This document shows, piece after piece, positions 1-64,000 of a stretch of DNA of 64,000 nucleotides. A program made the translations under genes and the position numbers. The notes beneath the pieces were generated by a model. That model made no database searches and was not told the origin of the DNA. It was given only the letters and a program-made list of their open reading frames with translations. Position 1 is the first letter of the stretch. Every line of letters begins with the position of its first letter. Location of the stretch: the IMG/VR virus record IMGVR_UViG_3300019487_000021. The stretch is one strand, 5' to 3'. The stretch comes from a virus. Its lineage: Duplodnaviria; Heunggongvirae; Uroviricota; Caudoviricetes.

Positions 1-87
1 TTGAGTTTGTTGATCACCTTGTCACGTTCGTGATTGAGTTGCTGAAGAGTCATCGTATGCCACTGATCAGCACGTAACTCAGTATCT

Positions 88-507
88 TCATTCATAGTCA
101 CTTTCACATGCCTCAATCAATAAGTCAAGTCCAACAGTTCGTTTAATCCGTGATTTCCAAGACATAAATCGCTTACCATGTCCCGAAACGGTGTGATGTT
201 GATGCTCCCAGGCATGAACCATTTCATGAACAAGAACGTCAAGGAACATTCTTCGGTTTGTGAATTCATCGTTAAGTTCCAAGCACAAAACTCTTCGTTC
301 GCCGTTCAGTCGGTGAATACAACGCCCCCAGACTCCACGCAGCCGTCGAGCCTCGAATTTCTTCGGCTTGTCCAGTCGACCATAAAAAACAGCAGTGTTC
401 AAAACATTGAACCACCGAGCCATCATTCGCTCGGTAACTTCTGCTTTTCGATGCCCGACACGCTGAAGGTGGCCCTTCACGTATTCACGAGCTTCGTCAT
501 GTGTCAT
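88..507 (-). CDS. SprT-like zinc metalloprotease
   Basis: HEMVH (HExxH) motif preceded by 'DVLV'; SprT-like size and basic composition. Confidence 0.8.
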   Translation of the reverse strand: MTHDEAREYVKGHLQRVGHRKAEVTERMMARWFNVLNTAVFYGRLDKPKKFEARRLRGVWGRCIHRLNGERRVLCLELNDEFTNRRMFLDVLVHEMVHAWEHQHHTVSGHGKRFMSWKSRIKRTVGLDLLIEACESDYE

Positions 508-1502
508 TTATTACAGTAGAGTTTTGCCTTGACAGCTCCTTCATAGCCACTTGAAGTGCTGTCTTTAATTGTTCGCAAAGTGTACAACAATCCATACTTT
601 ACCACCGCATCACTAACGTCTTTGCAAGAGCCAACGTCTGGAGTAGAAATCGACCAACCGAGATCTAACGCTTGCTCGGCGAGAGCAATACCATTGCCGT
701 ATCTGTCAGGAACTACTACTTTGGGGCGTCTGGACTGGTTAATCCATCGCAGCTGATTAGGAGTAAGTTTGCTGCCGAAGATTGCTACACCCTTCAGTGC
801 ATACGCATCAAAGAATCCTTCTACCACGTACAATGGTGTGTCAGTCTCCTCCTCTAGTCGTTCATATCCGTAGAGCACGTTCTCGCGTGGAACGTCAGGA
901 CTTAAGTATTTACGCGATCGTGTGCCAGATAAATCGCGGCCCTGCCAGAAAACGACAGTTTTCCCTTTGTAAACAGGGACAATGAGCCGCCCAAACCATT
1001 TCTTGAGCTCTGGCTCATCAGTCTTTTTGGACAAGTAGAATGGGTAATCTTCCCAAGTCATCCTACGTTTTTCCATTAGGTGATTGTTTGCAGCAACTGC
1101 CCACTCATCGTCGGGATCGTCTGTTAATGGATAGAATGTAGGGGGGAGTTGCAACACGGTTGGCTCGATATCAGCCAAAGGATGGACAAATCGGTGTGAA
1201 ATATCTTGATTGGCTAGAGCTTCAAAAACAACACGCTGCCAATCATCCTTCGAAACACCAAAAGCGTCGAGGACTGTTTTCATATCGCGCGACAAGAATC
1301 CGTTGACCGTCGGATCGTAAACAGCAGCGTGACCACAGTTGAAGCAATTATAGCCTACTTTTGGACCGTCGAAATTGAATCCAGCACGTTGTCCTTTACG
1401 GCCATGATCGTTACAGACTTTGCACAGAACTGAGTACCACCCATTACTTGCTCGTCGGGAGAGTGGGACGTACTGTCGGATGATTTGTTCGAGTGATGTC
1501 AT
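504..1502 (-). CDS. DNA primase (T4 gp61-like, Zn-binding plus TOPRIM)
   Basis: N-terminal CKVC...CFNC zinc motif; 'VVEGFFDA' TOPRIM motif; 'D..CKDVSD' C-terminal acidic motif. Confidence 0.85.
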   Translation of the reverse strand: MTSLEQIIRQYVPLSRRASNGWYSVLCKVCNDHGRKGQRAGFNFDGPKVGYNCFNCGHAAVYDPTVNGFLSRDMKTVLDAFGVSKDDWQRVVFEALANQDISHRFVHPLADIEPTVLQLPPTFYPLTDDPDDEWAVAANNHLMEKRRMTWEDYPFYLSKKTDEPELKKWFGRLIVPVYKGKTVVFWQGRDLSGTRSRKYLSPDVPRENVLYGYERLEEETDTPLYVVEGFFDAYALKGVAIFGSKLTPNQLRWINQSRRPKVVVPDRYGNGIALAEQALDLGWSISTPDVGSCKDVSDAVVKYGLLYTLRTIKDSTSSGYEGAVKAKLYCNK

Positions 1503-1546
1503 TTGTTTTTGTTCTCAACATACGATATCCCCCAAGGGTCGTCAAC

Positions 1547-2242
1547 TCACTTTGCAGGACGACCCTTGTCATCACCCTCGTAGCGCAATTTACCAGGTGG
1601 TGGTGTTGGCTTTGTGATTCTTGTAGCTTTATTGGGTTTCTTCGACTCTGACATCTGCTTGATCATTACATCAAGACGTCGTCGAATTTCAGGGGAATGA
1701 ATGTAGATGTCTTCGCCTCGCAGAATACGATTAAACTCTTCCTCTGTCAAGAAGGGAATGTAAAGGTTCTTTGCAAGAGCGGTGAACCATTTCATTGTTG
1801 CCTCAAGTTGGGCTGCAAGTTCCTGACCCTTGCCTAAGATACCACTCTTGAAGTTGTGGAACATCAACATACAATGATCGTTGACGATCATTTCGTCGCC
1901 TGCCAAGAAGATCAATGTACCAAGTGAGAATGCCATTCCTTCGAGAACTGTGATGATCTTGCCCTGAGAATTTTGCATGGCGTTGACAATTTGAACACCA
2001 GTATCGAGCCGACCTCCAGGTGTGTTCAGGTGGATAAAGATGATGTCATTCGGACCAGCGACGAGGATCCGATGAATCATGTCGGTGTATTCGTTTGGTT
2101 CGCCAATTTCTTCGCTAAGGTAAAAGTGGACCTGAGCCGCTGTGAAGGTAGTCTCATACGCGTTGTATGGCTTCTTCTTCGGATCTTTTTTCGGCTGTTC
2201 TTCTTCCTCAGCCCGAGAATTCTTGTAGGTATATGTAAACAC
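1547..2242 (-). CDS. clpP: ClpP-like serine protease
   Basis: 'HLNTPGG', 'GMAFSLGTLIFLAGD', 'MLMFHN' match ClpP catalytic Ser/His regions. Confidence 0.8.
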   Translation of the reverse strand: MFTYTYKNSRAEEEEQPKKDPKKKPYNAYETTFTAAQVHFYLSEEIGEPNEYTDMIHRILVAGPNDIIFIHLNTPGGRLDTGVQIVNAMQNSQGKIITVLEGMAFSLGTLIFLAGDEMIVNDHCMLMFHNFKSGILGKGQELAAQLEATMKWFTALAKNLYIPFLTEEEFNRILRGEDIYIHSPEIRRRLDVMIKQMSESKKPNKATRITKPTPPPGKLRYEGDDKGRPAK

Positions 2243-2293
2243 ACTCGCCTCCTGATGACGATGTATTTACGGCGTTGTTCCGATGTGTACTAT

Positions 2294-2599
2294 TCAGAAC
2301 AACGCCGTAAGTATATCGTCAGGATAAGGGGTAAGCGATTGAGATTTCGCGGTTTTAATGCGGATCATTGATTGGTCATATTCGCCAAGTACGTGTACAA
2401 ACTCATCCTGTTTAGAGAACTGATTGAATACGTAACGTGGTCCGACTTGGTAGAACGAATCAGTATGTGACGCAACCGCCGTAACGAACGGAACGCCCAA
2501 CACTGTTTGAACTTCCTCCTTCATTTCTTCGAAGAGATCTTGAGCACGTGTGCGCCAGTACTTAGCCCGCTTTTCATCTAGTTGTAATATTCGGTCCAT
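2294..2599 (-). CDS. hypothetical protein
   Basis: 101-aa ORF in the minus-strand run, SD-like AGGA upstream. Confidence 0.6.
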   Translation of the reverse strand: MDRILQLDEKRAKYWRTRAQDLFEEMKEEVQTVLGVPFVTAVASHTDSFYQVGPRYVFNQFSKQDEFVHVLGEYDQSMIRIKTAKSQSLTPYPDDILTALF

Positions 2600-2610
2600 G
2601 ATGTGTCCTA

Positions 2611-2640
2611 AAGAAAGAGGAGCACGAGGCTCCTCTTTCT
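2611..2640 (-). terminator. intrinsic terminator downstream of tmRNA
   Basis: AAAGAGGAGC/GCTCCTCTTT hairpin with T-rich tail. Confidence 0.6.
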
Positions 2641-2649
2641 GACGTTTCC

Positions 2650-2990
2650 TGTTCCCAAGCAGTCACGCTCGGTCGAGGCAAGGCTGCTGTTAAGCAGCTA
2701 CTCCGTAGAGTTCCTCAACATTGTACGCAGAGTCGTTTGCGTTTAACGTTTTACGCTGATTACGTCAGTCGTCTCTCGCACTGTCCACTGGCCACTCGCA
2801 CGTCAATCAATTCCATTCACCCCCATAGGTGGTTCGTGTGTGAGCTTTGCTAGCATTTCTCACAATGGCAGTGTCTCACAACTGTTGTACCTCTGCCCTA
2901 GACTCAACTTATCATTCGAACCGTGTTGGTGGAGATGCCGAGATTCGAACTCGGGTCTTGTCCGCCTTGCAGCTGCTTCACACAGTGTTA
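2650..2990 (-). ncRNA. ssrA: tmRNA, circularly permuted (two-piece); tag ANDSAYNVEELYGVAA
   Basis: Acceptor piece with T-arm and CATCTCC-A-CCA ends at 2927, upstream of coding piece starting GGGGGTG at 2824 (G3:U70 pair); tag frame 2740-2690 ends in AA-stop. Confidence 0.9.
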
Positions 2991-2994
2991 GGTG

Positions 2995-3002
2995 TATTTA
3001 TA
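2995..3002 (-). promoter_or_regulatory. T4-type late promoter TATAAATA driving tmRNA
   Basis: Exact TATAAATA just upstream of the acceptor piece. Confidence 0.7.
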
Positions 3003-3133
3003 CCTCAAAAGAAACGGGGAGTCAACTTGCCAGTTGCTAACCGTCGCTGCAATCTTGTGGCCGTTCTTTTTGTTATTTGGTCTTTTTGTAGTGGAATGCC
3101 TTTGTTCCAAGCTGGTAGATGTAAAAATCCATT

Positions 3134-3667
3134 TTAACTGCCTTTGCGGACACCTTTGTTTCGTGCCCAATCAAGGTCAAGATCCTCACCATATTCCTCG
3201 ACAATTTTGATCTCCTTCACCGTGTCTTTGATGTCCGGCAGATCTTTGATGTTCATATCGCCAATGTCGTACGAAAGAGTGATGTGTGGATAGTATTCGT
3301 CGTAGTCATACTGAGCGCTATGCTCCTTCATCAGCTCTTTGTGGCGCGTTTCAAGTTCGGGGCACGAATATTTCAACACAAGGCAGTTTGTTGGTTTACC
3401 ATCAGAGCCGGCCGGTGGACGAGTCTTCCACACCTCAAAGCTTTTTGGGGTGCCAATCAATGGTTTGTCAAGCTTACCAGCTGGCTTGTAGTTAGGAAGG
3501 TATTTCCTGCTATACAAGAGCGTACTGTGTAGCCGATCCGGACGTACCGAGGTTGGGATTTTGTTATCGTGGATATACTTGTGTATCGCTTTGTTCGTCG
3601 CCGTGTCAAATCTCACTCCTGCGTACGAACCCTTCTTCTCTTTGTCAGTCACTTCCCATAGTAACAT
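3134..3667 (-). CDS. acb1: 2H phosphoesterase, T4 gp57B/Acb1-like anti-CBASS nuclease
   Basis: 'LHSTLLYSR', 'FEVWKT', 'YYPHITLSYD', 'EYGEDLDLDW' parallel T4 57B motifs as I recall them. Confidence 0.8.
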   Translation of the reverse strand: MLLWEVTDKEKKGSYAGVRFDTATNKAIHKYIHDNKIPTSVRPDRLHSTLLYSRKYLPNYKPAGKLDKPLIGTPKSFEVWKTRPPAGSDGKPTNCLVLKYSCPELETRHKELMKEHSAQYDYDEYYPHITLSYDIGDMNIKDLPDIKDTVKEIKIVEEYGEDLDLDWARNKGVRKGS

Positions 3668-3688
3668 CACTCGTCTCCAGCTCCCGTT

Positions 3689-3844
3689 TTAGTTGTTTTT
3701 TCCGAGACGGCGGTTCAACTTCTGAGTCTGTCTCTTCCATACTCGCTTACCTTCACGAACACTTCGCTCGATCTCATAAGGAAGATCGTCTTCCTCTTTG
3801 AACCTTCGTTGGAAGTGTGCTTCTTTTCGATTCTGCGGTTTCAT
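3689..3844 (-). CDS. small basic hypothetical protein (about 51 aa, MKPQNRKE...)
   Basis: Below track cutoff; ATG abuts the upstream stop, fills the gap. Confidence 0.45.
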   Translation of the reverse strand: MKPQNRKEAHFQRRFKEEDDLPYEIERSVREGKRVWKRQTQKLNRRLGKNN

Positions 3845-4002
3845 TATAGTTTCTCAAAGCCTGTTAGTCCAGGCTTGAGCTCATTCGGCTCGACTGGTTG
3901 TCCATACATCCAATGTTTGGTGGTCTGGATGTGCCCCTTACGAACGTATTTACCAACTTTCATCCGAAACTCGCGGAACTGCTCTCGAGTTAACTGTGCC
4001 AT
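3844..4002 (-). CDS. small hypothetical protein (52 aa, MAQLTREQ...)
   Basis: GGAG SD, ATG at 4002, TAA at 3844. Confidence 0.5.
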   Translation of the reverse strand: MAQLTREQFREFRMKVGKYVRKGHIQTTKHWMYGQPVEPNELKPGLTGFEKL

Positions 4003-4073
4003 GTCTTTTCTCCATTGAAACCAGAGAATTATACGACAAAAGGGTCAACTAGGCAACGCTGAATCGAGTGATA

Positions 4074-4733
4074 TTAGTCGTTTCGCTTCCAAGTTGTGAA
4101 ACGCAACTTGTCGTTCGTGTTGACTTTGTATGTATGTTCCTCAGTGAAGTGTTCCGTGACAAATGTGACAGGAAAGTGTTGATCGCAATTGTAACCGTCG
4201 TTGATGATTGTCATGTACACCGTGTTGGCGAGTGCCAATGCTTCACGGAATAGCCTTTCGCCTCCAATGACAAACACCGTTTCACGTTCATCAGCAACTA
4301 GATGTTTTTCGATTTCTGTCAGCGACTTGATCACCTTTGCGTTCGGAAGATCTGCGAGCGTTGAAGATACAACGAAGCATTCACGATCAGGCAGCACGCT
4401 GTCCTTGGCCTTCTCATCGAGAATCGTGTTAATCTCTTCGTAAGTGTGGCAACCCATCACACATTTGTGCCCCTTTGTATGATTTTGGAACCACTTCATG
4501 TCTTCTGGAAACCGCCACGGAATCGTTTTGTCCTTAGCGATTCCGCCGTATTGATCAACTGCCACAATCACAACAAAGTCACAATAACGAGAAGGCGCTC
4601 TGTCAATGTCCTTCTGCGTTTGAATCGCTTTACGACGGGCTTCTTGAAGCTTTCGTTTTGTGTCAAAGTGTTCATCGAGCAACTTTTGAAAGTAAGCACA
4701 TTCTTCTTCTGTCATCGGACGTTGCTGTCTCAT
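4074..4733 (-). CDS. folA: dihydrofolate reductase with N-terminal helical extension
   Basis: 'GIAKDKTIPWRFPEDMKWF', 'VMGCHTYE', 'VIGGERLF', 'CDQHFP'. Confidence 0.9.
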   Translation of the reverse strand: MRQQRPMTEEECAYFQKLLDEHFDTKRKLQEARRKAIQTQKDIDRAPSRYCDFVVIVAVDQYGGIAKDKTIPWRFPEDMKWFQNHTKGHKCVMGCHTYEEINTILDEKAKDSVLPDRECFVVSSTLADLPNAKVIKSLTEIEKHLVADERETVFVIGGERLFREALALANTVYMTIINDGYNCDQHFPVTFVTEHFTEEHTYKVNTNDKLRFTTWKRND

Positions 4734-6691
4734 ACCATTGTCCTCATTTCATCCGGAGAGATCACTTTCACACCCAGCTCACGAGCCTTTGCTGCTTTTC
4801 CAGACGTGCTATCCGGATCTGCTGCAACGAGCAATGATGTATTTTTGCTGACGGTCGACCCGATCTTTCCACCAGCCGACTCGATCGCTTTTTCGAGATC
4901 TTCGTCACGGAAACCAGTGAACACGACTGTCAAGCCGGACAGTTGGCCTTGAGCGGGCGCTTGATAAGGCGCAATCGTAACGACGCGTTTCACGTCGTCA
5001 AGAAACTGCATGAATGTTTGATATCCGTTAGCAATCTTTTGTGCCGTCTTCGCTTCAAATCCTTCAATCAGAACAATGTTAGACGGGAAGCGGAACATTT
5101 CGAGCTTGCCTTCGAACTTGTCGTACAGCTTCTTCATCTTGCGAACACCAACGCCTCGCCCGAAGGATGGGTGAGCACCCATCAACAAATACAGAGGGAT
5201 GTTTGTGAACTTTTCGCGAAGCCCTTGTTGAATTTTTGCGCCGATTGACCGGCCGAGTAACGATTGCAGCTCAGCACCAGTGAGATTGAGGACATCTTCT
5301 GGTGTTGTGAAACCAGCACGAAAAATCTCTTGCAAATTGCCTTCCTTCATTGCTGGAATGTCGATTGTATTGAAGAAGTCGAGCAAACGTTCAAACTGTA
5401 CTTTCTCATTGCTAGCCGCATCAACAAGGATTACATCAACACCAGTTTCGGTCCATTTCCAGTCGCCATATGCCTCGAATTGCATCTCGAACCACGTGTT
5501 GAAATCACTGACGATCGCAGGTGAAACCACACCAGTGATGAATGGAATCACATCGCCGCTGCGCGTGATTTTGATCACAGCGCCTGGCCCGATTTGATTG
5601 TCATAGATGAACTTGGCATTGAATCCTGTTGCATATTGAACTGTTACACCGACCAATTCAACGGGCTCAATCTTAACGCGCGGTTTGAAGTAACCGTCCT
5701 TCGATAGGTTCAACTCGACTTCAACAACAGTCGCCTCGGCAAGATTTGATGCCTCCGCAATTTTGAACTTGCGAGCGTATTTTGGATTGAGCGAACTAGT
5801 ATCGTATCCCTGACGATAGTCAGAATTGTTGAAATCGAGAACAAGCCCATCAAGTTCATATACCGATTCGGTTCGTCGTTGGTTGAGACGATCGATTAGA
5901 ATCGTGTCGTTTAGTTCGTGTGCGTTGTACGACTGCCAACCAGGCACGAGGAAGCCATGTTTGATAACCAGTTCATCAAGCATCAGCGATTTCATAGTGT
6001 GGTCACCTCCTGCCACGATTTCGTAAGCAACGAAATCGAGCAGTTGGTAGATTGCAGCTGGATTGGAACTGCTGTTCATCAGACCGGCGGTCATATTCCG
6101 TGAGTTCTTGTACAGCTGACCACTTCGAGTTTTCATCGTTGATTGCGCCGTCGGGAAGTTTAGCTTCTTCATGATCACTTCCCCACGCACAACTAAATTC
6201 GCGTTACGAACTTGTTGAGGAACAGACGGAATCAACGAGATGTGCCGAGTGATATCAGCTCCCTCGATACCATCTCCTCGTGAATAGGCGATTTGAAGCT
6301 TGCCCTGATGATCATAGACAAGCAATGCACTTAGCCCATCTAGTTTGTCCGTAATGATGACTGATGTACTGTCAGCTCCCGATTGTGTAATCCATTTGGC
6401 GGTTTCGCCCTCGTAAACTTGCGTGAGCGATCCCATCGGATACGGAAGCTTAATCTTACTTCCACGCACCTTGCTGCCCGTTCCGAGGAAGTATGTGTGA
6501 GTCGGTTCTTTTCTCTGCGCGAATCGATAGGCTTCGTCATATTCGGAATCGGATAGGAAGCTCTCTTCGACACCGTGATAGAGTTCATCCGCTGCTCGAA
6601 GCATTTGAATGACTTCGTCGAAGGGAATATAATCAATACCGAAGACGAGATAATCTTGGGCGATTTGAAGTGACGTGCGAGTCTTAGTCAT
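4730..6691 (-). CDS. ligA: NAD-dependent DNA ligase
   Basis: 'TDKLDGLS' KxDG, 'SRGDGIEG', 'VRGEV', 'ELDGLV', 'ITRSGDVIP', C-terminal BRCT 'VVFTG...GSTVSKNT'. Confidence 0.95.
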   Translation of the reverse strand: MTKTRTSLQIAQDYLVFGIDYIPFDEVIQMLRAADELYHGVEESFLSDSEYDEAYRFAQRKEPTHTYFLGTGSKVRGSKIKLPYPMGSLTQVYEGETAKWITQSGADSTSVIITDKLDGLSALLVYDHQGKLQIAYSRGDGIEGADITRHISLIPSVPQQVRNANLVVRGEVIMKKLNFPTAQSTMKTRSGQLYKNSRNMTAGLMNSSSNPAAIYQLLDFVAYEIVAGGDHTMKSLMLDELVIKHGFLVPGWQSYNAHELNDTILIDRLNQRRTESVYELDGLVLDFNNSDYRQGYDTSSLNPKYARKFKIAEASNLAEATVVEVELNLSKDGYFKPRVKIEPVELVGVTVQYATGFNAKFIYDNQIGPGAVIKITRSGDVIPFITGVVSPAIVSDFNTWFEMQFEAYGDWKWTETGVDVILVDAASNEKVQFERLLDFFNTIDIPAMKEGNLQEIFRAGFTTPEDVLNLTGAELQSLLGRSIGAKIQQGLREKFTNIPLYLLMGAHPSFGRGVGVRKMKKLYDKFEGKLEMFRFPSNIVLIEGFEAKTAQKIANGYQTFMQFLDDVKRVVTIAPYQAPAQGQLSGLTVVFTGFRDEDLEKAIESAGGKIGSTVSKNTSLLVAADPDSTSGKAAKARELGVKVISPDEMRTMV

Positions 6692-6803
6692 TTTTTGCCT
6701 CGTACATTGTATCCACGAGCGATGCACTCACGGATCGCATCACCAACGGTTTCGGACTGAAGTAAGATTTTGCCCGTTTTGTTGCTGCGAATACGATAGA
6801 TGA

Positions 6804-8570
6804 TCATACAGCTACGTCCATTTTGACCGGTGGATGAGATATGTACCCTTCAACAACGAAGTCATCGTACTTGAAACCATCAATTGAGTCAACCCTTTTG
6901 TTGAATCGAAATTTTGGCGACTGATACGGTTCTCTTGTGATCTGTTCTTGCAAAGATTCAACGTGGTTAACATAGATGTGTACATCAGCACCACTCCAAA
7001 TGAAATCGCCTGGTGACATATTTGCAACCTCGCAAAACATTCGAAGCATTAGACTGTATTGAACGATATTAAATGGAACACCAAGTCCAACATCACATGA
7101 CCGTTGATTCAGTAACAGCGACAATTCGTATTTTGGGACTTTGTTTTCATCGAGGATTTGTTCTATGTTATCCATTGATCCATCATCCGGAATGTGATAA
7201 AGACGTGTCATTGAATACAACCTCTCTTGAACAGTTAGTGGTTTTGCATATAGTTGAAACGTATAGTGACATGGAGGCAATGCTTGACGACCAAGAGAAG
7301 CGTTTTCAGAAGGAGAAATGCCATCGAAGGGCAAGAGCCCTGGATGCCAACCCGACACAATGAGACGGCGGTCGTTTGGTGTGTTCTTCAGTTTCCAAAC
7401 GATAGTAGCGACTTGATCAATCGTGTTTGGATATCGAACAACGAAGTTTTTATTGACAAATGGTTCAACCTCAAAACCGTTTATAAGTGTTTTTACTTTT
7501 CCAAGACGTCTCGCTTTGATTACTACTGCTGTTGTCCCCACAAACTTTGCCGCGGTGTTTTCACATGGAAAGAACAGTGTGCTAGATGGTGAAGATAAAA
7601 CAATAGGCACAGCATCCTTGCGGTAAAGATTGTTGTGTGATCTTGGAAGCCACACACACGTTTCAGGATGGTAAAGTTTTGAAGAACCGTAATAGTCTTT
7701 GTCAAGGACATAGTTCTGTTTTTGTTGCTTGACAAACCAGTTGGGCAGCAGTTTGACGTCTTCAAGAAAATCGCTCAAAACTTTCCAGCGTTCGCACACT
7801 TTTACGCCTTGCTTGCCGTGTGTTTCAAAAGCTATATCATTAGGATTATAACATCGAGACAGCATCAGTTCCCACGTTCGTCGTAAGTGTTTGTTTTGTT
7901 CCGTTTCTTTTTTGTTTCGATAGTTACCAAGTGCTCCAATCCCATAGATAGACGGCACCGACTGATCCACAAATCGACCTGAACGAACCAATCTTGTGCT
8001 AACACCATGTTTTATCCAGCCACTTTGTTCAAACCGAACAGCATAAGTTGTCGTTCGTCCTTTAGCCCCATTATTTTGAAAACCATCTACACCAAGAACA
8101 ACATAGCACCTTCCCTGTATGTTTGTAAATCGTTTGTTTGAATATTTTCCTTCCGATAAGATCATTGTTGGTACAACATCTTGCCAAGAGCGCATCTTCG
8201 TATTGTCTATAACGTTTCGAATGGGCGTTGGTGAAAACGTTGGAGGGGGCGGATAAGCTCTCCACATGGCGCCGTAAACTGGACCTAGTTGACTTTTGTT
8301 ATTCTTCCATTCATCCCATATCGTGATTTGGTGTTGTTCAAGATATTTCACATCTTCGCGACCTGACATCATCCACAATAGTTCATGAATTATCGACTTT
8401 GTGTGCACCTTCTTGGTCGTCAGTAATGGAATCGAATAGTCGCGCAGATCGAAACGCATTTGATAGCCGAACACACCGATCGTGTCGATCCCTGTGCGGT
8501 TTGGTTTTTGAACGCCGTGCTCGAGAATGTGCTTAACGCACGCAATGTATTGTTCGTCGTGTGTTACCAT
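6804..8570 (-). CDS. thyA: thymidylate synthase with about 274-aa in-frame HNH insertion
   Basis: 'NRTGIDT', 'LLTTKK', 'ELLW', 'LGPVYG', 'ALPPCH', 'QRSCDVGLGVPFN', 'DVHIYVNH'. Confidence 0.95.
   Translation of the reverse strand: MVTHDEQYIACVKHILEHGVQKPNRTGIDTIGVFGYQMRFDLRDYSIPLLTTKKVHTKSIIHELLWMMSGREDVKYLEQHQITIWDEWKNNKSQLGPVYGAMWRAYPPPPTFSPTPIRNVIDNTKMRSWQDVVPTMILSEGKYSNKRFTNIQGRCYVVLGVDGFQNNGAKGRTTTYAVRFEQSGWIKHGVSTRLVRSGRFVDQSVPSIYGIGALGNYRNKKETEQNKHLRRTWELMLSRCYNPNDIAFETHGKQGVKVCERWKVLSDFLEDVKLLPNWFVKQQKQNYVLDKDYYGSSKLYHPETCVWLPRSHNNLYRKDAVPIVLSSPSSTLFFPCENTAAKFVGTTAVVIKARRLGKVKTLINGFEVEPFVNKNFVVRYPNTIDQVATIVWKLKNTPNDRRLIVSGWHPGLLPFDGISPSENASLGRQALPPCHYTFQLYAKPLTVQERLYSMTRLYHIPDDGSMDNIEQILDENKVPKYELSLLLNQRSCDVGLGVPFNIVQYSLMLRMFCEVANMSPGDFIWSGADVHIYVNHVESLQEQITREPYQSPKFRFNKRVDSIDGFKYDDFVVEGYISHPPVKMDVAV
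7428..8249 (-). mobile_element. in-frame HNH homing-endonuclease-like domain inside thyA
   Basis: 'TWELMLSRCY...VKVCERW...F...LDKDYYG...YHPETCVWLP..HN' between ThyA 'WRAYP' and 'NTIDQ'; no intein termini. Confidence 0.75.
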
Positions 8571-8890
8571 GATGATTTCTCGTCAAGGAATTGCGCGACC
8601 ATCGGTCGCCACTCATCTTCGTAGGGCTCGACTGCATCGTCTTTCGCTTTCTGAATTTCATCTGCCAGATACCCCTTGATATATTCGACCAGGTTTGGAT
8701 ATCTGTCTTTCTTTGGGAGCTTGCCATTAAGCCATTCCCATGTTTCTGCCCACATATCTGCTTCTGTCATGTCTTCACCGTTGTCGTACATGCAGAATCG
8801 TGCATGTGGATAGATGAAGTTGTGAGCTGCTTCTTTGAGTAGTTCTTCGATTGTTTCCTTGCTAACTACTGACGCTTCTCTTTTAGTCAT
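8564..8890 (-). CDS. hypothetical protein
   Basis: ATG (MTKREAS) with GGAG SD; overlaps thyA start. Confidence 0.6.
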   Translation of the reverse strand: MTKREASVVSKETIEELLKEAAHNFIYPHARFCMYDNGEDMTEADMWAETWEWLNGKLPKKDRYPNLVEYIKGYLADEIQKAKDDAVEPYEDEWRPMVAQFLDEKSSW

Positions 8891-9077
8891 TGTCGTCTCC
8901 TTTTGTGTCTTCGACAGTAAACAAGACTCGCTCTGGAATCCACTTGTGCCAAGTTCCATCGCGGTCATGCACAGGAGTGATTTCAACAAGAACTTCATCT
9001 TTCTTTGAAGATAAGGTACGTGTTGCTTGTCGACCAGTCTTTTTGACTTCAATGTGTTCGTAAACGTATGATTTCAT
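8883..9077 (-). CDS. hypothetical protein
   Basis: 64-aa ORF coupled (ATGA) to the Thg1-like stop. Confidence 0.6.
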   Translation of the reverse strand: MKSYVYEHIEVKKTGRQATRTLSSKKDEVLVEITPVHDRDGTWHKWIPERVLFTVEDTKGDDND

Positions 9078-9999
9078 TCAACAGGTCTCCATTGTAGGCC
9101 ATCCCATTCTATGGTCAGACCTGTTACCACGTCGACAAATCTCGCACCTTCCTGTGGTCCGTCAGGACCATTCGAAATAGGCGACAAGTGTCGTTCAACA
9201 AATGGACGATCTTGGGAGAATATTGGTGGATCGTCGTCAATCATTCCCCGCGGGAATGACATAAATGGACTCCAGTCAGCGCGCTGATAAACACACGCTC
9301 CGCGTTTCTTCCATGTCGTGAGCGCGTCCCAATTAACTTGATGCTTAGACCACAACATTTCCTGAACCTCGCTGATGCTCTTACCGTGCATTTCTTTCTG
9401 CGAGAAGTAGAATCGACCAAGCATGTTCACGCTGTTACGTGAAGCGTCTTGTTGTCGCCACAAGAAATAGTTGGTGACTTCTTCTTTAGGAAGATTGTAC
9501 GCACGAGCGTCAAACTGTGCAAGTTCTTGAGTTGAACAAGGAACGAACTTCGCAACGTGATTTAGGAGGTAATTGAATGCTGTTGCGGCAATTGATGACG
9601 ACAGGGAGACGATCTTCTGTAAGTTCCCTCCGAACCATTGCTGTGTTTCCAATCGGTCCCAGTCACGTAACAAAATGGAGATCTCATCACTTTGCGTGTA
9701 AACAAATACTGCTGTTTGTAGTTGGTTGAACAATGTTGCAGCTGTGTAGGTCATCGTCTGGTGAAGCATTTCACTAAATGGACCTAAGCGCAACGACGGG
9801 TCCTCAATTTTGTTCGATGTAAGCGAGCTTCATCGAAACTATCAGGAGGAATTGGTTGTGGAGCAACAAATCGTTTTGTGAATGTGTGGAATGCTCGTCC
9901 ATCAACACGAACAATAATCGGGGTGCGTCGGAGCAATGTTGATTGAGACGTTGCTTCGTACTCCTTCATGCGATCGCCGAGGGTTGTTTTGTCTGTCAT
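9074..9999 (-). CDS. Thg1-like 3'-5' nucleotidyltransferase, split in two frames (9999-9784 and about 9826-9074)
   Basis: 'LGDRMKEYE', 'RVDGRAFHTFTK' in ORF1; 'YTQSDEISI', 'QFDAR', 'YFLWRQQDASRNS', 'WKKRG' in ORF2. Confidence 0.85.
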
Positions 10000-10040
10000 G
10001 GTGGATTCCTTGAATCCACCACCTTAACATCAAAATCGAC

Positions 10041-11897
10041 TTACCTCAACGATTCAGATGCGATGATCCACTGTTTGACGAACTCGCTTCGAACGATATC
10101 GTGATGTGTAAAGCGGATTGTGTTGAAAGAAGGAAGGTGGGGTAGAACTCGTAAAAAGTCCCCCATACCCGATTTGTCGTGTGAAGATCGTAGATCTGTC
10201 TGCGGCACGTCACCAACAAAAATCACTCGAGTGTATTTGCCAACCCTCGTCATGATTGTGTTGATTTCATCCCATCGCATGTTTTGTCCTTCGTCGACCA
10301 CAACAACGGCATTGTCCCATGTTAAGCCGCGCAAATATGATGTTGTGCAGAACTCAACTAGTCCTGCCGCTTTCATATCATCATATGTTGAGTACTTTCC
10401 AAAGAAGTTGTGGAACATATCACGATATGGTGTCTCATACACTCCGGATTTCTCTTCCAAAGTGCCTGGTAGGAAGCCTTGTTCGCGACTAGGTACAGCA
10501 GAACGTACGATGATAATACGATCGATTCCGCTATCTTTACGAAGCAGTTCGTTAAGAGCGAGCCATAATCCGACGAATGTGTTGTGGGTAATGACGTAAT
10601 CATCGGTAATATATAGATGATCCTGATCATCTATCATAATGCATTGTGCTTCCTCCTGACTTGTTAGTTCAACACTAATAACTTGGCGACATAGTTGTTT
10701 TTGTTGATATGTGTCGTGACACAGGTCACGTTTTCGTGGTAGAGAAAAAAGTTCTTTGGGTTTGGGATAAGAGATAAACAACGTATATGCGACTCGCCCA
10801 ATTTTTCTTTCATCTTTGTAAGTGTATGTAGGCTGTCGTGTTTTTATTGAACATTTTGCACCAAGCGACCAAAGAATTTCTTGAACGTCACAAGCAAGGT
10901 GTGGACTGGTTGTAGTAAATGAAACCCCTCCGTTTCGCTTACTAACGGTTCCGTCAGTATCCATAAGACCACGTAGGAGTTCCAAACGTTGCTCTATACT
11001 TCCTTCTTTATAAGACTTAGGAATAAATTTTTCGTGCGAGCGTTTTCCATATAAAGCAAGCTCTTTCAACTTATCGGTGTAATTGTTGGTCTTCTTCCTC
11101 CCTCCACGTTGATATATTCCATCACGGTAATGAGTAAGATTTACGATATTGTAATCGTAAGTTCCTGTTGATTGTTTTAGACTATATTCTTCTTTTTGAA
11201 GAATTGTTTGAATTGTTTCAACAATGTGTCGGTCAGCAGATGATAGTTTGGGCGTGCTCTGTGAAATGTGTCCATCCCCCAACAACACACCTAACAAATA
11301 CGGATCAATAAGTAAATATTGTGTTGGCTGTTCAATGGCATTAACAAGATCAATAGAAATGTTAGCAGGACTATTTCGTGTAGTTTTTTCATCCAACCAC
11401 ACCGAAAGAAACTCTGTATTAACAATTTTTTCAGTGCTATCCTTTGTATTCCAAAAATCACTTGGAACGTGACATTTCCACAAATGTTCCGCACAAGCTT
11501 GGGCTGTGGCACCATCACTAAAAGTAATGGTAAAAATATCCTTTTTACCTTGTGAGAAAACACCAATAACGGTCGCAGAGGTATTTTTAGGTGTGAGCAC
11601 CTTATCCCCAACAACGATATCGCCCATAAATTTCCACCCTTTTGGTGTGAGAATTTTACTATGAAGAGGTTGTGCTTTTCCTGTTCCGGCAGAGCCGTGT
11701 GCACAGATGTTTTTACCCATGATGAAGTCATGAAACATCTCTTCTTGTGCGGGGGTAAGTGGTTTAATTTGTCTCAAGTCGTGCATTGTCCATGTTTTAC
11801 GGCGCGGTCCTTCCTCCATTGCTTTTCCATTGAGGACAAGTGCCTCAGTAATGTCATAAAGTTCATTGCGCTTCGAAGCTTTCCTTCTCTTGGACAT
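10041..11897 (-). CDS. phoH: PhoH-family ATPase with intein
   Basis: 'GSAGTGK|TF', 'GFLPGTLEEK', 'YLRGLTW', 'VDEGQN', 'GDVPQTDL', 'DIVRS'. Confidence 0.95.
   Translation of the reverse strand: MSKRRKASKRNELYDITEALVLNGKAMEEGPRRKTWTMHDLRQIKPLTPAQEEMFHDFIMGKNICAHGSAGTGKAQPLHSKILTPKGWKFMGDIVVGDKVLTPKNTSATVIGVFSQGKKDIFTITFSDGATAQACAEHLWKCHVPSDFWNTKDSTEKIVNTEFLSVWLDEKTTRNSPANISIDLVNAIEQPTQYLLIDPYLLGVLLGDGHISQSTPKLSSADRHIVETIQTILQKEEYSLKQSTGTYDYNIVNLTHYRDGIYQRGGRKKTNNYTDKLKELALYGKRSHEKFIPKSYKEGSIEQRLELLRGLMDTDGTVSKRNGGVSFTTTSPHLACDVQEILWSLGAKCSIKTRQPTYTYKDERKIGRVAYTLFISYPKPKELFSLPRKRDLCHDTYQQKQLCRQVISVELTSQEEAQCIMIDDQDHLYITDDYVITHNTFVGLWLALNELLRKDSGIDRIIIVRSAVPSREQGFLPGTLEEKSGVYETPYRDMFHNFFGKYSTYDDMKAAGLVEFCTTSYLRGLTWDNAVVVVDEGQNMRWDEINTIMTRVGKYTRVIFVGDVPQTDLRSSHDKSGMGDFLRVLPHLPSFNTIRFTHHDIVRSEFVKQWIIASESLR
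10581..11675 (-). mobile_element. 365-aa LAGLIDADG intein (Ala1, class 3 WCT signature) in the PhoH Walker A motif
   Basis: Starts AQPL, block B 'AEHLW', LAGLIDADG-like 'GVLLGDG' and 'RGLMDTDG', block F 'AQCI', ends 'ITHN|T'. Confidence 0.92.
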
Positions 11898-12001
11898 AAT
11901 GCGCCCTCCTTAGCGAAAAGGTAGTACAAAGTTACGGATGGCAGGGAACTGCGAGGTGTGCTATTGTCTTGTCATTAAAGACGTTCAATCTTATATCCTA
12001 T

Positions 12002-12057
12002 GCCTGTTGTTAACGGCCTGTTGTTAACGGCCTGTTGTTAACGGCCTGTTGTTAACG
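12002..12057. repeat. 4 x 14-bp perfect tandem repeat GCCTGTTGTTAACG
   Basis: Directly read; non-coding, between late promoter and phoH. Confidence 0.95.
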
Positions 12058-12064
12058 GCATCGG

Positions 12065-12072
12065 TATTTATA
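12065..12072 (-). promoter_or_regulatory. late promoter TATAAATA
   Basis: Exact motif upstream of the repeat and phoH. Confidence 0.65.
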
Positions 12073-12101
12073 TTCTGCTCGGAGAAAAACAAGAATTCGT
12101 G

Positions 12102-12449
12102 TCAAAACAAACCGACTAGAAGCTTTTGCGGATCCTCGTTTCGTCGACGAATCTCGTCTGCACATTGATCACGAAACGAGACCCAGTCTTGAAGAACATC
12201 ACGAACTTGAAACGTAACTCGAAGAATGCTGATCATGTGCAGGATGGTTAGCCGAACAGGATCGGCCGTAAGGTAGATGTTGACGATGTCAAGTACTTCT
12301 CGTTCAAAGATCGAGTTCTTTGCGTGTCGATACTGCCATGCATCAACAAGTAAATCCCCAATGTCATACATTACTCGTCGCATGAGCTGACGGTTGACTG
12401 TTTCGGAGTCAACTGTGTACGCCAACTGAATCCATTCTTGTGGGGTCAT
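12102..12449 (-). CDS. hypothetical protein
   Basis: 115-aa ORF coupled to the upstream gene. Confidence 0.6.
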   Translation of the reverse strand: MTPQEWIQLAYTVDSETVNRQLMRRVMYDIGDLLVDAWQYRHAKNSIFEREVLDIVNIYLTADPVRLTILHMISILRVTFQVRDVLQDWVSFRDQCADEIRRRNEDPQKLLVGLF

Positions 12450-12802
12450 TTATCCCAGTTTTCCTTTGCCCCCAACGAATACACTTCCGTGAAGCCGAAC
12501 TGACTGATGTAGTTGAGAATGTGCTTCAAATTTTCGTCATCGTTTGAAGCGCCGAACAAGATCAATTTAGTGTCTTTTGGAAGCTTCATCAGCGTTGACA
12601 CCTGACGAAGAGGTAGGTTCACCGCACCTGGCAAGGTCCCATCCCGAAATGCAACTGCATCACGAACGTCATACAGTTTGGCGCCGTTCTCCAGGAGTTT
12701 CTGAGCGCGTTTACCGTTAATCTTCTGACCGAACATCATTTCTTTCTCCTTGGAAGAATTTCGATCCCTTCCTCGAAACTGTTGACCCAAACTGGACAAC
12801 AC
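12446..12802 (-). CDS. rhodanese-like domain protein
   Basis: 'LYDVRD..F..GTLPGAVNLP', 'GFTEVYSLG'; active-site Cys appears absent. Confidence 0.75.
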   Translation of the reverse strand: MLSSLGQQFRGRDRNSSKEKEMMFGQKINGKRAQKLLENGAKLYDVRDAVAFRDGTLPGAVNLPLRQVSTLMKLPKDTKLILFGASNDDENLKHILNYISQFGFTEVYSLGAKENWDK

Positions 12803-12922
12803 TCTCTAATCATAGCGTGATCGTGAGGGTTAGATCCATCCTTTCATCAGAAATCACCTCCGCCAAATTCCATAGCATCAGCATAACGTCGTGCATCACA
12901 ACCAACTTGTGCGCATACGAAG

Positions 12923-13498
12923 TCACCAACCGCCTTCAAGGATACTTCTCTCTTTCCTGAGATCTCGATTGATGGCATTTTCACTAGTGAATTTTTCTGG
13001 ATAACGCGCGCGGAGTTTTGCGATATTTGTTTCGAGAATTTGTTCCCAGTCTGCATTTGTGGCGTCAACACCAATCGCCTGATACCATGCAAGATCGCCG
13101 AACTCTTCTTGTACATTTACAACGTCGAGTTTCCCCTCACCTTTCACGTGTTGCAGAAGGGCCTCAATCAACTCACCACTCTCCGTAGCAATTCCGACAA
13201 TTGAGTGAAGAATTCGTGGGTCTGAGGCAACAATGTCGCGAGGCGTAGCCGTCAGTGGAAGATATGTGCCGCGGCCTAGCTGGCTTAGAGCTTGTTCGAG
13301 ACTGGGTTTTGCTGCAAACCACTTTTCTTCGTTGATTGGTTTCTTGTAGAAGATGTTCTTCTTGTACAAATCGAGCAACCGTCCAACAGCGGCGAATGCT
13401 TCAAGTACAGAAATGAATGCGAAGATGTCGTTGACTTGTGCGTATTGGATGCGACTTTCTGTACGGATCGCTCCCTGGACGTATTCTTGTAGTTTCAT
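12923..13498 (-). CDS. MazG-like nucleotide pyrophosphohydrolase
   Basis: 'GIATESGE', 'EEFGDLAWY', 'NIAKLRARYPEKF'. Confidence 0.85.
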   Translation of the reverse strand: MKLQEYVQGAIRTESRIQYAQVNDIFAFISVLEAFAAVGRLLDLYKKNIFYKKPINEEKWFAAKPSLEQALSQLGRGTYLPLTATPRDIVASDPRILHSIVGIATESGELIEALLQHVKGEGKLDVVNVQEEFGDLAWYQAIGVDATNADWEQILETNIAKLRARYPEKFTSENAINRDLRKERSILEGGW

Positions 13499-13551
13499 TA
13501 TTATTCTCCAACAGAGTACAGATTGTCTGTACTCTGTTGGGGTTTGTCAAC

Positions 13552-13776
13552 TCAACCTAGGCAATGGTCGTAGGTTTGCGAATCAGGAATGTAAACTCTG
13601 CGGTCAGTAGGATTAACTGGAGGGGGACCGTATACTCGTTCCTTGTAACTTTTGTCATGGCCGCACACAGGGCACTCGCCGATGTACCGACGATACCAGT
13701 GTGGCTTACTTTGGGGGCGCAAAGAACGCATCACACCACGCATTGTAGAGATCCTGACCAAGTTGCCACTTGGCAT
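13552..13776 (-). CDS. small Cys-containing hypothetical protein
   Basis: CPVCG motif; start uncertain. Confidence 0.45.
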   Translation of the reverse strand: MPSGNLVRISTMRGVMRSLRPQSKPHWYRRYIGECPVCGHDKSYKERVYGPPPVNPTDRRVYIPDSQTYDHCLG

Positions 13777-13934
13777 TGAAGATTAGTCGGCGTTGGACCG
13801 AACACAATTTATGTAGAACTGTTCATGTAGAACTGTTCAGGCGTTTGGAGGAAGGGCTTGAGATCGGGAATCATAGTGGTCGAGGATGTGGAGGATCGAT
13901 TGGAGGTGTTACTGGGCCCATCATATTCTCCTAA

Positions 13935-14008
13935 TGGAGCGGGTAGGGAGAATCGAACTCCCGCATACACCATGGCAAGGTGTCAGGCTGCCATTACATC
14001 ATACCCGC
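13935..14008 (-). tRNA. trnG: tRNA-Gly(GCC)
   Basis: Cloverleaf, ACACC-TTGCCAT-GGTGT arm, CCA encoded; TATAAATA 7 nt upstream (14016-14023). Confidence 0.9.
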
Positions 14009-14373
14009 ATCTGCGTATTTATAACTTGTTGAAATGGTTTCACAATCACTTCCACAAGTGGACTAAAATGCTGAATGAACAGCTCCTTTTCTTTCTTGTC
14101 AACGAAAAAGAAGAACTTGTGATCTCCTTCCTCATTCACATCAACAATTCCATAAAGGACTCGTCGAGAAATATACGTTTCACCAGAGGATCCGCTTTCA
14201 ATCGAAACGTCCCGAACGACAAGATTGCCTGCAACATCATCCCTCCAAGCGTTCCATGTATTCCAGAATCGTTCGTCGATTCCGTTGACTTCAACGATCT
14301 GTGCATACTTTTGCAGCATATCATGCACGTATCTCAAAGTTTGATCAGTCAAAACGCCATCGTATAGTAACAC
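13999..14373 (-). CDS. hypothetical protein
   Basis: 124-aa ORF with alternative start. Confidence 0.5.
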   Translation of the reverse strand: MLLYDGVLTDQTLRYVHDMLQKYAQIVEVNGIDERFWNTWNAWRDDVAGNLVVRDVSIESGSSGETYISRRVLYGIVDVNEEGDHKFFFFVDKKEKELFIQHFSPLVEVIVKPFQQVINTQMRV

Positions 14374-14451
14374 TTGATCTCCTCATTGTCTTCAAACATT
14401 AATCAAACTCACGGATAATGTCAACCAGGGCAAATACTGGATTCTTCTTCT

Positions 14452-15048
14452 TTAGTGTTTGCCCTTCAAGCCTGTTGGAGGGTTGTGTAGACGAGATGTC
14501 TGTGGTACACGAGCCAGCAAGAACTCCATCTGATGTGCGAGAATCTCGCGGTTCATCAGAATCAGGTGTTCAGCTCGGTTCGGTGCGTACGGCACGTACA
14601 GGAGTTTCATACCTGAATCTTCAGGTGTACGGTTGTCCTTCGCCTTGTTGCAACCACCACAAGACGTAACAGCGTTTGTCCACTTGTCTGGACCGCCCTT
14701 CGACCGTGGGTGGACGTGATCACGTGTAAGGTCCTGTTTGCGGAACAAACCGCCACAGTACGCGCACACGTTATGGTCACGACGGAACAGCGCAGCGTTC
14801 GTCAGCGTTGGGACACGATGGAGATGGTTTGCCTTTGTGTCACCGTCGACAGCGATGATCGTGTTGAGGTCCATGAACGAACGATCCCCTGTCTGACGCG
14901 ACTTGCCGCCGTAAATCGTGAAACCGTCATCGCCGATTGTCCACGCAACTAGTCCTTTTGCGTAGTAATACGCAGCGTCTTCGTACGTGATCCAGCGCAT
15001 TGGTTCGCCAGCTTTGTCGAGTTGCAGAATTTGTGGGTGTTCAGTCAT
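14452..15048 (-). CDS. HNH endonuclease
   Basis: 'CAYCGG', 'TRDHVHPRSKGG', 'NAVTSCGGCNKAK'. Confidence 0.9.
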   Translation of the reverse strand: MTEHPQILQLDKAGEPMRWITYEDAAYYYAKGLVAWTIGDDGFTIYGGKSRQTGDRSFMDLNTIIAVDGDTKANHLHRVPTLTNAALFRRDHNVCAYCGGLFRKQDLTRDHVHPRSKGGPDKWTNAVTSCGGCNKAKDNRTPEDSGMKLLYVPYAPNRAEHLILMNREILAHQMEFLLARVPQTSRLHNPPTGLKGKH

Positions 15049-15125
15049 GATTCCCTCCTATTGATATCCCTATGCTATTATTTAGCGTTCGGACGTGTGC
15101 ATAATACTTAAAGCTACCCCAAAAG

Positions 15126-15458
15126 TCAACCATGTTTTTCCTCCTGCAGTAACTGAAACTTACGCATTGGTTTACGTTCATCACCGTACAACGGTCGTGT
15201 TGCAATTGCAGTATGCCCAGTATTGTAGTCGGGCTCAAAGAACATTTCATGGTCGATTTGGTGACGGTTAAGATAGTCAGCAATCTTCAACAGATCGTGT
15301 TCACTCTTCGCGCCGATCAACACGATGAATGATGTCTCAGCTGGCTTTTGAAAGCGAAAACCAGCTTCCAAAGCTGCATGAGAGGCTTGCACAATCTGTT
15401 GCGGTGTGGACAAGTCCTGCCGCACGAAGATGTACGTGTAAGGTTTCGCCTAGGTCAT
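15126..15458 (-). CDS. Pth2-like peptidyl-tRNA hydrolase family protein with in-frame TAG at codon 3
   Basis: ATG ACC TAG GCG AAA...; 'YTYIFVRQDL...QIVQASHAA', 'HTAIATRPL'; ATG overlaps upstream TGA. Confidence 0.7.
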
Positions 15459-15808
15459 TTTGACACCTCCAGACCGATTTTGATGGCTGACCACATATCG
15501 TCTGGAATTGCATCGCCGTAACGATTACAGAACGCTTGAACGAACGAGCTTTTCGAATTTGACGCTCGTTGTTGGGCGATCCATTTCAGATCACTCATGG
15601 CTCGCGTGTAGCCTTGCCATGCGTCTTTGTAGTATGGGTCGATTTTACGCTCGTTTTTGAACGGCGAAAAGCCGTGTTTCAGATCCTTGGCGCGGAGAAG
15701 GTTGTAGAGAATATGGTCCTTCGCCGTCAACTGTTTCTGTCGAGCGATCTGTTTGTACGCTTCTTGGTACGTGTGAAACTTCTGTTTGTCTTGAAAAATG
15801 AACTTCAT
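15455..15808 (-). CDS. conserved-looking phage hypothetical protein
   Basis: ATG 15808 with AGGAG SD; 117 aa, 'HILYNLLR...GFSP'. Confidence 0.7.
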   Translation of the reverse strand: MKFIFQDKQKFHTYQEAYKQIARQKQLTAKDHILYNLLRAKDLKHGFSPFKNERKIDPYYKDAWQGYTRAMSDLKWIAQQRASNSKSSFVQAFCNRYGDAIPDDMWSAIKIGLEVSK

Positions 15809-15927
15809 TTGCAATCTCCTAATGTCATGGTTAAAGATGTGGAACCGAAACGACAAAGAGATTGCGGAGGATCGCGAGCGCGAACCTACGTGAAACCAGC
15901 TACCTATGCTTTCTTGACACGCTTCAT
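15805..15927 (-). promoter_or_regulatory. putative leader ORF with two amber codons and SD-sequestering hairpin
   Basis: MKRVKKA*VAGFT*VRARDPP...K(TGA); GCAATCTC (15865-15858) pairs with GAGATTGC (15818-15811). Confidence 0.6.
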
Positions 15928-16171
15928 TTGTTTCTCCAAAGTTAAGAACAACGAAACACTACTATATATGCATTCGACATTATGGTCAACTCAATGTGAT
16001 TCGAGTTCGACGATTCTTCGACTAAGAGTACGAACAACGGCCTCTATTCCATGACTTGTCGCTGTAACGGCACGGTTTGATTCATCTCATTTGTGAGACG
16101 TGAATACAAACTCCTGTTTGCTTCTTGGAGGACATTGAGTTCCACACGAAGTTTTTCTATTTCATTCATAA

Positions 16172-17134
16172 CTACTCCAAAATTTGACTGATTGATTGTT
16201 TGTCGTCAATTCGCACGATCGTTTCCGCGAGCAGGCCAGCGATCGAAATTTGACGAACCTTGACCATATTTGACACCATAGGAATCGTGTCTGTTATTAC
16301 GAGCTCGTGCAGCTTGGATCCTGCAATATTGTCTGCGGCTTTTCCTGACAACACTCCGTGTGTCGAATATGCGACGACACGACGAGCTTGGCCCACGTCG
16401 ATCAGCGCGTTTGCCGCTTTAGCAAGCGTTCCGGCTGTATCGACCATATCGTCTATCATGATACAAGTTTTGTCTTTCACGTCGCCGATGATGTTCATCA
16501 CTTCGCTTACGTTTGCCCTGGGGCGCCGTTTGTCGACAATTGCCAGGTCCATGTTATCGAGTTGTTTTGCAATTGCTCTAGCACGAGCCACACCACCAAC
16601 ATCCGGTGAAACGACAATTGGATTCTCATTCATCCAATGTTTATAAATGTCGGCAACAAAAAGAGGAGTGGCGGAAATGTTGTCGACAGGGATTGTGAAG
16701 AAGCCCTGAATCTGTGTTGCGTGAAGATCAACAGTCAAAATGTGACGGATGTCGACGCTCTGCAGCATACCTGCAACAACGTTTGCAGAGATTGGAACTC
16801 GTGAGTATCCCGGGCGTCGGTCTTGTCGTGAATACCCAAAGTAAGGAATGACGGCAATGATTCGTTTGACAGCGGACCGACGAAGAGCATCCGCCATCAA
16901 CATGATCTCCATCAAAGTATCATTTGTTGGAAAGCAAGTCGACTGAAGGATAAAGGCCTTCTTTCCTCGAACGTTGTTTTGAACCTCAACCTTTAGTTCA
17001 CCATCGCTAAACTTGGATACTTCACACCGTCCGATTTGAATTGGACTACCTGTAACTCGTGCGTTGAGGTCCTTTGCAACCGCCTTTGCGAGGAACGGAT
17101 TGGATGTACCAGTGAAGAGAATCGAGTTCGTCAT
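16172..17134 (-). CDS. prs: ribose-phosphate pyrophosphokinase
   Basis: 'FSDGE', '[10 protein letters not shown]', '[11 protein letters not shown]', 'VSPDVGG', 'DDMVDTAGT'. Confidence 0.95.
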
Positions 17135-17227
17135 GACTGTCCTTTTCTTTCGAGGGAAACGGTTGATTCTCCACATGGTTTAGGGGCAGATCAACTAAAT
17201 ATGTGGTAAACCAACAAGGAGAAGATA

Positions 17228-17797
17228 ATGGCAAGTTTCGATCAAGCAATAGGGCTAATCCTTAAACACGAGGGCGGATGGGTTAACAATCCGAACGATC
17301 CAGGTGGTGCTACAAATTTCGGTATCTCTCTTCGTTTCCTAGTCGATCATCCTGAAGCTGGTGACTTTGATATGGACGGAGATGTTGATGCGGAAGACAT
17401 TGCTGGCATGACTATCGAACAAGCTTCTGACATTTACCGTCAGTTCTGGTGGGACATGTACAGGTACGATCAATTCGCTGACCAAACGATTGCAACGAAA
17501 GTATTTGACCACGCTGTTAACATGGGAGCAAAGCGCGCGCACATCCTTCTTCAAACAGCTATGAATAAAGCGTTTGGATTGAAGCTAACTGTTGATGGGG
17601 CACTTGGTCCAGCATCATATCGTTCTATCAATGCAGTTCATGATGGCGATGAGGAACAAATTCTTTTGCGGACATATTGTGATGAAATTTGGGCGTTCTA
17701 TCAACGTCTGATTGCGAACAATTCCAAGTTGAAGGTGTTTGCAAAAGGATGGCAACGTCGAGCTTACGACTTGGGAAAAGCTAATCAACTAGGTTGA
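17228..17797 (+). CDS. GH108-family lysozyme (probable endolysin)
   Basis: 'HEGGWVNNPNDPGGATNFGI', 'FDHAVNMG', 'KGWQRR'. Confidence 0.9.
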   Translation: MASFDQAIGLILKHEGGWVNNPNDPGGATNFGISLRFLVDHPEAGDFDMDGDVDAEDIAGMTIEQASDIYRQFWWDMYRYDQFADQTIATKVFDHAVNMGAKRAHILLQTAMNKAFGLKLTVDGALGPASYRSINAVHDGDEEQILLRTYCDEIWAFYQRLIANNSKLKVFAKGWQRRAYDLGKANQLG

Positions 17798-17884
17798 TTG
17801 TTTCAGCCTGTTGAGGGATAGTCGATCGTTTGTATTCTCATGTAGAGAATAAAAGACGTCGATCATATAATCGTTGGTTTATTT

Positions 17885-18697
17885 ATGCTTATAAGACCTC
17901 ACAGTGATCTCCATTTGGAGTTCGCTCCGATTCTTCGTATGATTGAACTCGAGACAGACAAGGACACTGTCCTTGTGCTGGCGGGCGATGTGTGTGCCGT
18001 CTCGTTGTGGGATCGCATCGGGGAACCATTTTTCAAGATGGTGGCAAGCCAGTTCAAACACGTGATCTATGTGTTTGGAAATCACGAGTTCTACAGTGGT
18101 GGCTCATTCCTGTATTCGCGGCAAAAGTTCAAGGATGCTCTAATGAAAGCTGGGATTACCAATGTCTATCTCCTCGAGAAAGAAACCATGGTGATCGACG
18201 ACGTTGCTTTCGTTGGAGCAACTCTCTGGACTGATTTCAAGCGCGGCAATCCGGGTGTGATGGCGATGTCGAAGGTGTACATGGCGGATTACAGCCAAAC
18301 ATATTTTGATGGCCCGCCATCACAAGGATGGCCAGTCGCTCCCGATTGGCGTGGGTTGCACCCGCAAGATGTGTACCGTGATCATGCTGATGCAAAGGAT
18401 TACGTGTTTTCGGCCGTAAAGGAACAGAAACAACTTGGAAGAAAGGTGGTGTTGGTTGTTCATCATGGTGTAAGTGAACAATCAGTTCATCGCCGCTTCA
18501 AAGGGAATCACATGAATCCAGCATTCGTCTCTGAGTTAGACGCAGAGATTATCGATGCCCAACCAGACATACTGGTGCATGGTCATGTGCACAATGTGTT
18601 CAACTACAAGATCGGCAACACACAAGTGATTGTTAATCCGCGCGCTTACCCTAATGAACACTTTGATTGGGATGAAGCGTTGGTTGTAGAGTTGTAA
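17885..18697 (+). CDS. calcineurin-like metallophosphoesterase
   Basis: 'SDLH', 'AGD', 'GNHE', 'VHH', 'HGHVH'. Confidence 0.9.
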   Translation: MLIRPHSDLHLEFAPILRMIELETDKDTVLVLAGDVCAVSLWDRIGEPFFKMVASQFKHVIYVFGNHEFYSGGSFLYSRQKFKDALMKAGITNVYLLEKETMVIDDVAFVGATLWTDFKRGNPGVMAMSKVYMADYSQTYFDGPPSQGWPVAPDWRGLHPQDVYRDHADAKDYVFSAVKEQKQLGRKVVLVVHHGVSEQSVHRRFKGNHMNPAFVSELDAEIIDAQPDILVHGHVHNVFNYKIGNTQVIVNPRAYPNEHFDWDEALVVEL

Positions 18698-18753
18698 GAG
18701 AAGGGTGAGTTTTCTCACCCTTTTCTCTTTTCTTCCATAAATAGCAATAGGTT

Positions 18754-19020
18754 ATGGAGAAACACATGGATCTTAACTACTACCGCAAAGCTGCTGGTCT
18801 TTCTCTTGTAGAGAGTGATGCTTCACCGGAGCATATCAAGAGTGAAAAGGCTCTATTCGAAACGTGTATCGGTCATTGCGACAAGATTATTGCAATGTGT
18901 GAAGCACGCCTTCAACAGAACGATCTCTCGGACGAGCACAAAAAGCAGTACACAGAACTTTGTAAGTGCACAAAAGAGCACGTAGCTCTTTTGAGGAAGC
19001 ATCTTGCAAGTTACAAATGA
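18754..19020 (+). CDS. hypothetical protein
   Basis: 'YYRKAAGL' N-terminus; late-promoter-like CATAAATA upstream. Confidence 0.65.
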   Translation: MEKHMDLNYYRKAAGLSLVESDASPEHIKSEKALFETCIGHCDKIIAMCEARLQQNDLSDEHKKQYTELCKCTKEHVALLRKHLASYK

Positions 19021-19103
19021 GTGGTTGACCTTAACCACTAAGTAGCTTAAAGTAACAGCAAATCGGAATAGACCGATTTGTCTTCGATATCGAGGAGTTC
19101 GAT

Positions 19104-20126
19104 ATGTCATACATCTACGACTATGTTGTTTTCATTGGACGGTTTCAGCCGTTCCATATTGGTCACAGACAAGTGGTCGAGACCGCCTTGTCGATCTCCG
19201 ACAAAGTTATCCTGTGCATTGGTAGCTCATTTGCGCCTCGTACTCCAAAGAATCCGTTTGTGGCTGATGAACGTATTGCAATGATTTACGACTCCATGCC
19301 GCATGCGATTGATCGAATCAAAGTCTCGCTTATCCGCGATCAGCTGTATAATGATCAACTTTGGGCAGCGAGCATTCAAGAAGAAGTTGAACGAACTGTT
19401 CGGGCCGGCGGGTGGCGTGACAAACCAGCAAAAATCGCAATCATCGGCCATACGAAGGACCACAGCAGCTACTATCTCAAGATGTTTCCGCAGTGGACAA
19501 TTGTTGAACATGAGATGAACGAAATCGTCAATGCAACGGATATCCGCGAACTGTTCTTCGAAGGAAAGAATCTGAAGTTCTTGCAGACGCTTCTTTCACA
19601 ACCTGTATATCGCTGTCTCGAAGTGTTCAAGATGACGGAAGATTATCGAACGCTCGCTAAGGAACACGAGATCATCAAGCGATACAAGAAGAGCTGGGAG
19701 GGTGCTCCGTTTCCGGCTGTGTTCGTTACTGTCGACGCAGTTGTTGTCCAATCGGGACACCTTCTGATGGTCACGCGTGGTGCTGCTCCTGGGATGGGCC
19801 TGAAAGCGTTACCTGGCGGATTTATCGAACAAGGTGAAACATTGATAGAAGCTATGATTCGCGAACTTCGCGAGGAGACTCGTCTCAAGGTTCCGGCACC
19901 AGTTCTTAAAGGCTCGATCAAAGCACAACACGTTTTCGATGCACCGAAACGATCGCTTCGTGGTCGAACGATTACACACGCATTTCTGATCGAATTGCCG
20001 CCTGGACCATTACCAGAAGTGAAAGGCAGCGATGATGCGAAAGATGCGTACTGGGTGCCTGTAAGCGAGGTTCGAAGCGACGAATGCTTTGAAGATCACT
20101 ACGACATCATTCACTATTTCTTGTGA
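19104..20126 (+). CDS. nadM: bifunctional NMN adenylyltransferase / Nudix hydrolase (NadM-Nudix, NatV-like)
   Basis: '[12 protein letters not shown]', 'KNPF', Nudix box '[22 protein letters not shown]', 'GSDDA', 'FEDH'. Confidence 0.95.
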
Positions 20127-20249
20127 GGAATACAAGGCTTTGCCGAATACGTTTCATTGACGTTTAGGTTCACAAGAAGGAAACCGAGCAACCGTTTAGT
20201 TGAGTAACCCAAGAGTGAGAAGTACAATAGACGCTCTTAGGGGCTCTCC

Positions 20250-20804
20250 ATGTACGATAACAAAAAACTGACTGTAATCAACTTCTTTGCTGGTCCTTCC
20301 GTAGGCAAATCAACGATTGCACCTGCGTTATACGTCAAAATGAAGAAGAAGGGAATGAAAGTCGAACTCGTACACGAATTCGCAAAAGATTGTGTGTGGG
20401 AAAGTATGACGCACATCTTCACCGAGCAAGACTACATTTTTGGCCAACAACATCGGATGATTCGTCGCCTGATTCGACATGACATCGATTATGCGGTGGT
20501 CGACAGCTCAATTCTGTTGGGATTGTTGTACATGCCAGAATGGTTTCCGAAATCGTTTGAGCCGTTCCTTCTTGATGTGTTCCATTCGTACAACAACATC
20601 AATATCTTCTTAGAACGCAATCCAGCAATCCCTTATGTCCAGGCTGGACGTAATCAAACAGAAGAACAGGCAAAACATAAAGACGTTGAGTTGAAGACCC
20701 TTTTGCATAAGCATGCTATTCCATACTTTTCCTTTCTGTCTGAAGATGGTGTAGAGGACAAAATTCTAAAGTACATTGAGATGCTTCACACAGGACATCG
20801 TTGA
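20250..20804 (+). CDS. P-loop nucleotide kinase/ATPase (NadR-like AAA_28)
   Basis: 'INFFAGPSVGKST', 'VHEFAKD', 'YVQAGRNQ'. Confidence 0.7.
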   Translation: MYDNKKLTVINFFAGPSVGKSTIAPALYVKMKKKGMKVELVHEFAKDCVWESMTHIFTEQDYIFGQQHRMIRRLIRHDIDYAVVDSSILLGLLYMPEWFPKSFEPFLLDVFHSYNNINIFLERNPAIPYVQAGRNQTEEQAKHKDVELKTLLHKHAIPYFSFLSEDGVEDKILKYIEMLHTGHR

Positions 20805-20840
20805 CATGACCCTCAAACATAAATAACATATTGTTTCTAT

Positions 20841-20913
20841 TGCGGGATAGAGCAGTGGCAGCTCGTTAGGCTCATAACCTAAAGGCCGGGGCGTTCGATT
20901 CCCTCTCCCGCTA
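20841..20913 (+). tRNA. trnM: tRNA-Met(CAT)
   Basis: TTAGG-CTCATAA-CCTAA arm; 1:72 mismatch; no encoded CCA. Confidence 0.8.
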
Positions 20914-20920
20914 CTTTCGG

Positions 20921-20962
20921 ACCTCTCAGTTCGATCCTGATATTTAGATCGAACTGAGAGGT
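20921..20962. repeat. 16-bp perfect inverted repeat
   Basis: ACCTCTCAGTTCGATC / GATCGAACTGAGAGGT directly after the tRNA. Confidence 0.85.
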
Positions 20963-21144
20963 TGCCATGGAAAAGATTTTACGATTTCGAGCCAAATGGG
21001 TGGTAGATTGGCTCGTGTTCTTAAAGAAATTGCCAAGTGTCGACGGTTGTGTGCAAATTGCCATCGAAAAGTTCATGCAGGCTTGTTGACAATTTCATGA
21101 CCTTAAATGATCGTTGCGCTGATTAGTGTTAGGACCATCTACAT

Positions 21145-21369
21145 ATGCCAAAAGTTGAACTGACCCTTGAGCGACAGTCCTCAAAGGACATCGATAACGC
21201 ATTGCGAAAGCTGAAGAAGAAAGTTGAAGCTGGTGGCGTTCTTCGAAAACTTCATGAGCTGGAAGCTTATGAACGTCCAGGCGTGAAACGCAATCGCAAA
21301 AAGTCTGCGGCCATCATGCGTTGGAAACGCGATCAGCAGAAAAACAAACTTCCTCCGAAATTATACTAA
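21145..21369 (+). CDS. rpsU: ribosomal protein bS21
   Basis: 'IDNALRKLKKKV', 'YERPGVKRNRKK.AA..R'. Confidence 0.9.
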   Translation: MPKVELTLERQSSKDIDNALRKLKKKVEAGGVLRKLHELEAYERPGVKRNRKKSAAIMRWKRDQQKNKLPPKLY

Positions 21370-21677
21370 TGAGGCTTAGCAGCGTAATTCGAGGCTTAAT
21401 TGACCGCGCGTGGTTCTTCCAATGGCACCATCCTTTACACGTAGGTAGCCGGAAAATCAACAACACGCACTTTCACAAACCTGGAGAGCTTGTTGAAAAC
21501 CTTTCTCCTGGTGAACGGGACACTCTTAAAGACTTGAAAGCAGAACATCTTAACGATCGTTTGGATGTTGCAACAATGTATCAAGTTGAACGTCCTGGCC
21601 GCCGTGGTCGCTATGGTCAAGCTCTTGACGATCAAAGAGAATGGGCTCGCAAGCAAGCGGAACGAAACAAGAAATGA
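21369..21677 (+). CDS. hypothetical protein
   Basis: ATG overlaps bS21 TAA. Confidence 0.55.
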   Translation: MRLSSVIRGLIDRAWFFQWHHPLHVGSRKINNTHFHKPGELVENLSPGERDTLKDLKAEHLNDRLDVATMYQVERPGRRGRYGQALDDQREWARKQAERNKK

Positions 21678-21863
21678 ACAATAAAGCAGAACGCTTCCTT
21701 AGAAGAACTAGAACGTATTGCAAAATCTTGGCTTGTCTTAGTTGAGCAAAGGAGGTATAAATAGTCGACCACATGACTTCTGGATTGGGTAATAGTACCG
21801 AATCCAACTTCACCGACTTTAATTTTGGGCGTTTAGTCGGTACGCCGTTGAAGAGGAGTCACA

Positions 21864-22784
21864 ATGATGTATGGCAATAAGCTCGCCGTAGCTATTAAAC
21901 ATAACGGCAAAGTCCTTCGCGAATTCAAGGACATCATCTATCTGCCTTTCGGTGCAGAATACTCAATCTATATCAAGAACATGGACACTGTCCGTGCATT
22001 GGTCAAAATTTCGATCGATGGCACGGACATTGGCGATGGCACAGAGTTTGTTGTGCCGGCTCGTGGCTCGATTGAAATTGAGCGTTTTGTCAAAAATGGC
22101 AACTTCAACCAAGGCAATCGTTTCAAGTTCATTGAACGAACTGCACGTATTGAGAATCATCGTGGGATTGGTTCTGAAGATGGTATCGTTGTCATCGAGT
22201 ACAAATTCGAGCAGCGACCGCCAAAAACTGAATTCGTGATCAAGAAAGAGATCATTGAACGCGAATATCACGATAAGTGGGTTCACACACCACGGCGTCG
22301 TTCGCCTGATTGGCCTTTTCCATATAATCCGCCGATTATTTGGTGTTCCAATACGTTAGGTGGCAACCGTTTAATGAATAATGCTGACACGGTGACCGTC
22401 AATAATTTGATGGCTCAGAATGCTCAGGGTGTAACATTTAGTGCAAACGATGGTGCTCAACAAATTTCTTGCAGCGCGCCCGCAAGCGCAATGAGTCATT
22501 CAGTGATGGATTCAGCACAGATCCCGATGAACGCAATCAACGAGAACGGAATTACGGTAGCAGGTGGTGTTTCTGATCAACAGTTTCACACTGTTGCTTG
22601 GTTTCCTACCGAAGCAGATAGCTACACACTTGTTCTTCGTTTGCTTGGCAAAGTCGAGACCGGTAAGGCAGTTGTTGAAGCTATTACTGTGAAGAAGAAG
22701 CAAAAATGCACCAGTTGCGGACACGTAAACAAGGCTAGCGCTAAGTTCTGTGCCGCGTGTGGTACTTCATTAGAATTGATTTGA
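21864..22784 (+). CDS. hypothetical protein with C-terminal double zinc ribbon
   Basis: 'CTSCG...AKFCAACG'; GAGGAG SD. Confidence 0.75.
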   Translation: MMYGNKLAVAIKHNGKVLREFKDIIYLPFGAEYSIYIKNMDTVRALVKISIDGTDIGDGTEFVVPARGSIEIERFVKNGNFNQGNRFKFIERTARIENHRGIGSEDGIVVIEYKFEQRPPKTEFVIKKEIIEREYHDKWVHTPRRRSPDWPFPYNPPIIWCSNTLGGNRLMNNADTVTVNNLMAQNAQGVTFSANDGAQQISCSAPASAMSHSVMDSAQIPMNAINENGITVAGGVSDQQFHTVAWFPTEADSYTLVLRLLGKVETGKAVVEAITVKKKQKCTSCGHVNKASAKFCAACGTSLELI

Positions 22785-22863
22785 TTTTGGGAACATGTCG
22801 GGGCGGGAAAACGCCCCGACTTTTCCGGATGAATATAAATACCCCACTAACTGGAGGGGTATA

Positions 22864-23244
22864 ATGTCATCTTTGTCCGACTTTGTCGCTGCCAACAAAA
22901 CACTAACTAAGATCGCGGCCGAAGTTGCTGCAATTGCGACGCTTGCAACAGCAGCCCAGGCTTTTGATGGCCGATACGTTAAGACAGCAGACTTCGAGAA
23001 CTATCAAGCACGTCAAGAACAACTCAGCCAAAAGATTGTTGTTCGTCAGGACATGAACACGGCTCAACTTCGTGTTCAACAACTCGAAGACAAACTATTC
23101 GAACTCCGTCAGATCGAACGACCAACTCAGGCTCAGCGTGCTTTGATCCTTCGCTATGAAGATCAGTTGCGAGCAGCGTCAGCTGCTCTGCGGGAAGCTG
23201 AACTTACACTTCGTAACCTTGAAGTTGGTAAACCGGTTCGTTAA
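22864..23244 (+). CDS. hypothetical protein, N-terminal hydrophobic helix plus coiled coil
   Basis: GGAGG SD; heptad-rich C-terminus. Confidence 0.6.
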   Translation: MSSLSDFVAANKTLTKIAAEVAAIATLATAAQAFDGRYVKTADFENYQARQEQLSQKIVVRQDMNTAQLRVQQLEDKLFELRQIERPTQAQRALILRYEDQLRAASAALREAELTLRNLEVGKPVR

Positions 23245-23915
23245 TTGTTGAACACTTTTGGCACCAGACCACCAAGATGCTCTGGTGTTGGCTGTCCTGT
23301 GGCCAATCGTAAGAATGCTCGAATCTTGACAATCGACACAGCTATTGACATGTAATGGTGGAAAGCTTGAATGCCATATTGTCTCGGTCCTTGTGGGATC
23401 GCGATGATCGAATCAACAAGTCCAACGAGCTCATTAGTGTTCACGATGAACACTCCACCGCCTGAGTTGCCGAAAGAAATGTTAACGGTCATTACCAATT
23501 GTCCCGCTGTGTTTAATCCTTGAAACCGTCCGTCGGTTGCAAATTGAACTTGTGTTAATTCTGGCAACGGAAATCCTACAGCGACGAGAGGTTCGTCGAT
23601 CATCGGAAGTCTTTCTGAAAGTGAACCGCATGGACAGTGTATGTCAGGCGCGTGTAAAAGTGCGATGTCGGCTGCTTGATCAATCTTGACGATTTTTGCT
23701 GTGGCATTATTTGGACCTATATAGATCTGTGCTTTGGGAACAGCTTCGACAACGTGTGCAGACGTAAGCAAATATCCGTTAGCAATCACCACTGCCGATC
23801 CGTGTGCACCACCAATTGATACCCCATACACCGTTTGGCGTACAACCGAATAATCTTGGGCATTGGTATTGGTGAAACACAACAACATTGCAACGAACAC
23901 TAGTACTTTCTTCAT
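23241..23915 (-). CDS. secreted trypsin-like serine protease
   Basis: Signal peptide; 'LTSAHVV', 'DIALL', 'GNSGGG' catalytic triad. Confidence 0.85.
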   Translation of the reverse strand: MKKVLVFVAMLLCFTNTNAQDYSVVRQTVYGVSIGGAHGSAVVIANGYLLTSAHVVEAVPKAQIYIGPNNATAKIVKIDQAADIALLHAPDIHCPCGSLSERLPMIDEPLVAVGFPLPELTQVQFATDGRFQGLNTAGQLVMTVNISFGNSGGGVFIVNTNELVGLVDSIIAIPQGPRQYGIQAFHHYMSIAVSIVKIRAFLRLATGQPTPEHLGGLVPKVFNN

Positions 23916-24033
23916 GTGTTTCCTCCGTCCGATAACCCTATTTATGTTGACACTTTCTGTCGAATCTTGGAAAGTCACATTCGACTTGTTCTGACAAGGG
24001 TAATGGGGATTTGTTTTCTTAAGCCATAAATAC

Positions 24034-24112
24034 GCTCGAGTAGCTCAGTGGTTTCAGAGCGGCGGTCTCTAAAACCGAATCGGTCGGGGGTTCGAATCCC
24101 CCCTCGAGCACC
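24034..24112 (+). tRNA. tRNA with CTA anticodon (amber suppressor)
   Basis: GCTCGAG acceptor, GCTC/GAGC D-stem, loop CT-CTA-AA, GGGGG-TTCGAAT-CCCCC, ACCA; CATAAATA directly upstream. Confidence 0.85.
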
Positions 24113-24173
24113 AACACTAAGCGCTCAAGACTTGAAACAGACCTTTCACTTTTTACTAGACGGGAGTATTATC

Positions 24174-25511
24174 ATGACAAAAGCGTACAAGACTTACATC
24201 GGCATTGCCCGCGATCGAAGCGGTTCCATTCGCAGCTACGGACTCGAGCGTCCATGCGCAAGAGATTACAACTCACAGCTGCAAGAAATTCAACACAACA
24301 CTCAACAGCATCAACTCGACAGTATCATCAGCGTCGTCGATTTCGGCAGCTCCATCGAACCTTTCGTCACTGTGCTGCCCGTGATGTCTGTTCAACCTCA
24401 ATCTGAACACCTGTTCAAAGCAACTCTCGGTCAGACTCGTCTTTACGATGCGGTTGGTTACCTGATCAATCAGTTCTCACGTATGCCGGATGCGAACGAT
24501 CCGAACGTATCGTTCCTGATCCTGGCAATCACCGACGGTGAAGAGAATGCTTCATACGAGTGGCTCGGCAGCCGTCTCGGTGGTGAGATCTTCAAGCTCC
24601 ACGCAACCGATCGCTGGACGTTCACGTTCCGCGTCCCTCATGGATACAAACGTTCGCTTGTAAACATGGGGATTCCTGCGAACAATATCATGGAATGGGA
24701 ACAAACGGAACAAGGTCTCCGCGTTGCTGAAACTGCAACTCGTGCGGCCACAGCGTCGTATTTCAGCGCACGTGCAACAGGTGTTGGTTCGACTAAGGCA
24801 TTCTACACGACTGACCTAAGTGGTGTTGACGTCAAAGCGATTCAATCGACGATGACGGACATCTCCGCCCAAGTGAATGAGTGGAAGGTCACCGCATCCC
24901 ATTGCTTTGAGATTCGTGACTTCTGTGAACGCATGACCGGCAAGCCAATGCTTCGTGGTGCAGCGTTCTATGAACTCGTTAAGAAAGAAGACGAAGTTCA
25001 AGAGTACAAGCTGATCATGATTCGTGATCGTGCAACGCGTGCTGTCTACGCTGGTCATGGTGCTCGTCAGCTTCTTGGTCTTCCGACAACTGGAACGATT
25101 CAACTGCGTCCAGGTGATCATGCTGCGTACGACGTATTCATCCAGTCAACATCTGTAAACCGTAAGTTGCCAGTCGGCACAACTCTGATGTACTGGCCGA
25201 ATGTTGGCGTTGGTTATATCGATGGCAAAAGCTCAGCAAAAGCTGCTCCTGTGCATGCGAAGATTACAAAGGTCCGCAAAGCTGGTGATCCAGCTCAATT
25301 GATTCGCAAAAAACAAATTGCGGCTGGTTTCACTCAACCAACAGCTTTGGCAAATAGTGTCGACTATAATGTCGGCTACAAGATCGGCTACAAAGACGGC
25401 CGTGGCAAGAAGAAGAATCTTGCTAATGCTGGTCAGTATTCTGGCAACGTTGCTGGGTATTCACATGGTTTCGCCGATGGAAAGGCGAAGAAGCCAATGG
25501 CAGTAAAGTAA
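24174..25511 (+). CDS. vWA-domain protein
   Basis: 'ARDRSGSI' DxSxS, 'TRLYDAV', 'ITDGEENAS'; C-terminal 'GYKDG' repeats. Confidence 0.75.
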   Translation: MTKAYKTYIGIARDRSGSIRSYGLERPCARDYNSQLQEIQHNTQQHQLDSIISVVDFGSSIEPFVTVLPVMSVQPQSEHLFKATLGQTRLYDAVGYLINQFSRMPDANDPNVSFLILAITDGEENASYEWLGSRLGGEIFKLHATDRWTFTFRVPHGYKRSLVNMGIPANNIMEWEQTEQGLRVAETATRAATASYFSARATGVGSTKAFYTTDLSGVDVKAIQSTMTDISAQVNEWKVTASHCFEIRDFCERMTGKPMLRGAAFYELVKKEDEVQEYKLIMIRDRATRAVYAGHGARQLLGLPTTGTIQLRPGDHAAYDVFIQSTSVNRKLPVGTTLMYWPNVGVGYIDGKSSAKAAPVHAKITKVRKAGDPAQLIRKKQIAAGFTQPTALANSVDYNVGYKIGYKDGRGKKKNLANAGQYSGNVAGYSHGFADGKAKKPMAVK

Positions 25512-25522
25512 GGCCCTACGTT

Positions 25523-25561
25523 CTAGGACAAACGCCGCCTTCGAGCGGCGTTTTCTTTTTT
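25523..25561 (+). terminator. intrinsic terminator
   Basis: AAACGCCGC-CTTCGA-GCGGCGTTT followed by T-run. Confidence 0.7.
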
Positions 25562-25633
25562 CGGTTCAGAGGGATAGAAAACGTTCACTTGCCCCTTGTC
25601 TCCTATAAATATCCTAAACACAGGAGATCCTCA

Positions 25634-27064
25634 ATGAAACAAGGGTTCATCATTTCCAAGAACAGAACCAGCAAACTGTTCTTCAGCTCACGCAGCTCCT
25701 ACAACCGTCCTGTCTGGACGGACAACCTCGAAGAAGCAGCGATTTATCATAGCGACGCATCTGGTTCTGATGCTGTGAAAAAGCTGTGGGTGCGAGGCTC
25801 CTACAGTGCCAAACTAACACCGTTAGCTGAACTCGAAGCGTTTAAGATTGACCCTGAAACCGAAGAGAAGACCCCAATCGAACCACATCACGACGATGTC
25901 GATTCAGCAGTGTCGCCGGATTCAGACATCCCTACTGACGATGCAGATTCCGACATGGATGCAGATTCCGATGATTTACCATCCGACGTGGATGCAGATG
26001 CTGATTCCAGCGAAACTGAAACCGAGAAGGAAACTTGTCCGAAATGCGGCAAAGCAGGACAACACAAAGAAGATTGTGAAATGGCTTTTGTTGCGCAGGA
26101 TGAAGAGCGTTCAGCCGTTAATACAGGCAACCTGTTTCACGCTGACGAGCCGGTGATGTGGAACGGACACAACGCAACAGTTATCGTACCAAACGCACAA
26201 GCTGATTTCGTTGTAATTCGTGTTGATGGACTTGACAAAAAGGTTCCATATAAGGATGTTCAGAAGGTTCGTTCAGAATCTATTGAAGGTGTTAATCCGC
26301 AAATGGCATATGCTGCTCGTGCCGCTGCATGGGATCGCGCTGGATTGGGTGCAGGCGAACGAGCAGGTCAAGCACGCGCTGGAGAACATGCATGGAGTGA
26401 TCGTCCGAAGCGCGTTTACGTAATCTATAACGGTCGCAAGTACGATTTCGAAAACAATGCACCAGCTGCCGTTCAATTCATTCGTAAACTGACTCCAGAC
26501 GAACAGAAATTAGCCAAGTTGGTTACTGAAGATTCTCACATGCCTAAGCGTCCTGGCAATGATCCAGCTCCTCCAAGTGAGAATGATGACACAATTCCAA
26601 ACCTAACAGAACCAAAGGTTAGTGAGGTTGATTTCGACGACCCAGTTGGTGAGGAAAACAGGCCAGAAACAGATCTGACATATGCAACAGCTATGAATCA
26701 TGATGAGAAAGTCAAGATTCCTGGCAACGTTATGTCAGCACTCAAGGCAAGTATCGACACGTTCCGCAAGGCAGCTGACTACAACAACACGCGTGATGAT
26801 GCACAGGCGTCATTCTGCATGACAGTTGCTGGTGCTATGGAAGAGTTGCATGATCATCTTTCACAGGGCACTGTTGCAGGTATGAAGCAAGCTCAGATCA
26901 AAATGTCTTCTTGGATGAATCCAATCACAACAAACATTCCTGAGGTTGTTCGATTGTTTGTTGTCAATGGTGGTCGTCAGCCAACGTTGAAGGATATGTT
27001 TGACTTCAAGCGTGGTCAAGCACTGTTGAAGCGTGCATCAAAGGGCTTCGGTTACAAGGACTAG
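25634..27064 (+). CDS. large acidic hypothetical protein
   Basis: Asp-rich low-complexity middle; TATAAATA and AGGAG upstream. Confidence 0.75.
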   Translation: MKQGFIISKNRTSKLFFSSRSSYNRPVWTDNLEEAAIYHSDASGSDAVKKLWVRGSYSAKLTPLAELEAFKIDPETEEKTPIEPHHDDVDSAVSPDSDIPTDDADSDMDADSDDLPSDVDADADSSETETEKETCPKCGKAGQHKEDCEMAFVAQDEERSAVNTGNLFHADEPVMWNGHNATVIVPNAQADFVVIRVDGLDKKVPYKDVQKVRSESIEGVNPQMAYAARAAAWDRAGLGAGERAGQARAGEHAWSDRPKRVYVIYNGRKYDFENNAPAAVQFIRKLTPDEQKLAKLVTEDSHMPKRPGNDPAPPSENDDTIPNLTEPKVSEVDFDDPVGEENRPETDLTYATAMNHDEKVKIPGNVMSALKASIDTFRKAADYNNTRDDAQASFCMTVAGAMEELHDHLSQGTVAGMKQAQIKMSSWMNPITTNIPEVVRLFVVNGGRQPTLKDMFDFKRGQALLKRASKGFGYKD

Positions 27065-27068
27065 TCGA

Positions 27069-27416
27069 ATGCGACTAATAGAGTTGTTCCATAGAGGTGT
27101 TTTGAGCGTCCCAACGATGTCGCCACAGCAATTAGCGTTGCGTCACAATGTTCCGTTGTCGGTGATCAATGCACAACTGTACAAAGGAATTCAACACGAA
27201 CTCGAGCACACAAAATCACGCGCCGCTGCTCGTGAAATTGTGCTTGACCATCTTAAAGAGAATCCACGTTATTACGACAAACTCGAAATGGTCCTTCCAG
27301 AAGATGTTGCACCACGTGCAACATCTGCGGTGGCAAAATCTGCGAACAAAGGAAAGCAGAAGACAACCAAACGTGCAAAAGCACGTAGAGTTACGTTTCA
27401 ATGGTCCGGTGGTTGA
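27069..27416 (+). CDS. DUF5661-like hypothetical protein
   Basis: 'GIQHELEHT...A.EIVLDHLKENPRYYDKL'. Confidence 0.65.
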   Translation: MRLIELFHRGVLSVPTMSPQQLALRHNVPLSVINAQLYKGIQHELEHTKSRAAAREIVLDHLKENPRYYDKLEMVLPEDVAPRATSAVAKSANKGKQKTTKRAKARRVTFQWSGG

Positions 27417-27501
27417 TTTTTCGAAACGAATCATATATACTGCACAACACGTGTAGCCAGTGTGTTCTGGTCACGTGTTTTCAAAACTGTTGACCTTCTA
27501 C

Positions 27502-27771
27502 TATAAATAGAGGTACAGTTTGATTTCTTTGGAACTAACTTTGAACTTTGAACATGGAATATGAAGGGTAACGAAATGCAACGCTGTCAATCACTACATA
27601 GCTGGCATCTGAGTGATACGTCACTCGGGCAGGGCTCCATGCGTTCGTATCGATTCGAACGTCCTGAGCAGCCTAACAGCGCCCTTCGTGGAGATCCGAC
27701 CTGGGACTAAAACGGATCTAAGCAGAACAAACACGAAGGGCTCTGCGAGAAATCCAGAGCCCTTCCTTTTT
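27502..27771 (+). promoter_or_regulatory. late promoter plus leader peptide plus terminator/antiterminator at the head of the tRNA array
   Basis: TATAAATA 27502-27509; ORF 27576-27710; 27681-27690 pairs 27732-27741, competing with terminator 27735-27765 + T-run. Confidence 0.7.
27735..27771 (+). terminator. intrinsic terminator (attenuator)
   Basis: GAAGGGCTCTG / CAGAGCCCTTC 11-bp stem + CTTTTT. Confidence 0.85.
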
Positions 27772-27784
27772 GGTAAGTTCAATT

Positions 27785-27990
27785 TTAAGGCGGCATGCAG
27801 GATTAGACGTAACGTCCAGATTGGAAACGAGATCCGACTGTGGACGATAAACATACAGGAATGGTCGGCGGTGAGGATGAAAGTGCGGCGAAAACGCATG
27901 AGTAAGAATCATCACCGTAGGGAATGCCTACGGTGGAGTACGAAAGTATTCTAGAAGAACACTACAGGAGAAATCCTTGTAGCGTTCTTA
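27785..27990 (+). ncRNA. candidate structured RNA before first array tRNA
   Basis: Series of hairpins, several closed by GAAA loops; no credible ORF. Confidence 0.45.
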
Positions 27991-27992
27991 GG

Positions 27993-28067
27993 GGTGATTG
28001 TAATGTAGCGGTTAGCATCCGACTCTGTGAAAGTCGTAGGGCGAGTTCGAATCTCGTCGATCACCCC
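27993..28067 (+). tRNA. trnH: tRNA-His(GTG), G-1 encoded
   Basis: CGACT-CTGTGAA-AGTCG; G-1:C73 pair. Confidence 0.9.
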
Positions 28068-28204
28068 TAAGAACGCATCAACACATGACATTCTGTTTGT
28101 TCCAAATCGAGAAACTGGAAACTGTTGGGAGTGTAACGTTTCGAACAAATCGCAACGGAAAGATTCGAGAGAGCCACAAAGCTCGATGGGTTGAAGATTT
28201 TTAT

Positions 28205-28297
28205 GGAAGATTGGATGAGTGGATTATGTCGGCACCCTGCTAAGGTGTTGAGCGTCGTCAAGATGCTCCGTGGGTTCGAATCCCACATCTTCCTCCA
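28205..28297 (+). tRNA. trnS: tRNA-Ser(GCT)
   Basis: Long variable arm, CCA. Confidence 0.9.
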
Positions 28298-28298
28298 A

Positions 28299-28359
28299 TG
28301 TCTCGGCTGATGGATACAGAACTAACCCTGCGAAGGTTCGATTCCTTTCCGGGACACCA
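28299..28359 (+). pseudogene. tRNA-like RNA lacking proper D/anticodon arms
   Basis: TGTCTCG/CGGGACA acceptor, T-arm, CCA. Confidence 0.55.
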
Positions 28360-28413
28360 GAACGTTGGGCGGAGCCGCTGGTGTGGGCGGCTCCGCCGGT
28401 GCCAAAGAAATAT

Positions 28414-28488
28414 GGAGCGTTGGTATATCGGCGATTATTCCTGACTGTCTATCAGGAGAGACGGGTTCGACTCCCGTACGTTCCGCCA
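28414..28488 (+). tRNA. trnD: tRNA-Asp(GTC)
   Basis: CCTGA-CTGTCTA-TCAGG, CCA. Confidence 0.9.
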
Positions 28489-28656
28489 TATTAATTAAGA
28501 GATACCGTGATCTTCCAGCCAACAAGGAGCTGGTGACTTCCACAACTCGGGAAGTCTAACAAATGCACGGGCCAATTTGGCCGAACCCCACCGGCGGAGC
28601 GAAGAGTAGGGAACAACATCTACGGATGCCTTTATTCGGTTGCAGAATGGGGAAAT

Positions 28657-28740
28657 GGATGACGAGTAGCATTGGCGACTGCAGCGGGCTGTAACCCCGT
28701 GTCCTCTGGACGCTAGGTTCGAATCCTAGGTCATCCACCA
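28657..28740 (+). tRNA. trnY: tRNA-Tyr(GTA)
   Basis: Long variable arm, CCA. Confidence 0.9.
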
Positions 28741-28774
28741 CGAATTCAATGTAGCGGCTGGGCAGACTTTCTAC

Positions 28775-28849
28775 GGTGGATTGGTGAACTGGCTATCACG
28801 TGACCCTCATAAGGTTGAGTAGGCGGATCGTAACCGCCATCCACTACCA
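28775..28849 (+). tRNA. tRNA with CAT anticodon (Met or Ile2)
   Basis: CT-CAT-AA loop, atypical ATCGTAA T-loop, CCA. Confidence 0.75.
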
Positions 28850-28858
28850 GGAGATGAC

Positions 28859-29074
28859 ATGAATAAGTGGGACGAACAAGCAGATGGGAATGCAAGGGAG
28901 AAGTGTTATTTTAACAATCGTCGTGACGAACGAATCTTTAATGAAGACTCTTCTCCAGAAGAAAAGATTCGTTTAATCGGAGAACAAATCGCTTTTGTGG
29001 ACGGACTTCATGAAGCTGTGAACATCTTGTACAGAATGAGCGAATCCAATACCGTAAATGGTGAATTGAATTGA
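28859..29074 (+). CDS. hypothetical protein
   Basis: AGGAG SD, 71 aa. Confidence 0.55.
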   Translation: MNKWDEQADGNAREKCYFNNRRDERIFNEDSSPEEKIRLIGEQIAFVDGLHEAVNILYRMSESNTVNGELN

Positions 29075-29098
29075 TCGCTATGATCAAACAGAAATAAT

Positions 29099-29184
29099 GC
29101 CCTTGTGTGTAATTGGTAAACGCACGACGTTGAGAGCGTCGGCCACATAAGTGGGTGCAGGTTCGACTCCTGTCAAGGGCACCA
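29099..29184 (+). tRNA. trnL: tRNA-Leu(GAG)
   Basis: CGACG-TTGAGAG-CGTCG, long variable arm, CCA. Confidence 0.85.
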
Positions 29185-29188
29185 AGTT

Positions 29189-29213
29189 GTTGCGCAGTAA
29201 GACAGTTACTTCA
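29189..29213 (+). repeat. dispersed element GTTGCGYAGT-N6-GTTACTTCA, copy 1
   Basis: Same spacing at 30474 and 31757. Confidence 0.8.
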
Positions 29214-29274
29214 CTTTATGCAAAAGCGAGTTAGGGCGTTCGATTCCCCTCTAGAATCCTGGTGGAACTTGATT

Positions 29275-29342
29275 GGCGAGGTAGTTTAATGGAGAACAGC
29301 CCCGCGGGGCTAACGGGGGTTGGAATCCCTCCTTCGCCGCTA
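29275..29342 (+). pseudogene. tRNA-like RNA with collapsed anticodon loop
   Basis: GGCGAGG/CTTCGCC acceptor; AGCCCC-GC-GGGGCT in place of anticodon arm. Confidence 0.55.
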
Positions 29343-29346
29343 ATAT

Positions 29347-29423
29347 CAGGGTGTAATGTCAATTGGTAGACGGCCTGTTTTGGAGACAGGAGGTTGGAAG
29401 TTCGAGTCTTCTCACCCTGACCA
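29347..29423 (+). tRNA. trnP: tRNA-Pro(TGG)
   Basis: CCTGT-TTTGGAG-ACAGG, CCA. Confidence 0.9.
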
Positions 29424-29429
29424 TATTAT

Positions 29430-29594
29430 CGGATGTGGCGCAAATGAAGACGGCTCCCCACTAGCGGGAGAGAGGTGGATATGCGACTAAGTCGGTGAGT
29501 TGAGGGATAACCGCTCGAGAGGCCCTTCGACAAGAGTTCCGAAAGAAAGGTGTCTGTATATCTTATGCAGGTTCAAATCCTGTTCATCCGCACC
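29430..29594 (+). ncRNA. tRNA-like RNA with about 90-nt expanded variable region
   Basis: CGGATG/CATCCG acceptor, CTCCC/GGGAG arm, T-arm CAGG-TTCAAAT-CCTG. Confidence 0.5.
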
Positions 29595-29631
29595 CTGTTT
29601 CATCTTATAAGTAATGTATCACTTATAAGAG

Positions 29632-30408
29632 ATGGAAATGATTGTTGTCACAGGTGCTCATGGTTTTATTGGAAGTCATGTTGTCAAAACACTGCAGACG
29701 CGAGGACGTCAAGTAGTATCGATCGATATCGACAACCGAAACACGTTGTTTGAACTTACTGATGTTGAGGCTGTCATTCATCAAGGCGCGTGTGCAGACA
29801 CAACCGAAACAGACGTATCGCGCATGATGGAGTTAAACTATGACTACTCTAAGCGTGTGTTAGAGTACTGTCAGAACATTCCTTTGATCTATGCATCGTC
29901 GGCCGCTGTGTACGGTAACACACCAGGACAGGAACATCCGTTGAATCTTTACGGATGGTCAAAGCTGATGTTCGACGACCTTGTTCGAGCGACTAAACTG
30001 CCACACGTCGTTGGACTACGATATTTCAACGTGTACGGTCCTGGTGAGCATTGCAAAGGACGTATGGCGTCGATGATACATCAACTGTGTGAGCAATACA
30101 AAACAACTGGTAAAGTCAGACTGTTTGAGAGCGGTGAACAACAACGAGATTTCATTCATGTCGAAGATGTCGTGAATGTTATCATGTCCTTTCTCACCAA
30201 TCCTATTGGCGGAATCTACGATGTTGGAACAGGTGTGGCAATATCATTTAACGAATTAGCGCGAATCATCACGCAAGATTCGAGCAATGCAATTGAGTAT
30301 TTTCCGATGCCAGAACAGATCAAAGGAAAATACCAAACATATACACAAGCTGACCTCACGCAATTGCGTCGTGTAGGTTATGCAAAAGACATTCTTGGTG
30401 TAGGCTAG
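29632..30408 (+). CDS. hldD: ADP-L-glycero-D-manno-heptose 6-epimerase-like SDR
   Basis: 'VTGAHGFIGS', 'HQGACADTTE', 'YASSAAVYG', 'PLNLYGWSK', 'LRYFNVYGPGE', 'GRMAS'. Confidence 0.85.
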   Translation: MEMIVVTGAHGFIGSHVVKTLQTRGRQVVSIDIDNRNTLFELTDVEAVIHQGACADTTETDVSRMMELNYDYSKRVLEYCQNIPLIYASSAAVYGNTPGQEHPLNLYGWSKLMFDDLVRATKLPHVVGLRYFNVYGPGEHCKGRMASMIHQLCEQYKTTGKVRLFESGEQQRDFIHVEDVVNVIMSFLTNPIGGIYDVGTGVAISFNELARIITQDSSNAIEYFPMPEQIKGKYQTYTQADLTQLRRVGYAKDILGVG

Positions 30409-30470
30409 TCTGGTTAGTCACTCCGTTTGGGGCGGAGACCACGCAGGTTCGACTCCTGTCACCAAGACCA
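30394..30470 (+). tRNA. trnP: tRNA-Pro(TGG), overlapping hldD stop
   Basis: CTCCG-TTTGGGG-CGGAG, CCA. Confidence 0.85.
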
Positions 30471-30473
30471 ATC

Positions 30474-30498
30474 GTTGCGCAGTAGTAGAGTTACTTCA
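30474..30498 (+). repeat. dispersed element copy 2
   Basis: GTTGCGCAGT-AGTAGA-GTTACTTCA. Confidence 0.8.
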
Positions 30499-30719
30499 TT
30501 TAGTTCGACTCTAAAATTCGCCACAAAGAGCATCGAGGTGTTTTTTGTGGCGAATCGGCCGTGGGGCCAAGCGGGCTCATAACCCGAGCGGGAAACCGCA
30601 TGTTCTCTGCACGTTTAATCTCGATTGATGTTCCTAACAGTCATCCGCCAAGCGTTTATAAGACAAAGTAGCGTCCCACAGCCACGCACACAGAGGTGGT
30701 TTTGTCGTGCTACAAATTT

Positions 30720-30794
30720 CTCCGTAGAGCGTGAGGGTTAGCGTACAACGTTTGGGGCGTTGTGGACAAGATTCAAGTTCTTGTACGGAGACCA
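30720..30794 (+). tRNA. trnP: tRNA-Pro(TGG)
   Basis: CAACG-TTTGGGG-CGTTG, CCA. Confidence 0.85.
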
Positions 30795-30798
30795 TTAT

Positions 30799-30818
30799 GT
30801 AGTGTTCGTCTATTGGTA
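30799..30818 (+). pseudogene. 5' fragment of a tRNA-Glu-like gene
   Basis: GTAGTGT-TC-GTCT-ATTGGTA resembles Glu D-arm; interrupted by HNH cassette. Confidence 0.4.
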
Positions 30819-30860
30819 TGCCCCTGATGGTGTCCTATAAATACTATCAGGAGGACTTAT

Positions 30861-31514
30861 ATGGATTGGGACAATAAAGAAATATTAGAACGAGCGATAT
30901 CTACAGCAACAAATCTAAAACAGGCGTTGGCAAATCTTGGCTATAAAAATGGTGGAATGACGCGGGAAAGATTGTTAACTGCAATCAAACAACACAAAAT
31001 TTCAACCGAACACTTTGCACCACATAAGCGACAACAGACAAGCGTGTTTGATAACACCGAGTTGTTGAAACAAGCTGTTCAACGATCAAAGTCGCGCGCA
31101 GAAGTTGTTCGGCGAATGGGTATGAGCGTTTCAGGAGCATCATACAAAATTCTTCAAGCACGATTATTTAAACATAACATTTCGACTGATCATTTTGATC
31201 CGTACAGTGCTGGTTATGAAAGGAAACGATTGAGCAAACGCTTGCGAAAAATAGCGTTGAAGGATATTCTTACCAAAAACTCAACGTATGATCGAAAAGA
31301 TCTGAAAAAGCGTCTCGTTGAAGAATGTAGACTTGATTATAAGTGTGCAAAGTGCGAAAATGGTGGTATATGGCAGGGAGAAACGTTAACTTTGCAGCTT
31401 GAACACAAAAATGGTGTGAATAATGACAATCGTCTGCAAAATTTGGAATTTCTTTGTCCAAACTGTCATTCACAGACAGCAACATATGCTGGACGAAACA
31501 GCAAAAAACATTGA
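30861..31514 (+). CDS. free-standing HNH endonuclease
   Basis: 'CAKC...LQLEHKNGVNNDNRLQNLEFLCPNCHSQT'; own TATAAATA at 30836. Confidence 0.9.
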   Translation: MDWDNKEILERAISTATNLKQALANLGYKNGGMTRERLLTAIKQHKISTEHFAPHKRQQTSVFDNTELLKQAVQRSKSRAEVVRRMGMSVSGASYKILQARLFKHNISTDHFDPYSAGYERKRLSKRLRKIALKDILTKNSTYDRKDLKKRLVEECRLDYKCAKCENGGIWQGETLTLQLEHKNGVNNDNRLQNLEFLCPNCHSQTATYAGRNSKKH

Positions 31515-31586
31515 ACGGTTGGATTTCTGGAGAGATCCTCGGCCCTTCAAGCCGAAGAGACGGGTTCGATTCCCGTACCGTTCACA
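31513..31586 (+). tRNA. trnE: tRNA-Glu(TTC)
   Basis: TCGGC-CCTTCAA-GCCGA. Confidence 0.8.
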
Positions 31587-31658
31587 GCTGTTTTGGTGAA
31601 ATAGCTCGCCATTACGGAAGGTTGAAACACCGGATTCGAATCCGGTTGGGAACGCCAC

Positions 31659-31749
31659 GGAAGGTATTGTTCCGGCGAACAGGCTTGCCTTGAAAACAAG
31701 TGAACAGCGGTGAAGAACTGCTGGGGGATCGACACCTCTACCTTCCGCT
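31659..31749 (+). tRNA. trnS: tRNA-Ser(TGA)
   Basis: CT-TGA-AA loop, long variable arm. Confidence 0.75.
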
Positions 31750-31751
31750 GA

Positions 31752-31858
31752 AGCTTGTTGCGTAGTACAACGGTTACTTCATTGGTTGAAAATCTGACTA
31801 CAAATCAGACATAGCTGGTTCAAATCCAGCGTCTTCCGTGTACACAATAACTCAAGCT
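31752..31858 (+). ncRNA. dispersed element copy 3: end-paired RNA enclosing tRNA-like arms
   Basis: AGCTTG/CAAGCT and GTAC-A-ACGG/CCGT-GTAC pairings enclose TCTGA/TCAGA and GCTGG-TTCAAAT-CCAGC arms. Confidence 0.55.
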
Positions 31859-31862
31859 CTTT

Positions 31863-31926
31863 GTACAGGTAGCTCAGTTGGTAGAGCAGCGTGCGTGTCG
31901 GTGGTTCAATTCCACCCCTGTACACA
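31863..31926 (+). pseudogene. tRNA-like RNA lacking the anticodon arm
   Basis: GTACAGG/CCTGTAC acceptor, canonical D and T arms. Confidence 0.65.
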
Positions 31927-31948
31927 CAAACCACGTAAATACTTAACT

Positions 31949-32419
31949 ATGAAACTCAACGAAATCTCATGGACGCCTGGCACAGCCCGAATGTTTCACA
32001 GCAATCGGCCTGGCAAACAAGTGCTTCGTAAGTTGCCTGGTTCGTTTCGCATCACGAAAGATCAGGACACATACTACTTGTACAACGGCAATTCAATTGT
32101 GTCGCGAATAAGTTTGTTCAAACTTCGTGGGCGAGGAAGAGGATATGTGTTTATGGACAACGTTCGTACGTGGCCTCGATATCAAGGTCAAGGATATATA
32201 AAAACGTTAATGGACCACGTGTTTGATGGTTACAAGGAACGGCCTGTATATGTTAATGCTCGGCCCGGTCATGAATCGATCTATCGAAGTGTTGGTTTTC
32301 AGGAAATTCCGCTTGATGAAATAACACCCGAAATGCTCGACGTTTTAGACTACCATCACAAGGCACTTGATTATCAAGGACACAATCCTTATGATTATGT
32401 ATTGATGGTACTGAGATGA
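31949..32419 (+). CDS. GNAT-like acetyltransferase
   Basis: 'VRTWPRYQGQGYIKTLM' acetyl-CoA motif A. Confidence 0.6.
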   Translation: MKLNEISWTPGTARMFHSNRPGKQVLRKLPGSFRITKDQDTYYLYNGNSIVSRISLFKLRGRGRGYVFMDNVRTWPRYQGQGYIKTLMDHVFDGYKERPVYVNARPGHESIYRSVGFQEIPLDEITPEMLDVLDYHHKALDYQGHNPYDYVLMVLR

Positions 32420-32453
32420 GAAATAAATAGGGTTATCCAACAGGAGGAATACA

Positions 32454-32624
32454 ATGTATTGGATAATCGTTATTATGACGTTTCACGGATGCAGTGGTCC
32501 GATTGAAATACCGTCACAACTACGCTTTGAAACGCAACAGGAATGCACACTTGCGATTGCGCAGCATAAGGATCTTCTTGAAGATGATCCTAACGCAACA
32601 TTGAAGTGTGAACAAGCAGACTAA
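32454..32624 (+). CDS. small membrane/secreted protein (56 aa)
   Basis: AGGAGG SD; hydrophobic N-terminus, two distal Cys. Confidence 0.6.
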   Translation: MYWIIVIMTFHGCSGPIEIPSQLRFETQQECTLAIAQHKDLLEDDPNATLKCEQAD

Positions 32625-32755
32625 TCTTGGCATTAAACGTTGTTGGTTTCACAGAAGTCGATTCGCTCATTATGACATTCCCAAGAAGAGAATAGCTGAA
32701 GAGTGAGTGGAAAATGGTTGTGGTAAGTTCTAAGGAACTATTAGCGTTGATTAAA

Positions 32756-32830
32756 GCCGGTTTAGCTGAGATGGATTAGCGCCACGCTGAAGACGTGGAG
32801 GGGTTGGCTCGATACCAACAGCCGGCACCA
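32756..32830 (+). tRNA. trnF: tRNA-Phe(GAA)
   Basis: CCACG-CTGAAGA-CGTGG, CCA. Confidence 0.9.
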
Positions 32831-32912
32831 GTATCGAATGGTGTTCATAGTTTTCAGACTACTAAATAGTTCATGAAAACTAAACTAGGCGAAGCAGAAC
32901 ATCGGGTTAAAG

Positions 32913-33179
32913 ATGCTGGCAGAGGCTAAAGAAGTGAAGATGTTCGGCACCACTGGTTGGTGTGGGACCTACAAAGGGATGCCCGCGCTCATCACGAGCT
33001 ATTACGGTGGGGCCGACCTTTGGGTCTACGGAGAAGACGGTTGGGAGAAGCTGTACACTTCATCAGCGGGAGCTTTCACCCTGTACGAAGACCTGAAACA
33101 ACACTTAGTGCCCCAATACGTGAAAGTAGGGCCCACGGCAGTTGGTTGGCTGGACACCGAGACAAATGTTCGAAGATAG
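32913..33179 (+). CDS. hypothetical protein
   Basis: 88-aa ORF on the array strand. Confidence 0.5.
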   Translation: MLAEAKEVKMFGTTGWCGTYKGMPALITSYYGGADLWVYGEDGWEKLYTSSAGAFTLYEDLKQHLVPQYVKVGPTAVGWLDTETNVRR

Positions 33180-33381
33180 AGCCAGTACTCGAATCTCTTT
33201 CCTGGAGATTCACACCGGCCGGAACGGGGTGGGCCTCGTTTTGTACGAAAGAATGCTTCAAAGCGAGATGGATTACAAGTACATTGTTAATACATGATTT
33301 AACATTACACAAATGAACCGGCTGGATATGTCGAGTCGGGCATTGCGTATGTTGTTCATGAACGATCGGAATGAATTGAAT

Positions 33382-33467
33382 GGTCTCGTGGTGAAATTTG
33401 GTAGACACGCCATCTTGAGGGGGTGGTGCCGATAGGTGTGAGAGTTCGAGTCTCTCCGAGACCACCA
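33382..33467 (+). tRNA. trnL: tRNA-Leu(GAG)
   Basis: CCATC-TTGAGGG-GGTGG, CCA. Confidence 0.9.
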
Positions 33468-33485
33468 AACATAGGAGAAATAGAC

Positions 33486-34034
33486 GTGAAAGTGTACATC
33501 GGGAAATATCGTAGTTGGGTTGGTCCTTACCAGCTCGCACATCTGTTGCAACACGTTGGCGTTTCAGAAGATCGTTGTCATCAACTTGGTGACTGGTTGG
33601 CTAACACTAACACTTGGGTCCGTTCTTTGTGTGACTGGTTGGAGAGCAAAAAGAAACGAACCATCAAAGTTCGCATTGACAACTACGACGTGTGGTCAAT
33701 GGATTCAACATTGGCGTATATTGTTCTTCCAATGTTGAAGAAGCTTCAAGAAGTGAAACATGGATCACCATTCACGGATGACGCGGATGTACCAGAACAT
33801 CTTCGGTCGACTGCGGCTCCTCCTGTGGAACATGCATGGGACACGGACGAATTGTTTCACCAACGATGGGATTACATTCTTAGTGAGATGATTTGGGCTT
33901 TTGAACAAATCCATCCTAGCAATGAGCGAGATGAGTACAATGAGCGAGATGAGTACAAACGAGAACAACGAGAACAACGCATCGACAACGGAATGAAATT
34001 GTTTGGTAAATACTTACGAGCATTGTGGGACTAA
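33486..34034 (+). CDS. conserved-looking phage hypothetical protein
   Basis: GTG start with AGGAG SD; 'WDYILSEMIWAFEQ'. Confidence 0.7.
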   Translation: MKVYIGKYRSWVGPYQLAHLLQHVGVSEDRCHQLGDWLANTNTWVRSLCDWLESKKKRTIKVRIDNYDVWSMDSTLAYIVLPMLKKLQEVKHGSPFTDDADVPEHLRSTAAPPVEHAWDTDELFHQRWDYILSEMIWAFEQIHPSNERDEYNERDEYKREQREQRIDNGMKLFGKYLRALWD

Positions 34035-34057
34035 ATTGGTCACGCAAAGATACACTG

Positions 34058-34149
34058 GGAAGATCAACTGGACAGGCGCGCCAGAGCTGATTCGAAATCA
34101 GATTGAACCGTGAGAGCGGTTTGGGCTTCGAGTGCTCGGTCTTCCGCCA
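34058..34149 (+). tRNA. trnS: tRNA-Ser(CGA)
   Basis: CTGA-TTCGAAA-TCAG, long variable arm, CCA. Confidence 0.8.
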
Positions 34150-34158
34150 GGAGACTGT

Positions 34159-34455
34159 ATGAAACGAAGAGACGTTCTTGGATTATTGTTGGCGTTGATT
34201 GTACCTAGCATTGGATCCAGTCAACCAACTGTGACGATGTATGGTACATCGCGGTGTCCGTATTGCCGTCAAGCGCGAGTGTTCTTCGGACGAAATAACA
34301 TAGTTTACTTTGACTACGATATCGAAAAAGATTTCGATGCAGCAGCTAGATTCAAACGACTGGGTGGGCATGGTGTTCCACTGATTGTTGTTGGAAACAC
34401 TATTGTGTACGGGTTTAACGAAAATCGACTAAAACAACTACTCAGCATTAACTAA
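34159..34455 (+). CDS. exported glutaredoxin/NrdH-like protein
   Basis: Signal-like N-terminus; 'CPYC', 'GVPLIVVG'. Confidence 0.85.
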   Translation: MKRRDVLGLLLALIVPSIGSSQPTVTMYGTSRCPYCRQARVFFGRNNIVYFDYDIEKDFDAAARFKRLGGHGVPLIVVGNTIVYGFNENRLKQLLSIN

Positions 34456-34504
34456 CTTTGGCCTTGTGGTGGAATCGGTATACACGCTCATAAAGACACG
34501 AAAC

Positions 34505-34590
34505 GGGCTTGTGACGTAATTTGGTAGCCGTGCAAGATTCAGAATCTTGTGATCTGTGATCGTGTGGGTTCGAGTCCCACCTTGCCCACA
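34505..34590 (+). tRNA. trnL: tRNA-Leu(CAG)
   Basis: CAAGA-TTCAGAA-TCTTG; preceded by a Leu-like 5' fragment (about 34460-34488). Confidence 0.9.
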
Positions 34591-34635
34591 AAGGTAGTTC
34601 CCTAAGGTGGAACGAAGATATAAAGATAGTACACT

Positions 34636-34710
34636 GCCCTGTAAGGTGTAATGGAATGCACGCAACGCTTCGAACGTTGAAGAGCCGTCCGATTCGGATA
34701 CAGGGCGCCA
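34636..34710 (+). tRNA. trnR: tRNA-Arg(TCG), atypical T-arm
   Basis: CAACG-CTTCGAA-CGTTG, CCA. Confidence 0.7.
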
Positions 34711-34735
34711 ATTCGAAAATAGGTTGTTTTTCCAA

Positions 34736-34909
34736 GTAGAGAAATTAGTCGCTGCGAGATTAGCAGCTGAGAAAGGATTTACGGCGGTGAAACACCAACG
34801 TGAAGTTGGTACAAGTTACTTCGATGAAGTTACTCAAGTAATTCAATCAGGTAAATCTTCGACAACGGCTTTGAAAGGTTCAACAGAAGAAGAGCAATTT
34901 CACAAGTAA
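34736..34909 (+). pseudogene. aceA: 3' fragment of isocitrate lyase
   Basis: '[22 protein letters not shown]...[14 protein letters not shown]' is the AceA C-terminus. Confidence 0.85.
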
Positions 34910-34914
34910 TCAAT

Positions 34915-34998
34915 GGCGGAGAAGTGGAACGGATATCATTGACCATAGGTGGCTCATAACCACCTGATAGCAGGTTCGACTCCTGACCTCCGCAACCA
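34915..34998 (+). tRNA. trnM: tRNA-Met(CAT), initiator-like
   Basis: GGTGG-CTCATAA-CCACC; 1:72 mismatch; CCA. Confidence 0.75.
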
Positions 34999-35004
34999 AA
35001 CAAT

Positions 35005-35106
35005 GCGGTCCTCGTACAACGTTAGTACGCCCGACAGTGAATCGGGAGATGGGGCACTTAAATTCTAGATCTATAGTGCTAGGTTCAATTCCCCCGGTCC
35101 GCTCTA
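35005..35106 (+). pseudogene. tRNA-His-like gene with hairpin insertion in the T-stem
   Basis: CCCGA-CAGTGAA-TCGGG arm; GCAC...GTGC insert splits GGGG/CCCC stem. Confidence 0.5.
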
Positions 35107-35117
35107 AGGAGAAGCAC

Positions 35118-35327
35118 ATGAGTACATTGAAAGAAATGGTTGTTGACAACAAAAAGGTTAAGTTCATTTTTTATCGTGAAAGAGAATTGTGGTACGAGAC
35201 GGAGACTGGATTTCAGTTTCCTGTGCCTATTGACGATATCGGCAATGCTATCTTCCTTGCGGAGGACAAAGCACTGCTATTCGTGCGATATATCCGCAAG
35301 CATCTCGAGTCAATCGTGAAGGTTTGA
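35118..35327 (+). CDS. hypothetical protein
   Basis: AGGAG SD; 'FPVPIDDIGNA'. Confidence 0.7.
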   Translation: MSTLKEMVVDNKKVKFIFYRERELWYETETGFQFPVPIDDIGNAIFLAEDKALLFVRYIRKHLESIVKV

Positions 35328-35411
35328 GTCCTTCTAGCACGTAAGTGCTATGGTGGAATGGTAGACACAACGGTCGTAAGACAGTTATTCCGACAATCAA
35401 CTCTGTTGTAA

Positions 35412-35484
35412 TTGGGGCGAGGCTTGGAGCTACTTTTGCCTTTGAAGCAAATAGGATAGGGTTCGATTCCCTACGCCCTTGCCA
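35412..35484 (+). tRNA. trnQ: tRNA-Gln(TTG)
   Basis: TTTGC-CTTTGAA-GCAAA, CCA. Confidence 0.75.
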
Positions 35485-35575
35485 ATCTTTGAAGGTCTCG
35501 TTTCGTTTCAAAGACATAAATACCGTAAGAGGTGTTTATGACTACAAAAATTACCCGTTTTGAAGTCGGCAATTT

Positions 35576-36304
35576 TCATTTAGCCCTATCTTTCAACGTC
35601 TTGAGTGCGTTTCGCATTCCTGCTGTTTTGCGGGTTATCAGGTGATCGCCCTTGAACACCACACCAAGAATCGAAAGTCGTGTGCTTCGTTCCTTACCAG
35701 GCCGACGATACCACACGATTGAACCACGTTCGCCAACAGCAGCAAATCGTCTTGTCACACTATCTGAGCTGGCGTAAACAGTGTCGATTTTCATGTTGTA
35801 GCGAGCAAGTAATCTCTTCAGTTCGAAGTATTCGAGTCCAGCTGATGCATCCCACTGATAACCTTCAGGAGGACCAGCATAGCGATCAGAGGTGAATTCG
35901 TAGTATGGATTGTCAATTGAATTAAACATAGACAATGAGATCTTTGCAGGAATTCGATTTTGAGGAATCTGTGATACTGGTGTTGTTACTGGTTTGACGT
36001 CTTCTCTCTTTACGTTGCGTTGTGCTGTCTCGTTCTTCTTGATTTCCCGCTCTACCCGACTAAGACCAAGTATTGCAATCTGGTACAATCGACGAAATTC
36101 GATGTTTTGCGGAATGTTTTCGATCCAAAATACTGGTTTTCCTGTTGCGTCAACAACCTCTAAGTATCCAGCGGTTTTTTGCCGAGTTCCAACCAGCTTC
36201 GAGTTAAGATCCTGCAACTCGTTGCGGTAATGACGCTCTCGATGAACCAATGCTTTATGTGCATGGGCGAGACGCTTAAGCTGCTGTTCAGGACCGTTTT
36301 CCAT
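35576..36304 (-). CDS. hypothetical protein, paralog of 38735-39595
   Basis: 'NPYYEFTSDRYAGPPEGYQW', 'GSIVWYRR'. Confidence 0.7.
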   Translation of the reverse strand: MENGPEQQLKRLAHAHKALVHRERHYRNELQDLNSKLVGTRQKTAGYLEVVDATGKPVFWIENIPQNIEFRRLYQIAILGLSRVEREIKKNETAQRNVKREDVKPVTTPVSQIPQNRIPAKISLSMFNSIDNPYYEFTSDRYAGPPEGYQWDASAGLEYFELKRLLARYNMKIDTVYASSDSVTRRFAAVGERGSIVWYRRPGKERSTRLSILGVVFKGDHLITRKTAGMRNALKTLKDRAK

Positions 36305-36332
36305 TGAATGTTTTCTTTTGACGATGATTGGT

Positions 36333-36350
36333 GGATATTTATAAATATCC
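36333..36350. promoter_or_regulatory. palindromic bidirectional late promoter
   Basis: GGATATTTATAAATATCC carries TATAAATA on both strands between divergent genes. Confidence 0.75.
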
Positions 36351-36373
36351 CTAAATCCAGGGGAAAAGACACC

Positions 36374-37279
36374 ATGCGAATCAAAGATCTCAAGAAGCCT
36401 CTCACCGAGATGGCAAAGAAGCAAGATGTGGAAGCGGCCTACCTTCAACATGTTGTTCAGGGTGGCATGTCTCGCCAAGACTTTCTTAAGCTATTGCAAC
36501 AACCACCATTTAACATGACGCCTGCGGGTGCTGGTACATACTATCAGAACGCAAAATCCGCACACGGAAAAGGAGCAGTAGCTGGTAGTGCAACCCCTGC
36601 AGCTCCGGTATCTGTTGTAGCAAAAACAGCAGTAGCAAAAACAGCAGTGCCTGCCGCAGCGTCACCAACAAGCGGCGAAGGATGGCTTAAACAACACAAA
36701 GTTGCCAATGCTTCCTTGAATAAAGCCGGAGCGTACGACGTAAACGGTGACGTTCACTTTGACGCTGGTGCAGTTAAGGAAGAGAAGTTTCCAGTGCAAT
36801 TCGGACACGTTACAGGAAACTTCATTTGCGCGGGTGGTGAATTGAAGACCGCGGAAGGCTGTCCAACGCAAGTAGATGGTGAGTTGTTTATTAACCACAA
36901 CCATCTAACCTCTCTATTTGGAATGCCAGCTGTTGTTGGCACACACTGTTCGATTGCAGGTAATATCGAATTGCGATCGCTTGAGCATTGCTCACAGCAC
37001 ATTGGTGGAAAGATGTACATGCAGATGTTGCCTGAAATTACATCGTTGCAGGATATTCACAAAAACATCAAATCGGTCGGTGGTATTCTTGACGTGACCG
37101 ATACACCATTGAAGTCGCACGTGTTGGGACTATTGTTAATCAAGAAACTTCCAGCAGTGCGTATGGATAATAAGAAGGTAGAAGAGATTATCAACAAGCA
37201 TCTTGCTGGTGAGCGTGACATTCACACTTGCCAGGAAGAGCTAATCGAGGCGGGGTTTGCAGATTTTGCCCGCCTGTAA
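36374..37279 (+). CDS. hypothetical protein with short solenoid-type repeats
   Basis: 'GNFICAGGELKTAEGCP', 'HLTSLFGMP', 'LRSLEHCS' repeats. Confidence 0.75.
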   Translation: MRIKDLKKPLTEMAKKQDVEAAYLQHVVQGGMSRQDFLKLLQQPPFNMTPAGAGTYYQNAKSAHGKGAVAGSATPAAPVSVVAKTAVAKTAVPAAASPTSGEGWLKQHKVANASLNKAGAYDVNGDVHFDAGAVKEEKFPVQFGHVTGNFICAGGELKTAEGCPTQVDGELFINHNHLTSLFGMPAVVGTHCSIAGNIELRSLEHCSQHIGGKMYMQMLPEITSLQDIHKNIKSVGGILDVTDTPLKSHVLGLLLIKKLPAVRMDNKKVEEIINKHLAGERDIHTCQEELIEAGFADFARL

Positions 37280-37288
37280 GCGGACAAT

Positions 37289-37363
37289 TGCCCTGTCGTA
37301 TAACGGCTAGTATGACTGGCTCTGAACCAGTAGATCACAGTTCGACTCTGTGCGGGGTTGCCA
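37289..37363 (+). tRNA. trnQ: tRNA-Gln(CTG)
   Basis: ACTGG-CTCTGAA-CCAGT, CCA. Confidence 0.9.
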
Positions 37364-37678
37364 ATGAAATGGGTGTTGATGATTACATTATTTTGGGGTG
37401 GTGACCAACACTTGGCTGTAGTAGGGCCGTTTGATTACTTCACATGTCATTTCGTACGGAACAACATGTCGAAGAAAACAATTGATGTGGATGATGAACG
37501 CGTGGTGATCATTGCAACGGAGTGTAAGGAGATGACCAGTGAAGACCCTTCTAAACGCAATTCTCTCCCTGCTCCGAGATCCACTACCACCGCCACCTGT
37601 TCAAAGGACGAGAATCGAGACAATGGCAGAATTGCGAGCTCGTCGTATAGAAAATGGGGTTGTCAAACCACGCAATAA
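37364..37678 (+). CDS. small membrane-associated hypothetical protein
   Basis: Hydrophobic N-terminus. Confidence 0.5.
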   Translation: MKWVLMITLFWGGDQHLAVVGPFDYFTCHFVRNNMSKKTIDVDDERVVIIATECKEMTSEDPSKRNSLPAPRSTTTATCSKDENRDNGRIASSSYRKWGCQTTQ

Positions 37679-37701
37679 GAAGTAAGGTGTTTGTTTCGAA
37701 C

Positions 37702-37952
37702 GCACACGTGCCAGAGAGGCTAATGGAGCTGCCTGCAAAGCGTATTTCAGATTTTGCAATATTACGAGAAGCAGAAAAGTGTATTCCAGTTTGTGCTAAT
37801 TGTCATCGTAAAATACACAAGTATGGGTTGGAAAATGTGAGAAATGCACTAGTGGCAGAAAGATAATGCATTCGCCTGCAAAGCGAAATTGTGCTGGTTC
37901 AAGTCCAGTCTAGTGCTCCTAATGTAGGGTTCGAATCCCTCCGTGTGCTTCA
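37702..37952 (+). pseudogene. split tRNA-Cys(GCA): 5' part 37702-37742, 3' part 37921-37952, with HNH remnant between
   Basis: GCACACG pairs CGTGTGC; intervening 'CIPVCANCHRKIH'. Confidence 0.7.
37846..37919 (+). tRNA. trnC: tRNA-Cys(GCA)
   Basis: TTCGC-CTGCAAA-GCGAA; GCACTAG/CTAGTGC. Confidence 0.9.
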
Positions 37953-37972
37953 TAAACAGATGAGAGGTCACT

Positions 37973-38320
37973 GTGGCTGAAAATCCATTTGACATAGATA
38001 AAGATCAGGAACAGAAGCAGGGCGATTCGGGTACGGCGATTCTTGAACGTGAAGAAGTTCGCACGAAAGAACCACCGATGTATCAGGTTGTGTTGTTGAA
38101 CGATGATTACACACCGTTCAACTTCGTCGTCGAAGTCTTGATCAAGTTCTTCAATATGGATAGCCAGAAAGCATTCAATGTCATGATGAGTGCTCACACG
38201 ACTGGGAAAGTAATTTGCGGTGTATATCCAAAGGATATCGCTGAAACGAAAGCAAAGCAAGCAACTGATTACTCAAGGGATCACAATCATCCTTTGACGT
38301 TCAATGTTGAAGAAGTATGA
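37973..38320 (+). CDS. clpS: ClpS adaptor
   Basis: 'PPMYQVVLLNDDYTPFNFVVEVL', 'H..G..ICGVYPKDIAETK'. Confidence 0.95.
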   Translation: MAENPFDIDKDQEQKQGDSGTAILEREEVRTKEPPMYQVVLLNDDYTPFNFVVEVLIKFFNMDSQKAFNVMMSAHTTGKVICGVYPKDIAETKAKQATDYSRDHNHPLTFNVEEV

Positions 38321-38321
38321 T

Positions 38322-38355
38322 GCGGGATTGGCCCATTGGCTGGGTTCTAGCCTTC
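38322..38355 (+). pseudogene. 5' half of tRNA-Gly broken in the anticodon
   Basis: GCGGGAT...CTAGC-CT-TC then unrelated sequence. Confidence 0.55.
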
Positions 38356-38422
38356 ACCAAGTTCTGGTTTAGCAGTCAATACTAACGGTTGTGTTAAATC
38401 TTGGGCAAAAGCACTAACGGAA

Positions 38423-38623
38423 ATGATGAGACTTGCAATGAATTTAAAGACGTCCGGTTCGAACGCTCGTAAAACCGATACGAGGCCGTTTAGTGAAGAG
38501 ATTGATCGGTTGTTTGTGTTAGCAGAAGACGGGACCTGTTGGTGCATCCCAACAGCAGAGTTCAAGGCACGGCATGCACTTACTTTGAATGAAGCTTGGG
38601 ATCCTTATAAGGTTAAAGTTTAA
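38423..38623 (+). pseudogene. C-terminal remnant of PD-(D/E)XK-type homing endonuclease
   Basis: 'NLKTSG', 'IDRLFVLAEDG.CWCIP', 'DPYKV'. Confidence 0.5.
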
Positions 38624-38626
38624 CCT

Positions 38627-38701
38627 GCGGGTGTCGTATAGTGGCTATTATCTCTGACTTCCAATCAGAGGAGGAGGGTTCGAATCCCTCTACCCGCTCC
38701 A
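38627..38701 (+). tRNA. trnG: tRNA-Gly(TCC)
   Basis: TCTGA-CTTCCAA-TCAGA, CCA. Confidence 0.9.
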
Positions 38702-38734
38702 AAGGACTAAAAATAAGCCAAGGAAATATACCCC

Positions 38735-39595
38735 ATGAAGTTAATACATGTCCGTGAATCGCTTGAGGCGATTGAACGGCAGCAACGTGCGATTGAACAT
38801 CGAAAGAAGCACATTGAGGGTCAAATCGATGATATCTTCCTCACCGTGGCACCGGGACTGGCCATCAGACCGGGACTGGCCATCAGCCCCTGGATCTCGA
38901 CGTCGCTCTCCACGCCAGATGATTTGGTTTTTGGAGGCAGGCATGGTGTGATCATCATCAATAAACGGACGCATCCAGATCTTGCAGCTCGTCTCGAAAA
39001 ATTAACAACCGAGTATAAGACGGTTGCAAACCGTTTGAAGGCTGTAAAAGCAGCGTACATTGATGCCAAGGTGAACCTCAATTCGCAGCAGACTCGAGAA
39101 GCAAAGGCCCAGGTGCGTGGGAAACCAATAACTGCTTCACAAATTGCGCCGGAACAAGTTCCGACACGAATTCAGTTTGACTATATCGTTAAAGATGTTC
39201 GAGGCCCTAAAGTTAGTTACACAGCTCGGCAAGGTACATTTGTTAATCCGTACTTCGAAAATACGGAGGGACAGTACGCTGGTGATCCAGAGTCGTATCC
39301 GTGGTGGGAAAAAGATGCTGTGTACTATAATCGTTTCAAATCCATGCTTGCAAAGCATGGATTGAAGTTTGATGTTGTTTATGCTTCAAATCCAAATCTA
39401 ACAAAGCGTCCAAATTTTATAGCAGTGGCACAAACAAAGCGCGGGAACATTGTTTGGTATCGAAGAAATAGCACTTTCGCTAGTGCATCGTACATGCAAA
39501 TGCCGAACATGGGGGGAGAGGGTTGGTATGTTGCTGATACAGCATTCAGTTACTTAGGTAAAAAACTAGATGAGTTAGCAAAGCGGCTAAAGTAA
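38735..39595 (+). CDS. hypothetical protein, paralog of 35576-36304
   Basis: 'NPYFENTEGQYAGDPESYPW', 'GNIVWYRR'. Confidence 0.7.
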   Translation: MKLIHVRESLEAIERQQRAIEHRKKHIEGQIDDIFLTVAPGLAIRPGLAISPWISTSLSTPDDLVFGGRHGVIIINKRTHPDLAARLEKLTTEYKTVANRLKAVKAAYIDAKVNLNSQQTREAKAQVRGKPITASQIAPEQVPTRIQFDYIVKDVRGPKVSYTARQGTFVNPYFENTEGQYAGDPESYPWWEKDAVYYNRFKSMLAKHGLKFDVVYASNPNLTKRPNFIAVAQTKRGNIVWYRRNSTFASASYMQMPNMGGEGWYVADTAFSYLGKKLDELAKRLK

Positions 39596-39601
39596 ACACA
39601 T

Positions 39602-39675
39602 GACGTGGTAACAGAGTGGCTATGTGACACCCTGCAAAGGTCGTCAAGGTAGGTTCGATTCCTACACACGTCTCA
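39602..39675 (+). tRNA. trnC: tRNA-Cys(GCA)
   Basis: CT-GCA-AA loop; GACGTG/CACGTC acceptor. Confidence 0.75.
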
Positions 39676-39692
39676 CAGAAGGATTTTTCATC

Positions 39693-40169
39693 ATGAAGCA
39701 CTTGAATCGTGACGGGATGTCTGTCGACTATCTCGACGGATATGGTACGATTGTTTACGATCCGTACCGAGGCGATATGAAGAATCGCACTAAGTGGTGG
39801 TGTGTTGTTGACGTTGATAAAGAAATCACACGGTATTACCGTTGGTGGCTTCAACGCGAAAAGCACATTATTCTTCACAAGCCAGCTTGGGATGCACACA
39901 TCTCGGTTATCCGAGGCGAACATGCCTGTGCTCAGCATCCCGAACTTTGGAAGAAATATCAGGGAAAAAAAGTCAATTTCCGATACGAACACGGTAATCT
40001 TCGTGCAGCAGACGATCCAGACGGTGGATTTTTCTATTGGATCGATGTAGACTGCGCTATGTTGAACCAAATCCGTGCAGAGTTTGGGTTGCCGCGTGGT
40101 TGGCGGTTTCACATCACGATTGGTCGCACCTACGAGTATGAAGCTCGTGTGCCCAAAACAAGAAAATAG
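39693..40169 (+). CDS. 2H phosphoesterase-like protein
   Basis: Two Hx(S/T) motifs: 'AHISV' and 'FHITIG'. Confidence 0.6.
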   Translation: MKHLNRDGMSVDYLDGYGTIVYDPYRGDMKNRTKWWCVVDVDKEITRYYRWWLQREKHIILHKPAWDAHISVIRGEHACAQHPELWKKYQGKKVNFRYEHGNLRAADDPDGGFFYWIDVDCAMLNQIRAEFGLPRGWRFHITIGRTYEYEARVPKTRK

Positions 40170-40240
40170 CCCCGTGGTGTAATGGCAGCATACCGGTCTC
40201 CAAAACCGTTGGTTGCGGTTCGAGTCCGTACGGGGCTGCA
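40168..40240 (+). tRNA. trnW: tRNA-Trp(CCA)
   Basis: CGGT-CTCCAAA-ACCG. Confidence 0.9.
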
Positions 40241-40251
40241 GAGGAGATAAC

Positions 40252-40476
40252 ATGGTAGACATTTTCTTCGCGAATGTGTGGAGAACGAAACCAGTAGAAG
40301 AAGTTCCTGAGATTCAGCTGAAATCATCGAGCGTGATGGAGCTTCCTGACGGATCTCGCCACTTCGTCGGATATAAGATAACAAGGCTCTCACCAAGAGA
40401 GGAAGCGTTTGTTCTCGGTAAGGACTATGAAGAAGCACCAAAGGAAGAACCCTTTATTATGGTGAAGACAATATGA
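40252..40476 (+). CDS. hypothetical protein
   Basis: GAGGAG SD; 'DGSRHFVG'. Confidence 0.6.
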   Translation: MVDIFFANVWRTKPVEEVPEIQLKSSSVMELPDGSRHFVGYKITRLSPREEAFVLGKDYEEAPKEEPFIMVKTI

Positions 40477-40898
40477 ACGATATTCAACAAATGTGTCTTG
40501 ATCACTTTAACGAGCCAGTACTCCTGAGCTTTGAGCTTGCTCGCTTGATAGGCTATGCCGAAGACGCCGATGACTGTTATTTGATTGTCAAGTATCCAAG
40601 AAAAGGCGTTGTATGGCATACAGCTGTTGGTGGATATATATTTCTTGATAAATTAAAAGGACAAGGTGCTGTGGTACCGTCATGCCCTTCTTACGAAGGT
40701 GAAGTGTGGGATGATTTTTACCGTTTGGATAATTTGTTAGAAATAACCGGTGTCACAAAGGAAAAAGAATTTATCGTAGATATAAGACCGCATCAAGTAT
40801 ATACGAAAATATCGAGGGAGTTTGGCGCAGCGGTAGCGCAAGATCCTTACAAGATCGAGGTCGTAGGTTCGATCCCTACAGCTCCTACCATGGATTGA
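40473..40898 (+). CDS. hypothetical protein ending inside tRNA-Val
   Basis: 141-aa ORF. Confidence 0.6.
   Translation: MNDIQQMCLDHFNEPVLLSFELARLIGYAEDADDCYLIVKYPRKGVVWHTAVGGYIFLDKLKGQGAVVPSCPSYEGEVWDDFYRLDNLLEITGVTKEKEFIVDIRPHQVYTKISREFGAAVAQDPYKIEVVGSIPTAPTMD
40816..40890 (+). tRNA. trnV: tRNA-Val(TAC)
   Basis: GATC-CTTACAA-GATC, CCA. Confidence 0.9.
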
Positions 40899-40902
40899 AA
40901 AG

Positions 40903-41127
40903 ATGAGCAAAGATCAAGAATTGATACCAAACTTTCTCAGTGTGTTTGAACACAAACTGGAACGTTTGAAGAAACAGATCAAGACCGAACTTGCGAAGCC
41001 AAAACGCGAGCGGCATCGTGCTCAACTGAAAGACATGTTGAACAATGCAAAGACATTGAAACATGCTGTGCACAAAGTGAGGAAGCAACAAACAAAACTC
41101 TGCCCGCATTGTGGGAGGGAGATTTGA
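40903..41127 (+). CDS. hypothetical protein with C-terminal CPHCG
   Basis: 74 aa; frameshifted diverged copy at about 41379-41500. Confidence 0.7.
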   Translation: MSKDQELIPNFLSVFEHKLERLKKQIKTELAKPKRERHRAQLKDMLNNAKTLKHAVHKVRKQQTKLCPHCGREI

Positions 41128-41286
41128 GACGGGAGTATGGTGTAATCGGTAGATGCGCGAGCCTGGTGATCTGTCGAGAAGCTTGGATACGAGTTTGGCG
41201 AGCTGTCGGAAAAGAAATATGAACAGTTTCGCAAGAAGTTGGTGAAGGAAATACAAAAGATTATGGGTGGTTAGCTCAGCGGTAGA

Positions 41287-41361
41287 GGGAGCTTAGCTCA
41301 GCGGTAGAGCAACTCGTTTCACCGAGAAGGTCGTAGGTTTCAATCCCTACAGCTCCTACCA
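41287..41361 (+). pseudogene. degenerate tRNA-Val copy (6-nt anticodon loop)
   Basis: 3' end nearly identical to tRNA-Val 40816-40890. Confidence 0.6.
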
Positions 41362-41506
41362 ACCATATGGGGATTTTGTGACTAAACCAATTCCGAATTT
41401 TCTTAACATTTTTGAGGGAAAATCACTGCTCTCAAGAAGCAAATCGAAAAAGAGTTGGATAAGCCAAAGAAAGATCACTCAAAGTCGATTTTAAATAAAT
41501 ACCAAA

Positions 41507-42034
41507 ATGCATCGAACTATAACGAAAGAACAGATTATCGAAGCCGTAAGGACTTCTGCTTCCATGCAGGAGGCTGCTAGACAGCTTGATTTACCGTATC
41601 AAACGTTTCGGTATCGTGCAACACAACTTCGTGTGTACAGACCAAGGCCAAATCCCACACGAATAGAGGGACTGAGCAACGCTCGAAAAGAATACCTGGA
41701 CCGTATCACGACACCGCTACAAGAGATTTTAACTGGTAAACACCCAACTTATCCAACACGCTCTCTTAAAGAACGATTGTTTAGGGAAGGACTGAAGAAA
41801 TCTCAGTGTGAGGAGTGTAAGATCGAAACTTGGAATGGTAAAAGATTGGTACTGGAGCTTGACCACGTGGACGGAAACAAGGAAAATCACAGATTAAGCA
41901 ACCTTAGGATATTGTGCCCAAACTGTCATTCGCAAACACCAACGTTTCGAAAAAGCAAAGGGGCAAAGAAACGGGTAATGAAACAATTACGGCCACGTGG
42001 GGGAATTGGTAGACCCGCTAGTCTTAGGAACTAG
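41507..42034 (+). CDS. free-standing HNH endonuclease
   Basis: 'CEECK...LELDHVDGNKENHRLSNLRILCPNCHSQT'. Confidence 0.9.
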   Translation: MHRTITKEQIIEAVRTSASMQEAARQLDLPYQTFRYRATQLRVYRPRPNPTRIEGLSNARKEYLDRITTPLQEILTGKHPTYPTRSLKERLFREGLKKSQCEECKIETWNGKRLVLELDHVDGNKENHRLSNLRILCPNCHSQTPTFRKSKGAKKRVMKQLRPRGGIGRPASLRN

Positions 42035-42073
42035 TGCTTTATGCGTGTAGGTTCGAGTCCTACCGTGGCCACA
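41991..42073 (+). tRNA. trnL: tRNA-Leu(TAG)
   Basis: CTAGT-CTTAGGA-ACTAG; overlaps HNH C-terminus. Confidence 0.9.
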
Positions 42074-42556
42074 CTGGAGATATGATAAGATGGTTTCGTC
42101 CAACGATACAACTTGCGAGCGTTCTATAATCTCGACGACGAGAATGTCGTGGTTGGTGGCAATCTTGAGCCAAATGAACAGGAGCATAGAAGCTCGTGTC
42201 GAGAGGCGTGTGGGTTCGAGTCCCTCTACTCCCACCAAAAAGGAGAGAAAAATGCATTCAGTATTACATATTGTGAAATGGGCTGTGATTGTTGCAGTTG
42301 TCGTCGCGGCATTGTGGCTAGGTCATGGTCTGTGGGAACAACTAACACACATGATGTAACAATGGCACGCGCATGTTGGCAGTGTTTACGACCAATCTAC
42401 GAGTGCATGGGTGCTGTTAGCGCTGGTGATTTGCTGCGATTTATGCGTGGAGAAATCCCAGGTGCGTTAGTACGCGAAACATGTGGGCATTGTGTTATGC
42501 GGAACATACTGTTAGACATTCAAGTCTATCCAAGTACTCCTTTATTGGAGTATAAG

Positions 42557-42649
42557 GGAAAGAGTGGCTGAGTCCGGCTTAAGGCACTACGTTGGAAGCG
42601 TAGCGAGCGGGTAACTGCTCCATGGGTTCGAATCCCATCTCTTCCGCCA
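42557..42649 (+). tRNA. trnS: tRNA-Ser(GGA)
   Basis: CTACG-TTGGAAG-CGTAG, long variable arm, CCA. Confidence 0.85.
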
Positions 42650-42704
42650 AACGGGCATATATACGGTCGAGTACTCCCATCAAAGTGGAGTTAAAGGAGG
42701 TCGT

Positions 42705-43085
42705 ATGAAACATATCATTGCAACTCTCGCATTTGTCGCTGGACTGTTCGCTGCATCAGGCAGCTGGGCACAAAGCGAAAACCTTCCGAATGATGTTTGT
42801 AAATTCCGTGCAAACATTGCGTCACAAATCGTTGGCCAACACGTTGAGCATGGTGTGCCGCTTGAAGCACTCAAAGGCTCTTTCGCAGCCTGGATTGTAT
42901 CTGGTATGGCAGGAGCGAACGATTTGCTCCGAGCTCAGATGAAGGAGTGGTACACCACATGGACTGGCCCAGTGTTCGAGAAATGGTTTGGTGATGTGTA
43001 TGCAAAGTACGACTCGTATCAAGTTGCGCATGATGCAGAGCTAGCAGCGTGCCGAGCAAACAACAACGCACCGCCCGTTGACTAA
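42705..43085 (+). CDS. secreted hypothetical protein
   Basis: GGAGG SD; signal peptide 'MKHIIATLAFVAGLFAASGSWA'. Confidence 0.75.
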   Translation: MKHIIATLAFVAGLFAASGSWAQSENLPNDVCKFRANIASQIVGQHVEHGVPLEALKGSFAAWIVSGMAGANDLLRAQMKEWYTTWTGPVFEKWFGDVYAKYDSYQVAHDAELAACRANNNAPPVD

Positions 43086-43304
43086 GTCGCTCCAGCTCAG
43101 TAAGGTATTGGTTTGAGGATACGTGCCCGAATCCCTAGACTGGTTAAGACACGTATCCAATAGTCTGATCTTAGGCAACCGCAGAATGGAATGCAGAGAG
43201 TGAAAGCGCCTAAACGTTGATTTGCATTCTTGCCGCAAGGATTGGCGAACTGGAAGCCGTGTACGGGCTCAAAACCAGCGGGTGGGTGCAAAGCCTACAT
43301 TTTT

Positions 43305-43379
43305 GCCCTCGTAGTTCAGTGGATAGAACGCAACGCTACGAACGTTGAAGTCGGGAGTCCGATTCTCTCCGAGGGTACA
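43305..43379 (+). tRNA. trnR: tRNA-Arg(ACG)
   Basis: CAACG-CTACGAA-CGTTG. Confidence 0.85.
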
Positions 43380-43382
43380 TAT

Positions 43383-43457
43383 TCGCGATTAGTTTAGAGG
43401 CAAAACACTAGCGTGACATGCTAGAGACCGAAGGTCCGAGTCCTTCATCGCGAACCA
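43383..43457 (+). tRNA. trnV: tRNA-Val(GAC)
   Basis: CTAGC-GTGACAT-GCTAG, CCA. Confidence 0.8.
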
Positions 43458-43507
43458 ACTTCCCGCCATAAATATCTCCACAAAACAGCATTTTCCGTGG
43501 AGATGTC

Positions 43508-43729
43508 ATGAAAATCCTCGAAATCCTTGAAATCCAAGAGCGCAAGCTACAAGAAGAGCAACATGCAAAACAACCAGGCGCTGACCCTATTGTGGAACGT
43601 GTACAATCACGTCCAACATCTCACATTTACGGTCTTGACCCAATCCTTGATGCAGAAACGATCGAACGTATTGAATTATACAAACATTCCGATCCAGCTC
43701 TGTACAAGAAAATCACCAGCATGGAATAA
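43508..43729 (+). CDS. hypothetical protein
   Basis: 73 aa, GGAG SD. Confidence 0.55.
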   Translation: MKILEILEIQERKLQEEQHAKQPGADPIVERVQSRPTSHIYGLDPILDAETIERIELYKHSDPALYKKITSME

Positions 43730-43732
43730 CAT

Positions 43733-46291
43733 ATGAACCAAGCTTCCCGTCTCATCGAGAAAGTCCTTGGGCACATGTCCCACTATAAAGAAGGACATCA
43801 CAAAGGTGGTATTCTGCTCAAGGGCGATCCTGGCGTTGGCAAGACGACAGCAGTTGAGACGATCGCCTCATTACTTGGCATGAACGCTGTTGTGATTGAA
43901 GTTCCGCACATCACAGAAGAACATTTGATCAACATCCCGTTTATCGTCTTCAGTTCCGCCACAAACAGTTCCCATACCGGTGTTCAGCAAGTGACACCTG
44001 AAAACAAATTGGTATTGGCACAATCGAATCTCTACACGTTACTCACATCAACGAAATCGATGAATGATGCTCAGTACCTTGAACACATCAAACATGCACC
44101 AACATACATTCAACGCCTATTCCAACAGTTTGGGGGTACAGCGACGAAGATTCCCGATGCTTTCCATCAGGCACGACAAGCCTACTCAGTCATCTTGTTT
44201 TTAGATGAATATTACCGTCAAACATCGACGAGAATTCGTAACATTCTCCGTGGTATCCTCAACAATAAGATCGGCATGCACGACATCCCCGACAACGTGT
44301 ACATCATCTACGCATCGAACATGAAAGATCAGGGTTTGGAGCAGATTGCTCCCAATGCACAATTCACAGGAGTGAAGTACGCCACGCCACAATCAAAGGA
44401 TTGGTTTGACTGGCTTGTAGCGAAGTTTGAAAAGGACGAGCACGTACGACTCCACGATGACGTGCTTAAAACGTTCAAGAAGATTCTCAAAGACGAGCAT
44501 ATGAGCTATATTGATGTTGCAAAAGAAGTCCGTACATCACCTCGCCGCTGGGAACAATTGATACTGTACGTTAACTCTTCAATTCCTGTTCGTGATGAAG
44601 CACAAGCCCGTGCTTTGTTGACAAATGTCAAGCACAATTTTATCAACTATCAAACCGGTGAACACAGCGATCTTGCGAATAAGATTGTTGACGCTGTAGC
44701 GAAGCTGATTCAAGAAACATCAAATGTAAAAGTCGATGCAAGCAATGTACTTGAAGGCCACGAGTGGCGCAATGCTCTCAACCACCAAGTTGAACAAGCA
44801 ATGAAGCTTGGTCCTCGCCGCAAGTACATTCCTGTCGTCGCTGGTTTGCCAGGCATTGGAAAAACTGCTCAAGCTGCTGCGGTTGCAGAGAAACACAACA
44901 TGCGACTGATTGAGATCGAAGTTAGCCAGTTGAACCCGGACGATGTTATCGGACTTCCGTTGCCAGGCTCACGGTCTGACGATGATGACATTTCCGTCAA
45001 GTTCTCGGTGCCGAAGCTATACCGAGAAATCATGGGTAAGATCAAACATGCTGATGATGCCTACATTACTGAGCTGAAAAAGAAGCACGGAGCTGATGCG
45101 AACAAGTATATCAGTCAGTATCTTGATCAACGCTGGAAATATTTGATCTTCTTTGACGAAATCAACACTGTTGATGAAAAGACATTTAACTCGTTGCGTC
45201 GTGTTGTTCTCGAAAAGAACTTCGGACCATCGGGTGATGAGAAAGGTGGTCTACTCGAACTGCCAAAAGGGTCAATTGTCGTTGCCGCTATGAATCCACA
45301 AGGATTTCACACGACAGAAATGACACATCACTTCAAAGACGTTATTGATGTGGTTCCTGCAACAGCAAGTTGGCGTCAGACAAAACAGTGGCTTCAGGGC
45401 AAGAAATTCACCAACGTTTCAACTGATATTCCCACTGTTGCAATGAACGTTCTGCAAGAGTTTGTCGACAAATTTAAAACACGTGAGTCCGAATATCCAC
45501 AAGACCAACGTCCATTCCACTTGAATGTTGGTTCTCCTTTGTACATTTCTCCTCGTGAGTACACAGACGTTTATGCAACACTTGTTCGTGAACTCAACGC
45601 TGGGATCTCAAAGGTGCTGCAGGACGAAACGATTAAGGCTGACGAAATTCGCGACAAGGTTGATACTGTCATCGCTGATGCGTTGGAGGATTCGTTGAGC
45701 TTTATCTTCGACAAGCACGGTCTGGAGGAGGAAGAATTCATGCACCAGCTTCGTGCATGGGTCAGTTCACTCGATGAAAGCTTTTTGGGTGGTGTTCTGT
45801 CTAAGAAAGCAAAAACAACGCCTATGGCTCATACGCTGAAGTCATATATGGACGGTCACAACGTAACGGGCATGCCGGAAGATATTGACATCGTCAATGC
45901 AAACAACAACACGAACAACGTACAGTTCATTGAAGATGTTCGTGACATGATTGTTTCGAAACTTACCGACAAGAATGCTATCAAGAAGTATATTCTCGAC
46001 GAGAATCAACCAAAGGTAACTTTGAAAGGTGACACAATTGTCGCAGACTTGATGTCGACAGTGTCATTGTTCGAGAACTTCATTCTTGCTCTATTGTACA
46101 CACTTCACATTCACAAGTACCAGAACGACCGTGTTGCCTCCGTTGGACGTGCATTGTCACAAGCGCTATCTGAAACAGTAGGCAAATTAGTCAAGGCAGG
46201 AAAAATCGACGATGACACCCGAGATGATGTTGCGTCGTCAACTGTTCAACTCCGAAGCGACATTCACGATCTTGTCAGCTCTTTGAGGTAA
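43733..46291 (+). CDS. tandem AAA+ ATPase (MoxR-like)
   Basis: Two modules: 'GDPGVGKT'/'FLDEYYR' and 'GLPGIGKT'/'FFDEIN'. Confidence 0.85.
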   Translation: MNQASRLIEKVLGHMSHYKEGHHKGGILLKGDPGVGKTTAVETIASLLGMNAVVIEVPHITEEHLINIPFIVFSSATNSSHTGVQQVTPENKLVLAQSNLYTLLTSTKSMNDAQYLEHIKHAPTYIQRLFQQFGGTATKIPDAFHQARQAYSVILFLDEYYRQTSTRIRNILRGILNNKIGMHDIPDNVYIIYASNMKDQGLEQIAPNAQFTGVKYATPQSKDWFDWLVAKFEKDEHVRLHDDVLKTFKKILKDEHMSYIDVAKEVRTSPRRWEQLILYVNSSIPVRDEAQARALLTNVKHNFINYQTGEHSDLANKIVDAVAKLIQETSNVKVDASNVLEGHEWRNALNHQVEQAMKLGPRRKYIPVVAGLPGIGKTAQAAAVAEKHNMRLIEIEVSQLNPDDVIGLPLPGSRSDDDDISVKFSVPKLYREIMGKIKHADDAYITELKKKHGADANKYISQYLDQRWKYLIFFDEINTVDEKTFNSLRRVVLEKNFGPSGDEKGGLLELPKGSIVVAAMNPQGFHTTEMTHHFKDVIDVVPATASWRQTKQWLQGKKFTNVSTDIPTVAMNVLQEFVDKFKTRESEYPQDQRPFHLNVGSPLYISPREYTDVYATLVRELNAGISKVLQDETIKADEIRDKVDTVIADALEDSLSFIFDKHGLEEEEFMHQLRAWVSSLDESFLGGVLSKKAKTTPMAHTLKSYMDGHNVTGMPEDIDIVNANNNTNNVQFIEDVRDMIVSKLTDKNAIKKYILDENQPKVTLKGDTIVADLMSTVSLFENFILALLYTLHIHKYQNDRVASVGRALSQALSETVGKLVKAGKIDDDTRDDVASSTVQLRSDIHDLVSSLR

Positions 46292-46296
46292 GCGCC

Positions 46297-48096
46297 ATGG
46301 GACGCTTTCGTCGATTGATTCGTGAAGGACTTGAAACGAGAAAGTTTCAATCAGGACAGGTGAGATTTGCACTTACGACTCTCCATGATCCTCACATTCG
46401 TTTGATCATTGACTTAATCGCGAAAACAGCTGGTATTCAACCGAGTGAGGTCATTCAGGACATCGAAGACAAGAAGAAAGAGTTTGAAGACGTTGCCAAG
46501 GTAGCACCGCTCTTGTATGGCACGATTGAGAAGAACATCGTTGAAGACACGGTGTTCAAGCTGTTCGAGAAAACTCCGGTTCAAGTCGATCAAGCACCAA
46601 AATTCAACGTTGTGACATTTCAGAAACTGATGAGAAGTATTCGCGCAGACCACGATGAATTCCTTCCGCTTCGAAGCTTCATCGACCGTCGGACGCTAAC
46701 GGCACCAAAGATCATCTTTACGAAGGAAGGTGACACAGGCCCGTATCGCACCGTTAAAACAGCAGCGGCAACGCCGACAGGCGACTTCATTTTCTACGTT
46801 CCGTTCATGGAGAAGTTGCTGCAATATGCACATCTGAAACAGCTTACGCCTAAGGGAAGGAAGTATGTTGGAAATGGGGGTGACATTCCGAATGAATATG
46901 GTTATATTGAGTTCCTTATCATGCATGAGTTCATGCATTACAGTAACGATGACTTCTTCTACCAGAAAGTGATTCCAAACGCAAGGCAGAAGATTATCAA
47001 CTGGGTTGGTGATTTTCGTTCAAACTATCTCCTCGTGAAAAGTGGTTACGAGCAACTTCCTATCGGTCTTTACAATGACGAAATCAACTACGATCGACAA
47101 GCGCACTATATCGACATGTACCGTCTCGTTGAAGATGAGTTCAAAAAACTAAGCAAAGACCAGCAAGAGAAAGTTGGTGGTCAGTTAGACGACATGTCGG
47201 ACGACCACGAACCAGGCCAGCAGCAAGGCGAGTCAGAAGAAGTTACAGGTGAAGCTACGCCAGCAGATATTGATGAGAACGCAAAGACCATCGAACGCAA
47301 GATGGGCGAGGCGAAAGACTCTTCTGAACACGAGCGTGATGCTCCTGCCACACCTCCCAAGGCACAACCGAGCGGCTCTCCTGGAACTGGCAAGCACGAT
47401 AAACCACAAGGAATCGATTACTCAAAGATTATGCCAACGTTTAACTGGCAAACGCTGATTCGTCGATTCGTTCAATCTGCGCAGCCTCGCTCTGAAGAAA
47501 CGTATGCAAAGCCGCACCGTCGAAATGTATCGGGATTGGACATTGCTCGCCAGGTTGGCGCTTCAGCTATTAAGCCGGCAGAAAAGCCAATGGACTTTTC
47601 TGACGTGCGGCTTGGGTTTGTTATCGACTCTTCAGGGTCGATGAGTGGTGTGATTACGACCGTGATGTCAAACGTTGTCAATCTGATGAAGACGCCCGTA
47701 TTTCGACGATCACAGGTTCTGTTTTTCCGATTCAGCGGATCATATGAAGTTTACAAGATGGTATTCAGTACGAATCAAGCTGGCAAAGTGGCAACATGGA
47801 AAGATAAGCCGAAGTATGATCATAAGGCGACCGATCTGATCAATCAGCACTTTGGTGCGGGTACAGTTTTCTCGGCCAGTCTTGCAGGAGAAATTGGCGA
47901 AGCTCTTGGTGCAGGATACAACATGGTGTTCTTTCTCGACAGTGACATTCTTGCTGGTGAAAACCTAAAGAATTTCCTCGGGCTGATTAAAGCAGCTCCC
48001 AAGAACGTTTTTGTGATCTTTGATACACGGGACACGTACATTAGTTTTCGTCAAAATGCCGGTGTAACGACACCAAACATCACATATTTTCAGTAG
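46297..48096 (+). CDS. metallopeptidase-like plus vWA protein (DUF2201-like)
   Basis: 'MHEFMH' HExxH; 'IDSSGSMS' MIDAS. Confidence 0.75.
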   Translation: MGRFRRLIREGLETRKFQSGQVRFALTTLHDPHIRLIIDLIAKTAGIQPSEVIQDIEDKKKEFEDVAKVAPLLYGTIEKNIVEDTVFKLFEKTPVQVDQAPKFNVVTFQKLMRSIRADHDEFLPLRSFIDRRTLTAPKIIFTKEGDTGPYRTVKTAAATPTGDFIFYVPFMEKLLQYAHLKQLTPKGRKYVGNGGDIPNEYGYIEFLIMHEFMHYSNDDFFYQKVIPNARQKIINWVGDFRSNYLLVKSGYEQLPIGLYNDEINYDRQAHYIDMYRLVEDEFKKLSKDQQEKVGGQLDDMSDDHEPGQQQGESEEVTGEATPADIDENAKTIERKMGEAKDSSEHERDAPATPPKAQPSGSPGTGKHDKPQGIDYSKIMPTFNWQTLIRRFVQSAQPRSEETYAKPHRRNVSGLDIARQVGASAIKPAEKPMDFSDVRLGFVIDSSGSMSGVITTVMSNVVNLMKTPVFRRSQVLFFRFSGSYEVYKMVFSTNQAGKVATWKDKPKYDHKATDLINQHFGAGTVFSASLAGEIGEALGAGYNMVFFLDSDILAGENLKNFLGLIKAAPKNVFVIFDTRDTYISFRQNAGVTTPNITYFQ

Positions 48097-48135
48097 TTGA
48101 CCCAATGCAATAAATACAGGATAGTGTGCATTCTT

Positions 48136-48222
48136 GGCCGCGTGGTGTAATCGGTAGATGCGCGAGTCTCAAAAATTCGTGTCCTTACGGGCGTGTGGGT
48201 TCGAATCCCACCTCGGCCACCA
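48136..48222 (+). tRNA. trnL: tRNA-Leu(CAA)
   Basis: CGAGT-CTCAAAA-ATTCG, CCA. Confidence 0.9.
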
Positions 48223-48248
48223 GATAAACGCACTTTGTAGGAGTAAAC

Positions 48249-48470
48249 ATGTCAATTGGAAAGACGGCATCAAACAAGAACGTTCAGGCGCGTGTTCGAA
48301 TGCTTGACGGAAAGAAAGTTGTTGCTACGTTTTTTAACGGACGTGCAACTAGCGAAGGAAAGTATCTCGCTGGAATGGTTGACGATCAGCTTGTACTAGA
48401 TGCAAACGGACGTCCAGTACCATTTCACCAAATTGGTGAACTGGTGAATCTAGTAGTAAAGAAGAAGTAA
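48249..48470 (+). CDS. hypothetical protein
   Basis: AGGAG SD. Confidence 0.7.
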   Translation: MSIGKTASNKNVQARVRMLDGKKVVATFFNGRATSEGKYLAGMVDDQLVLDANGRPVPFHQIGELVNLVVKKK

Positions 48471-48727
48471 TGGAAAACGCGGAAATCGTTACGGTTAATG
48501 GTCTGCCGCTGCCAACTCGGCGCACTCGTCGTGCATTTGTCATTACAACAATGTTGTTCTGTTGGGCCGTCATCGTGTATGTTGTTGTTTGGGGCAATCC
48601 CGCAAACAGTTTACACACATCTGCTTTGGCTTGGGCGTTCGGAACATCAACAGCGACGTTATTCGCTTACGTATTCGGAGCGGTGATCGATAACTGGAAT
48701 GTGTTGCGAAACAACACAGCTAAGTAA
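48470..48727 (+). CDS. two-TM membrane protein
   Basis: Two hydrophobic segments. Confidence 0.65.
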   Translation: MENAEIVTVNGLPLPTRRTRRAFVITTMLFCWAVIVYVVVWGNPANSLHTSALAWAFGTSTATLFAYVFGAVIDNWNVLRNNTAK

Positions 48728-48811
48728 GCCCTCGTGGTGTAATCGGTAGATGCGGAAGGCTTAAACCCTTCTGCCGCAAGGCGTGCAGGTTCGAACCCTG
48801 TCGAGGGCACA
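48728..48811 (+). tRNA. trnL: tRNA-Leu(TAA)
   Basis: GAAGG-CTTAAAC-CCTTC. Confidence 0.9.
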
Positions 48812-48823
48812 GATGGAGGACGT

Positions 48824-49138
48824 ATGCTGAAGTTTACAGACGAGAACTTCCAAGCGGAAGTGTTACAATCAACCCAACCCGTCGTGATTGACTTTTGGGC
48901 TGAATGGTGTGGACCGTGCCGAATGATCGCACCTGTGTACGAACGAATCGCCGAACAATTCAAAGACAAGGCAAAATTCGGCAAAGCAAACGTTGACGAA
49001 ACCGGTCTCGGTGCTGAGTTTGACGTTCGCGGCATTCCAACGTTCGCGATCGTGAAGGACGGAAATATTGTTGATGTGCTCGTCGGAGCACAGTCCGAAG
49101 GCAAGATCAAACAGTGGTTGGAGAAGACTCTCGGGTGA
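48824..49138 (+). CDS. trxA: thioredoxin
   Basis: 'DFWAEWCGPC', 'VRGIPT'. Confidence 0.95.
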   Translation: MLKFTDENFQAEVLQSTQPVVIDFWAEWCGPCRMIAPVYERIAEQFKDKAKFGKANVDETGLGAEFDVRGIPTFAIVKDGNIVDVLVGAQSEGKIKQWLEKTLG

Positions 49139-49142
49139 TGTG

Positions 49143-49520
49143 ATGTTTATCCAACTCATGAGCGACAACCCGTTCCGTGCCTGGCGTTACATGTCAGAGG
49201 ATGAAATTGTCACCGATCTACTCACAATGCGTCTCACAAAAGAGGACAAGGAGGCGCTTGTCAAACTTGAATATGATGCTCTTGTAACTGTTCACTGGTC
49301 GTTCGGACGGTATATCAAAGAAACGTATCGCTTGAACGAACCTGATCATCCTCTTGTCGCAAAACGCTCCGCAGATGAAACGGCAGTTCGTCTGATCGAA
49401 CGGGTTTGGGCAACGATCACCAACAAAGAAATACCGATCAAGGACTCCTCAAAGGCTGTTGTGTCGGAGGAGAAAGAAGACATCCACCTCCCATTTATTG
49501 ACTTCTCGATAGACTGTTGA
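49143..49520 (+). CDS. hypothetical protein
   Basis: 'VHWSFGRYIKE.Y.L' motif. Confidence 0.6.
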   Translation: MFIQLMSDNPFRAWRYMSEDEIVTDLLTMRLTKEDKEALVKLEYDALVTVHWSFGRYIKETYRLNEPDHPLVAKRSADETAVRLIERVWATITNKEIPIKDSSKAVVSEEKEDIHLPFIDFSIDC

Positions 49521-49588
49521 CATAAAGGTTAAAGCTCTGTAAAGTCGCTTTTTTGTTGTGGGACTCAGCAATAAATAGCACCCACAAT

Positions 49589-49680
49589 GGAAGTGTGGCA
49601 GAGCGGTTGATCGCACCTGTCTTGAAAACAGGCAAGGGCTGATGAGGTCCTTCGTGGGTTCGAATCCTACCACTTCCGCA
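49589..49680 (+). tRNA. trnS: tRNA-Ser(TGA)
   Basis: CCTGT-CTTGAAA-ACAGG, long variable arm. Confidence 0.9.
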
Positions 49681-49709
49681 GAGTTGGATCTAATTTCTCG
49701 GAGATTCCG

Positions 49710-50555
49710 ATGCGTAAAGATTTGAACAAGCAGCTCTGTGAGCGCCAGCGTCGCAGATCAAGCATGAAATACAACGACTGGCGCCGCGACAAGCATTACG
49801 AAGAACACTACCGTGTGAATGATAACGACTCCGTAGAGGACTTTCATGGTGTCGCCAGTGGTCATCGCGAAAGCATGACTAAGCGCTACGGCTGGGACCG
49901 CAAGGAGTTTAACGAAAATCTTAAGCCGCTTTACGGCTTCATCCACAAGTCGGTCGGTCGCAAATGGAATGACGTTTACAGTGAGATCTGCCAAGTTTTC
50001 GACAAGCGCTCTGTCATCAATCAACACATCTTGATCCACCTCGACCAGTACGTCGAAAAGCAAATCGAAGTTCGTGCTGATGGCAAGTTGTACATCATTG
50101 ACTATCAGTATGCGTGGCGCAACGGTCTGCGTCTTCTTGAAGAAGATCGCTCGGTTGAGTACTATGTCGATCCTCGTGATGGGATCTTGAAGCGTAACAC
50201 CGTTAGTATTTCTCGGCGCGTTAGCCGCAAGCGTGAACGTGCTCGCTATGAAGCCGAACAGGCCAAAACTCATCGTGTTCTCAACAAAACCACAGAGCTG
50301 TGGAAGCTTGACGGACTTCAACGGAGCGAAAACGGTGTGTGGTTCGAGGTAAAGTTCATCGAACAGAAGCCTGTTCGTCGCTTCGAGTATTGGCAACCCA
50401 CCAGGGCAAAGCATCCGATGGCTCGTGAGATCACTGAATATCCCCTCATTCTGGACGTTCTTAAAGGGCATGTTCGTGAAAAGCGCGTTGCTGCGTCCAA
50501 GCGTCAGCTTTCCAAGAAGGAACTCAAACAACATGGTTTGACAAACGGTCAGTAA
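49710..50555 (+). CDS. basic hypothetical protein
   Basis: 'FNENLKPL..F..KSVGRKWNDVYSEI', 'YYVDPRDGIL'. Confidence 0.75.
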   Translation: MRKDLNKQLCERQRRRSSMKYNDWRRDKHYEEHYRVNDNDSVEDFHGVASGHRESMTKRYGWDRKEFNENLKPLYGFIHKSVGRKWNDVYSEICQVFDKRSVINQHILIHLDQYVEKQIEVRADGKLYIIDYQYAWRNGLRLLEEDRSVEYYVDPRDGILKRNTVSISRRVSRKRERARYEAEQAKTHRVLNKTTELWKLDGLQRSENGVWFEVKFIEQKPVRRFEYWQPTRAKHPMAREITEYPLILDVLKGHVREKRVAASKRQLSKKELKQHGLTNGQ

Positions 50556-50564
50556 CCCTGGATA

Positions 50565-51014
50565 GTGATCTCCAAGGAGAGAATCATGATTCGAGAATGG
50601 ATTGCTAGTCTAACCCGATTGTGTCATCAATATCCAGTGTGGATTGCCGTTTCGATTGTTGTTACGATAGTTTTCTCTGTGTGGACGTTCGCGATTATAG
50701 TGCAACGTCCGAAGCCGGTGAAAGAACTACCAAAGGTTGCGATTCCGATAGACGAGTATCTGCGTGCAGCACAAGACGCTTACGTGTGGGCTGATAAGGT
50801 ATGTTGGGATGGTGAAAACGGTATTCTTCTAATGCATTTCTCAGACAAGGAACCAGCTGAAGAAGCACGCGGCTGGTGGATTGTCGAAGGCAATGTGTTC
50901 TACAAATTCGGTAACGGCACACTCGGTTATTTGTCGGATGAGGAACGGACAACGCGTGTTAATAGCGTAAAGACGGATGGACTAAAGTGCAAAGACGACG
51001 GAGCGAGGCGATGA
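50565..51014 (+). CDS. membrane-anchored hypothetical protein
   Basis: Single TM segment. Confidence 0.65.
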   Translation: MISKERIMIREWIASLTRLCHQYPVWIAVSIVVTIVFSVWTFAIIVQRPKPVKELPKVAIPIDEYLRAAQDAYVWADKVCWDGENGILLMHFSDKEPAEEARGWWIVEGNVFYKFGNGTLGYLSDEERTTRVNSVKTDGLKCKDDGARR

Positions 51015-51280
51015 ACATTTTCAGCTTGGATGTCGAGCAGATTGAAAAGATTAACACCTGGGCAGAAGAACAAGATCGAATCGTTCTCGAGCGACAACGT
51101 CGGACAATGACTCCAGAAGAGTTTGACCATCTAACGATGAACGGTCAGTATCCGTACTACGGTGCAATCGGAGGTGGGCTCACATATTCGTTTACTCCAA
51201 CTGGTCTAGGAGTAGTTGTGAAAATCACCCACAATGCTACAAATGCTGTCCTTGATGCGTCTGACTATGATAACTGGTAA
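51011..51280 (+). CDS. hypothetical protein
   Basis: 'YYGAIGGGLTYSFTPTGLG'. Confidence 0.7.
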   Translation: MNIFSLDVEQIEKINTWAEEQDRIVLERQRRTMTPEEFDHLTMNGQYPYYGAIGGGLTYSFTPTGLGVVVKITHNATNAVLDASDYDNW

Positions 51281-51500
51281 ATACCCAAGACATTCAATTG
51301 GAGACGCACGAAAGGTTCTAGGACTTGCGTTGTGTTGCCAACCACCGACAGACGCGGCTGATCTTAGAGTTCGTGCTCGTGATGTTCTAAAAGACTATCC
51401 GATGCCGGAACAGATGTTGTCCGACTTTGTGATCGAACATGCTGTCGATTCATGGTTTCCGCCTGATGAACGAGGTGCGAAACTAACGGTGATTAAATGA
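51234..51500 (+). CDS. hypothetical protein
   Basis: Fills gap; start uncertain. Confidence 0.4.
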   Translation: MLQMLSLMRLTMITGKYPRHSIGDARKVLGLALCCQPPTDAADLRVRARDVLKDYPMPEQMLSDFVIEHAVDSWFPPDERGAKLTVIK

Positions 51501-51707
51501 ATGCCTCGTCTGGTGGAGTTCCAGAGGCGACGGTCCTAACATTGCCTAAGAGGTCCGATTCCTCTACGGGGCACAGAAACCCCTGCTGTGGCAATTGTCG
51601 TCACAGCTATCAAAACTGTTCAGCAGTGCTGATTCGACTTGGCTGTTGGAAAGGCCACGTTCACTGGTTTGCTATGCCATTCTGATTGCAAAGACTTTGA
51701 GCCAAAA

Positions 51708-52421
51708 ATGAACGTCGTTAATCCCTGGCCCACTCCCATCTTGATCGACGAGTGGCAAGTTCCCCACCACACGGACATTCTCGCTGATCTTGTTCAGTAT
51801 CCTACTCGTCTTGAAGATGTTGCTGCCGATCAGGTTTATCCGTCCGATTTGTTTTCAAAAGCACGTGAACATAAACTACAGAATGTGTGTGACTTTTGCA
51901 CGTATGTTGTCGAGCCATTCTTCCGGCGCGCCGCGTTGGAAATCTTCAAAGAGCAACTGGACAGCTATGATTTCCATGTTGTAGGTTGGACGGTAGGTAG
52001 CCTTGGGCCTGCAGAGCATCTTCCGCGCCAACTCCACTCACATCCGGAAGCAATCCTAAGTGCAGTGTTCTACATCTACATCCCGAAGCACGACATGGAA
52101 GGTGGTAAGTTGACGTTGTACGATCCTCGCTGGAATGCCGATCGTGGCTATCCACAGAAGATGCGACATCTATTTGCTCCTCTTGATGTAATGCCTGAGG
52201 CAGGTAAGATGGTTGCATTCCCTTCGTTCATTCATCATGCAATCGAACCGCACAGAGGGCCTCGTTTGGCAATCGCCGCTGATCTAATCATCGTTCCGGA
52301 ATACAAGCAGACGTTGGATAACTTTAATGACAAGAAGTGTCCAGAGTGTGGTGGATGGGGCGATGTTGCTGGTGGTCGCCGGTGGTGTTCTGAATGTAAT
52401 GGCACGGGAATCCAGAAATAA
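51708..52421 (+). CDS. 2OG-Fe(II) oxygenase-like protein with C-terminal Zn finger
   Basis: 'HSHPEAILSAVFYI', 'LYDPR', 'FPSFIHH', 'RLAIA'; CPECGG...CSECNG. Confidence 0.75.
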   Translation: MNVVNPWPTPILIDEWQVPHHTDILADLVQYPTRLEDVAADQVYPSDLFSKAREHKLQNVCDFCTYVVEPFFRRAALEIFKEQLDSYDFHVVGWTVGSLGPAEHLPRQLHSHPEAILSAVFYIYIPKHDMEGGKLTLYDPRWNADRGYPQKMRHLFAPLDVMPEAGKMVAFPSFIHHAIEPHRGPRLAIAADLIIVPEYKQTLDNFNDKKCPECGGWGDVAGGRRWCSECNGTGIQK

Positions 52422-52669
52422 TGTGGTGGACGATCTTTGTTCTCGACGTAAATGACGTTACATTGGAGCATCGTGTTCAGTATGATCCTCGAGACCGTCA
52501 GTTCTACGGAGCAGAGAATTTATATCGATTGTTCTCTTCATCGAAAGATTGGACAACTTTCTTGCATCGCTTGTTCATGGAACAATCGGGAACAGTTGAT
52601 TGTATAAGTAAAGAGGGTGAGAATAGCCGCATCACATGGCAAGTAGATACATCAAATATGCCCTGTTAG
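52421..52669 (+). CDS. hypothetical protein
   Basis: Coupled ORF. Confidence 0.45.
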   Translation: MWWTIFVLDVNDVTLEHRVQYDPRDRQFYGAENLYRLFSSSKDWTTFLHRLFMEQSGTVDCISKEGENSRITWQVDTSNMPC

Positions 52670-52733
52670 TTAAGTGGTATAACAGTTGATTTGTAATCAT
52701 CAGTCCGGTGTTCGATTCACCGCCGGGGCACCA
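52660..52733 (+). tRNA. trnT: tRNA-Thr(TGT)
   Basis: TT-TGT-AA loop, CCA. Confidence 0.85.
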
Positions 52734-52736
52734 ACT

Positions 52737-53012
52737 ATGACACAACCGAAAACACTAAAGGAACTTCAGAAATCCTTGCAGATTCTTGATCTGCAAGATA
52801 CACTACCTTTTGGTCGGTACAAAGACTGTAAAGTATTTGCTGTAATGGATGAAAATCCAAGTTATCTCGTATGGCTGCACGACAACACCTCATGCAAAGT
52901 TCGTGACAAGATTTACACATTAGCATGTAAACTTGCTGAAGACCGAGCTTACAGACGACGTGACGGTTGGATATGGGATGAATACTGGGATTGGGAGGAA
53001 CAACCCTGGTAG
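52737..53012 (+). CDS. hypothetical protein with 'LPFGRYK' motif
   Basis: 'PFGRYKD...V...NPSYLVWL' small domain. Confidence 0.6.
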   Translation: MTQPKTLKELQKSLQILDLQDTLPFGRYKDCKVFAVMDENPSYLVWLHDNTSCKVRDKIYTLACKLAEDRAYRRRDGWIWDEYWDWEEQPW

Positions 53013-53046
53013 TTGACTTTGACCCTCAACTCATAGATACTTTTGT

Positions 53047-53310
53047 ATGGAAGACTGGTCTATCGCTGCGCGCACGAAAGTGACGTGTTGAGGAAAGTCA
53101 GGACTGCATAGAGCAAGATGCAATGCTCTGTGGGAGGGGCCAAACTCAATGTCCCGTTTGTACCACAACATTGACTGCAGCAAGCCGAACAGGAATCGTT
53201 GACGTTGCTCGCCGAGGTTCCGGGTTGGCGCAGCTACTCGTTGGAGTAGCCAGTGGAAACGCTGAGTCGAATGATAGACTAAAACAGAATCCTGCTTACG
53301 GGTCTTCCAT
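53047..53310 (+). ncRNA. rnpB: RNase P RNA, compact
   Basis: P1 ATGGAAGAC/GTCTTCCAT; GAGGAAAGTCAGGAC and ACAGAATCCTGCTTA with compensating P4 (CAGGA/TCCTG). Confidence 0.88.
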
Positions 53311-53330
53311 AATTTTTCGGACTTAAGAGT

Positions 53331-53525
53331 ATGGCGCTTGAAACCAAGAAACTTACCATTGAGGTCGACGCTCTCGATGTAAACGCATATATTGCGTCAC
53401 TTGATATGGCGATCGCATTGTGCATGCAGAAGACAACTCATTGTCGGGCAGGTGACTACCTGTCGAAGTTTCGTCTCGAACTAATGGAAGCGTACATGGA
53501 GCAAGTCCATCCAAAGAAGGCATAA
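53331..53525 (+). CDS. hypothetical protein
   Basis: 64 aa. Confidence 0.55.
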   Translation: MALETKKLTIEVDALDVNAYIASLDMAIALCMQKTTHCRAGDYLSKFRLELMEAYMEQVHPKKA

Positions 53526-53549
53526 ATACCCCCTAAAAGTGAGGGCAAC

Positions 53550-54623
53550 ATGCAGTTTCTTCAGCAATTAGAAGGCAACAGAATCGTTGCCAAGTCGATC
53601 GAAAAGTCATACTTCAACGTCAGATTTGCCGAGCCATTCGGTACGTTTCTTGAAGCGCTTCGACGGGAAAATCTCATCACGGAACACACGTCCAGAATTG
53701 TTGTGGAACGAGGCCATATGTGGGCTGATTGTCGCCGTGAAGATGGTATTCAACTTATCACGCAGCAAAATCCACTTTTATACGCAAGTCCGACGAGACT
53801 ATACGCAAGTGCTACTCGATCAACACTTGAGATCTTCGAGCATGTTCTGTCGCGCTATGCATCATATTGTATTTCAGAAGACATCGCGCCCGAAGAAGTC
53901 AAAATCAATGCCCAATATCATGAAAAGTTGAATCCAATGTTGTGGGATCAGTACGACGATGGTTTTCATTTGAATGAGCAAATGCGTCGGGCAATGCTTG
54001 ACATTTCACACGCATTTTTGAAATACTTGAAGATGCCAGAAATGGTGATCGAAGACATCATTTTGACAGGCAGCAACGCAAACTACAACTGGACCAACGA
54101 CAGTGACATTGATCTCCATATCGTAATCGACATGAAGCAAGCTGAGGATGAGTATGGCAAAATTGTCCCAGAGTATCTTGAGTCTAAGCGCCGTCTTTGG
54201 GGAGAGCAGCATGAGATTAAGTTACATGATGCTGATGTCGAAGTTTACGTTCAGGATCAACAAGAGCCGCACACATCGACGGGAATCTATTCACTGAAAG
54301 ATGATACATGGATAACACAACCAAAGCATGAACAGCCAACATATGACTCGATTGACGTTCGTACAAAAGCAGCAAAATGGGCGAACCACATCGACGATCT
54401 TGCAGACTCAGAACATTGTGATCCAAAACGTGCAGAAGAAATGACGAACAGACTGAAACGATATCGCAAAGCAGGTCTTCAAGAGAGCGGCGAGTTCTCA
54501 GTTGAGAACTTGGTGTTCAAGTATCTTCGCAACAATGGCTATCTGGAGAAACTCTCAGATTGTAAGCGAAGGGGAGTTGATGTTCGATTGTCATTAGAAG
54601 ACGAAGAATGGTGGAAACCTTAA
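53550..54623 (+). CDS. Pol-beta-superfamily nucleotidyltransferase
   Basis: 'ILTGSNANYNW..DSDIDLHIVID', 'VEVYVQD', 'GEFSVENLVFK'. Confidence 0.8.
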   Translation: MQFLQQLEGNRIVAKSIEKSYFNVRFAEPFGTFLEALRRENLITEHTSRIVVERGHMWADCRREDGIQLITQQNPLLYASPTRLYASATRSTLEIFEHVLSRYASYCISEDIAPEEVKINAQYHEKLNPMLWDQYDDGFHLNEQMRRAMLDISHAFLKYLKMPEMVIEDIILTGSNANYNWTNDSDIDLHIVIDMKQAEDEYGKIVPEYLESKRRLWGEQHEIKLHDADVEVYVQDQQEPHTSTGIYSLKDDTWITQPKHEQPTYDSIDVRTKAAKWANHIDDLADSEHCDPKRAEEMTNRLKRYRKAGLQESGEFSVENLVFKYLRNNGYLEKLSDCKRRGVDVRLSLEDEEWWKP

Positions 54624-54708
54624 ATAAGGAGAATACAATGGATGTAGTCACACTTGTACTTGGTATCGCAGTTGGTGCAGTCTTCTCGCCTTTCTGGATG
54701 AAAGTTTG

Positions 54709-54760
54709 GGGAATGGTAAAGGGCTGGGTTAGCAGGGAATGGTAAAGGGCTGGGTTAGCA
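54709..54760 (+). repeat. 26-bp tandem duplication at the end of a small membrane ORF (54638-54746)
   Basis: GGGAATGGTAAAGGGCTGGGTTAGCA x2. Confidence 0.9.
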
Positions 54761-54782
54761 AGTAAGGTGAGAGGTATGTGAA

Positions 54783-55130
54783 ATGGCGTCGCTGCTTCGC
54801 TTGGTTTTTTGGGGTGGTCTCTGGCTTGTAGCCTGGGTTTTCACAACTTTACTCCGAAAAATCAGACGAAAAGCACGCTTAGACAATTGTCTTACATGGT
54901 CAATCCGTCGTTGGGATGCGGAAGGTGGCTATCTCGTTGTCAGGTGGGGACGTAGCGCAAGATATCACTGGATGAGATGGCCACACTTCTTGTGGCTGCC
55001 TGAAGATCAACATGAACACCTTCGTCATTTTCTCCCGCGAGACGACAAACACGATCAGGTCGTTTTGCCAGCCCCGTGGTTTGAAGGGTATGTACAAAAG
55101 GGTGATCCAAAAGATGTGATTGAGAATTGA
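54783..55130 (+). CDS. hypothetical membrane protein
   Basis: N-terminal TM; Trp-rich. Confidence 0.65.
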   Translation: MASLLRLVFWGGLWLVAWVFTTLLRKIRRKARLDNCLTWSIRRWDAEGGYLVVRWGRSARYHWMRWPHFLWLPEDQHEHLRHFLPRDDKHDQVVLPAPWFEGYVQKGDPKDVIEN

Positions 55131-55276
55131 ACGAACATAAATACGTATGTTGACAAACGAGTGGAACACTCGTAGTGTGTAATACATTAAGGTGAGTTTG
55201 AGAACCTTAGATCTCAAACAAAAGTAGTACTCAAGCGGATAGACTGCTTGAGCGTTTACGGCAAAGGAGCTTTGCT

Positions 55277-56659
55277 ATGAAATCAACTCTTCTCCTCAAC
55301 GGTATTCTCAATACCGACAGCTACAAACCTTCGCACTGGCTTCAATATCCTCCTGGCACAACGATCGTCCAGTCATACATCGAATCACGTGGTGGTGAGT
55401 GGGACTTTACACAGTGGTTCGGCCTCCAAATCTGGCTGAAAGAGTATCTCTCAAAGCCCATCACTCAAGAAATGATCGAACAAGCTGAGATCATTCTCAA
55501 AGCACACGGCGAGCCTTTCAACCGAGAAGGCTGGGAGTACATCGTCAACGAACACCGCGGCTATCTACCAATCCGCATCCGTGCTGTCCCTGAAGGCACG
55601 AATCTACCGACCAAGAACGTTCTCGCGATCATCGAGAACACTGACCCGAAATGCTTTTGGTTACCTTCATATGTCGAAACTGCTGCACTTCGTGCAGCAT
55701 GGTACGGCACAACCGTTTCCACACTCTCCAAGAGCATCAAGAAAATGATTCTCCGCTACTTGGAAGAGACCGGCGATCCAAGTTTGATCAACTTCAAGCT
55801 GCATGACTTTGGAGCGCGTGGTGTTTCGTCGAAAGAATCAGCAGGCATCGGGGGAGCAGCACATCTGGTCAACTTCATGGGTACAGATACGATCGAGGGC
55901 ATGTTATACTCGATGGTGTACTACAACACCTCGGAAGTTACCGGCTTCAGCATTCCTGCAGCCGAACACAGCACGATCACCGCATACGGCCGCGAAGGTG
56001 AAGTTGAAGCGTTCCGCAACATGCTTCACCAATTTGCCAAGCCTGGTGCGTTGGTAGCTGTTGTGAGCGACAGCTACGACATCTACAACGCCTGCGAGAA
56101 CCTGTGGGGCGGCGTTCTGAAGCAAGAAGTTATCGACAGCGGTGCAGTTGTCGTTGTACGTCCTGACTCGGGTCATCCTGCAACGGTCGTTGTCAATTGT
56201 GCCCGGATTCTCGCCTCGAAGTTTGGTTATACAACCAACGACAAGGGCTACATGGTGTTGAACAATGTTCGCATCATTCAGGGAGACGGCATCAATGAAA
56301 CCAGCATCCGCGAGATCCTCTTCTCTCTGAAAATGGCTCGTTTCTCTGCAGACAACATCGCGTTTGGCATGGGTGGTGCACTTCTGCAAGGCATCAATCG
56401 CGACTCTTTGAAGTTCGCACAGAAAGCATGCGCGATGTTGATCAACGATACGTGGGTTGACATCTTCAAAGAACCGATTACTGACCCAGGTAAGAACAGC
56501 AAACGTGGACGTCTTGACCTGTATAAAGATGAGCAAGGGCAGTACGATACGCTGCGTGAAGACCCAACAAAAGAAAGTCAACTCGTGACCGTGTTCGAGA
56601 ACGGTAAACTTACGAAGGAGTGGACATTTGCAGAAGTGCGAGCTGTCTCAAATTCGTAA
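55277..56659 (+). CDS. nadV: nicotinamide phosphoribosyltransferase
   Basis: 'TDSYKPSH', 'LHDFGARG', 'SIPAAEHS', 'VSDSYD', 'VRPDSG', 'IQGDG', 'FGMGG'. Confidence 0.95.
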   Translation: MKSTLLLNGILNTDSYKPSHWLQYPPGTTIVQSYIESRGGEWDFTQWFGLQIWLKEYLSKPITQEMIEQAEIILKAHGEPFNREGWEYIVNEHRGYLPIRIRAVPEGTNLPTKNVLAIIENTDPKCFWLPSYVETAALRAAWYGTTVSTLSKSIKKMILRYLEETGDPSLINFKLHDFGARGVSSKESAGIGGAAHLVNFMGTDTIEGMLYSMVYYNTSEVTGFSIPAAEHSTITAYGREGEVEAFRNMLHQFAKPGALVAVVSDSYDIYNACENLWGGVLKQEVIDSGAVVVVRPDSGHPATVVVNCARILASKFGYTTNDKGYMVLNNVRIIQGDGINETSIREILFSLKMARFSADNIAFGMGGALLQGINRDSLKFAQKACAMLINDTWVDIFKEPITDPGKNSKRGRLDLYKDEQGQYDTLREDPTKESQLVTVFENGKLTKEWTFAEVRAVSNS

Positions 56660-56735
56660 CCTGTAGTAGAATCATGTAACAAATCAGGTGATCCATGGAG
56701 GATCACCTGATTAAAAAGCAGTCAAGGAGATAATC

Positions 56736-57425
56736 ATGAGTATGGACAACCTTTTCAGCAACGACAAGCTGATGAACCGGTTCTTCCGTCCGGTTAAAAA
56801 TGTCGTGTGGGATCTGATGTCAGGCAAGATTGGCGTCCTCACAAAAAACAACGAGATCGCAACACTCGAGCTCGATGCAGACGGAAACGCAGCAGTCAAT
56901 ATCAACCTGTTCAACCAGTTTGGTGTTGCGATTCCAGCATTCGCTCAAAACACACCCAAAGCAGCAGTCGTCGCCGGCGATCTGATCTACGTCGACGGAA
57001 AAGTGAAGGGTTGGGTTCTTGAGAACACCGACAAGGGCTTCCAGCTAATGCATCCAGATGGTGGTCGTCATCATTGGACTCCACCGAAGGTACAGATGTT
57101 CGGTCTCGATGGTGGTGTGATGGTCGCTCGCAGCCTGATCAACATGCTTCCAGGTGGTTCCACTGGTCTGAGCGGAATGCAGGCAAACTTGCTTCCACTG
57201 CTTGCGATGGGTGGCGATCTTGACCTCGAGAAGATGATGCCTCTGATTCTGATGTCGCAGATGGGCACGCCTGCAGCTGACCCAGCAAATCCAGGCGTTG
57301 CAGCAAATCCAATTGGTAACATGCTGCCAATGCTGATGATGATGCAGATGTTTAAGGGTGGAAAGAGCGACTCGAAGGGTTCGACTTTTAACTTCTTCGA
57401 TGACAAATACAACAATGGCCGATAA
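56736..57425 (+). CDS. hypothetical protein with Met/Gly-rich C-terminus
   Basis: AGGAG SD. Confidence 0.75.
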   Translation: MSMDNLFSNDKLMNRFFRPVKNVVWDLMSGKIGVLTKNNEIATLELDADGNAAVNINLFNQFGVAIPAFAQNTPKAAVVAGDLIYVDGKVKGWVLENTDKGFQLMHPDGGRHHWTPPKVQMFGLDGGVMVARSLINMLPGGSTGLSGMQANLLPLLAMGGDLDLEKMMPLILMSQMGTPAADPANPGVAANPIGNMLPMLMMMQMFKGGKSDSKGSTFNFFDDKYNNGR

Positions 57426-57436
57426 GGAGAACAATC

Positions 57437-58312
57437 ATGGGAAGCGGATCATTCAATGTTGACGCATATCGTTCGTTTACCGCACCGTTGATGAGGATGT
57501 CTCGTGAGCAGGTTTTCGCGAGCCGTTCGATGAAGGATTACCTCAATCCGTATGGTGTTACGCTGCGCGAAAGTCGCGATAACGATGAACATCCTGAGTC
57601 GCGCGCAATCATTCTCGCTCTAGACGTAACAGGCTCGATGGGAAAGATTGCAGAGATTCTTGCAAAGAAACAACTTGGCACTCTGGTCGAAGGTATTCTC
57701 GAACGTAAGCCTATCACCGACCCACAAATCATGATCATGGGCATTGGTGATGCATACTATGATGAAGCTCCACTGCAGGTTTCGCAGTTTGAGTCCGACA
57801 TTCGGATTGCTCAACAGCTTGTTGACATCTGGCTTGAGGGTCATGGCGGTGGTAACGATTGCGAGAGCTACGATTTGCCATGGTACTTCGCAAGTCAGCG
57901 TACTGCAATCGACTGTTTCGAGAAACGTGGCCAAAAGGGCTACTTGTTCACAATCGGCGATGAAATGCCTCCAAGCGGAATCCACAAGCACCACATCACA
58001 AAGGTGTTTGGCGGTGAACAGGTGCGTGGATATAAACCCGACGAAACTCTGATAGCGGCACAGGAAAAGTATGAAGTGTTTCATGTGATCGTTGAGGAAG
58101 GTAGTTATGCTCAGCAGTATCTGTCATCTGTTAAGCGTGCTTGGCGTGGACTTCTTGCCAAACGAGCAATCCTGTTATCGAACTACGATCACCTGTCGCA
58201 AGTGATTCTGTCCGTTCTGGAGGTTGCAGAAGGTGCTGATCCAGAAGACGTGATCGCAAAATGGCAGGATCGTTCAGTTCAGAAGACTGTTCGGCACGCT
58301 TTGTTCGACTAA
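57437..58312 (+). CDS. vWA-like protein
   Basis: 'LALDVTGSM', 'EGHGGGND.ESY', 'FTIGDE'. Confidence 0.75.
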   Translation: MGSGSFNVDAYRSFTAPLMRMSREQVFASRSMKDYLNPYGVTLRESRDNDEHPESRAIILALDVTGSMGKIAEILAKKQLGTLVEGILERKPITDPQIMIMGIGDAYYDEAPLQVSQFESDIRIAQQLVDIWLEGHGGGNDCESYDLPWYFASQRTAIDCFEKRGQKGYLFTIGDEMPPSGIHKHHITKVFGGEQVRGYKPDETLIAAQEKYEVFHVIVEEGSYAQQYLSSVKRAWRGLLAKRAILLSNYDHLSQVILSVLEVAEGADPEDVIAKWQDRSVQKTVRHALFD

Positions 58313-58320
58313 GGTGCTCT

Positions 58321-58527
58321 ATGGCTTATAAGTCGTTTTTAGATTGCCCGCACAAAAACGTGCAACAGTTTACCGAGTATTGCCTTGACTGTGGGTGTAA
58401 CGTGTACATGACGAACGAAGAGTATTATGCCGAGCTTCGTCGTCGAGCGAAAGTCAACGAGGCGGCCATTCGTAAACTAGAACGAAAACTCGGCATTGAA
58501 CAGAGATCAGACGATAGCGACTGGTGA
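58321..58527 (+). CDS. small Cys-containing hypothetical protein
   Basis: 'CPH...YCLDCG'. Confidence 0.55.
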   Translation: MAYKSFLDCPHKNVQQFTEYCLDCGCNVYMTNEEYYAELRRRAKVNEAAIRKLERKLGIEQRSDDSDW

Positions 58528-59687
58528 AAGCAAAAATCGTAATCGGTGCAAACTTCGGTGACGAGGGAAAGGGTCTCGTCACCGATTATCTTTGTGCACA
58601 TGAAAACCAATGTGTCGTTGTACGATTCAACGGTGGTGCGCAAGCTGGACACACTGTTCTAACTCCCGATGGAAAACGACATGTGTTTAGCCATTTTGGA
58701 GCAGGAACATACAGCAACGCTCCAACATTTCTCTCACAGTACTTCGTTGTCAATCCGTTCTTGTTTGTCAAAGAACTTCAACTGCTTGGAAACGATCAAC
58801 GACCGACATACGTTGATGCACGAGCTCAAGTCACCACACCCTACGATATTCTAATCAACCAAGCTATTGAACAAAAACGTGGCAATGGCCGACATGGAAG
58901 TTGTGGTGTGGGAATTGGAGAAACGGTAGAAAGAAGCCTAAACCACGAATTTCAATTGACTGTCAAAAATGTGATCGATGGTGATATCGTCGATCGGTTG
59001 ACGATAATTCGTGATCAGTGGGTTCCTATTCGTTGCTCCAAACTTGGTGTACAAGTAGAAGAACAGCTGTTATTCTCCGATCGACTCATGACTGATTACC
59101 TGCAGTGCTGTGCTAGGTTTACATCAGAATGCATTTTAGAAGATGATGAAAGCTCTTTGTACCGGTGCGGTCAGACTCTCATTTTTGAAGGGGCACAAGG
59201 ACTGTTGCTCGACGAAATGCATAAGTGGTTCCCTTATGTTACACGTTCTCGTACAGGTGTACACAACGCAATATCGATCCTTGACGAACTTGGAATCGAA
59301 GAAGCAGAAGTGTACTACGTCACGCGAGCATATCTGACTCGACATGGAGCAGGTCCACTTCCGTTTGAAACTCCACAGCTATACGATACAATCGACGATC
59401 CAACAAACCAACCTCATACCTTCCAAGGGAACCTTCGGTTCGCTCCGTTCAACCTCGATTTGTTCAAAGAGTCAGTTGACATGGATCTAGATGAACGGAT
59501 TCGAGGAGTCAAGTTAAGACCGAATGTCGTTGTAACGTGCATGGATCAAGTACCCACAAAATTGAAATATGTTGACAAAGGGGGCATAGTTGAGGATACT
59601 GAGCTCCTTCAAAAGCTGAACCGGTTGTGGTTTGAATCGCTGCTGGTATCAAATGGACCGACTCGATCAACTGTTTGGGAGCTGTGA
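58524..59687 (+). CDS. purA: adenylosuccinate synthetase-like protein
   Basis: 'GANFGDEGKG', 'RFNGGAQAGHT', 'GSCGVG', 'FEGAQGLLLD', 'TRHGAGP'. Confidence 0.8.
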   Translation: MKAKIVIGANFGDEGKGLVTDYLCAHENQCVVVRFNGGAQAGHTVLTPDGKRHVFSHFGAGTYSNAPTFLSQYFVVNPFLFVKELQLLGNDQRPTYVDARAQVTTPYDILINQAIEQKRGNGRHGSCGVGIGETVERSLNHEFQLTVKNVIDGDIVDRLTIIRDQWVPIRCSKLGVQVEEQLLFSDRLMTDYLQCCARFTSECILEDDESSLYRCGQTLIFEGAQGLLLDEMHKWFPYVTRSRTGVHNAISILDELGIEEAEVYYVTRAYLTRHGAGPLPFETPQLYDTIDDPTNQPHTFQGNLRFAPFNLDLFKESVDMDLDERIRGVKLRPNVVVTCMDQVPTKLKYVDKGGIVEDTELLQKLNRLWFESLLVSNGPTRSTVWEL

Positions 59688-60544
59688 TCATGTTTGGCTG
59701 TGTGTACATGATTGTTTCAAATCGTCCTGAAGTGAAGCACATTGCCGAAATGTGCTGGCAAGCAATCGCGAGTGCTGCTCGTAACTGCGGAATTCGCGTT
59801 CTAACAGACCCATCAGAAATTCCAGATGGTTACGGGCGAGATGTGCTGATCATCGCTATTGGGGGTGATGGCACGATGCTCGAAGCAATGCGTCTTGCTG
59901 TCAGCAAAGACGCAACAGCTGTTGGCGTCAATCTTGGGCGTATCGGATTCTTAACCGACATCAACGTTCGTAACTATGGACAAGAGCCGTTCACACAGTT
60001 ATGGGACAAGATTTTGCGTGACAAACAGCCATACCGCAAAGAACAACGCACAATGTTGATGGTTGCGGAACCAAGCGGTCCGATTTCTCTTGCAGGAAAC
60101 GAAGTGTCGATCTCTCGTATCAAAGCCGACAGCATGATCGAATACTCAATCCACGTTAATGAAGATTCGCTTGGCACACATCGCGCTAACAGCATTCTGA
60201 TTTCAACAGCAACTGGTTCAACGGCGTATGCATTATCTGCGGGTGGAGCGCTGCTTCTTCCATCAATCCACGCATTTCAAATCGTTTCCATTGCGTCGAC
60301 GACGCTCACCTCAAGGCCGATCGTCGTTGACGGAACTTCGTTCATCACGATTGAAGCGTGGGGCAAGGGTGTGTCTGTGCGAGCAGATGGAACCGTTGTT
60401 GTCGAAAATCCCAAAACGTTCACGAAAAATGATCCTTTTTACGTAACGATGAAGGCTTTCCCGCGTCGATGTAATATTTTGCATCTCGAAGGCTGGAACT
60501 TCTTCGATACTCTCTCGAGTAAGCTGGGATGGATTAAAGAGTAA
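59675..60544 (+). CDS. nadK: NAD kinase
   Basis: 'GGDGT', 'NLGRIGFL', 'NE', 'TATGSTAYALSAGG'. Confidence 0.9.
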   Translation: MGAVIMFGCVYMIVSNRPEVKHIAEMCWQAIASAARNCGIRVLTDPSEIPDGYGRDVLIIAIGGDGTMLEAMRLAVSKDATAVGVNLGRIGFLTDINVRNYGQEPFTQLWDKILRDKQPYRKEQRTMLMVAEPSGPISLAGNEVSISRIKADSMIEYSIHVNEDSLGTHRANSILISTATGSTAYALSAGGALLLPSIHAFQIVSIASTTLTSRPIVVDGTSFITIEAWGKGVSVRADGTVVVENPKTFTKNDPFYVTMKAFPRRCNILHLEGWNFFDTLSSKLGWIKE

Positions 60545-60570
60545 ATACCGGAAAGTGAGGGATTTATCCG

Positions 60571-61224
60571 ATGAAGCTGCTCGAAGTCAGCGAAATGGAA
60601 CCGAAGGAAGTTTCACAGACGTACAGCCAATACCAGAAACAGCTCGAAGGTATGGCAAAGTGCCAATTGATTAAACAGCTAGGAAGTCCAGGTGTTTTTG
60701 GTGCTGCCTATCAATCTCCAACCGATCCTAAAATTGCCGTCAAAACGTATCAGTTAACACCTGAATATCCTGATTATCAATGGGATGCGTATACGCAGTG
60801 GTTGATCCAAACGATGAATCGTTCACACAATCCGTACTTTCCTCGTGTACATGATGTGCAGATTTTTGTCTGTGCGCCCGGCCGAGGCCGACGTCGTGTA
60901 ATGTATGGTGTTGTTCACATGGAAAAGCTTGAACCACTCGATGATAATGATTTCGGTCAATACTATCCATTCAATGATCGTGATTACTTAATCAAAAATC
61001 CTCGTCAATTCTCGTATCCAATGGGTGTGTACACCCAGCACTTTATGCGACAGGCAAGAGCCAAAGATCCGGCATTGTATGATGCCGTTTCCTTAATTCA
61101 TCGCCTTGCGGATAATCACAGTTTCCAACTCGATACACACGGCGACAATGTAATGTGGCGCATGGAACCCGGACTTGGCGGTAGTGACCGTCAATTAGTA
61201 TTCACAGATCCGCTAGCTTGGTAG
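60571..61224 (+). CDS. protein kinase-like fold protein
   Basis: 'LGSPGVFGAAY', 'IAVK', 'DTHGDNVM', 'FTDP'. Confidence 0.65.
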   Translation: MKLLEVSEMEPKEVSQTYSQYQKQLEGMAKCQLIKQLGSPGVFGAAYQSPTDPKIAVKTYQLTPEYPDYQWDAYTQWLIQTMNRSHNPYFPRVHDVQIFVCAPGRGRRRVMYGVVHMEKLEPLDDNDFGQYYPFNDRDYLIKNPRQFSYPMGVYTQHFMRQARAKDPALYDAVSLIHRLADNHSFQLDTHGDNVMWRMEPGLGGSDRQLVFTDPLAW

Positions 61225-61261
61225 TTGTCATTTCGCTGCTGTTCAGTGATAATGAACGACT

Positions 61262-61702
61262 ATGGAAAAAATCTCTACATTCTTTGGCAAGTACCGCTTC
61301 CTTTCAAACTTCTGGCCGTGTGAGTTTGTGTGGGATAACATCGTCTGGAATTCCAGCGAACATGCGTATGTCGCTTCAAAGACGCTTGATCGTGCTTTGC
61401 GCCTGAAAATCTCGAAGATGGCCGGCAAAGGTGAGGTGAAACGTTTCGGTCGTACAATTGAATTGCGTCCGGATTGGGAACAAGTCAAGTACGATATAAT
61501 GCTTGAAATCGTACGCGCTAAGTTTCGTCAAAACCCCGACCTCAAGCAAAAGTTGTTGGAGACAGGTGATGCAGAACTGGAAGAAGGCAACACGTGGGGC
61601 GATCGTGTGTGGGGTGTTTGTCCGCCAAACAGCGGTAATGGGAAGAACTGGCTAGGAAAGATCCTGATGATCGTCCGAAAGGAGCTACGAGATGCAAGGT
61701 GA
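61262..61702 (+). CDS. NADAR (YbiA-like) protein
   Basis: 'FLSNFWP', 'SEHAY..K', 'TGDAELEEGNTWGD..WG', 'NWLGKILM'. Confidence 0.9.
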   Translation: MEKISTFFGKYRFLSNFWPCEFVWDNIVWNSSEHAYVASKTLDRALRLKISKMAGKGEVKRFGRTIELRPDWEQVKYDIMLEIVRAKFRQNPDLKQKLLETGDAELEEGNTWGDRVWGVCPPNSGNGKNWLGKILMIVRKELRDAR

Positions 61703-62258
61703 CAAAACGATCTACTACGCGGGAATCGGTTCACGAGAAACACCTTCAAATGTCCTTGTGTTGATGGAGGAGTTTGCTGTAGAGGCTGCTTCGAGAGGTG
61801 TCGTGCTTCGTTCTGGTGCTGCTCCTGGTGCTGACGCAGCATTTGAAAAAGGATGTGGCAGCGAGCCAAAGCAAATTTTCATTCCGTGGAATGGTTTTCA
61901 AGAGAAACGTGAAGACAACATAGCAACATTCTTACCGCTTGATGAATCTGGCGATCTTGCAGCAAAAGTTCATCCATACTATCGCACGATGCGACGTCCA
62001 AACAAACTGCTGATCTCACGAAACATGCACCAAGTCATGGGCCCCGACCTTACAACGCCCGTTGAATTTGTTGTTTGTTGGACGAAGGACGGTTGTACGG
62101 ATCATTTCTCTTACTCACCTGAGAAAACAGGCGGAACGGGCTCTGCAATCGCGTTAGCATCGATGCAGAAGATCCGTGTGTTCAATTTGTTCAACCGTCA
62201 TAGTATATGGCAGGCATACGAGAAACTTGTTGAACTAACGGGTTGGTTGCCTCGATAA
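61692..62258 (+). CDS. SLOG/DprA-like protein
   Basis: 'YAGIGSRETP', 'LRSGAAPGADAAFE', 'GGTG.A'. Confidence 0.75.
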   Translation: MQGDKTIYYAGIGSRETPSNVLVLMEEFAVEAASRGVVLRSGAAPGADAAFEKGCGSEPKQIFIPWNGFQEKREDNIATFLPLDESGDLAAKVHPYYRTMRRPNKLLISRNMHQVMGPDLTTPVEFVVCWTKDGCTDHFSYSPEKTGGTGSAIALASMQKIRVFNLFNRHSIWQAYEKLVELTGWLPR

Positions 62259-62434
62259 TCAAGACTCGTAAACCTTTTTGGGGAGTCCAATGTTACTTGT
62301 TATCATGCTTCTCGTCCTGCTATTCGTCGACTTTTGCTTGTTCACGTTTTGGGACAAGTACATTTTGTCGGTTGTTCTTACCAAGAAGTTCAGCGTATAG
62401 TTTACGACTGAACCAGAAAAGGAAGTTCAAAAAC

Positions 62435-63145
62435 ATGATAGAACAACCGTTGTATCCCAACGGAAATCTTTACCTCTCTGGAGGTATGCAGTTTGCCGAC
62501 AATCTAGGAGCATCTTGGCGCGAGCAATGTTCACAGCGACTCAGAGAGTTGAAGTTCTACCCGATCGACATCACATCCCTCGACAAAGCCTACTCAGCAG
62601 CATACGGCCACCCGTACACGTTCCTTGAGACGACCGACTTGCTTCAATACAAGTCCAACATTCGTCGTCAAATCGTTCGCGCTGATATTGAGGTCGTTCG
62701 TCACCACAGCCATGGTGTAATAGTATATTTCGATGTAGCAGCACAGAGGGGTGCTGGTACACAAAGCGAATGTCAAGAAGCCTACGACTATGATGTCCCC
62801 TACTTCTTAGTGCGCGGCCTTCCGACATGGAAGGAGGTTCCAGGCTGGATCCGAGCGAACTCTACCAAAATGTTCGACACGTTTGACCATCTATATGCCT
62901 ATCTTGGTAGCCTTCCGCCAAAGATTCTGATTCGCGATGTGTACGGCAATCGTCACGCGGCGCCATACTATTTGTGTTCATTGTGTGGCGACCCGTTTGT
63001 GAAGCGTGGAATGCAGTTTGTGTCCAAATTAACCCCAATGTATTGCCGGACGTGTGTTGAAATTGTCAAAGCGACCCATGAAGCGCACGCTGATCGATAC
63101 GAATTCTTTATCCAGCAGATGAAGAAAGATGCAAAAGGAGACTAG
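62435..63145 (+). CDS. nucleoside 2-deoxyribosyltransferase-like protein with C-terminal Zn ribbon
   Basis: 'LYLSGGM', 'ADIEVV', 'GAGTQSE'; CSLC...CRTC. Confidence 0.6.
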   Translation: MIEQPLYPNGNLYLSGGMQFADNLGASWREQCSQRLRELKFYPIDITSLDKAYSAAYGHPYTFLETTDLLQYKSNIRRQIVRADIEVVRHHSHGVIVYFDVAAQRGAGTQSECQEAYDYDVPYFLVRGLPTWKEVPGWIRANSTKMFDTFDHLYAYLGSLPPKILIRDVYGNRHAAPYYLCSLCGDPFVKRGMQFVSKLTPMYCRTCVEIVKATHEAHADRYEFFIQQMKKDAKGD

Positions 63146-63147
63146 AC

Positions 63148-63432
63148 ATGCCGTATATTAAAGAAGAGAAAAGATTAGTACTAGATCCGCATATCAACGC
63201 GGTTCTAAATGCCCTCAGAGAGTTGGAGTCCGATGATGCTTCCAATAATATGGAAGGCAATATCAACTACATCATCACACGAATCCTTCATCGGGTGTAC
63301 AAAGATGGCGGATATCGTGGCGTTAACGACGCAATTGGAGCTACATTCTGTGCAGCACTGGAATTTTATCGGAAGGTAGCTGCTCCGTACGAAGATCAAA
63401 AAGAGTTCGAAAACGGAGTGATTGAAGGGTAA
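63148..63432 (+). CDS. conserved-looking hypothetical protein
   Basis: 'MPYIK', 'GNINYIIT', 'EFYRKVAAPYED.K..ENG'. Confidence 0.75.
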   Translation: MPYIKEEKRLVLDPHINAVLNALRELESDDASNNMEGNINYIITRILHRVYKDGGYRGVNDAIGATFCAALEFYRKVAAPYEDQKEFENGVIEG

Positions 63433-63891
63433 AGGATACCTGCTCAGTGAGCGTGCTATATAATCAACAGTTCTAGGAGAATAGCATGCTTACAGAAGTA
63501 GCACCAACCCGTTATGTCGTCAAGGTAAACGGAATGGTTGTTTGCGCCCCGCAGGCAACCCGTCCGCTAGCAGAAGCAATCATTCTTACGCTTCCTGAAT
63601 CACAACGTGCACTTGCCGTTGTTGTGCCTGTAACGTCTGACAACAGAGAACTTTTGCTCGGATAAGTTAGCTCCTCCGTAAATAGCATCACTTTTTACGG
63701 AGGGAGCATGACTTCTGTCGAAGATTGCATCGATTGTCTTGACACCATAATTGCGATTATTAGATGCTCTTCAAAACCTTTGCGATCTGCTTTCGTTGAA
63801 ATATGCGCGATTTCCGGTGGTTACACAAACAGGCGAACCCGCTTGTTACATTACGCGCGTGCCTCTATTGAGCATTGCATAAGGAAAGTTT

Positions 63892-64000
63892 ATGCCACTA
63901 TATGTGTACAAGTGCCACCAATGTCAGTACAACATGGAAACACTGCAAAAGCTCTCGGAGCAGGTTGCACCGATGTGCCCTGACTGTAAAATCGTGATGG
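63892..64000 (+). CDS. FmdB-family zinc-ribbon protein (runs off window)
   Basis: MPLYVYKCHQC...MCPDC; AAGGA SD; not in the ORF track. Confidence 0.7.
   Translation, partial: MPLYVYKCHQCQYNMETLQKLSEQVAPMCPDCKIVM

Follow-up and report, generated by a model that had tools for sequence, protein, structure and literature searches.

An early in-frame amber codon in a Pth2-like gene of jumbo phages, and a phage-encoded tRNA(CUA) as its likely reader

The window analysed here, a stretch of 64,000 nucleotides from the ~237-kb genome of a tailed virus of the Caudoviricetes (IMG/VR record IMGVR_UViG_3300019487_000021), carries a gene for a small Pth2-like protein whose frame holds a TAG close to its start (Table 1). 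Read from the upstream ATG, the frame runs ATG ACC TAG GCG AAA CCT TAC ACG TAC ATC TTC GTG CGG CAG GAC and on to a TGA, and the residues after the TAG are A-K-P-Y-T-Y-I-F-V-R-Q-D-L, the valine being encoded by the GTG at 15425. Both the open reading frame called under table 11 and the corresponding database protein (P0002, 99 aa) begin at this GTG, in front of which no purine-rich Shine-Dalgarno sequence is found, the preceding sequence being ACGTACATCTTC. An earlier note on this DNA had described a GGAGG Shine-Dalgarno sequence, an ATG at 15458 overlapping the TGA of the gene before it, and an ACC-TAG followed by continuation in the same frame; every one of these features was found on the minus strand. 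Two relatives (L001 and L004) share the ATGA overlap. Positions 14400-16200 are also covered by a contig (X2, depth 39) that comes from another cave-metagenome sample, of a different study, and shows four differences, none of them within 15126-15458; this independent sample carries the TAG, which is not a sequencing error. A megablast search of the region against cultured phages returned no match. Immediately downstream lies a 30-codon open reading frame (window 15041-15133, minus strand) that has no family match. It begins among the final codons of the Pth2-like gene, overlapping it by ATGGTTGA, and its N-terminal residues, MVDFW.SF.YY, are conserved in L001.

Table 1. Coordinates in the window of the Pth2-like gene, its start region and the tRNA(CUA) gene.
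Feature	Position	Strand	Remarks
Pth2-like gene	15126..15458	-	110 codons, of which codon 3 is the in-frame TAG; stop TGA 15128-15126
Shine-Dalgarno GGAGG	15466..15470	-	7-nt spacer before the ATG
Start ATG	15456..15458	-	overlaps TGA (15455-15457) of the upstream 133-aa ORF (ATGA coupling)
In-frame amber TAG, codon 3 (the gate)	15450..15452	-	next base G
GTG (Val12)	15423..15425	-	start chosen under table 11; inside β-strand 1; no Shine-Dalgarno sequence
Upstream 133-aa ORF	15455..15856	-	coupled to the gate; no Pfam match; phrog_22448 (PHROG class: unknown function)
tRNA, anticodon CUA, encoded CCA	24034..24113	+	ARAGORN; Rfam tRNA 64.1 bits

A homolog search retrieved 60 proteins, most of which begin M-x-x-P-Y-T-Y-I-F. 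In an AlphaFold model based on 35 homologs (pLDDT 90.5, pTM 0.84), β-strand 1 comprises residues 7-13, so that a protein started at the GTG, residue 12, would lose it. The segment PYTYIFVR that follows the TAG is thus the conserved first strand of the Pth2 fold, as had been expected from the letters, and the N-termini of the homologs, the fold model and the placement of the Shine-Dalgarno sequence agree with the earlier note that the true start is the ATG at 15458 rather than the GTG. Searched with Foldseek against the PDB, the model had Pth2 or Pth2-like structures as all of its best 15 matches (E 2e-6 to 9e-4, TM 0.56-0.76), including MJ0051, PH1539, AF2095, human Bit1 and Sulfolobus Pth2. 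The Pfam PTH2 family (PF01981) aligns from residue 9 with a score of 21.1 bits (E 4e-4), below its gathering threshold of 23 bits, and 23 of 35 family members match it at E <0.01.

In Sulfolobus solfataricus Pth2, catalysis depends on a Lys close to the N-terminal loop and on the Asp of a D-x-G-x-T segment. The phage protein shares with Pth2 (PDB 2zv3, 1wn2, 3erj, 1q7s, 1xty) the fold over its full length (TM 0.65-0.76), the motifs R-x-D-L and V-Q-x-x-H-A, and a C-terminal acidic D...T segment, into which the invariant D77 and T87 fit. It differs from the archaeal and eukaryotic enzymes in its identity of only 13-25%, in its Pfam score below the cut-off, and in the residues Gln20-Gln21, which a profile alignment to the solved Pth2 chain 24bt_A places opposite the adjacent Lys-Lys pair of that enzyme and which may reflect a different chemistry or substrate. 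Because the sequence match is weak, we call it a Pth2-fold protein and not a proven Pth2; the modelled fold points to ester hydrolysis of the kind catalysed by peptidyl- or acyl-tRNA hydrolases, with a presumed substrate to match. A further departure from Pth2 is seen in relatives from Xanthomonas and Stenotrophomonas phages (XacN1, Xoo-sp13 and RAS14; L098, L103 and L106), in which the domain forms the C-terminal part of a protein of ~285 residues, fused behind an HD-like N-terminal domain, and the TAG sits at the very start of the fused gene.

The early TAG, whose retention in homologs the earlier note had proposed to check, is indeed kept. The DNA of the closest relative (about 76-78% identical, L001) reads ATG ACT TAG, as does that of L011, and about 25 diverged homologs retain a TAG at codon 3-6; neither a sense codon in these two relatives nor a read error was found, X2 being identical to the window across the gene. 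At the position of the window's GTG both L001 and L011 have GTA, which leaves the closest relative without an internal start there. The glutamine listed at the TAG position of the closest homolog, P0003, was considered as evidence for the amino acid inserted and set aside, since it is the product of a gene call under code 15 and the DNA reads TAG. When the upstream frame was read in 65 loci from assemblies and IMG/VR, representing 45 distinct N-terminal regions, 17 of these regions displayed a Shine-Dalgarno sequence, a start, 2-5 sense codons and a TAG. An SD-like motif precedes the upstream ATG in all 17 of these lineages, and in 13 of them the stretch from the TAG to the invariant Arg is free of ATG, GTG and TTG. 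The TAG is codon 3 in most lineages and codon 4-6 in about a third, and no single residue is kept at codon 2 (T, S, I, L, K, A, H or Q).

Cultured phages repeat the pattern, with an early TAG in nine of ten genes inspected. Written with # for TAG, the N-termini are MT# in Acinetobacter phage ME3, ML# in Ralstonia phage RsoM2USA, MTH# in Serratia phage BF, MAQ# in Pectobacterium phage CBB, MAH# in Erwinia phage Kaldavass, ML# in Salmonella phage Arash, MK# in Xanthomonas phage XacN1, MKK# in Xoo-sp13 and MK# in Stenotrophomonas phage RAS14; the sole exception, Klebsiella phage RaK2, has a plain start. In Serratia phage BF, the entire open reading frame contains no other canonical start. In 25 of 26 lineages a purine comes directly after the gate TAG. 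Among the TAG codons that terminate open reading frames of at least 150 aa in four genomes (n=57), the next base is T in 27, G in 13, A in 12 and C in 5, and the long TAG-ended genes of the window all read TAG-T. Amber suppression in E. coli is promoted by a purine 3' of the codon, and UAGU terminates strongly. Such contexts would fit a leaky gate alongside tight terminators, and we take them as supportive only, given that the lineages are not independent.

Substitution patterns indicate that the frame is under purifying selection (dN/dS about 0.12). Values of 0.11-0.13 were obtained among BF, CBB and Kaldavass, all of which retain the TAG, and between the window and L001 the TAG is kept even though synonymous sites are saturated and dN is 0.15. 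In a maximum-likelihood tree built from 52 distinct domains there are two clades: one of 14 domains, none of which is gated, and one of 38 domains, of which 22 are gated and spread throughout. The history of the gate on this tree takes between four state changes, when only well-supported branches are counted, and nine; the gate either is old and was lost time and again or had several independent origins.

How exceptional the arrangement is within single genomes was examined with a scan for a Shine-Dalgarno sequence, a start, 1-6 codons, a stop and then at least 70 codons with coding bias. The Pth2-like gene is the only credible TAG case in the 64-kb window. Two genomes scanned in full, those of Salmonella phage Arash and Serratia phage BF, likewise yield no other TAG case, and in them the gated gene has its next canonical start 47 codons off or lacks one; all TAA and TGA matches of the scan have a normal start a few codons later. 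Over about 75 related loci the scan returned TAG in 25, TAA in three and TGA in two, and the early TAG pattern is more than chance. A few other genes of the relatives are gated as well. The gene immediately upstream of the Pth2-like gene is gated too in a 257-kb relative (G001), and RsoM2USA has a separate HD-like phosphohydrolase gene with an early TAG of its own (MKS#; L102:2403), homologous to the domain fused in XacN1 (E 6.5e-40). At L006:2615 and L007:2616 (plus strand), the gene just upstream of the Pth2-like gene, which encodes ~120 aa of a family without assigned function, starts ME-TAG or MK-TAG; the Pth2-like gene of L006 lacks the TAG, and the gate is on the neighbouring gene instead. 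The gated upstream gene of L007 has no homology to the window's upstream 133-aa ORF, and tblastn searches of the window with the HD-like domain and with the L006/L007 neighbour family gave no match.

The window also encodes a well-formed tRNA with the anticodon CUA. This tRNA is set apart from the main tRNA array and is 8.6 kb away from the gated gene on the opposite strand, so that within the window only co-occurrence ties the two together. Its best match among the window's 21 other class-I tRNAs is 65%, and its anticodon stem-loop is one base from that of tRNA-Trp, the rest of the molecule being dissimilar; likeness to the phage's other tRNAs does not settle its amino-acid identity. Relatives were searched with an anticodon-loop and T-loop pattern, which can miss tRNAs, and hits were confirmed by ARAGORN. 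Sixteen TAG-bearing genomes were examined, and 14 proved to have a tRNA(CUA), namely the window, seven IMG/VR contigs, BF, CBB, Arash, RsoM2USA, ME3 (own annotation) and XacN1 (PMC5852040), and the two in which none was detected are contigs 74% and 83% complete. The gene and the tRNA are 0.45, 0.6, 0.7, 1, 2.6, 3.3, 3.7, 7.7, 8.6, 13, 14, 40 and 40 kb apart in 13 TAG-bearing genomes and 0.5, 2.3, 4 and 13 kb apart in four ungated relatives, which places ten cases at 0.45-4 kb. The pattern found no match in the incomplete contigs G004, G011 and G005, no tRNA(CUA) was seen in five fragmentary contigs of the ungated clade, and RaK2 has neither gate nor tRNA(CUA). In Arash, the tRNA at L105:2807-2878 (record 49176-49247) is annotated as tRNA-Phe, and its anticodon according to ARAGORN is CUA.

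As a baseline we took five tRNA-rich phages without a tblastn match to the window protein. By the pattern method no tRNA(CUA) was found in four of them (KVP40, T5, Atu_ph07 and phage G). The fifth, Mycobacterium phage Bxz1, has one (recorded as 'tRNA-OTHER'), located 300 nt downstream of gp154 (L187:2751-3510, record 94750-95509), and gp154 turns out to be a distant relative of the window protein (PF01981 PTH2, 30.6 bits). An in-frame ATG TAG directly precedes the GTG start of gp154, and the Shine-Dalgarno sequence suits the GTG better; a gate on this gene is doubtful. Since four ungated relatives carry a nearby tRNA(CUA), gating cannot be the whole reason for the association, and the pairing in Bxz1 means that the link of this protein lineage to amber suppressor tRNAs is wider than the gate. 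The tRNA(CUA) at 24034 is the likely reader of the gate, because TAG-bearing homologs almost always share their genome with such a tRNA.

Several other RNA features were noticed in the window. A permuted, two-piece tmRNA at 2690-2987 (minus strand) matches Rfam RF04321 with 97.2 bits against a cut-off of 47 and was not reported by ARAGORN. The T4-type late-promoter motif TATAAATA occurs at ten window sites against 0.75 expected (e.g., 2995-3002 and 14016-14023 on the minus strand and 27502-27509 on the plus strand), directly before the tmRNA, a tRNA-Gly and the main tRNA array; the perfect copies before the tRNA-Gly and the tmRNA end 7 nt short of the RNA. A one-mismatch copy, CATAAATA, was considered as a late promoter of the tRNA(CUA) and is not relied on, as it ends 1 nt before the tRNA as opposed to 7 nt elsewhere. 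At 41287-41361 (plus strand) ARAGORN further lists a tRNA that it assigns to no type and whose 'anticodon' has two bases (tc), and three copies of tRNA-Pro(tgg) lie at 29347-30794. In the IMG/VR contig of one gated relative (L050), the phage tmRNA adjoins the tRNA(CUA) (L091:1058-1563), ~0.6 kb from the Pth2-like gene.

We consider it probable that translation of the Pth2-like hydrolase is gated by the phage's own amber suppressor, a tRNA presumed to be expressed and charged and to read this codon. Ribosomes would start at the ATG at 15458, most likely coupled to the upstream ORF, and would meet the UAG at codon 3 with fMet-Thr-tRNA in the P site. Where RF1 wins, only fMet-Thr would be made; where the phage tRNA(CUA) decodes the UAG, the complete 110-residue protein would follow, so that hydrolase output would depend on amber-suppressor activity in a genome in which TAG is otherwise a normal stop. 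The earlier note held that the hydrolase is made only when the UAG is read through, and the sequence does call for this in a full-length product; co-occurrence among genomes singles out the tRNA(CUA) as the likely agent, and a limiting RF1, the note's other condition, would be a hypothetical alternative. The inserted residue would fall in a short flexible tail before strand 1, and its identity should therefore not matter. A strong suppressor would be costly, given that TAG ends 17% of the window's genes. In the window and some relatives, a shorter product may also be made from an in-frame GTG or ATG after the TAG.

Four other readings of the locus were weighed against this one. The first, which we regard as improbable and which can coexist with suppressor gating, is a feedback in which Met-Thr-stop acts as a minigene: it would shed dipeptidyl-tRNA, the substrate of the enzyme, and read-through would rise when termination or Pth becomes limiting. 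Termination on two-codon minigenes is poor, and they are toxic to E. coli with a defective pth; the gate is at codon 3 in most lineages, and the enzyme has a Pth2 fold. All of this would suit such a loop, and the recycling by Pth of drop-off during early elongation is established (PMC10192219). However, codon 2 is free to vary, the TAG is at codon 4-6 in about one lineage in three, the same gate occurs in relatives on the HD-like gene and on an unrelated neighbouring gene, the four ungated relatives still keep their tRNA(CUA), and there is no known step leading from drop-off to more read-through. The feedback is compatible with the data and, given the variable second codon and leader length and the presence of the gate in other gene families, not favoured by them, and the specific tie to the lambda bar two-codon minigene, with its drop-off feedback, which the earlier note had put forward, goes unsupported on the same grounds.

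Under the second reading, ATG-ACC-TAG is a short leader after which ribosomes re-initiate at the GTG at 15425, or at the ATG of 'MYIF' in relatives, so that the shorter protein is the functional one and the suppressor is not involved. A start codon does lie 4-9 codons past the TAG in the window, L002, L004 and L007, and it is these downstream starts that gene callers choose. Yet from the TAG to the conserved core no ATG, GTG or TTG is available in the 13 metagenomic lineages mentioned above, nor in BF, Arash, RsoM2USA and ME3, and where a later start exists, the codons between it and the TAG encode the conserved P-Y and vary synonymously. With GTA replacing the window's GTG in its closest relatives, and with that GTG both lacking a Shine-Dalgarno sequence and positioned to delete β-strand 1, we judge re-initiation to be very unlikely.

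Still less credence can be given to the third reading, that TAG is a sense codon throughout the genome (code 15) and the codon discussed here one in-frame TAG of many. A tRNA(CUA) is present, and phages with recoded stop codons are known (bioRxiv 10.1101/2021.08.26.457843), but a gene map of the window drawn from codon usage under table 11 is compact, with 81 genes, small gaps, and stops that are TAA in 36, TGA in 31 and TAG in 14. Genes of 334, 491 and 599 aa are among those ended by TAG, and no pair of same-frame genes split by a TAG was found in these 64 kb of the ~237-kb genome; in Arash, BF and G001, pairs split at TAG are not commoner than pairs split at TGA or TAA. TAG thus still terminates ordinary genes, which argues against genome-wide recoding, and for XacN1 its authors found nothing beyond the phage's 18 TAG stops (PMC5852040). 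The fourth, a pseudogene carrying a recent nonsense mutation or assembly error, to which a single C-to-T change of CAG into TAG and the Q listed for P0003 might have pointed, is refuted by the TAG in the DNA behind P0003, by the second sample (depth 39), by retention of the TAG across saturated synonymous divergence in a frame under purifying selection, and by its recurrence in cultured phages.

Gating by the suppressor tRNA raises the question of what the arrangement would achieve. We lean, as a guess, towards a self-limiting or matching loop that joins the suppressor tRNA to an acyl-tRNA hydrolase: the enzyme would be made in proportion to suppression or would limit its own synthesis by acting on acyl-tRNA, in a manner resembling that of translation-factor genes controlled by the step they act on. 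Three purposes may be envisaged: the enzyme could handle by-products of suppression or of ribosome rescue, a context to which the phage's permuted tmRNA and the relative with a tmRNA beside its tRNA(CUA) and gene belong; it could act on acyl-tRNA and so limit its own synthesis, an option of which the minigene feedback discussed above is one form; or the gate could merely delay expression. A broader scheme, which we offer as speculation more likely wrong than right, is that suppressor tRNAs of jumbo phages with the standard code exist mainly as one half of a circuit with amber-gated enzymes of tRNA ends, that is, the Pth2-like hydrolase and, in relatives, the HD-like phosphohydrolase. The hydrolase would act on acyl- or peptidyl-tRNA, possibly including the suppressor itself, and read-through at codon 3 would report the state of the tRNA pool and set the level of the enzyme, either as a homeostat or as a sentinel against host toxins that block tRNA 3' ends.

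To our knowledge, the suppressor tRNAs repeatedly reported in large phages with the standard code have had no identified target. The study describing XacN1 found none for the two tRNA(CUA) genes of that phage (PMC5852040), and the target proposed here was missed because only the ends of annotated genes were examined. The present analysis names a conserved candidate, the UAG in the first codons of the Pth2-like gene (ORF364 in XacN1), and its pairing with tRNA(CUA), common to many distant jumbo phages, may explain the role of these puzzling tRNAs. It also exposes a systematic annotation error, the gene being unannotated or truncated at its 5' end in Serratia phage BF, CBB, Kaldavass, Arash, RsoM2USA and others; one PHROG family covers residues 40-105 only and appears to have been built from such truncated calls. 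Several of the carriers are cultured, which opens the proposed switch to direct test, and if it operates as suggested it would parallel, in nature, the amber-gated expression systems built in synthetic biology.

A literature search in a limited collection found no description of an early-TAG Pth2-like gene paired with tRNA(CUA), and the closest parallels are partial. Recoding of stop codons is known from Lak, crAss-like and other gut phages that carry suppressor tRNAs and reassign TAG under 'code 15' (bioRxiv 10.1101/2021.08.26.457843). These phages and the present one have in common a standard-code host, a phage tRNA(CUA) and an in-frame TAG in a gene of their own, as well as a proposed post-transcriptional control of timing. 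Here, however, the TAG affects one gene (up to three in relatives) and is always found among the first 3-6 codons, elsewhere TAG serves as an ordinary terminator at a coding density that is normal under table 11, and the gated gene encodes a translation-related hydrolase rather than a structural or lysis protein. The lambda bar minigenes share the form SD-AUG-NNN-stop and a tie to the biology of peptidyl-tRNA hydrolase, but they stand alone, whereas at the present locus the frame runs on through a conserved gene kept by purifying selection, the second codon differs among lineages, and the gate may sit at codon 4-6. The genes prfB (RF2), with its early in-frame UGA, and infC, with its AUU start, offer a third comparison, each being a translation-related gene with an early obstacle that is passed according to the state of the machinery. 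Unlike prfB, the window gene stays in the zero frame and has neither a frameshift site nor an internal Shine-Dalgarno sequence, and the obstacle would be overcome by a dedicated tRNA as reader instead of by a shortage of the gene's own product, with any feedback through the hydrolase conjectural.

What the first reader, a model, noticed from the sequence alone, without database searches (positions are those of the whole stretch)
15805..15927. Amber-gated translational attenuator: leader with two UAGs, an RDPP motif and an anti-SD hairpin
A leader with a GGAG SD reads MKRVKKA*VAGFT*VRARDPPQSL...CK and, if both TAGs (15906, 15888) are read through, ends at a TGA overlapping the ATG (15808) of the next gene. 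Immediately after the PP codons, GCAATCTCTT pairs with AGGAGATTGC, which contains that gene's SD. RDPP resembles established RAPP/RGPP arrest motifs. Inference: only ribosomes that pass both ambers melt the hairpin, switching on gene 15808, then the amber-interrupted Pth2-like gene and perhaps the HNH gene. With the CUA tRNA this would be a stop-codon-gated regulatory circuit in a phage that otherwise uses TAG as a normal stop. I know of no description of it.
Basis: partly seen in the sequence, partly recalled or inferred. Interest (0 to 1): 0.9.

Follow-up and report, generated by a model that had tools for sequence, protein, structure and literature searches.

The report
Amber-gated ribosome-arrest leader in phage
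A short translated leader in a huge phage must have its two UAG stop codons read through, most likely by the phage's own amber-suppressor tRNA, before the ribosome reaches an Arg-x-Pro-Pro stalling motif and opens the hairpin hiding the next gene's ribosome-binding site. I found no published natural switch of this kind.

Summary

- **Conservation.** I found 16 related phage loci whose downstream proteins are only 20-45% identical. All keep a sigma70-like promoter, an SD-led mini-ORF, one or two in-frame TAGs (never TAA or TGA) and x-x-Pro-Pro 5-7 codons after the last TAG.
- **Hairpin.** In 15 of the 16 loci, the best complement to the next gene's SD anywhere in the upstream 190 nt starts 4-6 nt into the Pro-Pro codons (one exception). 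The 16th has a weaker helix built from the Pro codons. The helix covaries.
- **Translation.** Codons after the TAGs (Gly-Phe-Thr, Val, Arg, Pro-Pro) vary synonymously, so that stretch is translated and the TAGs are read through.
- **Suppressor.** An orthologous tRNA-CUA is in the window and in all four relatives' records of 65 kb or more. These phages otherwise use TAG as an ordinary stop.
- **Motifs.** They are RAPP, RGPP, RDPP (this window) and RSPP, which are published arrest or arrest-permissive motifs.
- **Operon.** The next-but-one gene is Pth2-like and has its own TAG at codon 3. This also occurs in cultured jumbo phages (Serratia BF, Ralstonia RsoM2USA).

Ribosome arrest and gating are inferred, not shown. 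I found no published description. This scan's notes record similar leaders on other phage DNA.

The parts
15961..15989 (-). sigma70-like promoter, TTGACC (15989-15984), 17-nt spacer, TATAGT (15966-15961)
   Evidence: A TTGACx-N17-TATAxT site sits at the same place in most relatives.
15934..15937 (-). GGAG Shine-Dalgarno of the leader ORF, 6 nt before its ATG
   Evidence: Every relative's leader start has an SD-like site in front.
15805..15927 (-). leader ORF, 40 codons if both TAGs are read; its TGA overlaps the ATG at 15808
15904..15906 (-). first in-frame UAG (codon 8), followed by GUA
   Evidence: Conserved in all 8 two-TAG lineages. A 3-nt in-frame indel lies between the two TAGs in L008.
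15886..15888 (-). second in-frame UAG (codon 14), preceded by Gly-Phe-Thr and followed by GUU
   Evidence: The Gly-Phe-Thr codons vary only at third positions among the lineages that keep them.
15868..15887 (-). hairpin 2: AGG of UAG-G pairs with CCU of the first Pro codon and encloses the Val-Arg-Ala-Arg-Asp codons
   Evidence: RNAalifold on 8 two-TAG leaders. The three outer pairs are invariant and the inner pairs have compensatory changes. It is also present in the window's MFE.
15865..15876 (-). Arg-Asp-Pro-Pro codons (CGC GAT CCT CCG), the putative arrest core
   Evidence: motif literature PMC12992588 and PMC10951233.
15850..15865 (-). 5' (anti-SD) strand of the SD-sequestering helix, starting at the third base of the second Pro codon
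15811..15828 (-). 3' strand of the helix, holding the SD GGAG (15819-15816) of the next gene
15455..15808 (-). regulated gene: 117-aa helical protein of an unnamed phage family (P0001)
   Evidence: No Pfam family and no fold match.
15126..15458 (-). Pth2-like gene: its ATG overlaps the upstream TGA, and TAG is at codon 3 (15452-15450)
   Evidence: Early TAG in 7 of 7 two-TAG-leader loci that have this gene next door.
24034..24113 (+). tRNA with anticodon CUA (amber suppressor), the presumed trans-acting input
   Evidence: Orthologues in four relatives' records.

Best explanation
The element is a translational on-switch that reports whether UAG is being read as sense.

The promoter at 15989-15961 gives an mRNA whose 5' region folds so that the SD of the 117-aa gene (15808) is locked in a 16-nt helix. 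A ribosome starting at the leader ATG normally terminates at UAG number 1, or at UAG number 2. These lie 39 and 21 nt upstream of the helix, so the helix stays closed and the gene stays off.

When the phage's tRNA-CUA is present and charged, some ribosomes pass both UAGs and reach Arg-Asp-Pro-Pro. [quoted passage not shown] The helix's 5' strand begins at the last base of the A-site codon and lies inside the ribosome's mRNA channel. It is therefore melted, and the SD is free for other ribosomes.

In this window the leader then runs on and stops on the ATG (ATGA). A ribosome that escapes the stall also opens the helix and can reinitiate.

The Pth2-like gene downstream is coupled by a second ATGA overlap and needs a third UAG read-through at its codon 3. 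Its output should therefore rise steeply with suppression efficiency.

Shown here: the anatomy, its conservation, peptide-level selection downstream of the UAGs, helix covariation, co-occurrence with tRNA-CUA, and normal use of TAG as a stop elsewhere.

Inferred: who reads the UAG, that the ribosome arrests, and that expression rises.
For: 1. Architecture is kept in 16 loci whose downstream proteins share 20-45% identity.
2. Between start and Pro-Pro, the leader frame has 23 TAG and no TAA or TGA. The other frames have 11 and 9 stops of mixed kinds.
3. There is synonymous variation after the TAGs. Pro-Pro is CCT CCG, CCA CCC, CCG CCT, CCA CCG, CCC CCG or CCT CCT. Arg is CGC, CGT, AGA or AGG. 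Gly-Phe-Thr and Val vary at third positions. L011 and L035 differ by 5 synonymous changes against 1 amino-acid change. L008 has a 3-nt in-frame indel between the TAGs.
4. In all 15 loci tested, the strongest complement to the SD segment is rank 1 of about 191 windows. In 14 it starts 4-6 nt after the first Pro base (L032: 4 nt before it), at -11 to -22 kcal/mol.
5. Several pair types occur at 9 helix positions. RNAalifold finds 5 pairs with compensatory changes.
6. The element is unique in each genome piece scanned.
7. An orthologous tRNA-CUA is in the window and in G001, G003, G004 and G007.
8. TAG ends 7-23% of long ORFs, code-11 coverage is 77-87%, and the only conserved amber-containing ORF of 50 aa or more in the window is the Pth2-like gene.
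9. RAPP and RGPP give robust arrest that EF-P does not relieve, and RDPP and RSPP are partially permissive (PMC12992588). [quoted passage not shown]
10. Every TAG is followed by a purine, a context that from general knowledge favours amber suppression.
Against: - There is no expression or biochemical data. No RNA run holds this DNA.
- RDPP, the window's motif, is only partially permissive in ApdA/ApdP mutagenesis (PMC12992588).
- Five lineages have NGPP, QAPP or VGPP without the Arg that is critical in ApdA/ApdP (PMC10951233). True arrest may therefore not be universal.
- In the window the leader continues to an ATGA overlap, so plain translational coupling would do without arrest.
- In L035 the leader runs in frame into the main ORF.
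- In L056 the helix is weak.
- The amino acid inserted at UAG is unknown.
- The loci are related by descent, so they are not 16 independent trials.
- The function of the regulated 117-aa protein is unknown, so the biological logic is open.
Confidence: 0.78

Rival explanations
1. The leader senses release-factor 1 activity or the host's translation state rather than the supply of the phage tRNA-CUA. UAG read-through would rise when RF1 is depleted or blocked during infection, with the suppressor only a helper.
For: The anatomy reports the RF1-versus-tRNA competition at UAG and cannot tell which side moves. Two UAGs in series suit a ratio sensor. RF2 autoregulation by an in-frame UGA is a known precedent (general knowledge).
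Against: Every large related record carries an orthologous tRNA-CUA, which gives a simpler input. I looked for no RF1 inhibitor and none is known here.
Confidence: 0.1
2. Premature termination at the UAGs acts mainly through transcription. It would uncouple the ribosome from RNA polymerase and let Rho terminate, while read-through keeps them coupled. The anti-SD helix would be secondary.
For: A synthetic tna-leader switch with inserted UAG works this way (Liu et al. 2011, as summarised in PMC6412442). This could add to the translational effect.
Against: The conserved, covarying feature is an SD-sequestering helix placed exactly at the Pro-Pro codons. No terminator-like site was reported in the leader.
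Confidence: 0.06
3. The UAGs are ordinary stops. The leader would make only a 7-aa peptide, or nothing, and the rest would be a structured 5' UTR such as a protein-binding site or RNA thermometer. The apparent peptide conservation would come from RNA-level constraint.
For: The 99 nt before the ATG are 96% identical between the window and L008, although flanking genes are about 75% identical at protein level. Hairpin 2 and the anti-SD helix do constrain many bases.
Against: Codons for Arg, Pro-Pro, Gly-Phe-Thr and Val vary synonymously across lineages. The frame keeps only TAG stops. The distance from the last TAG to Pro-Pro is 5-7 codons, and indels are in frame. CCACCC and CCGCCT still encode Pro-Pro but are not CCUCC.
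Confidence: 0.04
4. The downstream gene really starts at TTG 15856, which is ATG in L008, in the same frame as ATG 15808. The 'leader' 3' half would then be its N-terminus.
For: The gene frame is open upstream to 15958. TTG 15856 aligns with ATG 1803 in L008.
Against: There is no SD before 15856. The start is not kept in the other lineages. The family's N-terminus aligns from the Met at 15808, which has a good SD.
Confidence: 0.02

Closest known systems
RAPP/RGPP-type arrest-peptide leaders (ApdA, ApdP, ApcA; SecM with RAGP; Streptomyces RAPP/RGPP uORFs): PMC7897499, PMC10951233, PMC10987492, PMC12992588
   Same: A small uORF just upstream of the regulated gene ends in or contains R-A/G/D/S-P-P. 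The stalled ribosome sits on a stem-loop that hides the next gene's ribosome-binding site.
   Different: There is no signal or membrane segment and no link to Sec/YidC. The leader is only 12-28 codons up to Pro-Pro. Access to the arrest motif is barred by one or two in-frame UAG codons. It is phage-encoded. The window's own motif is RDPP.
Leader-peptide translational attenuation (ermC/ermB, cat and cmlA leaders); trp/his leaders
   Same: How far the leader is translated decides between RNA structures that hide or expose the downstream SD. Decoding of particular leader codons is the sensed quantity.
   Different: The sensed codon is a stop codon read by a suppressor tRNA, not a sense codon or a drug-bound ribosome.
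Synthetic UAG-in-leader switches (Liu, Qi, Yanofsky and Arkin 2011, summarised in PMC6412442)
   Same: UAG placed in a leader peptide makes downstream expression depend on amber suppression. Several UAGs in series lower the leak.
   Different: [quoted passage not shown] This one is natural and acts on an SD helix.
Stop-codon recoding in phages with suppressor tRNAs (Borges et al., bioRxiv 10.1101/2021.08.26.457843; jumbo-phage survey PMC13037316)
   Same: A phage-encoded tRNA-CUA makes expression of UAG-containing genes depend on the phage's own translation state.
   Different: There is no genome-wide recoding. TAG remains a normal stop in 7-23% of genes, and the UAGs sit in a regulatory leader and at the start of one gene.
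RF2 (prfB) autoregulation by an in-frame UGA (general knowledge)
   Same: An in-frame stop codon near the 5' end serves as a sensor of termination versus an alternative decoding event.
   Different: That system uses a +1 frameshift inside the regulated gene. This one uses read-through in a separate leader with an arrest motif and an SD helix.

Membership tests
RAPP-type arrest-peptide leaders | R-A/G-P-P (or a permissive variant) at the arrest point | tested here: met
   The window and L008 have RDPP. L011, L029, L030 and L031 have RAPP. L026 and L027 have RGPP. L035 has RSPP. RDPP and RSPP are 'partially permissive' (PMC12992588). Five lineages (NGPP, QAPP, VGPP) lack the Arg.
RAPP-type arrest-peptide leaders | uORF directly upstream of the regulated gene, with an RBS-sequestering stem-loop that a ribosome stalled at the motif would cover | tested here: met
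   The helix 5' strand starts at the last base of the second Pro codon. Its complement ranks 1 of about 191 in 15 of 15 loci, and it covaries.
RAPP-type arrest-peptide leaders | Demonstrated elongation arrest (toeprint, stable peptidyl-tRNA) | not testable with these tools
   This needs in vitro translation or toeprinting.
RAPP-type arrest-peptide leaders (monitoring substrates) | N-terminal signal or membrane segment, so that export or insertion releases the arrest; a Sec/YidC gene downstream | tested here: not met
   The leader has 21 codons up to Pro-Pro and no hydrophobic segment. The downstream gene is an unnamed helical protein with no Pfam family.
Genome-wide TAG-recoded phages (code 15-like) | Many genes with in-frame TAG, low coding density under code 11, and TAG rare or absent as a stop | tested here: not met
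   ORFs of 100 aa or more cover 77-87% under code 11. TAG ends 11 of 66 long ORFs in the window, 22 of 95 in G001 and 12 of 168 in G007. Only one conserved amber-containing ORF was found.
Genome-wide TAG-recoded phages (code 15-like) | Phage-encoded tRNA with anticodon CUA | tested here: met
Leader-peptide attenuators (erm/cat type) | Translated leader whose ribosome position switches an SD-sequestering structure | tested here: inconclusive
   Peptide-level selection on the leader and the SD helix are shown. The switching itself is inferred.
PTH2 peptidyl-tRNA hydrolase (PF01981), for the downstream gene | Match to the family profile above its curated cut-off | tested here: inconclusive
   The window's protein scores 21.3 bits against a cut-off of 23. 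Seven of 8 relatives match, best E 1.6e-6. The top solved-structure hit is a peptidyl-tRNA hydrolase at E 0.02, followed further down by Bit1.

The most novel reading that the evidence does not exclude
The leader, the unnamed 117-aa protein and the amber-started Pth2-like enzyme may form a feedback circuit that measures and sets the level of UAG suppression in the infected cell. Three UAGs in series would give a steep response. The products would either clear the by-products of suppression (dropped-off or read-through peptidyl-tRNAs) or act on the suppressor tRNA itself. This would be a natural controller of genetic-code state in phages that keep TAG as a stop. It would also name targets of this kind for the 'orphan' amber suppressors of standard-code jumbo phages.
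Probability: 0.25. Interest if true: 0.92.

Novelty: new variant of a known kind. Interest (0 to 1): 0.85.

Why it matters
- **A new input for a known device.** Arrest-peptide leaders are known as sensors of protein export or of drugs. Here the same hardware seems to be wired to a different input: whether a stop codon is being read as sense. I found no natural example in six literature searches. The nearest thing is an engineered switch (PMC6412442).
- **An open question becomes testable.** Standard-code jumbo phages carry amber-suppressor tRNAs whose targets are unknown. [quoted passage not shown] In this phage group the targets are a regulatory leader and the first codons of a Pth2-like gene.
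- **Cultured systems exist.** The Pth2-like target also occurs, unannotated, in Serratia phage BF, Yersinia phage fHe-Yen9-04 and Ralstonia phage RsoM2USA. BF and RsoM2USA carry tRNA-CUA, so the idea can be tested at the bench.
- **Practical uses.** The leaders are compact natural parts for suppression-dependent expression, and a set of short RxPP peptides for arrest studies.

Tried and rejected
- blastn of the 1-kb region against GenBank phages gave no match.
- Rfam at gathering thresholds gave only tRNAs and a permuted tmRNA, and nothing in the leader.
- No whole genome is held for the window.
- The 117-aa protein alone found no relative in viral contigs. In the big protein set it found only itself.
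- The near-identical Logan contigs L001 and L002 (99.9%) have no change in the leader, so they are uninformative.
- Exact-motif scans of viral contigs found only L008's contig plus chance hits.
A4 gave 4 loci.
- RNAalifold on all 15 leaders predicted nothing, because MAFFT misaligned the shifted helices. It worked on the 8 two-TAG leaders.
- Fold searches of the 117-aa model (pLDDT 81.5) found no known fold.
- No RNA holder was listed for this DNA. Two cave-metagenome DNA runs hold it.
- The distant homologue L057 (G008) and the Yersinia phage g452 region show no leader of this kind.
- Scans of Serratia BF and RsoM2USA found no such leader.
- A Trp origin of the tRNA-CUA, suggested in a first-stage note, is not supported. 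The tRNA has discriminator A73 where the phage's tRNA-Trp has G, and is only 56% identical to it. Its closest non-suppressor match was a tRNA-Lys(UUU) of RsoM2USA. Its identity remains open.
- A pattern search for tRNA-CUA in BF was ambiguous and was settled by ARAGORN.
- I did not run the count of structure pairs, because that would have meant typing a long structure string.

Full report
**What is there.** Everything lies on the minus strand.
- A promoter-like TTGACC-17-TATAGT sits at 15989-15961.
- It is followed by GGAG (15937-15934) and an ATG at 15927.
- The frame reads M K R V K K A, TAG (15906), V A G F T, TAG (15888), V R A R D P P (Pro-Pro at 15870-15865), then 19 more codons. It ends at a TGA that overlaps the ATG at 15808.
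- The 16 nt from the last base of the second Pro codon (15865-15850) pair with 15828-15811, which contain the SD GGAG of the 15808 gene. The energy is -19.9 kcal/mol. This is the best of 191 windows in the upstream region (mean -6.2, sd 3.3).
- The helix is part of the MFE of the region, which folds with z = -2.3.

**Finding relatives.**
- The 117-aa product of the 15808 gene (P0001) has no Pfam family. Alone, it matches only near-identical strains, and these carry no change in the leader.
- The flanking genes are a PRPP synthetase and a Pth2-like gene. They led to a viral contig (L008) in which the same leader is present.
- An alignment of the P0001 family then recovered 24 protein clusters. 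It also recovered their DNA from viral, metagenome and Logan contigs.
- In all, I examined 16 loci from about a dozen lineages. The P0001-family proteins share only 20-45% identity.

**What is conserved**. Every locus has an SD-led mini-ORF with one or two in-frame TAGs, then x-x-Pro-Pro 5-7 codons after the last TAG, then the anti-SD strand.

Two-TAG leaders (TAG shown as *):

| Locus | Leader peptide | After Pro-Pro |
|---|---|---|
| window | MKRVKKA*VAGFT*VRARDPP | ORF continues |
| L008 | MRRVKKI*IHSGFT*VRARDPP | ORF continues |
| L009 | ...VKRG*IRPFT*VCRPRIPP | TAA |
| L026 | MFKDFNL*VSGFT*VHVRGPP | TAA |
| L027 | VTSFNP*IFGFT*VHARGPP | TAA |
| L029 | MKGTKL*VSGFT*VRSRAPP | TAA |
| L030 | MDKKPRV*VSGFT*VQPRAPP | TAA |
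| L031 | MSIKLKV*IYGFT*VRARAPP | TAA |

One-TAG leaders:

| Locus | Leader peptide | After Pro-Pro |
|---|---|---|
| L011 | MKKL*ILSARAPP | ORF continues |
| L035 | MKKL*ILSARSPP | ORF continues |
| L012, L034 | ...M*VPFANGPP | ORF continues |
| L033 | MFRAQL*IRQANGPP | ORF continues |
| L023 | MTKL*IYCSQAPP | ORF continues |
| L032 | MS*IRPRSQAPP | TGA |
| L056 | MAL*VLIRNVGPP | ORF continues |

Between start and Pro-Pro, the leader frame of 15 loci holds 23 TAG, 0 TAA and 0 TGA. The other two frames hold 1/1/9 and 3/6/0.

**The stretch after the TAGs is translated.** Codons vary while the residues stay the same.
- Pro-Pro is CCT CCG, CCA CCC, CCG CCT, CCA CCG, CCC CCG or CCT CCT.
- The Arg at -3 is CGC, CGT, AGA or AGG.
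- Gly-Phe-Thr before the second TAG is GGT/GGA/GGC, TTC/TTT, ACG/ACC/ACA.
- The Val after it is GTT, GTG or GTA.
- L011 and L035 differ by five synonymous changes and one replacement in this core.
- L008 has a 3-nt in-frame insertion between the two TAGs.

An RNA-only constraint such as a CCUCC anti-SD motif cannot explain CCACCC or CCGCCT. No canonical start with an SD lies after the TAGs. The economical reading is that ribosomes read through the TAGs.

**The helix is real.**
- In all 15 loci tested, the strongest complement to the SD segment in the 190 nt upstream is rank 1. In 14 of them it starts 4-6 nt after the first base of the Pro-Pro codons; in L032 it starts 4 nt before that base.
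- Nine helix positions show two or more Watson-Crick pair types.
- RNAalifold on the eight two-TAG leaders recovers this helix. It also recovers a second hairpin, in which AGG of 'UAG-G' pairs with the CCU of the first Pro codon. Five pairs have compensatory changes.
- In L056 the helix is weaker and uses the Pro codons themselves.
- The element occurs once per genome piece scanned.

**The trans factor and the code.**
- A tRNA with anticodon CUA is in the window (24034-24113).
- It is also in every related record of 65 kb or more: G001, G003, G004 and G007.
- These tRNAs are 64-80% identical to each other and at most 61% identical to the window tRNAs compared. They are therefore one conserved gene.
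- Their amino-acid identity is open. The discriminator is A73, unlike the phage's tRNA-Trp. The nearest other tRNA found was a tRNA-Lys.
- The phages are not recoded. ORFs of 100 aa or more cover 77-87% under code 11, and TAG ends 7-23% of them.
- Compared with G001 and G003, the only conserved amber-containing ORF of 50 aa or more in the window is the Pth2-like gene.

**How it most likely works.**
- Published work shows that RAPP and RGPP give robust arrest that EF-P does not relieve. RDPP and RSPP are partially permissive and are avoided in proteomes (PMC12992588).
- With that geometry, the helix's first 10 nt lie +5 to +14 from the P-site codon. From general knowledge of toeprints at about +16, this is inside the mRNA channel. 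The stalled ribosome must therefore hold the SD helix open.
- Without read-through, ribosomes leave at a UAG 21-39 nt upstream and the helix stays shut.
- In seven lineages a stop codon follows Pro-Pro directly. This suggests a stall at Pro-Pro-stop.
- In the window the leader runs on to an ATGA overlap, so even an escaping ribosome opens the helix and can reinitiate.
- The gating by UAG holds in either case. Arrest itself is the less certain step, especially where the Arg is missing.

**The operon.**
- The Pth2-like gene (PF01981 in 7 of 8 relatives, best E 1.6e-6) starts ATG ACC TAG. Its ATG overlaps the upstream stop.
- All seven two-TAG-leader loci with this gene next door have an early TAG in it. 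None of six one-TAG-leader loci does.
- The same early TAG occurs in G004, which lacks the leader. It also occurs in cultured jumbo phages, where the gene is unannotated: Serratia BF (M T H TAG), Yersinia fHe-Yen9-04 (M S H TAG) and Ralstonia RsoM2USA (M L TAG). BF and RsoM2USA carry a tRNA-CUA.
- The 117-aa protein is all-helical and has no known fold. Why these genes should depend on suppression is therefore a guess: handling by-products of read-through, or feedback on suppression.

**Known or new.** Six literature searches found no natural leader gated by a stop codon.
- The closest natural relatives are the RAPP-type arrest leaders.
- The closest in logic is an engineered UAG-in-tna-leader switch (PMC6412442).
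- The XacN1 paper states that the targets of its amber suppressors could not be found (PMC5852040).
- This scan's own notes record similar leaders on other phage DNA, including a UAA-gated one. I did not test those, and they did not set my scores.

**Verdict.** It is a new variant of a known kind, an arrest-peptide SD switch with a stop-codon gate. Function is still unproven.

Noticed in passing
window 15126-15458 (-); L089:680-1000, L090:680-1000, L093:680-1021: A Pth2-like gene starts Met-x-(x)-TAG in this phage. The same is true in the cultured jumbo phages Serratia BF, Yersinia fHe-Yen9-04 and Ralstonia RsoM2USA, where the gene is not annotated. BF and RsoM2USA carry tRNA-CUA (BF's is 3 kb away).
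   Followed up: partly
window 2690-2987 (-): Rfam finds a permuted tmRNA (97 bits). Relatives G002, G003, G007 and RsoM2USA also encode permuted tmRNAs, so these phages bring their own ribosome-rescue RNA.
   Followed up: partly
window 18736-55143 (+): Thirteen [CT]ATAAATA motifs lie on the plus strand, mostly just upstream of genes. One ends 2 nt before the tRNA-CUA. The motif resembles T4 late promoters. It is not conserved upstream of the suppressor in the relatives.
   Followed up: partly
window 14452-15048 (-), 15101-15129 (-): An HNH endonuclease gene follows the Pth2-like gene here and in most relatives. It has its own promoter-like TTGACT-17-TATTAT. In several relatives a peptide deformylase gene comes next (L029, L030).
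   Followed up: no
window 41287-41361 (+): ARAGORN calls a tRNA with an irregular two-base anticodon reading ('tc'). Rfam scores it as a tRNA (38 bits).
   Followed up: no
L035:1155-1280: In this relative a 1-nt difference puts the leader, after Pro-Pro, in frame with the main ORF. Read-through ribosomes that pass the motif would make an N-terminally extended protein. The leader's reading frame after Pro-Pro is not conserved across lineages.
   Followed up: partly
window 15868-15887 (-): A second conserved hairpin runs from the AG of UAG number 2 to the first Pro codon, in two-TAG leaders only. Its role is unexplained.
   Followed up: partly
L088, L092 (Xanthomonas phages XacN1, Xoo-sp13): Here the Pth2-like domain is the C-terminal part of a 280-aa protein and has no early TAG, although XacN1 has two tRNA-CUA genes. 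Its suppressor targets remain unknown.
   Followed up: no

What the first reader, a model, noticed from the sequence alone, without database searches (positions are those of the whole stretch)
24025..24112. Stand-alone amber-suppressor tRNA with its own late-type promoter
The anticodon loop is CT-CTA-AA. Its arm (CGGT...ACCG) matches this phage's tRNA-Trp arm (CGGT-CTCCAAA-ACCG), suggesting a Trp origin. It lies outside the main array, directly behind CATAAATA. Many genes here end normally in TAG, so this is not genome-wide recoding. Inference: timed, partial suppression that unlocks amber-gated genes (15126-15927) and may extend TAG-ending proteins. The acceptor/T helix looks one pair short or has a 6-nt T-loop, so efficiency may be low.
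Basis: partly seen in the sequence, partly recalled or inferred. Interest (0 to 1): 0.8.

Follow-up and report, generated by a model that had tools for sequence, protein, structure and literature searches.

The report
Phage amber-suppressor tRNA with dedicated targets
A giant phage that otherwise uses the normal genetic code carries a real tRNA that reads the stop codon UAG. It most likely exists to unlock one small operon 8.6 kb away, which holds three in-frame UAGs: two in a regulatory leader peptide and one at codon 3 of a peptidyl-tRNA-hydrolase-like gene.

Summary
The tRNA is real. It lies at 24034-24113 (+), has anticodon CUA, scores 64 bits against the Rfam tRNA model, has a canonical cloverleaf and encodes its own CCA. 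The same tRNA sits at the same place in three diverged relatives, with many compensatory stem changes and an unchanged anticodon loop.

The window uses the standard code: TAG ends about a fifth of ORFs.

I found three in-frame UAGs, all in one minus-strand operon:
- Two lie in a leader peptide (15927-15805). It ends in an R-x-P-P stalling-type motif placed directly before a helix that hides the next gene's ribosome-binding site.
- One is codon 3 of a Pth2-fold gene (15458-15126).

The leader design recurs in seven contigs in all. The early UAG of the Pth2-like gene recurs in 17 lineages, including cultured jumbo phages. All 12 UAG-bearing genomes or contigs I could scan carry a tRNA(CUA).

- The T arm is normal.
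- The molecule as a whole is not Trp-like.
- By T4 geometry, the CATAAATA late motif 1 nt upstream would start transcription inside the tRNA. In three relatives the motif next to the downstream gene lies after the tRNA.

This scan has noted the tRNA/Pth2 pairing before on other DNA. The comparative support for the leader is new here.

The parts
24034..24113 (+). tRNA with anticodon CUA (amber suppressor type). It has a 7-bp acceptor stem, a 4-bp D stem, a 5-bp anticodon stem with a G27.A43 mismatch, a 5-bp T stem, discriminator A73 and an encoded CCA.
   Evidence: ARAGORN. Rfam RF00005 at 64.1 bits. Syntenic orthologues in L001, L067 and L072. Covariation in 17 of 19 pairs across 11 phage suppressors.
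24025..24032 (+). CATAAATA, the phage's T4-like late-promoter motif. It ends 1 nt before the tRNA and more probably serves the downstream gene at 24174-25511.
   Evidence: Motif enrichment, 23 against 4.8 expected. Sites lie 15-40 nt before start codons. T4 geometry of -13 to -6 (PMC1524935). No second motif lies between the tRNA and the gene.
24174..25511 (+). Downstream gene (445 aa, phrog_26613, function unknown; some distant homologues are annotated as vWA-domain or minor tail protein). It is the conserved right-hand neighbour of the tRNA.
23241..23915 (-). Trypsin-like protease gene transcribed divergently from its own ATAAATA motif (23945-23939). It is the conserved left-hand neighbour of the tRNA.
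   Evidence: The same neighbour is seen in L067 and L072.
15805..15927 (-). Leader uORF. The SD GGAG is at 15937-15934 and the ATG at 15927. In-frame TAGs lie at 15906-15904 and 15888-15886. The R-D-P-P motif has its PP codons at 15870-15865. The TGA stop at 15807-15805 overlaps the next gene's ATG.
   Evidence: The same design occurs in L064, L065, L068, L069, L070 and L071.
15811..15864 (-). Anti-SD helix. The 5' arm starts directly after the PP codons, and the 3' arm (15820-15811) contains the SD of gene X.
   Evidence: MFE folds: -29.5 kcal/mol, z -3.4 for the window. The same arrangement with different arm sequences appears in six of the seven contigs (L069 was not folded).
15455..15808 (-). 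Gene X (117 aa, all-alpha, phrog_22448, function unknown). It is always the first gene after the leader.
15126..15458 (-). Pth2-fold gene that opens SD-ATG-ACC-TAG (TAG at 15452-15450). Its start overlaps the stop of gene X (ATGA).
   Evidence: AlphaFold pLDDT 91.4. Foldseek top hits are Pth2 structures at TM 0.65-0.77.

Best explanation
The gene encodes a functional amber-suppressor tRNA that host enzymes charge with an unidentified amino acid. Its selected job is not a change of the genetic code. It reads three specific UAG codons in one operon, 8.6 kb away on the other strand.

Inferred mechanism:
1. Without charged tRNA(CUA), ribosomes on the leader stop at codon 8. The helix downstream stays closed and hides the ribosome-binding site of gene X.
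2. With the tRNA, ribosomes pass both leader UAGs and reach the R-D-P-P motif, where they pause.
3. The paused ribosome's footprint melts the 5' arm of the helix, which begins at the very next nucleotide. This frees the ribosome-binding site.
4. The Pth2-like gene that follows needs a third read-through at its codon 3.
5. Output should therefore rise steeply with the ratio of charged suppressor to release factor 1. This makes the tRNA a key or timer for the operon.

Read-through of ordinary TAG stops would be a tolerated side effect.

Shown here: the tRNA, the UAGs, their conservation, their co-occurrence, the helix and the Pth2 fold.
Inferred: charging, pausing, the switch logic, and when the tRNA is made.
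For: 1. The tRNA is real and under selection. Rfam gives 64 bits. Orthologues sit at the same place in L001, L067 and L072, with anticodon CTA and its loop retained (CTCTAAA in the window, L067 and L072; TTCTAAA in L001) while the stems carry compensatory changes.
2. In the window, exactly one gene fits SD-ATG-(1-2 codons)-TAG followed by a long ORF. TAA and TGA controls give only noise.
3. The same opening occurs in the Pth2-like gene, or HD-Pth2 fusion gene, of ME3, RsoM2USA, BF, CBB, XacN1, Xoo-sp13, Arash, pT24, Kaldavass, RAS14, LR756511, LR756501, L064, L066, L068 and L070.
4. All 12 UAG-bearing genomes or contigs I could scan for tRNAs have tRNA(CUA). RaK2 has neither the UAG nor the tRNA.
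5. The leader with in-frame UAG, then [R/N]-x-P-P, then an anti-SD helix recurs in seven contigs in all, with covarying helix arms. Gene X is homologous in all of them.
6. The contigs whose Pth2-like gene has lost its UAG (NODE_21 = L065/L067, Ga0673000 = L071/L072, and L069) keep both the leader UAG and the tRNA.
7. The base after every gated UAG is a purine (27 of 27). After ordinary TAG stops in the window it is a purine in 4 of 13 (Fisher p = 3e-6). From my own knowledge, a purine there favours amber suppression in E. coli.
8. Starting instead at the next GTG would delete most of strand beta-1 of the Pth2 fold.
Against: - No expression, charging or proteomic data exist for this phage.
- No convincing promoter for the tRNA was found. 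Sigma-70-like hits are at chance level, and the late motif is too close to the tRNA.
- R-D-P-P is not the characterised RAPP or RGPP motif, so stalling is assumed.
- Some relatives have an in-frame ATG shortly after the UAG (XacN1, L064), so re-initiation could make a slightly shorter protein there.
- The functions of gene X and of the Pth2-like protein are unknown, so the purpose of the switch is open.
- The purine comparison mixes gated codons from many genomes with stops from one window.
Confidence: 0.62

Rival explanations
1. The CATAAATA motif is the tRNA's own late promoter, so the suppressor appears late and weakly (defective T arm, Trp-derived) and unlocks the amber-gated genes on a timer.
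For: The motif is the phage's late-promoter motif and abuts the tRNA. Other tRNAs (Gly, Met, Ser, Leu) are also preceded by it, at 7-19 nt. In L072 the identical CATAAATACG precedes an HNH gene that is followed by the tRNA, so late co-transcription is plausible there.
Against: With T4 geometry (-13 to -6; PMC1524935) transcription would begin at tRNA nucleotide 5, leaving no 5' acceptor strand. In L001, L067 and L072 the motif next to the downstream gene lies after the tRNA. The T arm is canonical. Overall identity to tRNA-Trp is only 60%.
Confidence: 0.15
2. The tRNA is a general read-through device or a first step toward TAG recoding (code 15). It would lengthen TAG-ending proteins or buffer nonsense mutations, and the early UAGs would be incidental.
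For: Borges et al. propose that suppressor acquisition precedes recoding (bioRxiv 10.1101/2021.08.26.457843). TAG ends about 21% of ORFs here, so many proteins would be affected.
Against: Extensions after TAG stops are short (median 10 codons). No mid-gene TAG with coding signal on both sides was found. The XacN1 authors found nothing beyond amber stops either (PMC5852040). The gated UAGs are position-specific and conserved across very distant phages, which drift toward recoding does not predict.
Confidence: 0.1
3. The early UAGs are true stops of two- to eight-codon mini-ORFs. These would regulate by termination and re-initiation or by peptidyl-tRNA drop-off. The tRNA(CUA) would be unrelated or would only modulate them.
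For: Two-codon minigenes are known to cause peptidyl-tRNA drop-off (lambda bar minigenes; my own knowledge), and the gene concerned is a peptidyl-tRNA-hydrolase homologue. Some relatives have an ATG 3-5 codons after the UAG.
Against: In the genomes I could scan, the UAG always comes with a tRNA(CUA). The stop is always TAG, never TAA or TGA. It is always followed by a purine. RsoM2USA has no ATG, GTG or TTG between the UAG and the conserved core. The leader's PP motif and helix lie beyond the UAGs and would never be reached.
Confidence: 0.08
4. The tRNA does not work in translation. It could be a decaying copy, a decoy for host tRNA-cleaving defences, or a processing signal in the leader of the downstream late mRNA.
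For: No promoter is evident. A late transcript would carry a 5'-truncated tRNA as its 5' end.
Against: The cloverleaf is perfect and CCA is encoded. The anticodon loop is kept in every suppressor aligned (CTCTAAA in ten of eleven, TTCTAAA in L001). Compensatory changes occur in all four stems across relatives that share only 61% protein identity in the neighbouring gene.
Confidence: 0.05

Closest known systems
Orphan tRNA(CUA) genes of cultured standard-code jumbo phages (XacN1, vB_AbaM_ME3, RsoM2USA, BF, CBB)
   Same: They are the same kind of gene in the same kind of genome. The suppressors align with this one at 72-78% identity and share the loop CTCTAAA.
   Different: The XacN1 paper reported that no target gene could be identified (PMC5852040). 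Here and in those phages I find a conserved UAG at codon 3-4 of a Pth2-like or HD-Pth2 gene. In this phage's closer relatives there is also a UAG-containing leader.
Suppressor tRNAs of TAG-recoded phages (genetic code 15: crAss-like, Lak and others; Borges et al., bioRxiv 10.1101/2021.08.26.457843; Peters et al., PMC9523058)
   Same: A phage-encoded tRNA(CUA) is proposed to switch on genes that contain in-frame TAG, acting as a post-transcriptional regulator.
   Different: Those genomes carry in-frame TAG in many late and lysis genes and avoid TAG as a stop. This window has three gated UAGs in one operon and uses TAG as an ordinary stop.
Arrest-peptide attenuators with C-terminal RAPP-like motifs (ApdA, ApdP; also SecM and MifM; PMC7897499, PMC10951233, PMC12992588)
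   Same: A short upstream ORF ends in R-x-P-P (L068 has R-A-P-P exactly). It lies directly before a helix that sequesters the SD of the next gene.
   Different: The known examples sense protein export and regulate Sec or YidC components. Here the input would be read-through of UAG by a phage tRNA. The window's motif is R-D-P-P, and several relatives have N-x-P-P.
prfB (RF2) autoregulation by an early in-frame UGA
   Same: An early in-frame stop makes gene output depend on the competition between a release factor and an alternative decoding event.
   Different: prfB uses a +1 frameshift and senses its own product. Here the alternative event is decoding by a dedicated suppressor tRNA, and the product is a Pth2-fold protein.
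E. coli su7 (tRNA-Trp-derived amber suppressor)
   Same: The inner anticodon stem and loop are the same as in tRNA-Trp apart from the C35-to-U change (14 of 17 positions).
   Different: The acceptor stem, D arm, variable loop and discriminator (A73) differ from this phage's tRNA-Trp, with 60% identity overall. Only the ME3 suppressor looks Trp-like throughout.

Membership tests
tRNA (Rfam RF00005) | Covariance-model score above the gathering threshold, with a full cloverleaf | tested here: met
   64.1 bits against 29, model positions 1-71. ARAGORN agrees.
tRNA (Rfam RF00005) | Stems maintained by compensatory change in relatives | tested here: met
   17 of 19 predicted pairs show double changes across 11 phage suppressors.
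Amber suppressor tRNA | Anticodon CUA in a 7-nt loop with U33 and a purine at position 37 | tested here: met
   The loop is CTCTAAA. Ten of the eleven suppressors aligned share it; L001 has TTCTAAA.
Amber suppressor tRNA | Aminoacylated and able to insert an amino acid at UAG in vivo | not testable with these tools
   This needs acid-gel or mass-spectrometry analysis of the charged tRNA and a reporter assay. The amino acid is unknown. G1-C72 and A73 argue against GlnRS, and Lys, Phe or Gln remain possible (my own knowledge of identity rules).
TAG-recoded phage (genetic code 15) | Many genes interrupted by in-frame TAG, and TAG rare as a true stop | tested here: not met
   Under table 11 the window is 89% covered by ORFs and tRNAs. 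TAG ends 21 of 99 ORFs. No mid-gene TAG has coding signal on both sides.
Gene driven by a T4-type late promoter | NATAAATA motif upstream | tested here: met
   CATAAATA lies at 24025-24032. The motif is enriched about five-fold.
Gene driven by a T4-type late promoter | Transcription start (6 nt after the motif) lies at or before the mature 5' end | tested here: not met
   Only 1 nt separates the motif from the tRNA. The predicted start is at about 24038, which is tRNA nucleotide 5. This applies T4 geometry and is not measured in this phage.
tRNA-Trp-derived suppressor (su7-like) | Whole-molecule similarity to tRNA-Trp apart from the anticodon | tested here: not met
   60% identity to the phage's tRNA-Trp, against 74-76% to Phe, Arg and Lys tRNAs and other suppressors. 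The anticodon arm alone matches at 14 of 17.
RAPP-like arrest-peptide attenuator | Short uORF ending in R-A/G-P-P upstream of the regulated gene | tested here: inconclusive
   The window has R-D-P-P, L068 has R-A-P-P, L064 has R-I-P-P, and the others have N-A/G-P-P.
RAPP-like arrest-peptide attenuator | A stalled ribosome would open a structure that sequesters the downstream SD | tested here: met
   In the six leaders folded, the helix arm starts 0-1 nt after the PP codons (in L070 it overlaps them) and pairs with the SD.
RAPP-like arrest-peptide attenuator | Demonstrated ribosome arrest | not testable with these tools
   This needs toeprinting or a reporter assay.
Peptidyl-tRNA hydrolase 2 (Pth2, PF01981) | Sequence match above the Pfam threshold | tested here: inconclusive
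   21.2 bits against a cutoff of 23. Two homologues carry PF01981 in precomputed annotation.
Peptidyl-tRNA hydrolase 2 (Pth2, PF01981) | Pth2 fold | tested here: met
   The model has pLDDT 91.4. The top 13 PDB matches are Pth2 or Bit1 structures at TM 0.65-0.77.
Peptidyl-tRNA hydrolase 2 (Pth2, PF01981) | Hydrolase activity on peptidyl-tRNA | not tested
   I did not compare catalytic residues. The substrate could be a peptidyl-tRNA, an aminoacyl-tRNA or something else.

The most novel reading that the evidence does not exclude
The suppressor tRNA is the trans-acting key of a three-lock circuit: two UAGs in an arrest-peptide leader, and one UAG at codon 3 of a Pth2-fold gene. The circuit would convert the ratio of charged phage tRNA(CUA) to release factor 1 into a steep on/off decision for a tRNA-directed hydrolase. 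That would be a tRNA-sensing translational attenuator of a type not yet described, and it would explain the 'orphan' suppressor tRNAs of jumbo phages.

A more remote variant (about 3%): late transcripts start inside the tRNA, and the phage's Thg1-like enzyme (9077-9793) rebuilds the missing 5' nucleotides.
Probability: 0.45. Interest if true: 0.85.

Novelty: new variant of a known kind. Interest (0 to 1): 0.74.

Why it matters
Suppressor tRNAs have been reported in standard-code jumbo phages for years without a known target. The XacN1 authors looked for one and found none. A conserved, position-specific UAG in a tRNA-directed hydrolase gene gives these tRNAs a concrete and testable job. So does a UAG-gated arrest-peptide leader in this lineage.

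It would also show that stop-codon suppression can regulate a single operon, and need not be a genome-wide code change. Several cultured phages (ME3, RsoM2USA, BF, CBB, Arash) carry the tRNA/Pth2 module, so the idea can be tested at the bench now.

It also matters for annotation. Gene callers either truncate these genes or miss them altogether.

Tried and rejected
- A megablast of 22000-26000 against INPHARED found nothing. No whole genome is held for this window.
- An exact-pattern search for the tRNA's anticodon region in IMG/VR found nothing.
- The metagenome scan with the neighbouring protein returned only the lineage already found.
- A codon-bias scan for mid-gene TAGs gave no convincing candidate, and the score discriminates weakly.
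- Sigma-70 promoter scans around the tRNA were at chance level.
- The two IMG/VR relatives are 10-16% fragments and lack the Pth2-like region, so they say nothing about it.
- No HD-domain homologue of the second gated gene seen in RsoM2USA and XacN1 lies in this window.
- Gene X has no Pfam family, only an unannotated PHROG (phrog_22448), no PDB fold match at E <= 0.001 and no usable Atlas neighbour.
- The TAG-then-PP leader was not found in the short stretches fetched from distant cultured phages.
- I could not assign the amino acid from sequence. Nearest-neighbour identities to Phe, Arg, Lys and Thr tRNAs are all 74-76% and do not discriminate.
- The second 'CTA' call in L001 (10583-10655) has A33 and C37. 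It groups with odd-loop tRNA-like genes, so I did not count it as a suppressor.

Full report
**The object**

ARAGORN finds 34 tRNA genes in the window. One of them, at 24034-24113 on the + strand, has anticodon CTA. Rfam's tRNA model matches it end to end at 64.1 bits, against a gathering score of 29.

Read directly from the sequence, it has:
- a perfect 7-bp acceptor stem;
- a 4-bp D stem with a 10-nt loop;
- a 5-bp anticodon stem whose top pair is a G.A mismatch;
- the anticodon loop CTCTAAA;
- a 7-nt variable loop;
- a T stem of five G-C pairs with the canonical loop TTCGAAT;
- discriminator A and an encoded CCA.

The extra nucleotides sit in the D and variable loops.

**The genome**

No close DNA relative exists among deposited phages. 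Proteins point to a large T4-like or Rak2-like jumbo phage.

Genes identified in the window:
- PhoH carrying a LAGLIDADG intein
- PRPP synthetase
- a NadR-like NUDIX protein
- NAMPT
- Thg1
- Acb1
- thymidylate synthase
- NAD-dependent DNA ligase

Under the standard code, ORFs and tRNAs cover 89% of the window, and TAG ends 21 of 99 heuristic ORFs. I found no mid-gene TAG with coding signal on both sides. This is not a recoded genome.

**Conservation**

The downstream 445-aa gene has relatives at 61% identity in IMG/VR contigs. Each carries a tRNA with anticodon CTA just upstream. Two further contigs, reached through homologues of the Pth2-like gene, have the same trio of trypsin-like protease gene, tRNA(CUA) and 445-aa gene homologue (L067; L072).

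Between these orthologues the stems differ by compensatory changes, while the anticodon and its loop are kept (TTCTAAA in L001, CTCTAAA in the rest). Across 11 phage suppressors, 17 of 19 cloverleaf pairs show double changes. A decaying or chance tRNA is excluded.

**What it reads: the Pth2-like gene**

In the window I scanned for a good Shine-Dalgarno sequence, a start codon, one to six codons, a stop, and then a long open frame. This gives one clean case for TAG, and only noise for TAA and TGA.

That case is the gene at 15458-15126 on the minus strand. It opens ATG-ACC-TAG, seven nucleotides after GGAGG, and its ATG overlaps the stop of the preceding gene.

Its product models confidently (pLDDT 91). 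The best PDB matches are all peptidyl-tRNA hydrolase 2 structures, at TM 0.65-0.77. Pfam PTH2 scores just under its threshold. The next possible start, a GTG, would remove most of the first beta strand.

I then read the start of the homologous gene in the following phages and contigs:
- Cultured phages: ME3, RsoM2USA, BF, CBB, XacN1, Xoo-sp13, Arash, pT24, Kaldavass and RAS14.
- Uncultured phage genomes: LR756511 and LR756501.
- Metagenomic contigs: L064, L066, L068 and L070.

All open with a start codon, one to four codons, and then TAG. In XacN1, Xoo-sp13 and RAS14 the gene is fused to an HD domain, and the UAG sits at the head of the fusion.

Four lineages lack this UAG: RaK2, L065/L067, L069 and L071/L072.

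**What it reads: the leader**

A short ORF starts at 15927 behind a GGAG. It reads seven codons, TAG, five codons, TAG, and then V-R-A-R-D-P-P. It runs on to a TGA that overlaps gene X's ATG.

The nucleotide after the second proline codon begins a helix. The other arm of that helix contains gene X's Shine-Dalgarno sequence (MFE -29.5 kcal/mol, z -3.4).

The same design is present in L064, L065, L068, L069, L070 and L071. Each has an in-frame TAG, then six to seven codons ending in [R/N]-x-P-P (R-A-P-P in L068), and then the anti-SD arm. That arm starts at once, and in L070 it overlaps the PP codons. L069 was read but not folded. The helix arms differ in sequence but stay complementary. Gene X is homologous in all of them.

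R-A-P-P and R-G-P-P are established ribosome-arrest motifs of bacterial leader peptides (PMC7897499, PMC10951233, PMC12992588).

**Co-occurrence**

- Every UAG-bearing genome or contig I could scan for tRNAs has a tRNA(CUA): the window, ME3, RsoM2USA, BF, CBB, XacN1 (two copies), Xoo-sp13, Arash, pT24, Kaldavass, RAS14 and L070.
- RaK2 has no UAG in this gene and no tRNA(CUA) among its tRNAs.
- The three lineages that lost the UAG in the Pth2-like gene keep the leader UAG, and they keep the tRNA.
- So the dependence runs one way, as expected if the UAGs need the tRNA.
- The base after each of the 27 gated UAGs is A or G. After ordinary TAG stops in the window it is most often T, with a purine in 4 of 13 (Fisher p = 3e-6).

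**Mechanism proposed**

Without charged tRNA(CUA), ribosomes leave the leader at codon 8, the helix stays shut and gene X is not translated. With the tRNA, ribosomes reach the PP motif and pause there, and their footprint opens the helix. The Pth2-like gene then needs one more read-through.

Three required events should make output depend steeply on suppressor activity relative to release factor 1. The biological purpose is open. It could be a delay until phage tRNAs are mature and charged, or a check on the state of the tRNA pool. Gene X is an all-alpha protein with no recognisable relatives.

**The promoter claim**

ATAAATA is clearly this phage's late-promoter motif. There are 23 sites against 4.8 expected, and most lie 15-40 nt before start codons. 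The related phage CBB is described the same way (PMC5259590).

In T4 the motif occupies -13 to -6 (PMC1524935). Here it ends 1 nt before the tRNA, so a late transcript would begin at about tRNA nucleotide 5.

- In L001, L067 and L072, the motif next to the downstream gene lies between the tRNA and that gene.
- In L072 an identical CATAAATACG lies further upstream. An HNH endonuclease gene is inserted exactly between it and the tRNA.
- In the window there is no second motif.

The simplest reading is that this promoter serves the 445-aa gene. How and when the tRNA is made remains unknown. No sigma-70-like promoter stands out. Read-through from upstream + strand genes is possible, because no + strand terminator is predicted between 23244 and 24034.

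**Origin and identity**

The anticodon arm matches this phage's tRNA-Trp at 14 of 17 positions, but the whole molecule is only 60% identical to it. It is closer to Phe, Arg and Lys tRNAs and to the suppressors of XacN1, CBB and BF, at 74-76%.

The shared loop with A36-A37-A38 is what any tRNA reading U-starting codons tends to have. With 33 other tRNAs to compare, a shared 4-bp stem is weak evidence of common origin. The amino acid it carries cannot be read from the sequence.

**What is known**

- Suppressor tRNAs in standard-code jumbo phages are on record. The XacN1 paper states that no target could be found (PMC5852040).
- Recoding as a regulator has been proposed for TAG-recoded gut phages.
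- My full-text searches found no paper linking these tRNAs to an early UAG in a Pth2-like gene or to an arrest-peptide leader.
- Earlier reports of this scan had noted the tRNA/Pth2 pairing on this window and on several other genomes. I re-derived it independently here, and I added the comparative evidence for the leader and the one-way dependence.

Noticed in passing
window 41287-41361 (+): A tRNA-like gene that ARAGORN cannot assign (a 2-base 'anticodon' tc). It shares its acceptor and T arms with the neighbouring tRNA-Val(UAC) at 40816-40890, but its anticodon loop has 6 nt (or 8 nt if the closing pair opens). L001 holds similar odd-loop genes (11074-11148, 10583-10655).
   Followed up: partly
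window 13935-14008 (-), 20841-20914, 48136-48222, 49589-49679: Four other tRNA genes (Gly, Met, Leu, Ser) are directly preceded by the ATAAATA late motif, at 7, 15, 19 and 11 nt. This suggests that part of the tRNA set is transcribed late.
   Followed up: partly
L072 11394-11952: An HNH endonuclease gene is inserted exactly between a CATAAATACG motif and the suppressor tRNA. The window has the same motif abutting the tRNA with no insert. L001 also has an HNH gene just upstream of its tRNA. The tRNA's 5' flank looks like a homing site.
   Followed up: partly
L011 3021-3599 (-) (Ralstonia phage RsoM2USA, just downstream of its Pth2-like gene): An HD-domain gene opens ATG-AAA-TCG-TAG, so it is a second early-UAG gene. 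In XacN1, Xoo-sp13 and RAS14 the HD and Pth2-like domains are fused, and the deposited annotation starts after the UAG.
   Followed up: partly
window 3137-3670 (-): A clear homologue of the anti-CBASS protein Acb1 (Pfam PF23474, E 3e-33).
   Followed up: no
window 10044-11897 (-): A PhoH-like ATPase gene interrupted by a LAGLIDADG homing-endonuclease (intein-type) domain.
   Followed up: no
window 6807-8570 (-): The thymidylate synthase ORF is 588 aa, and the Pfam match is split into two stretches. This implies a large insertion or an N-terminal extension.
   Followed up: no
window 2995-3001 (-) and downstream: An ATAAATA motif with an upstream TTGACT at 17-nt spacing precedes a sequence with a tRNA-like T arm (GAGTTCGAATC). 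ARAGORN did not call it.
   Followed up: no
window 9077-9793 (-): A Thg1-family (tRNA-His guanylyltransferase-like) gene. Relatives L064 and L071 have it too. Enzymes of this family can rebuild tRNA 5' ends, which may matter given the promoter that abuts the suppressor tRNA.
   Followed up: no
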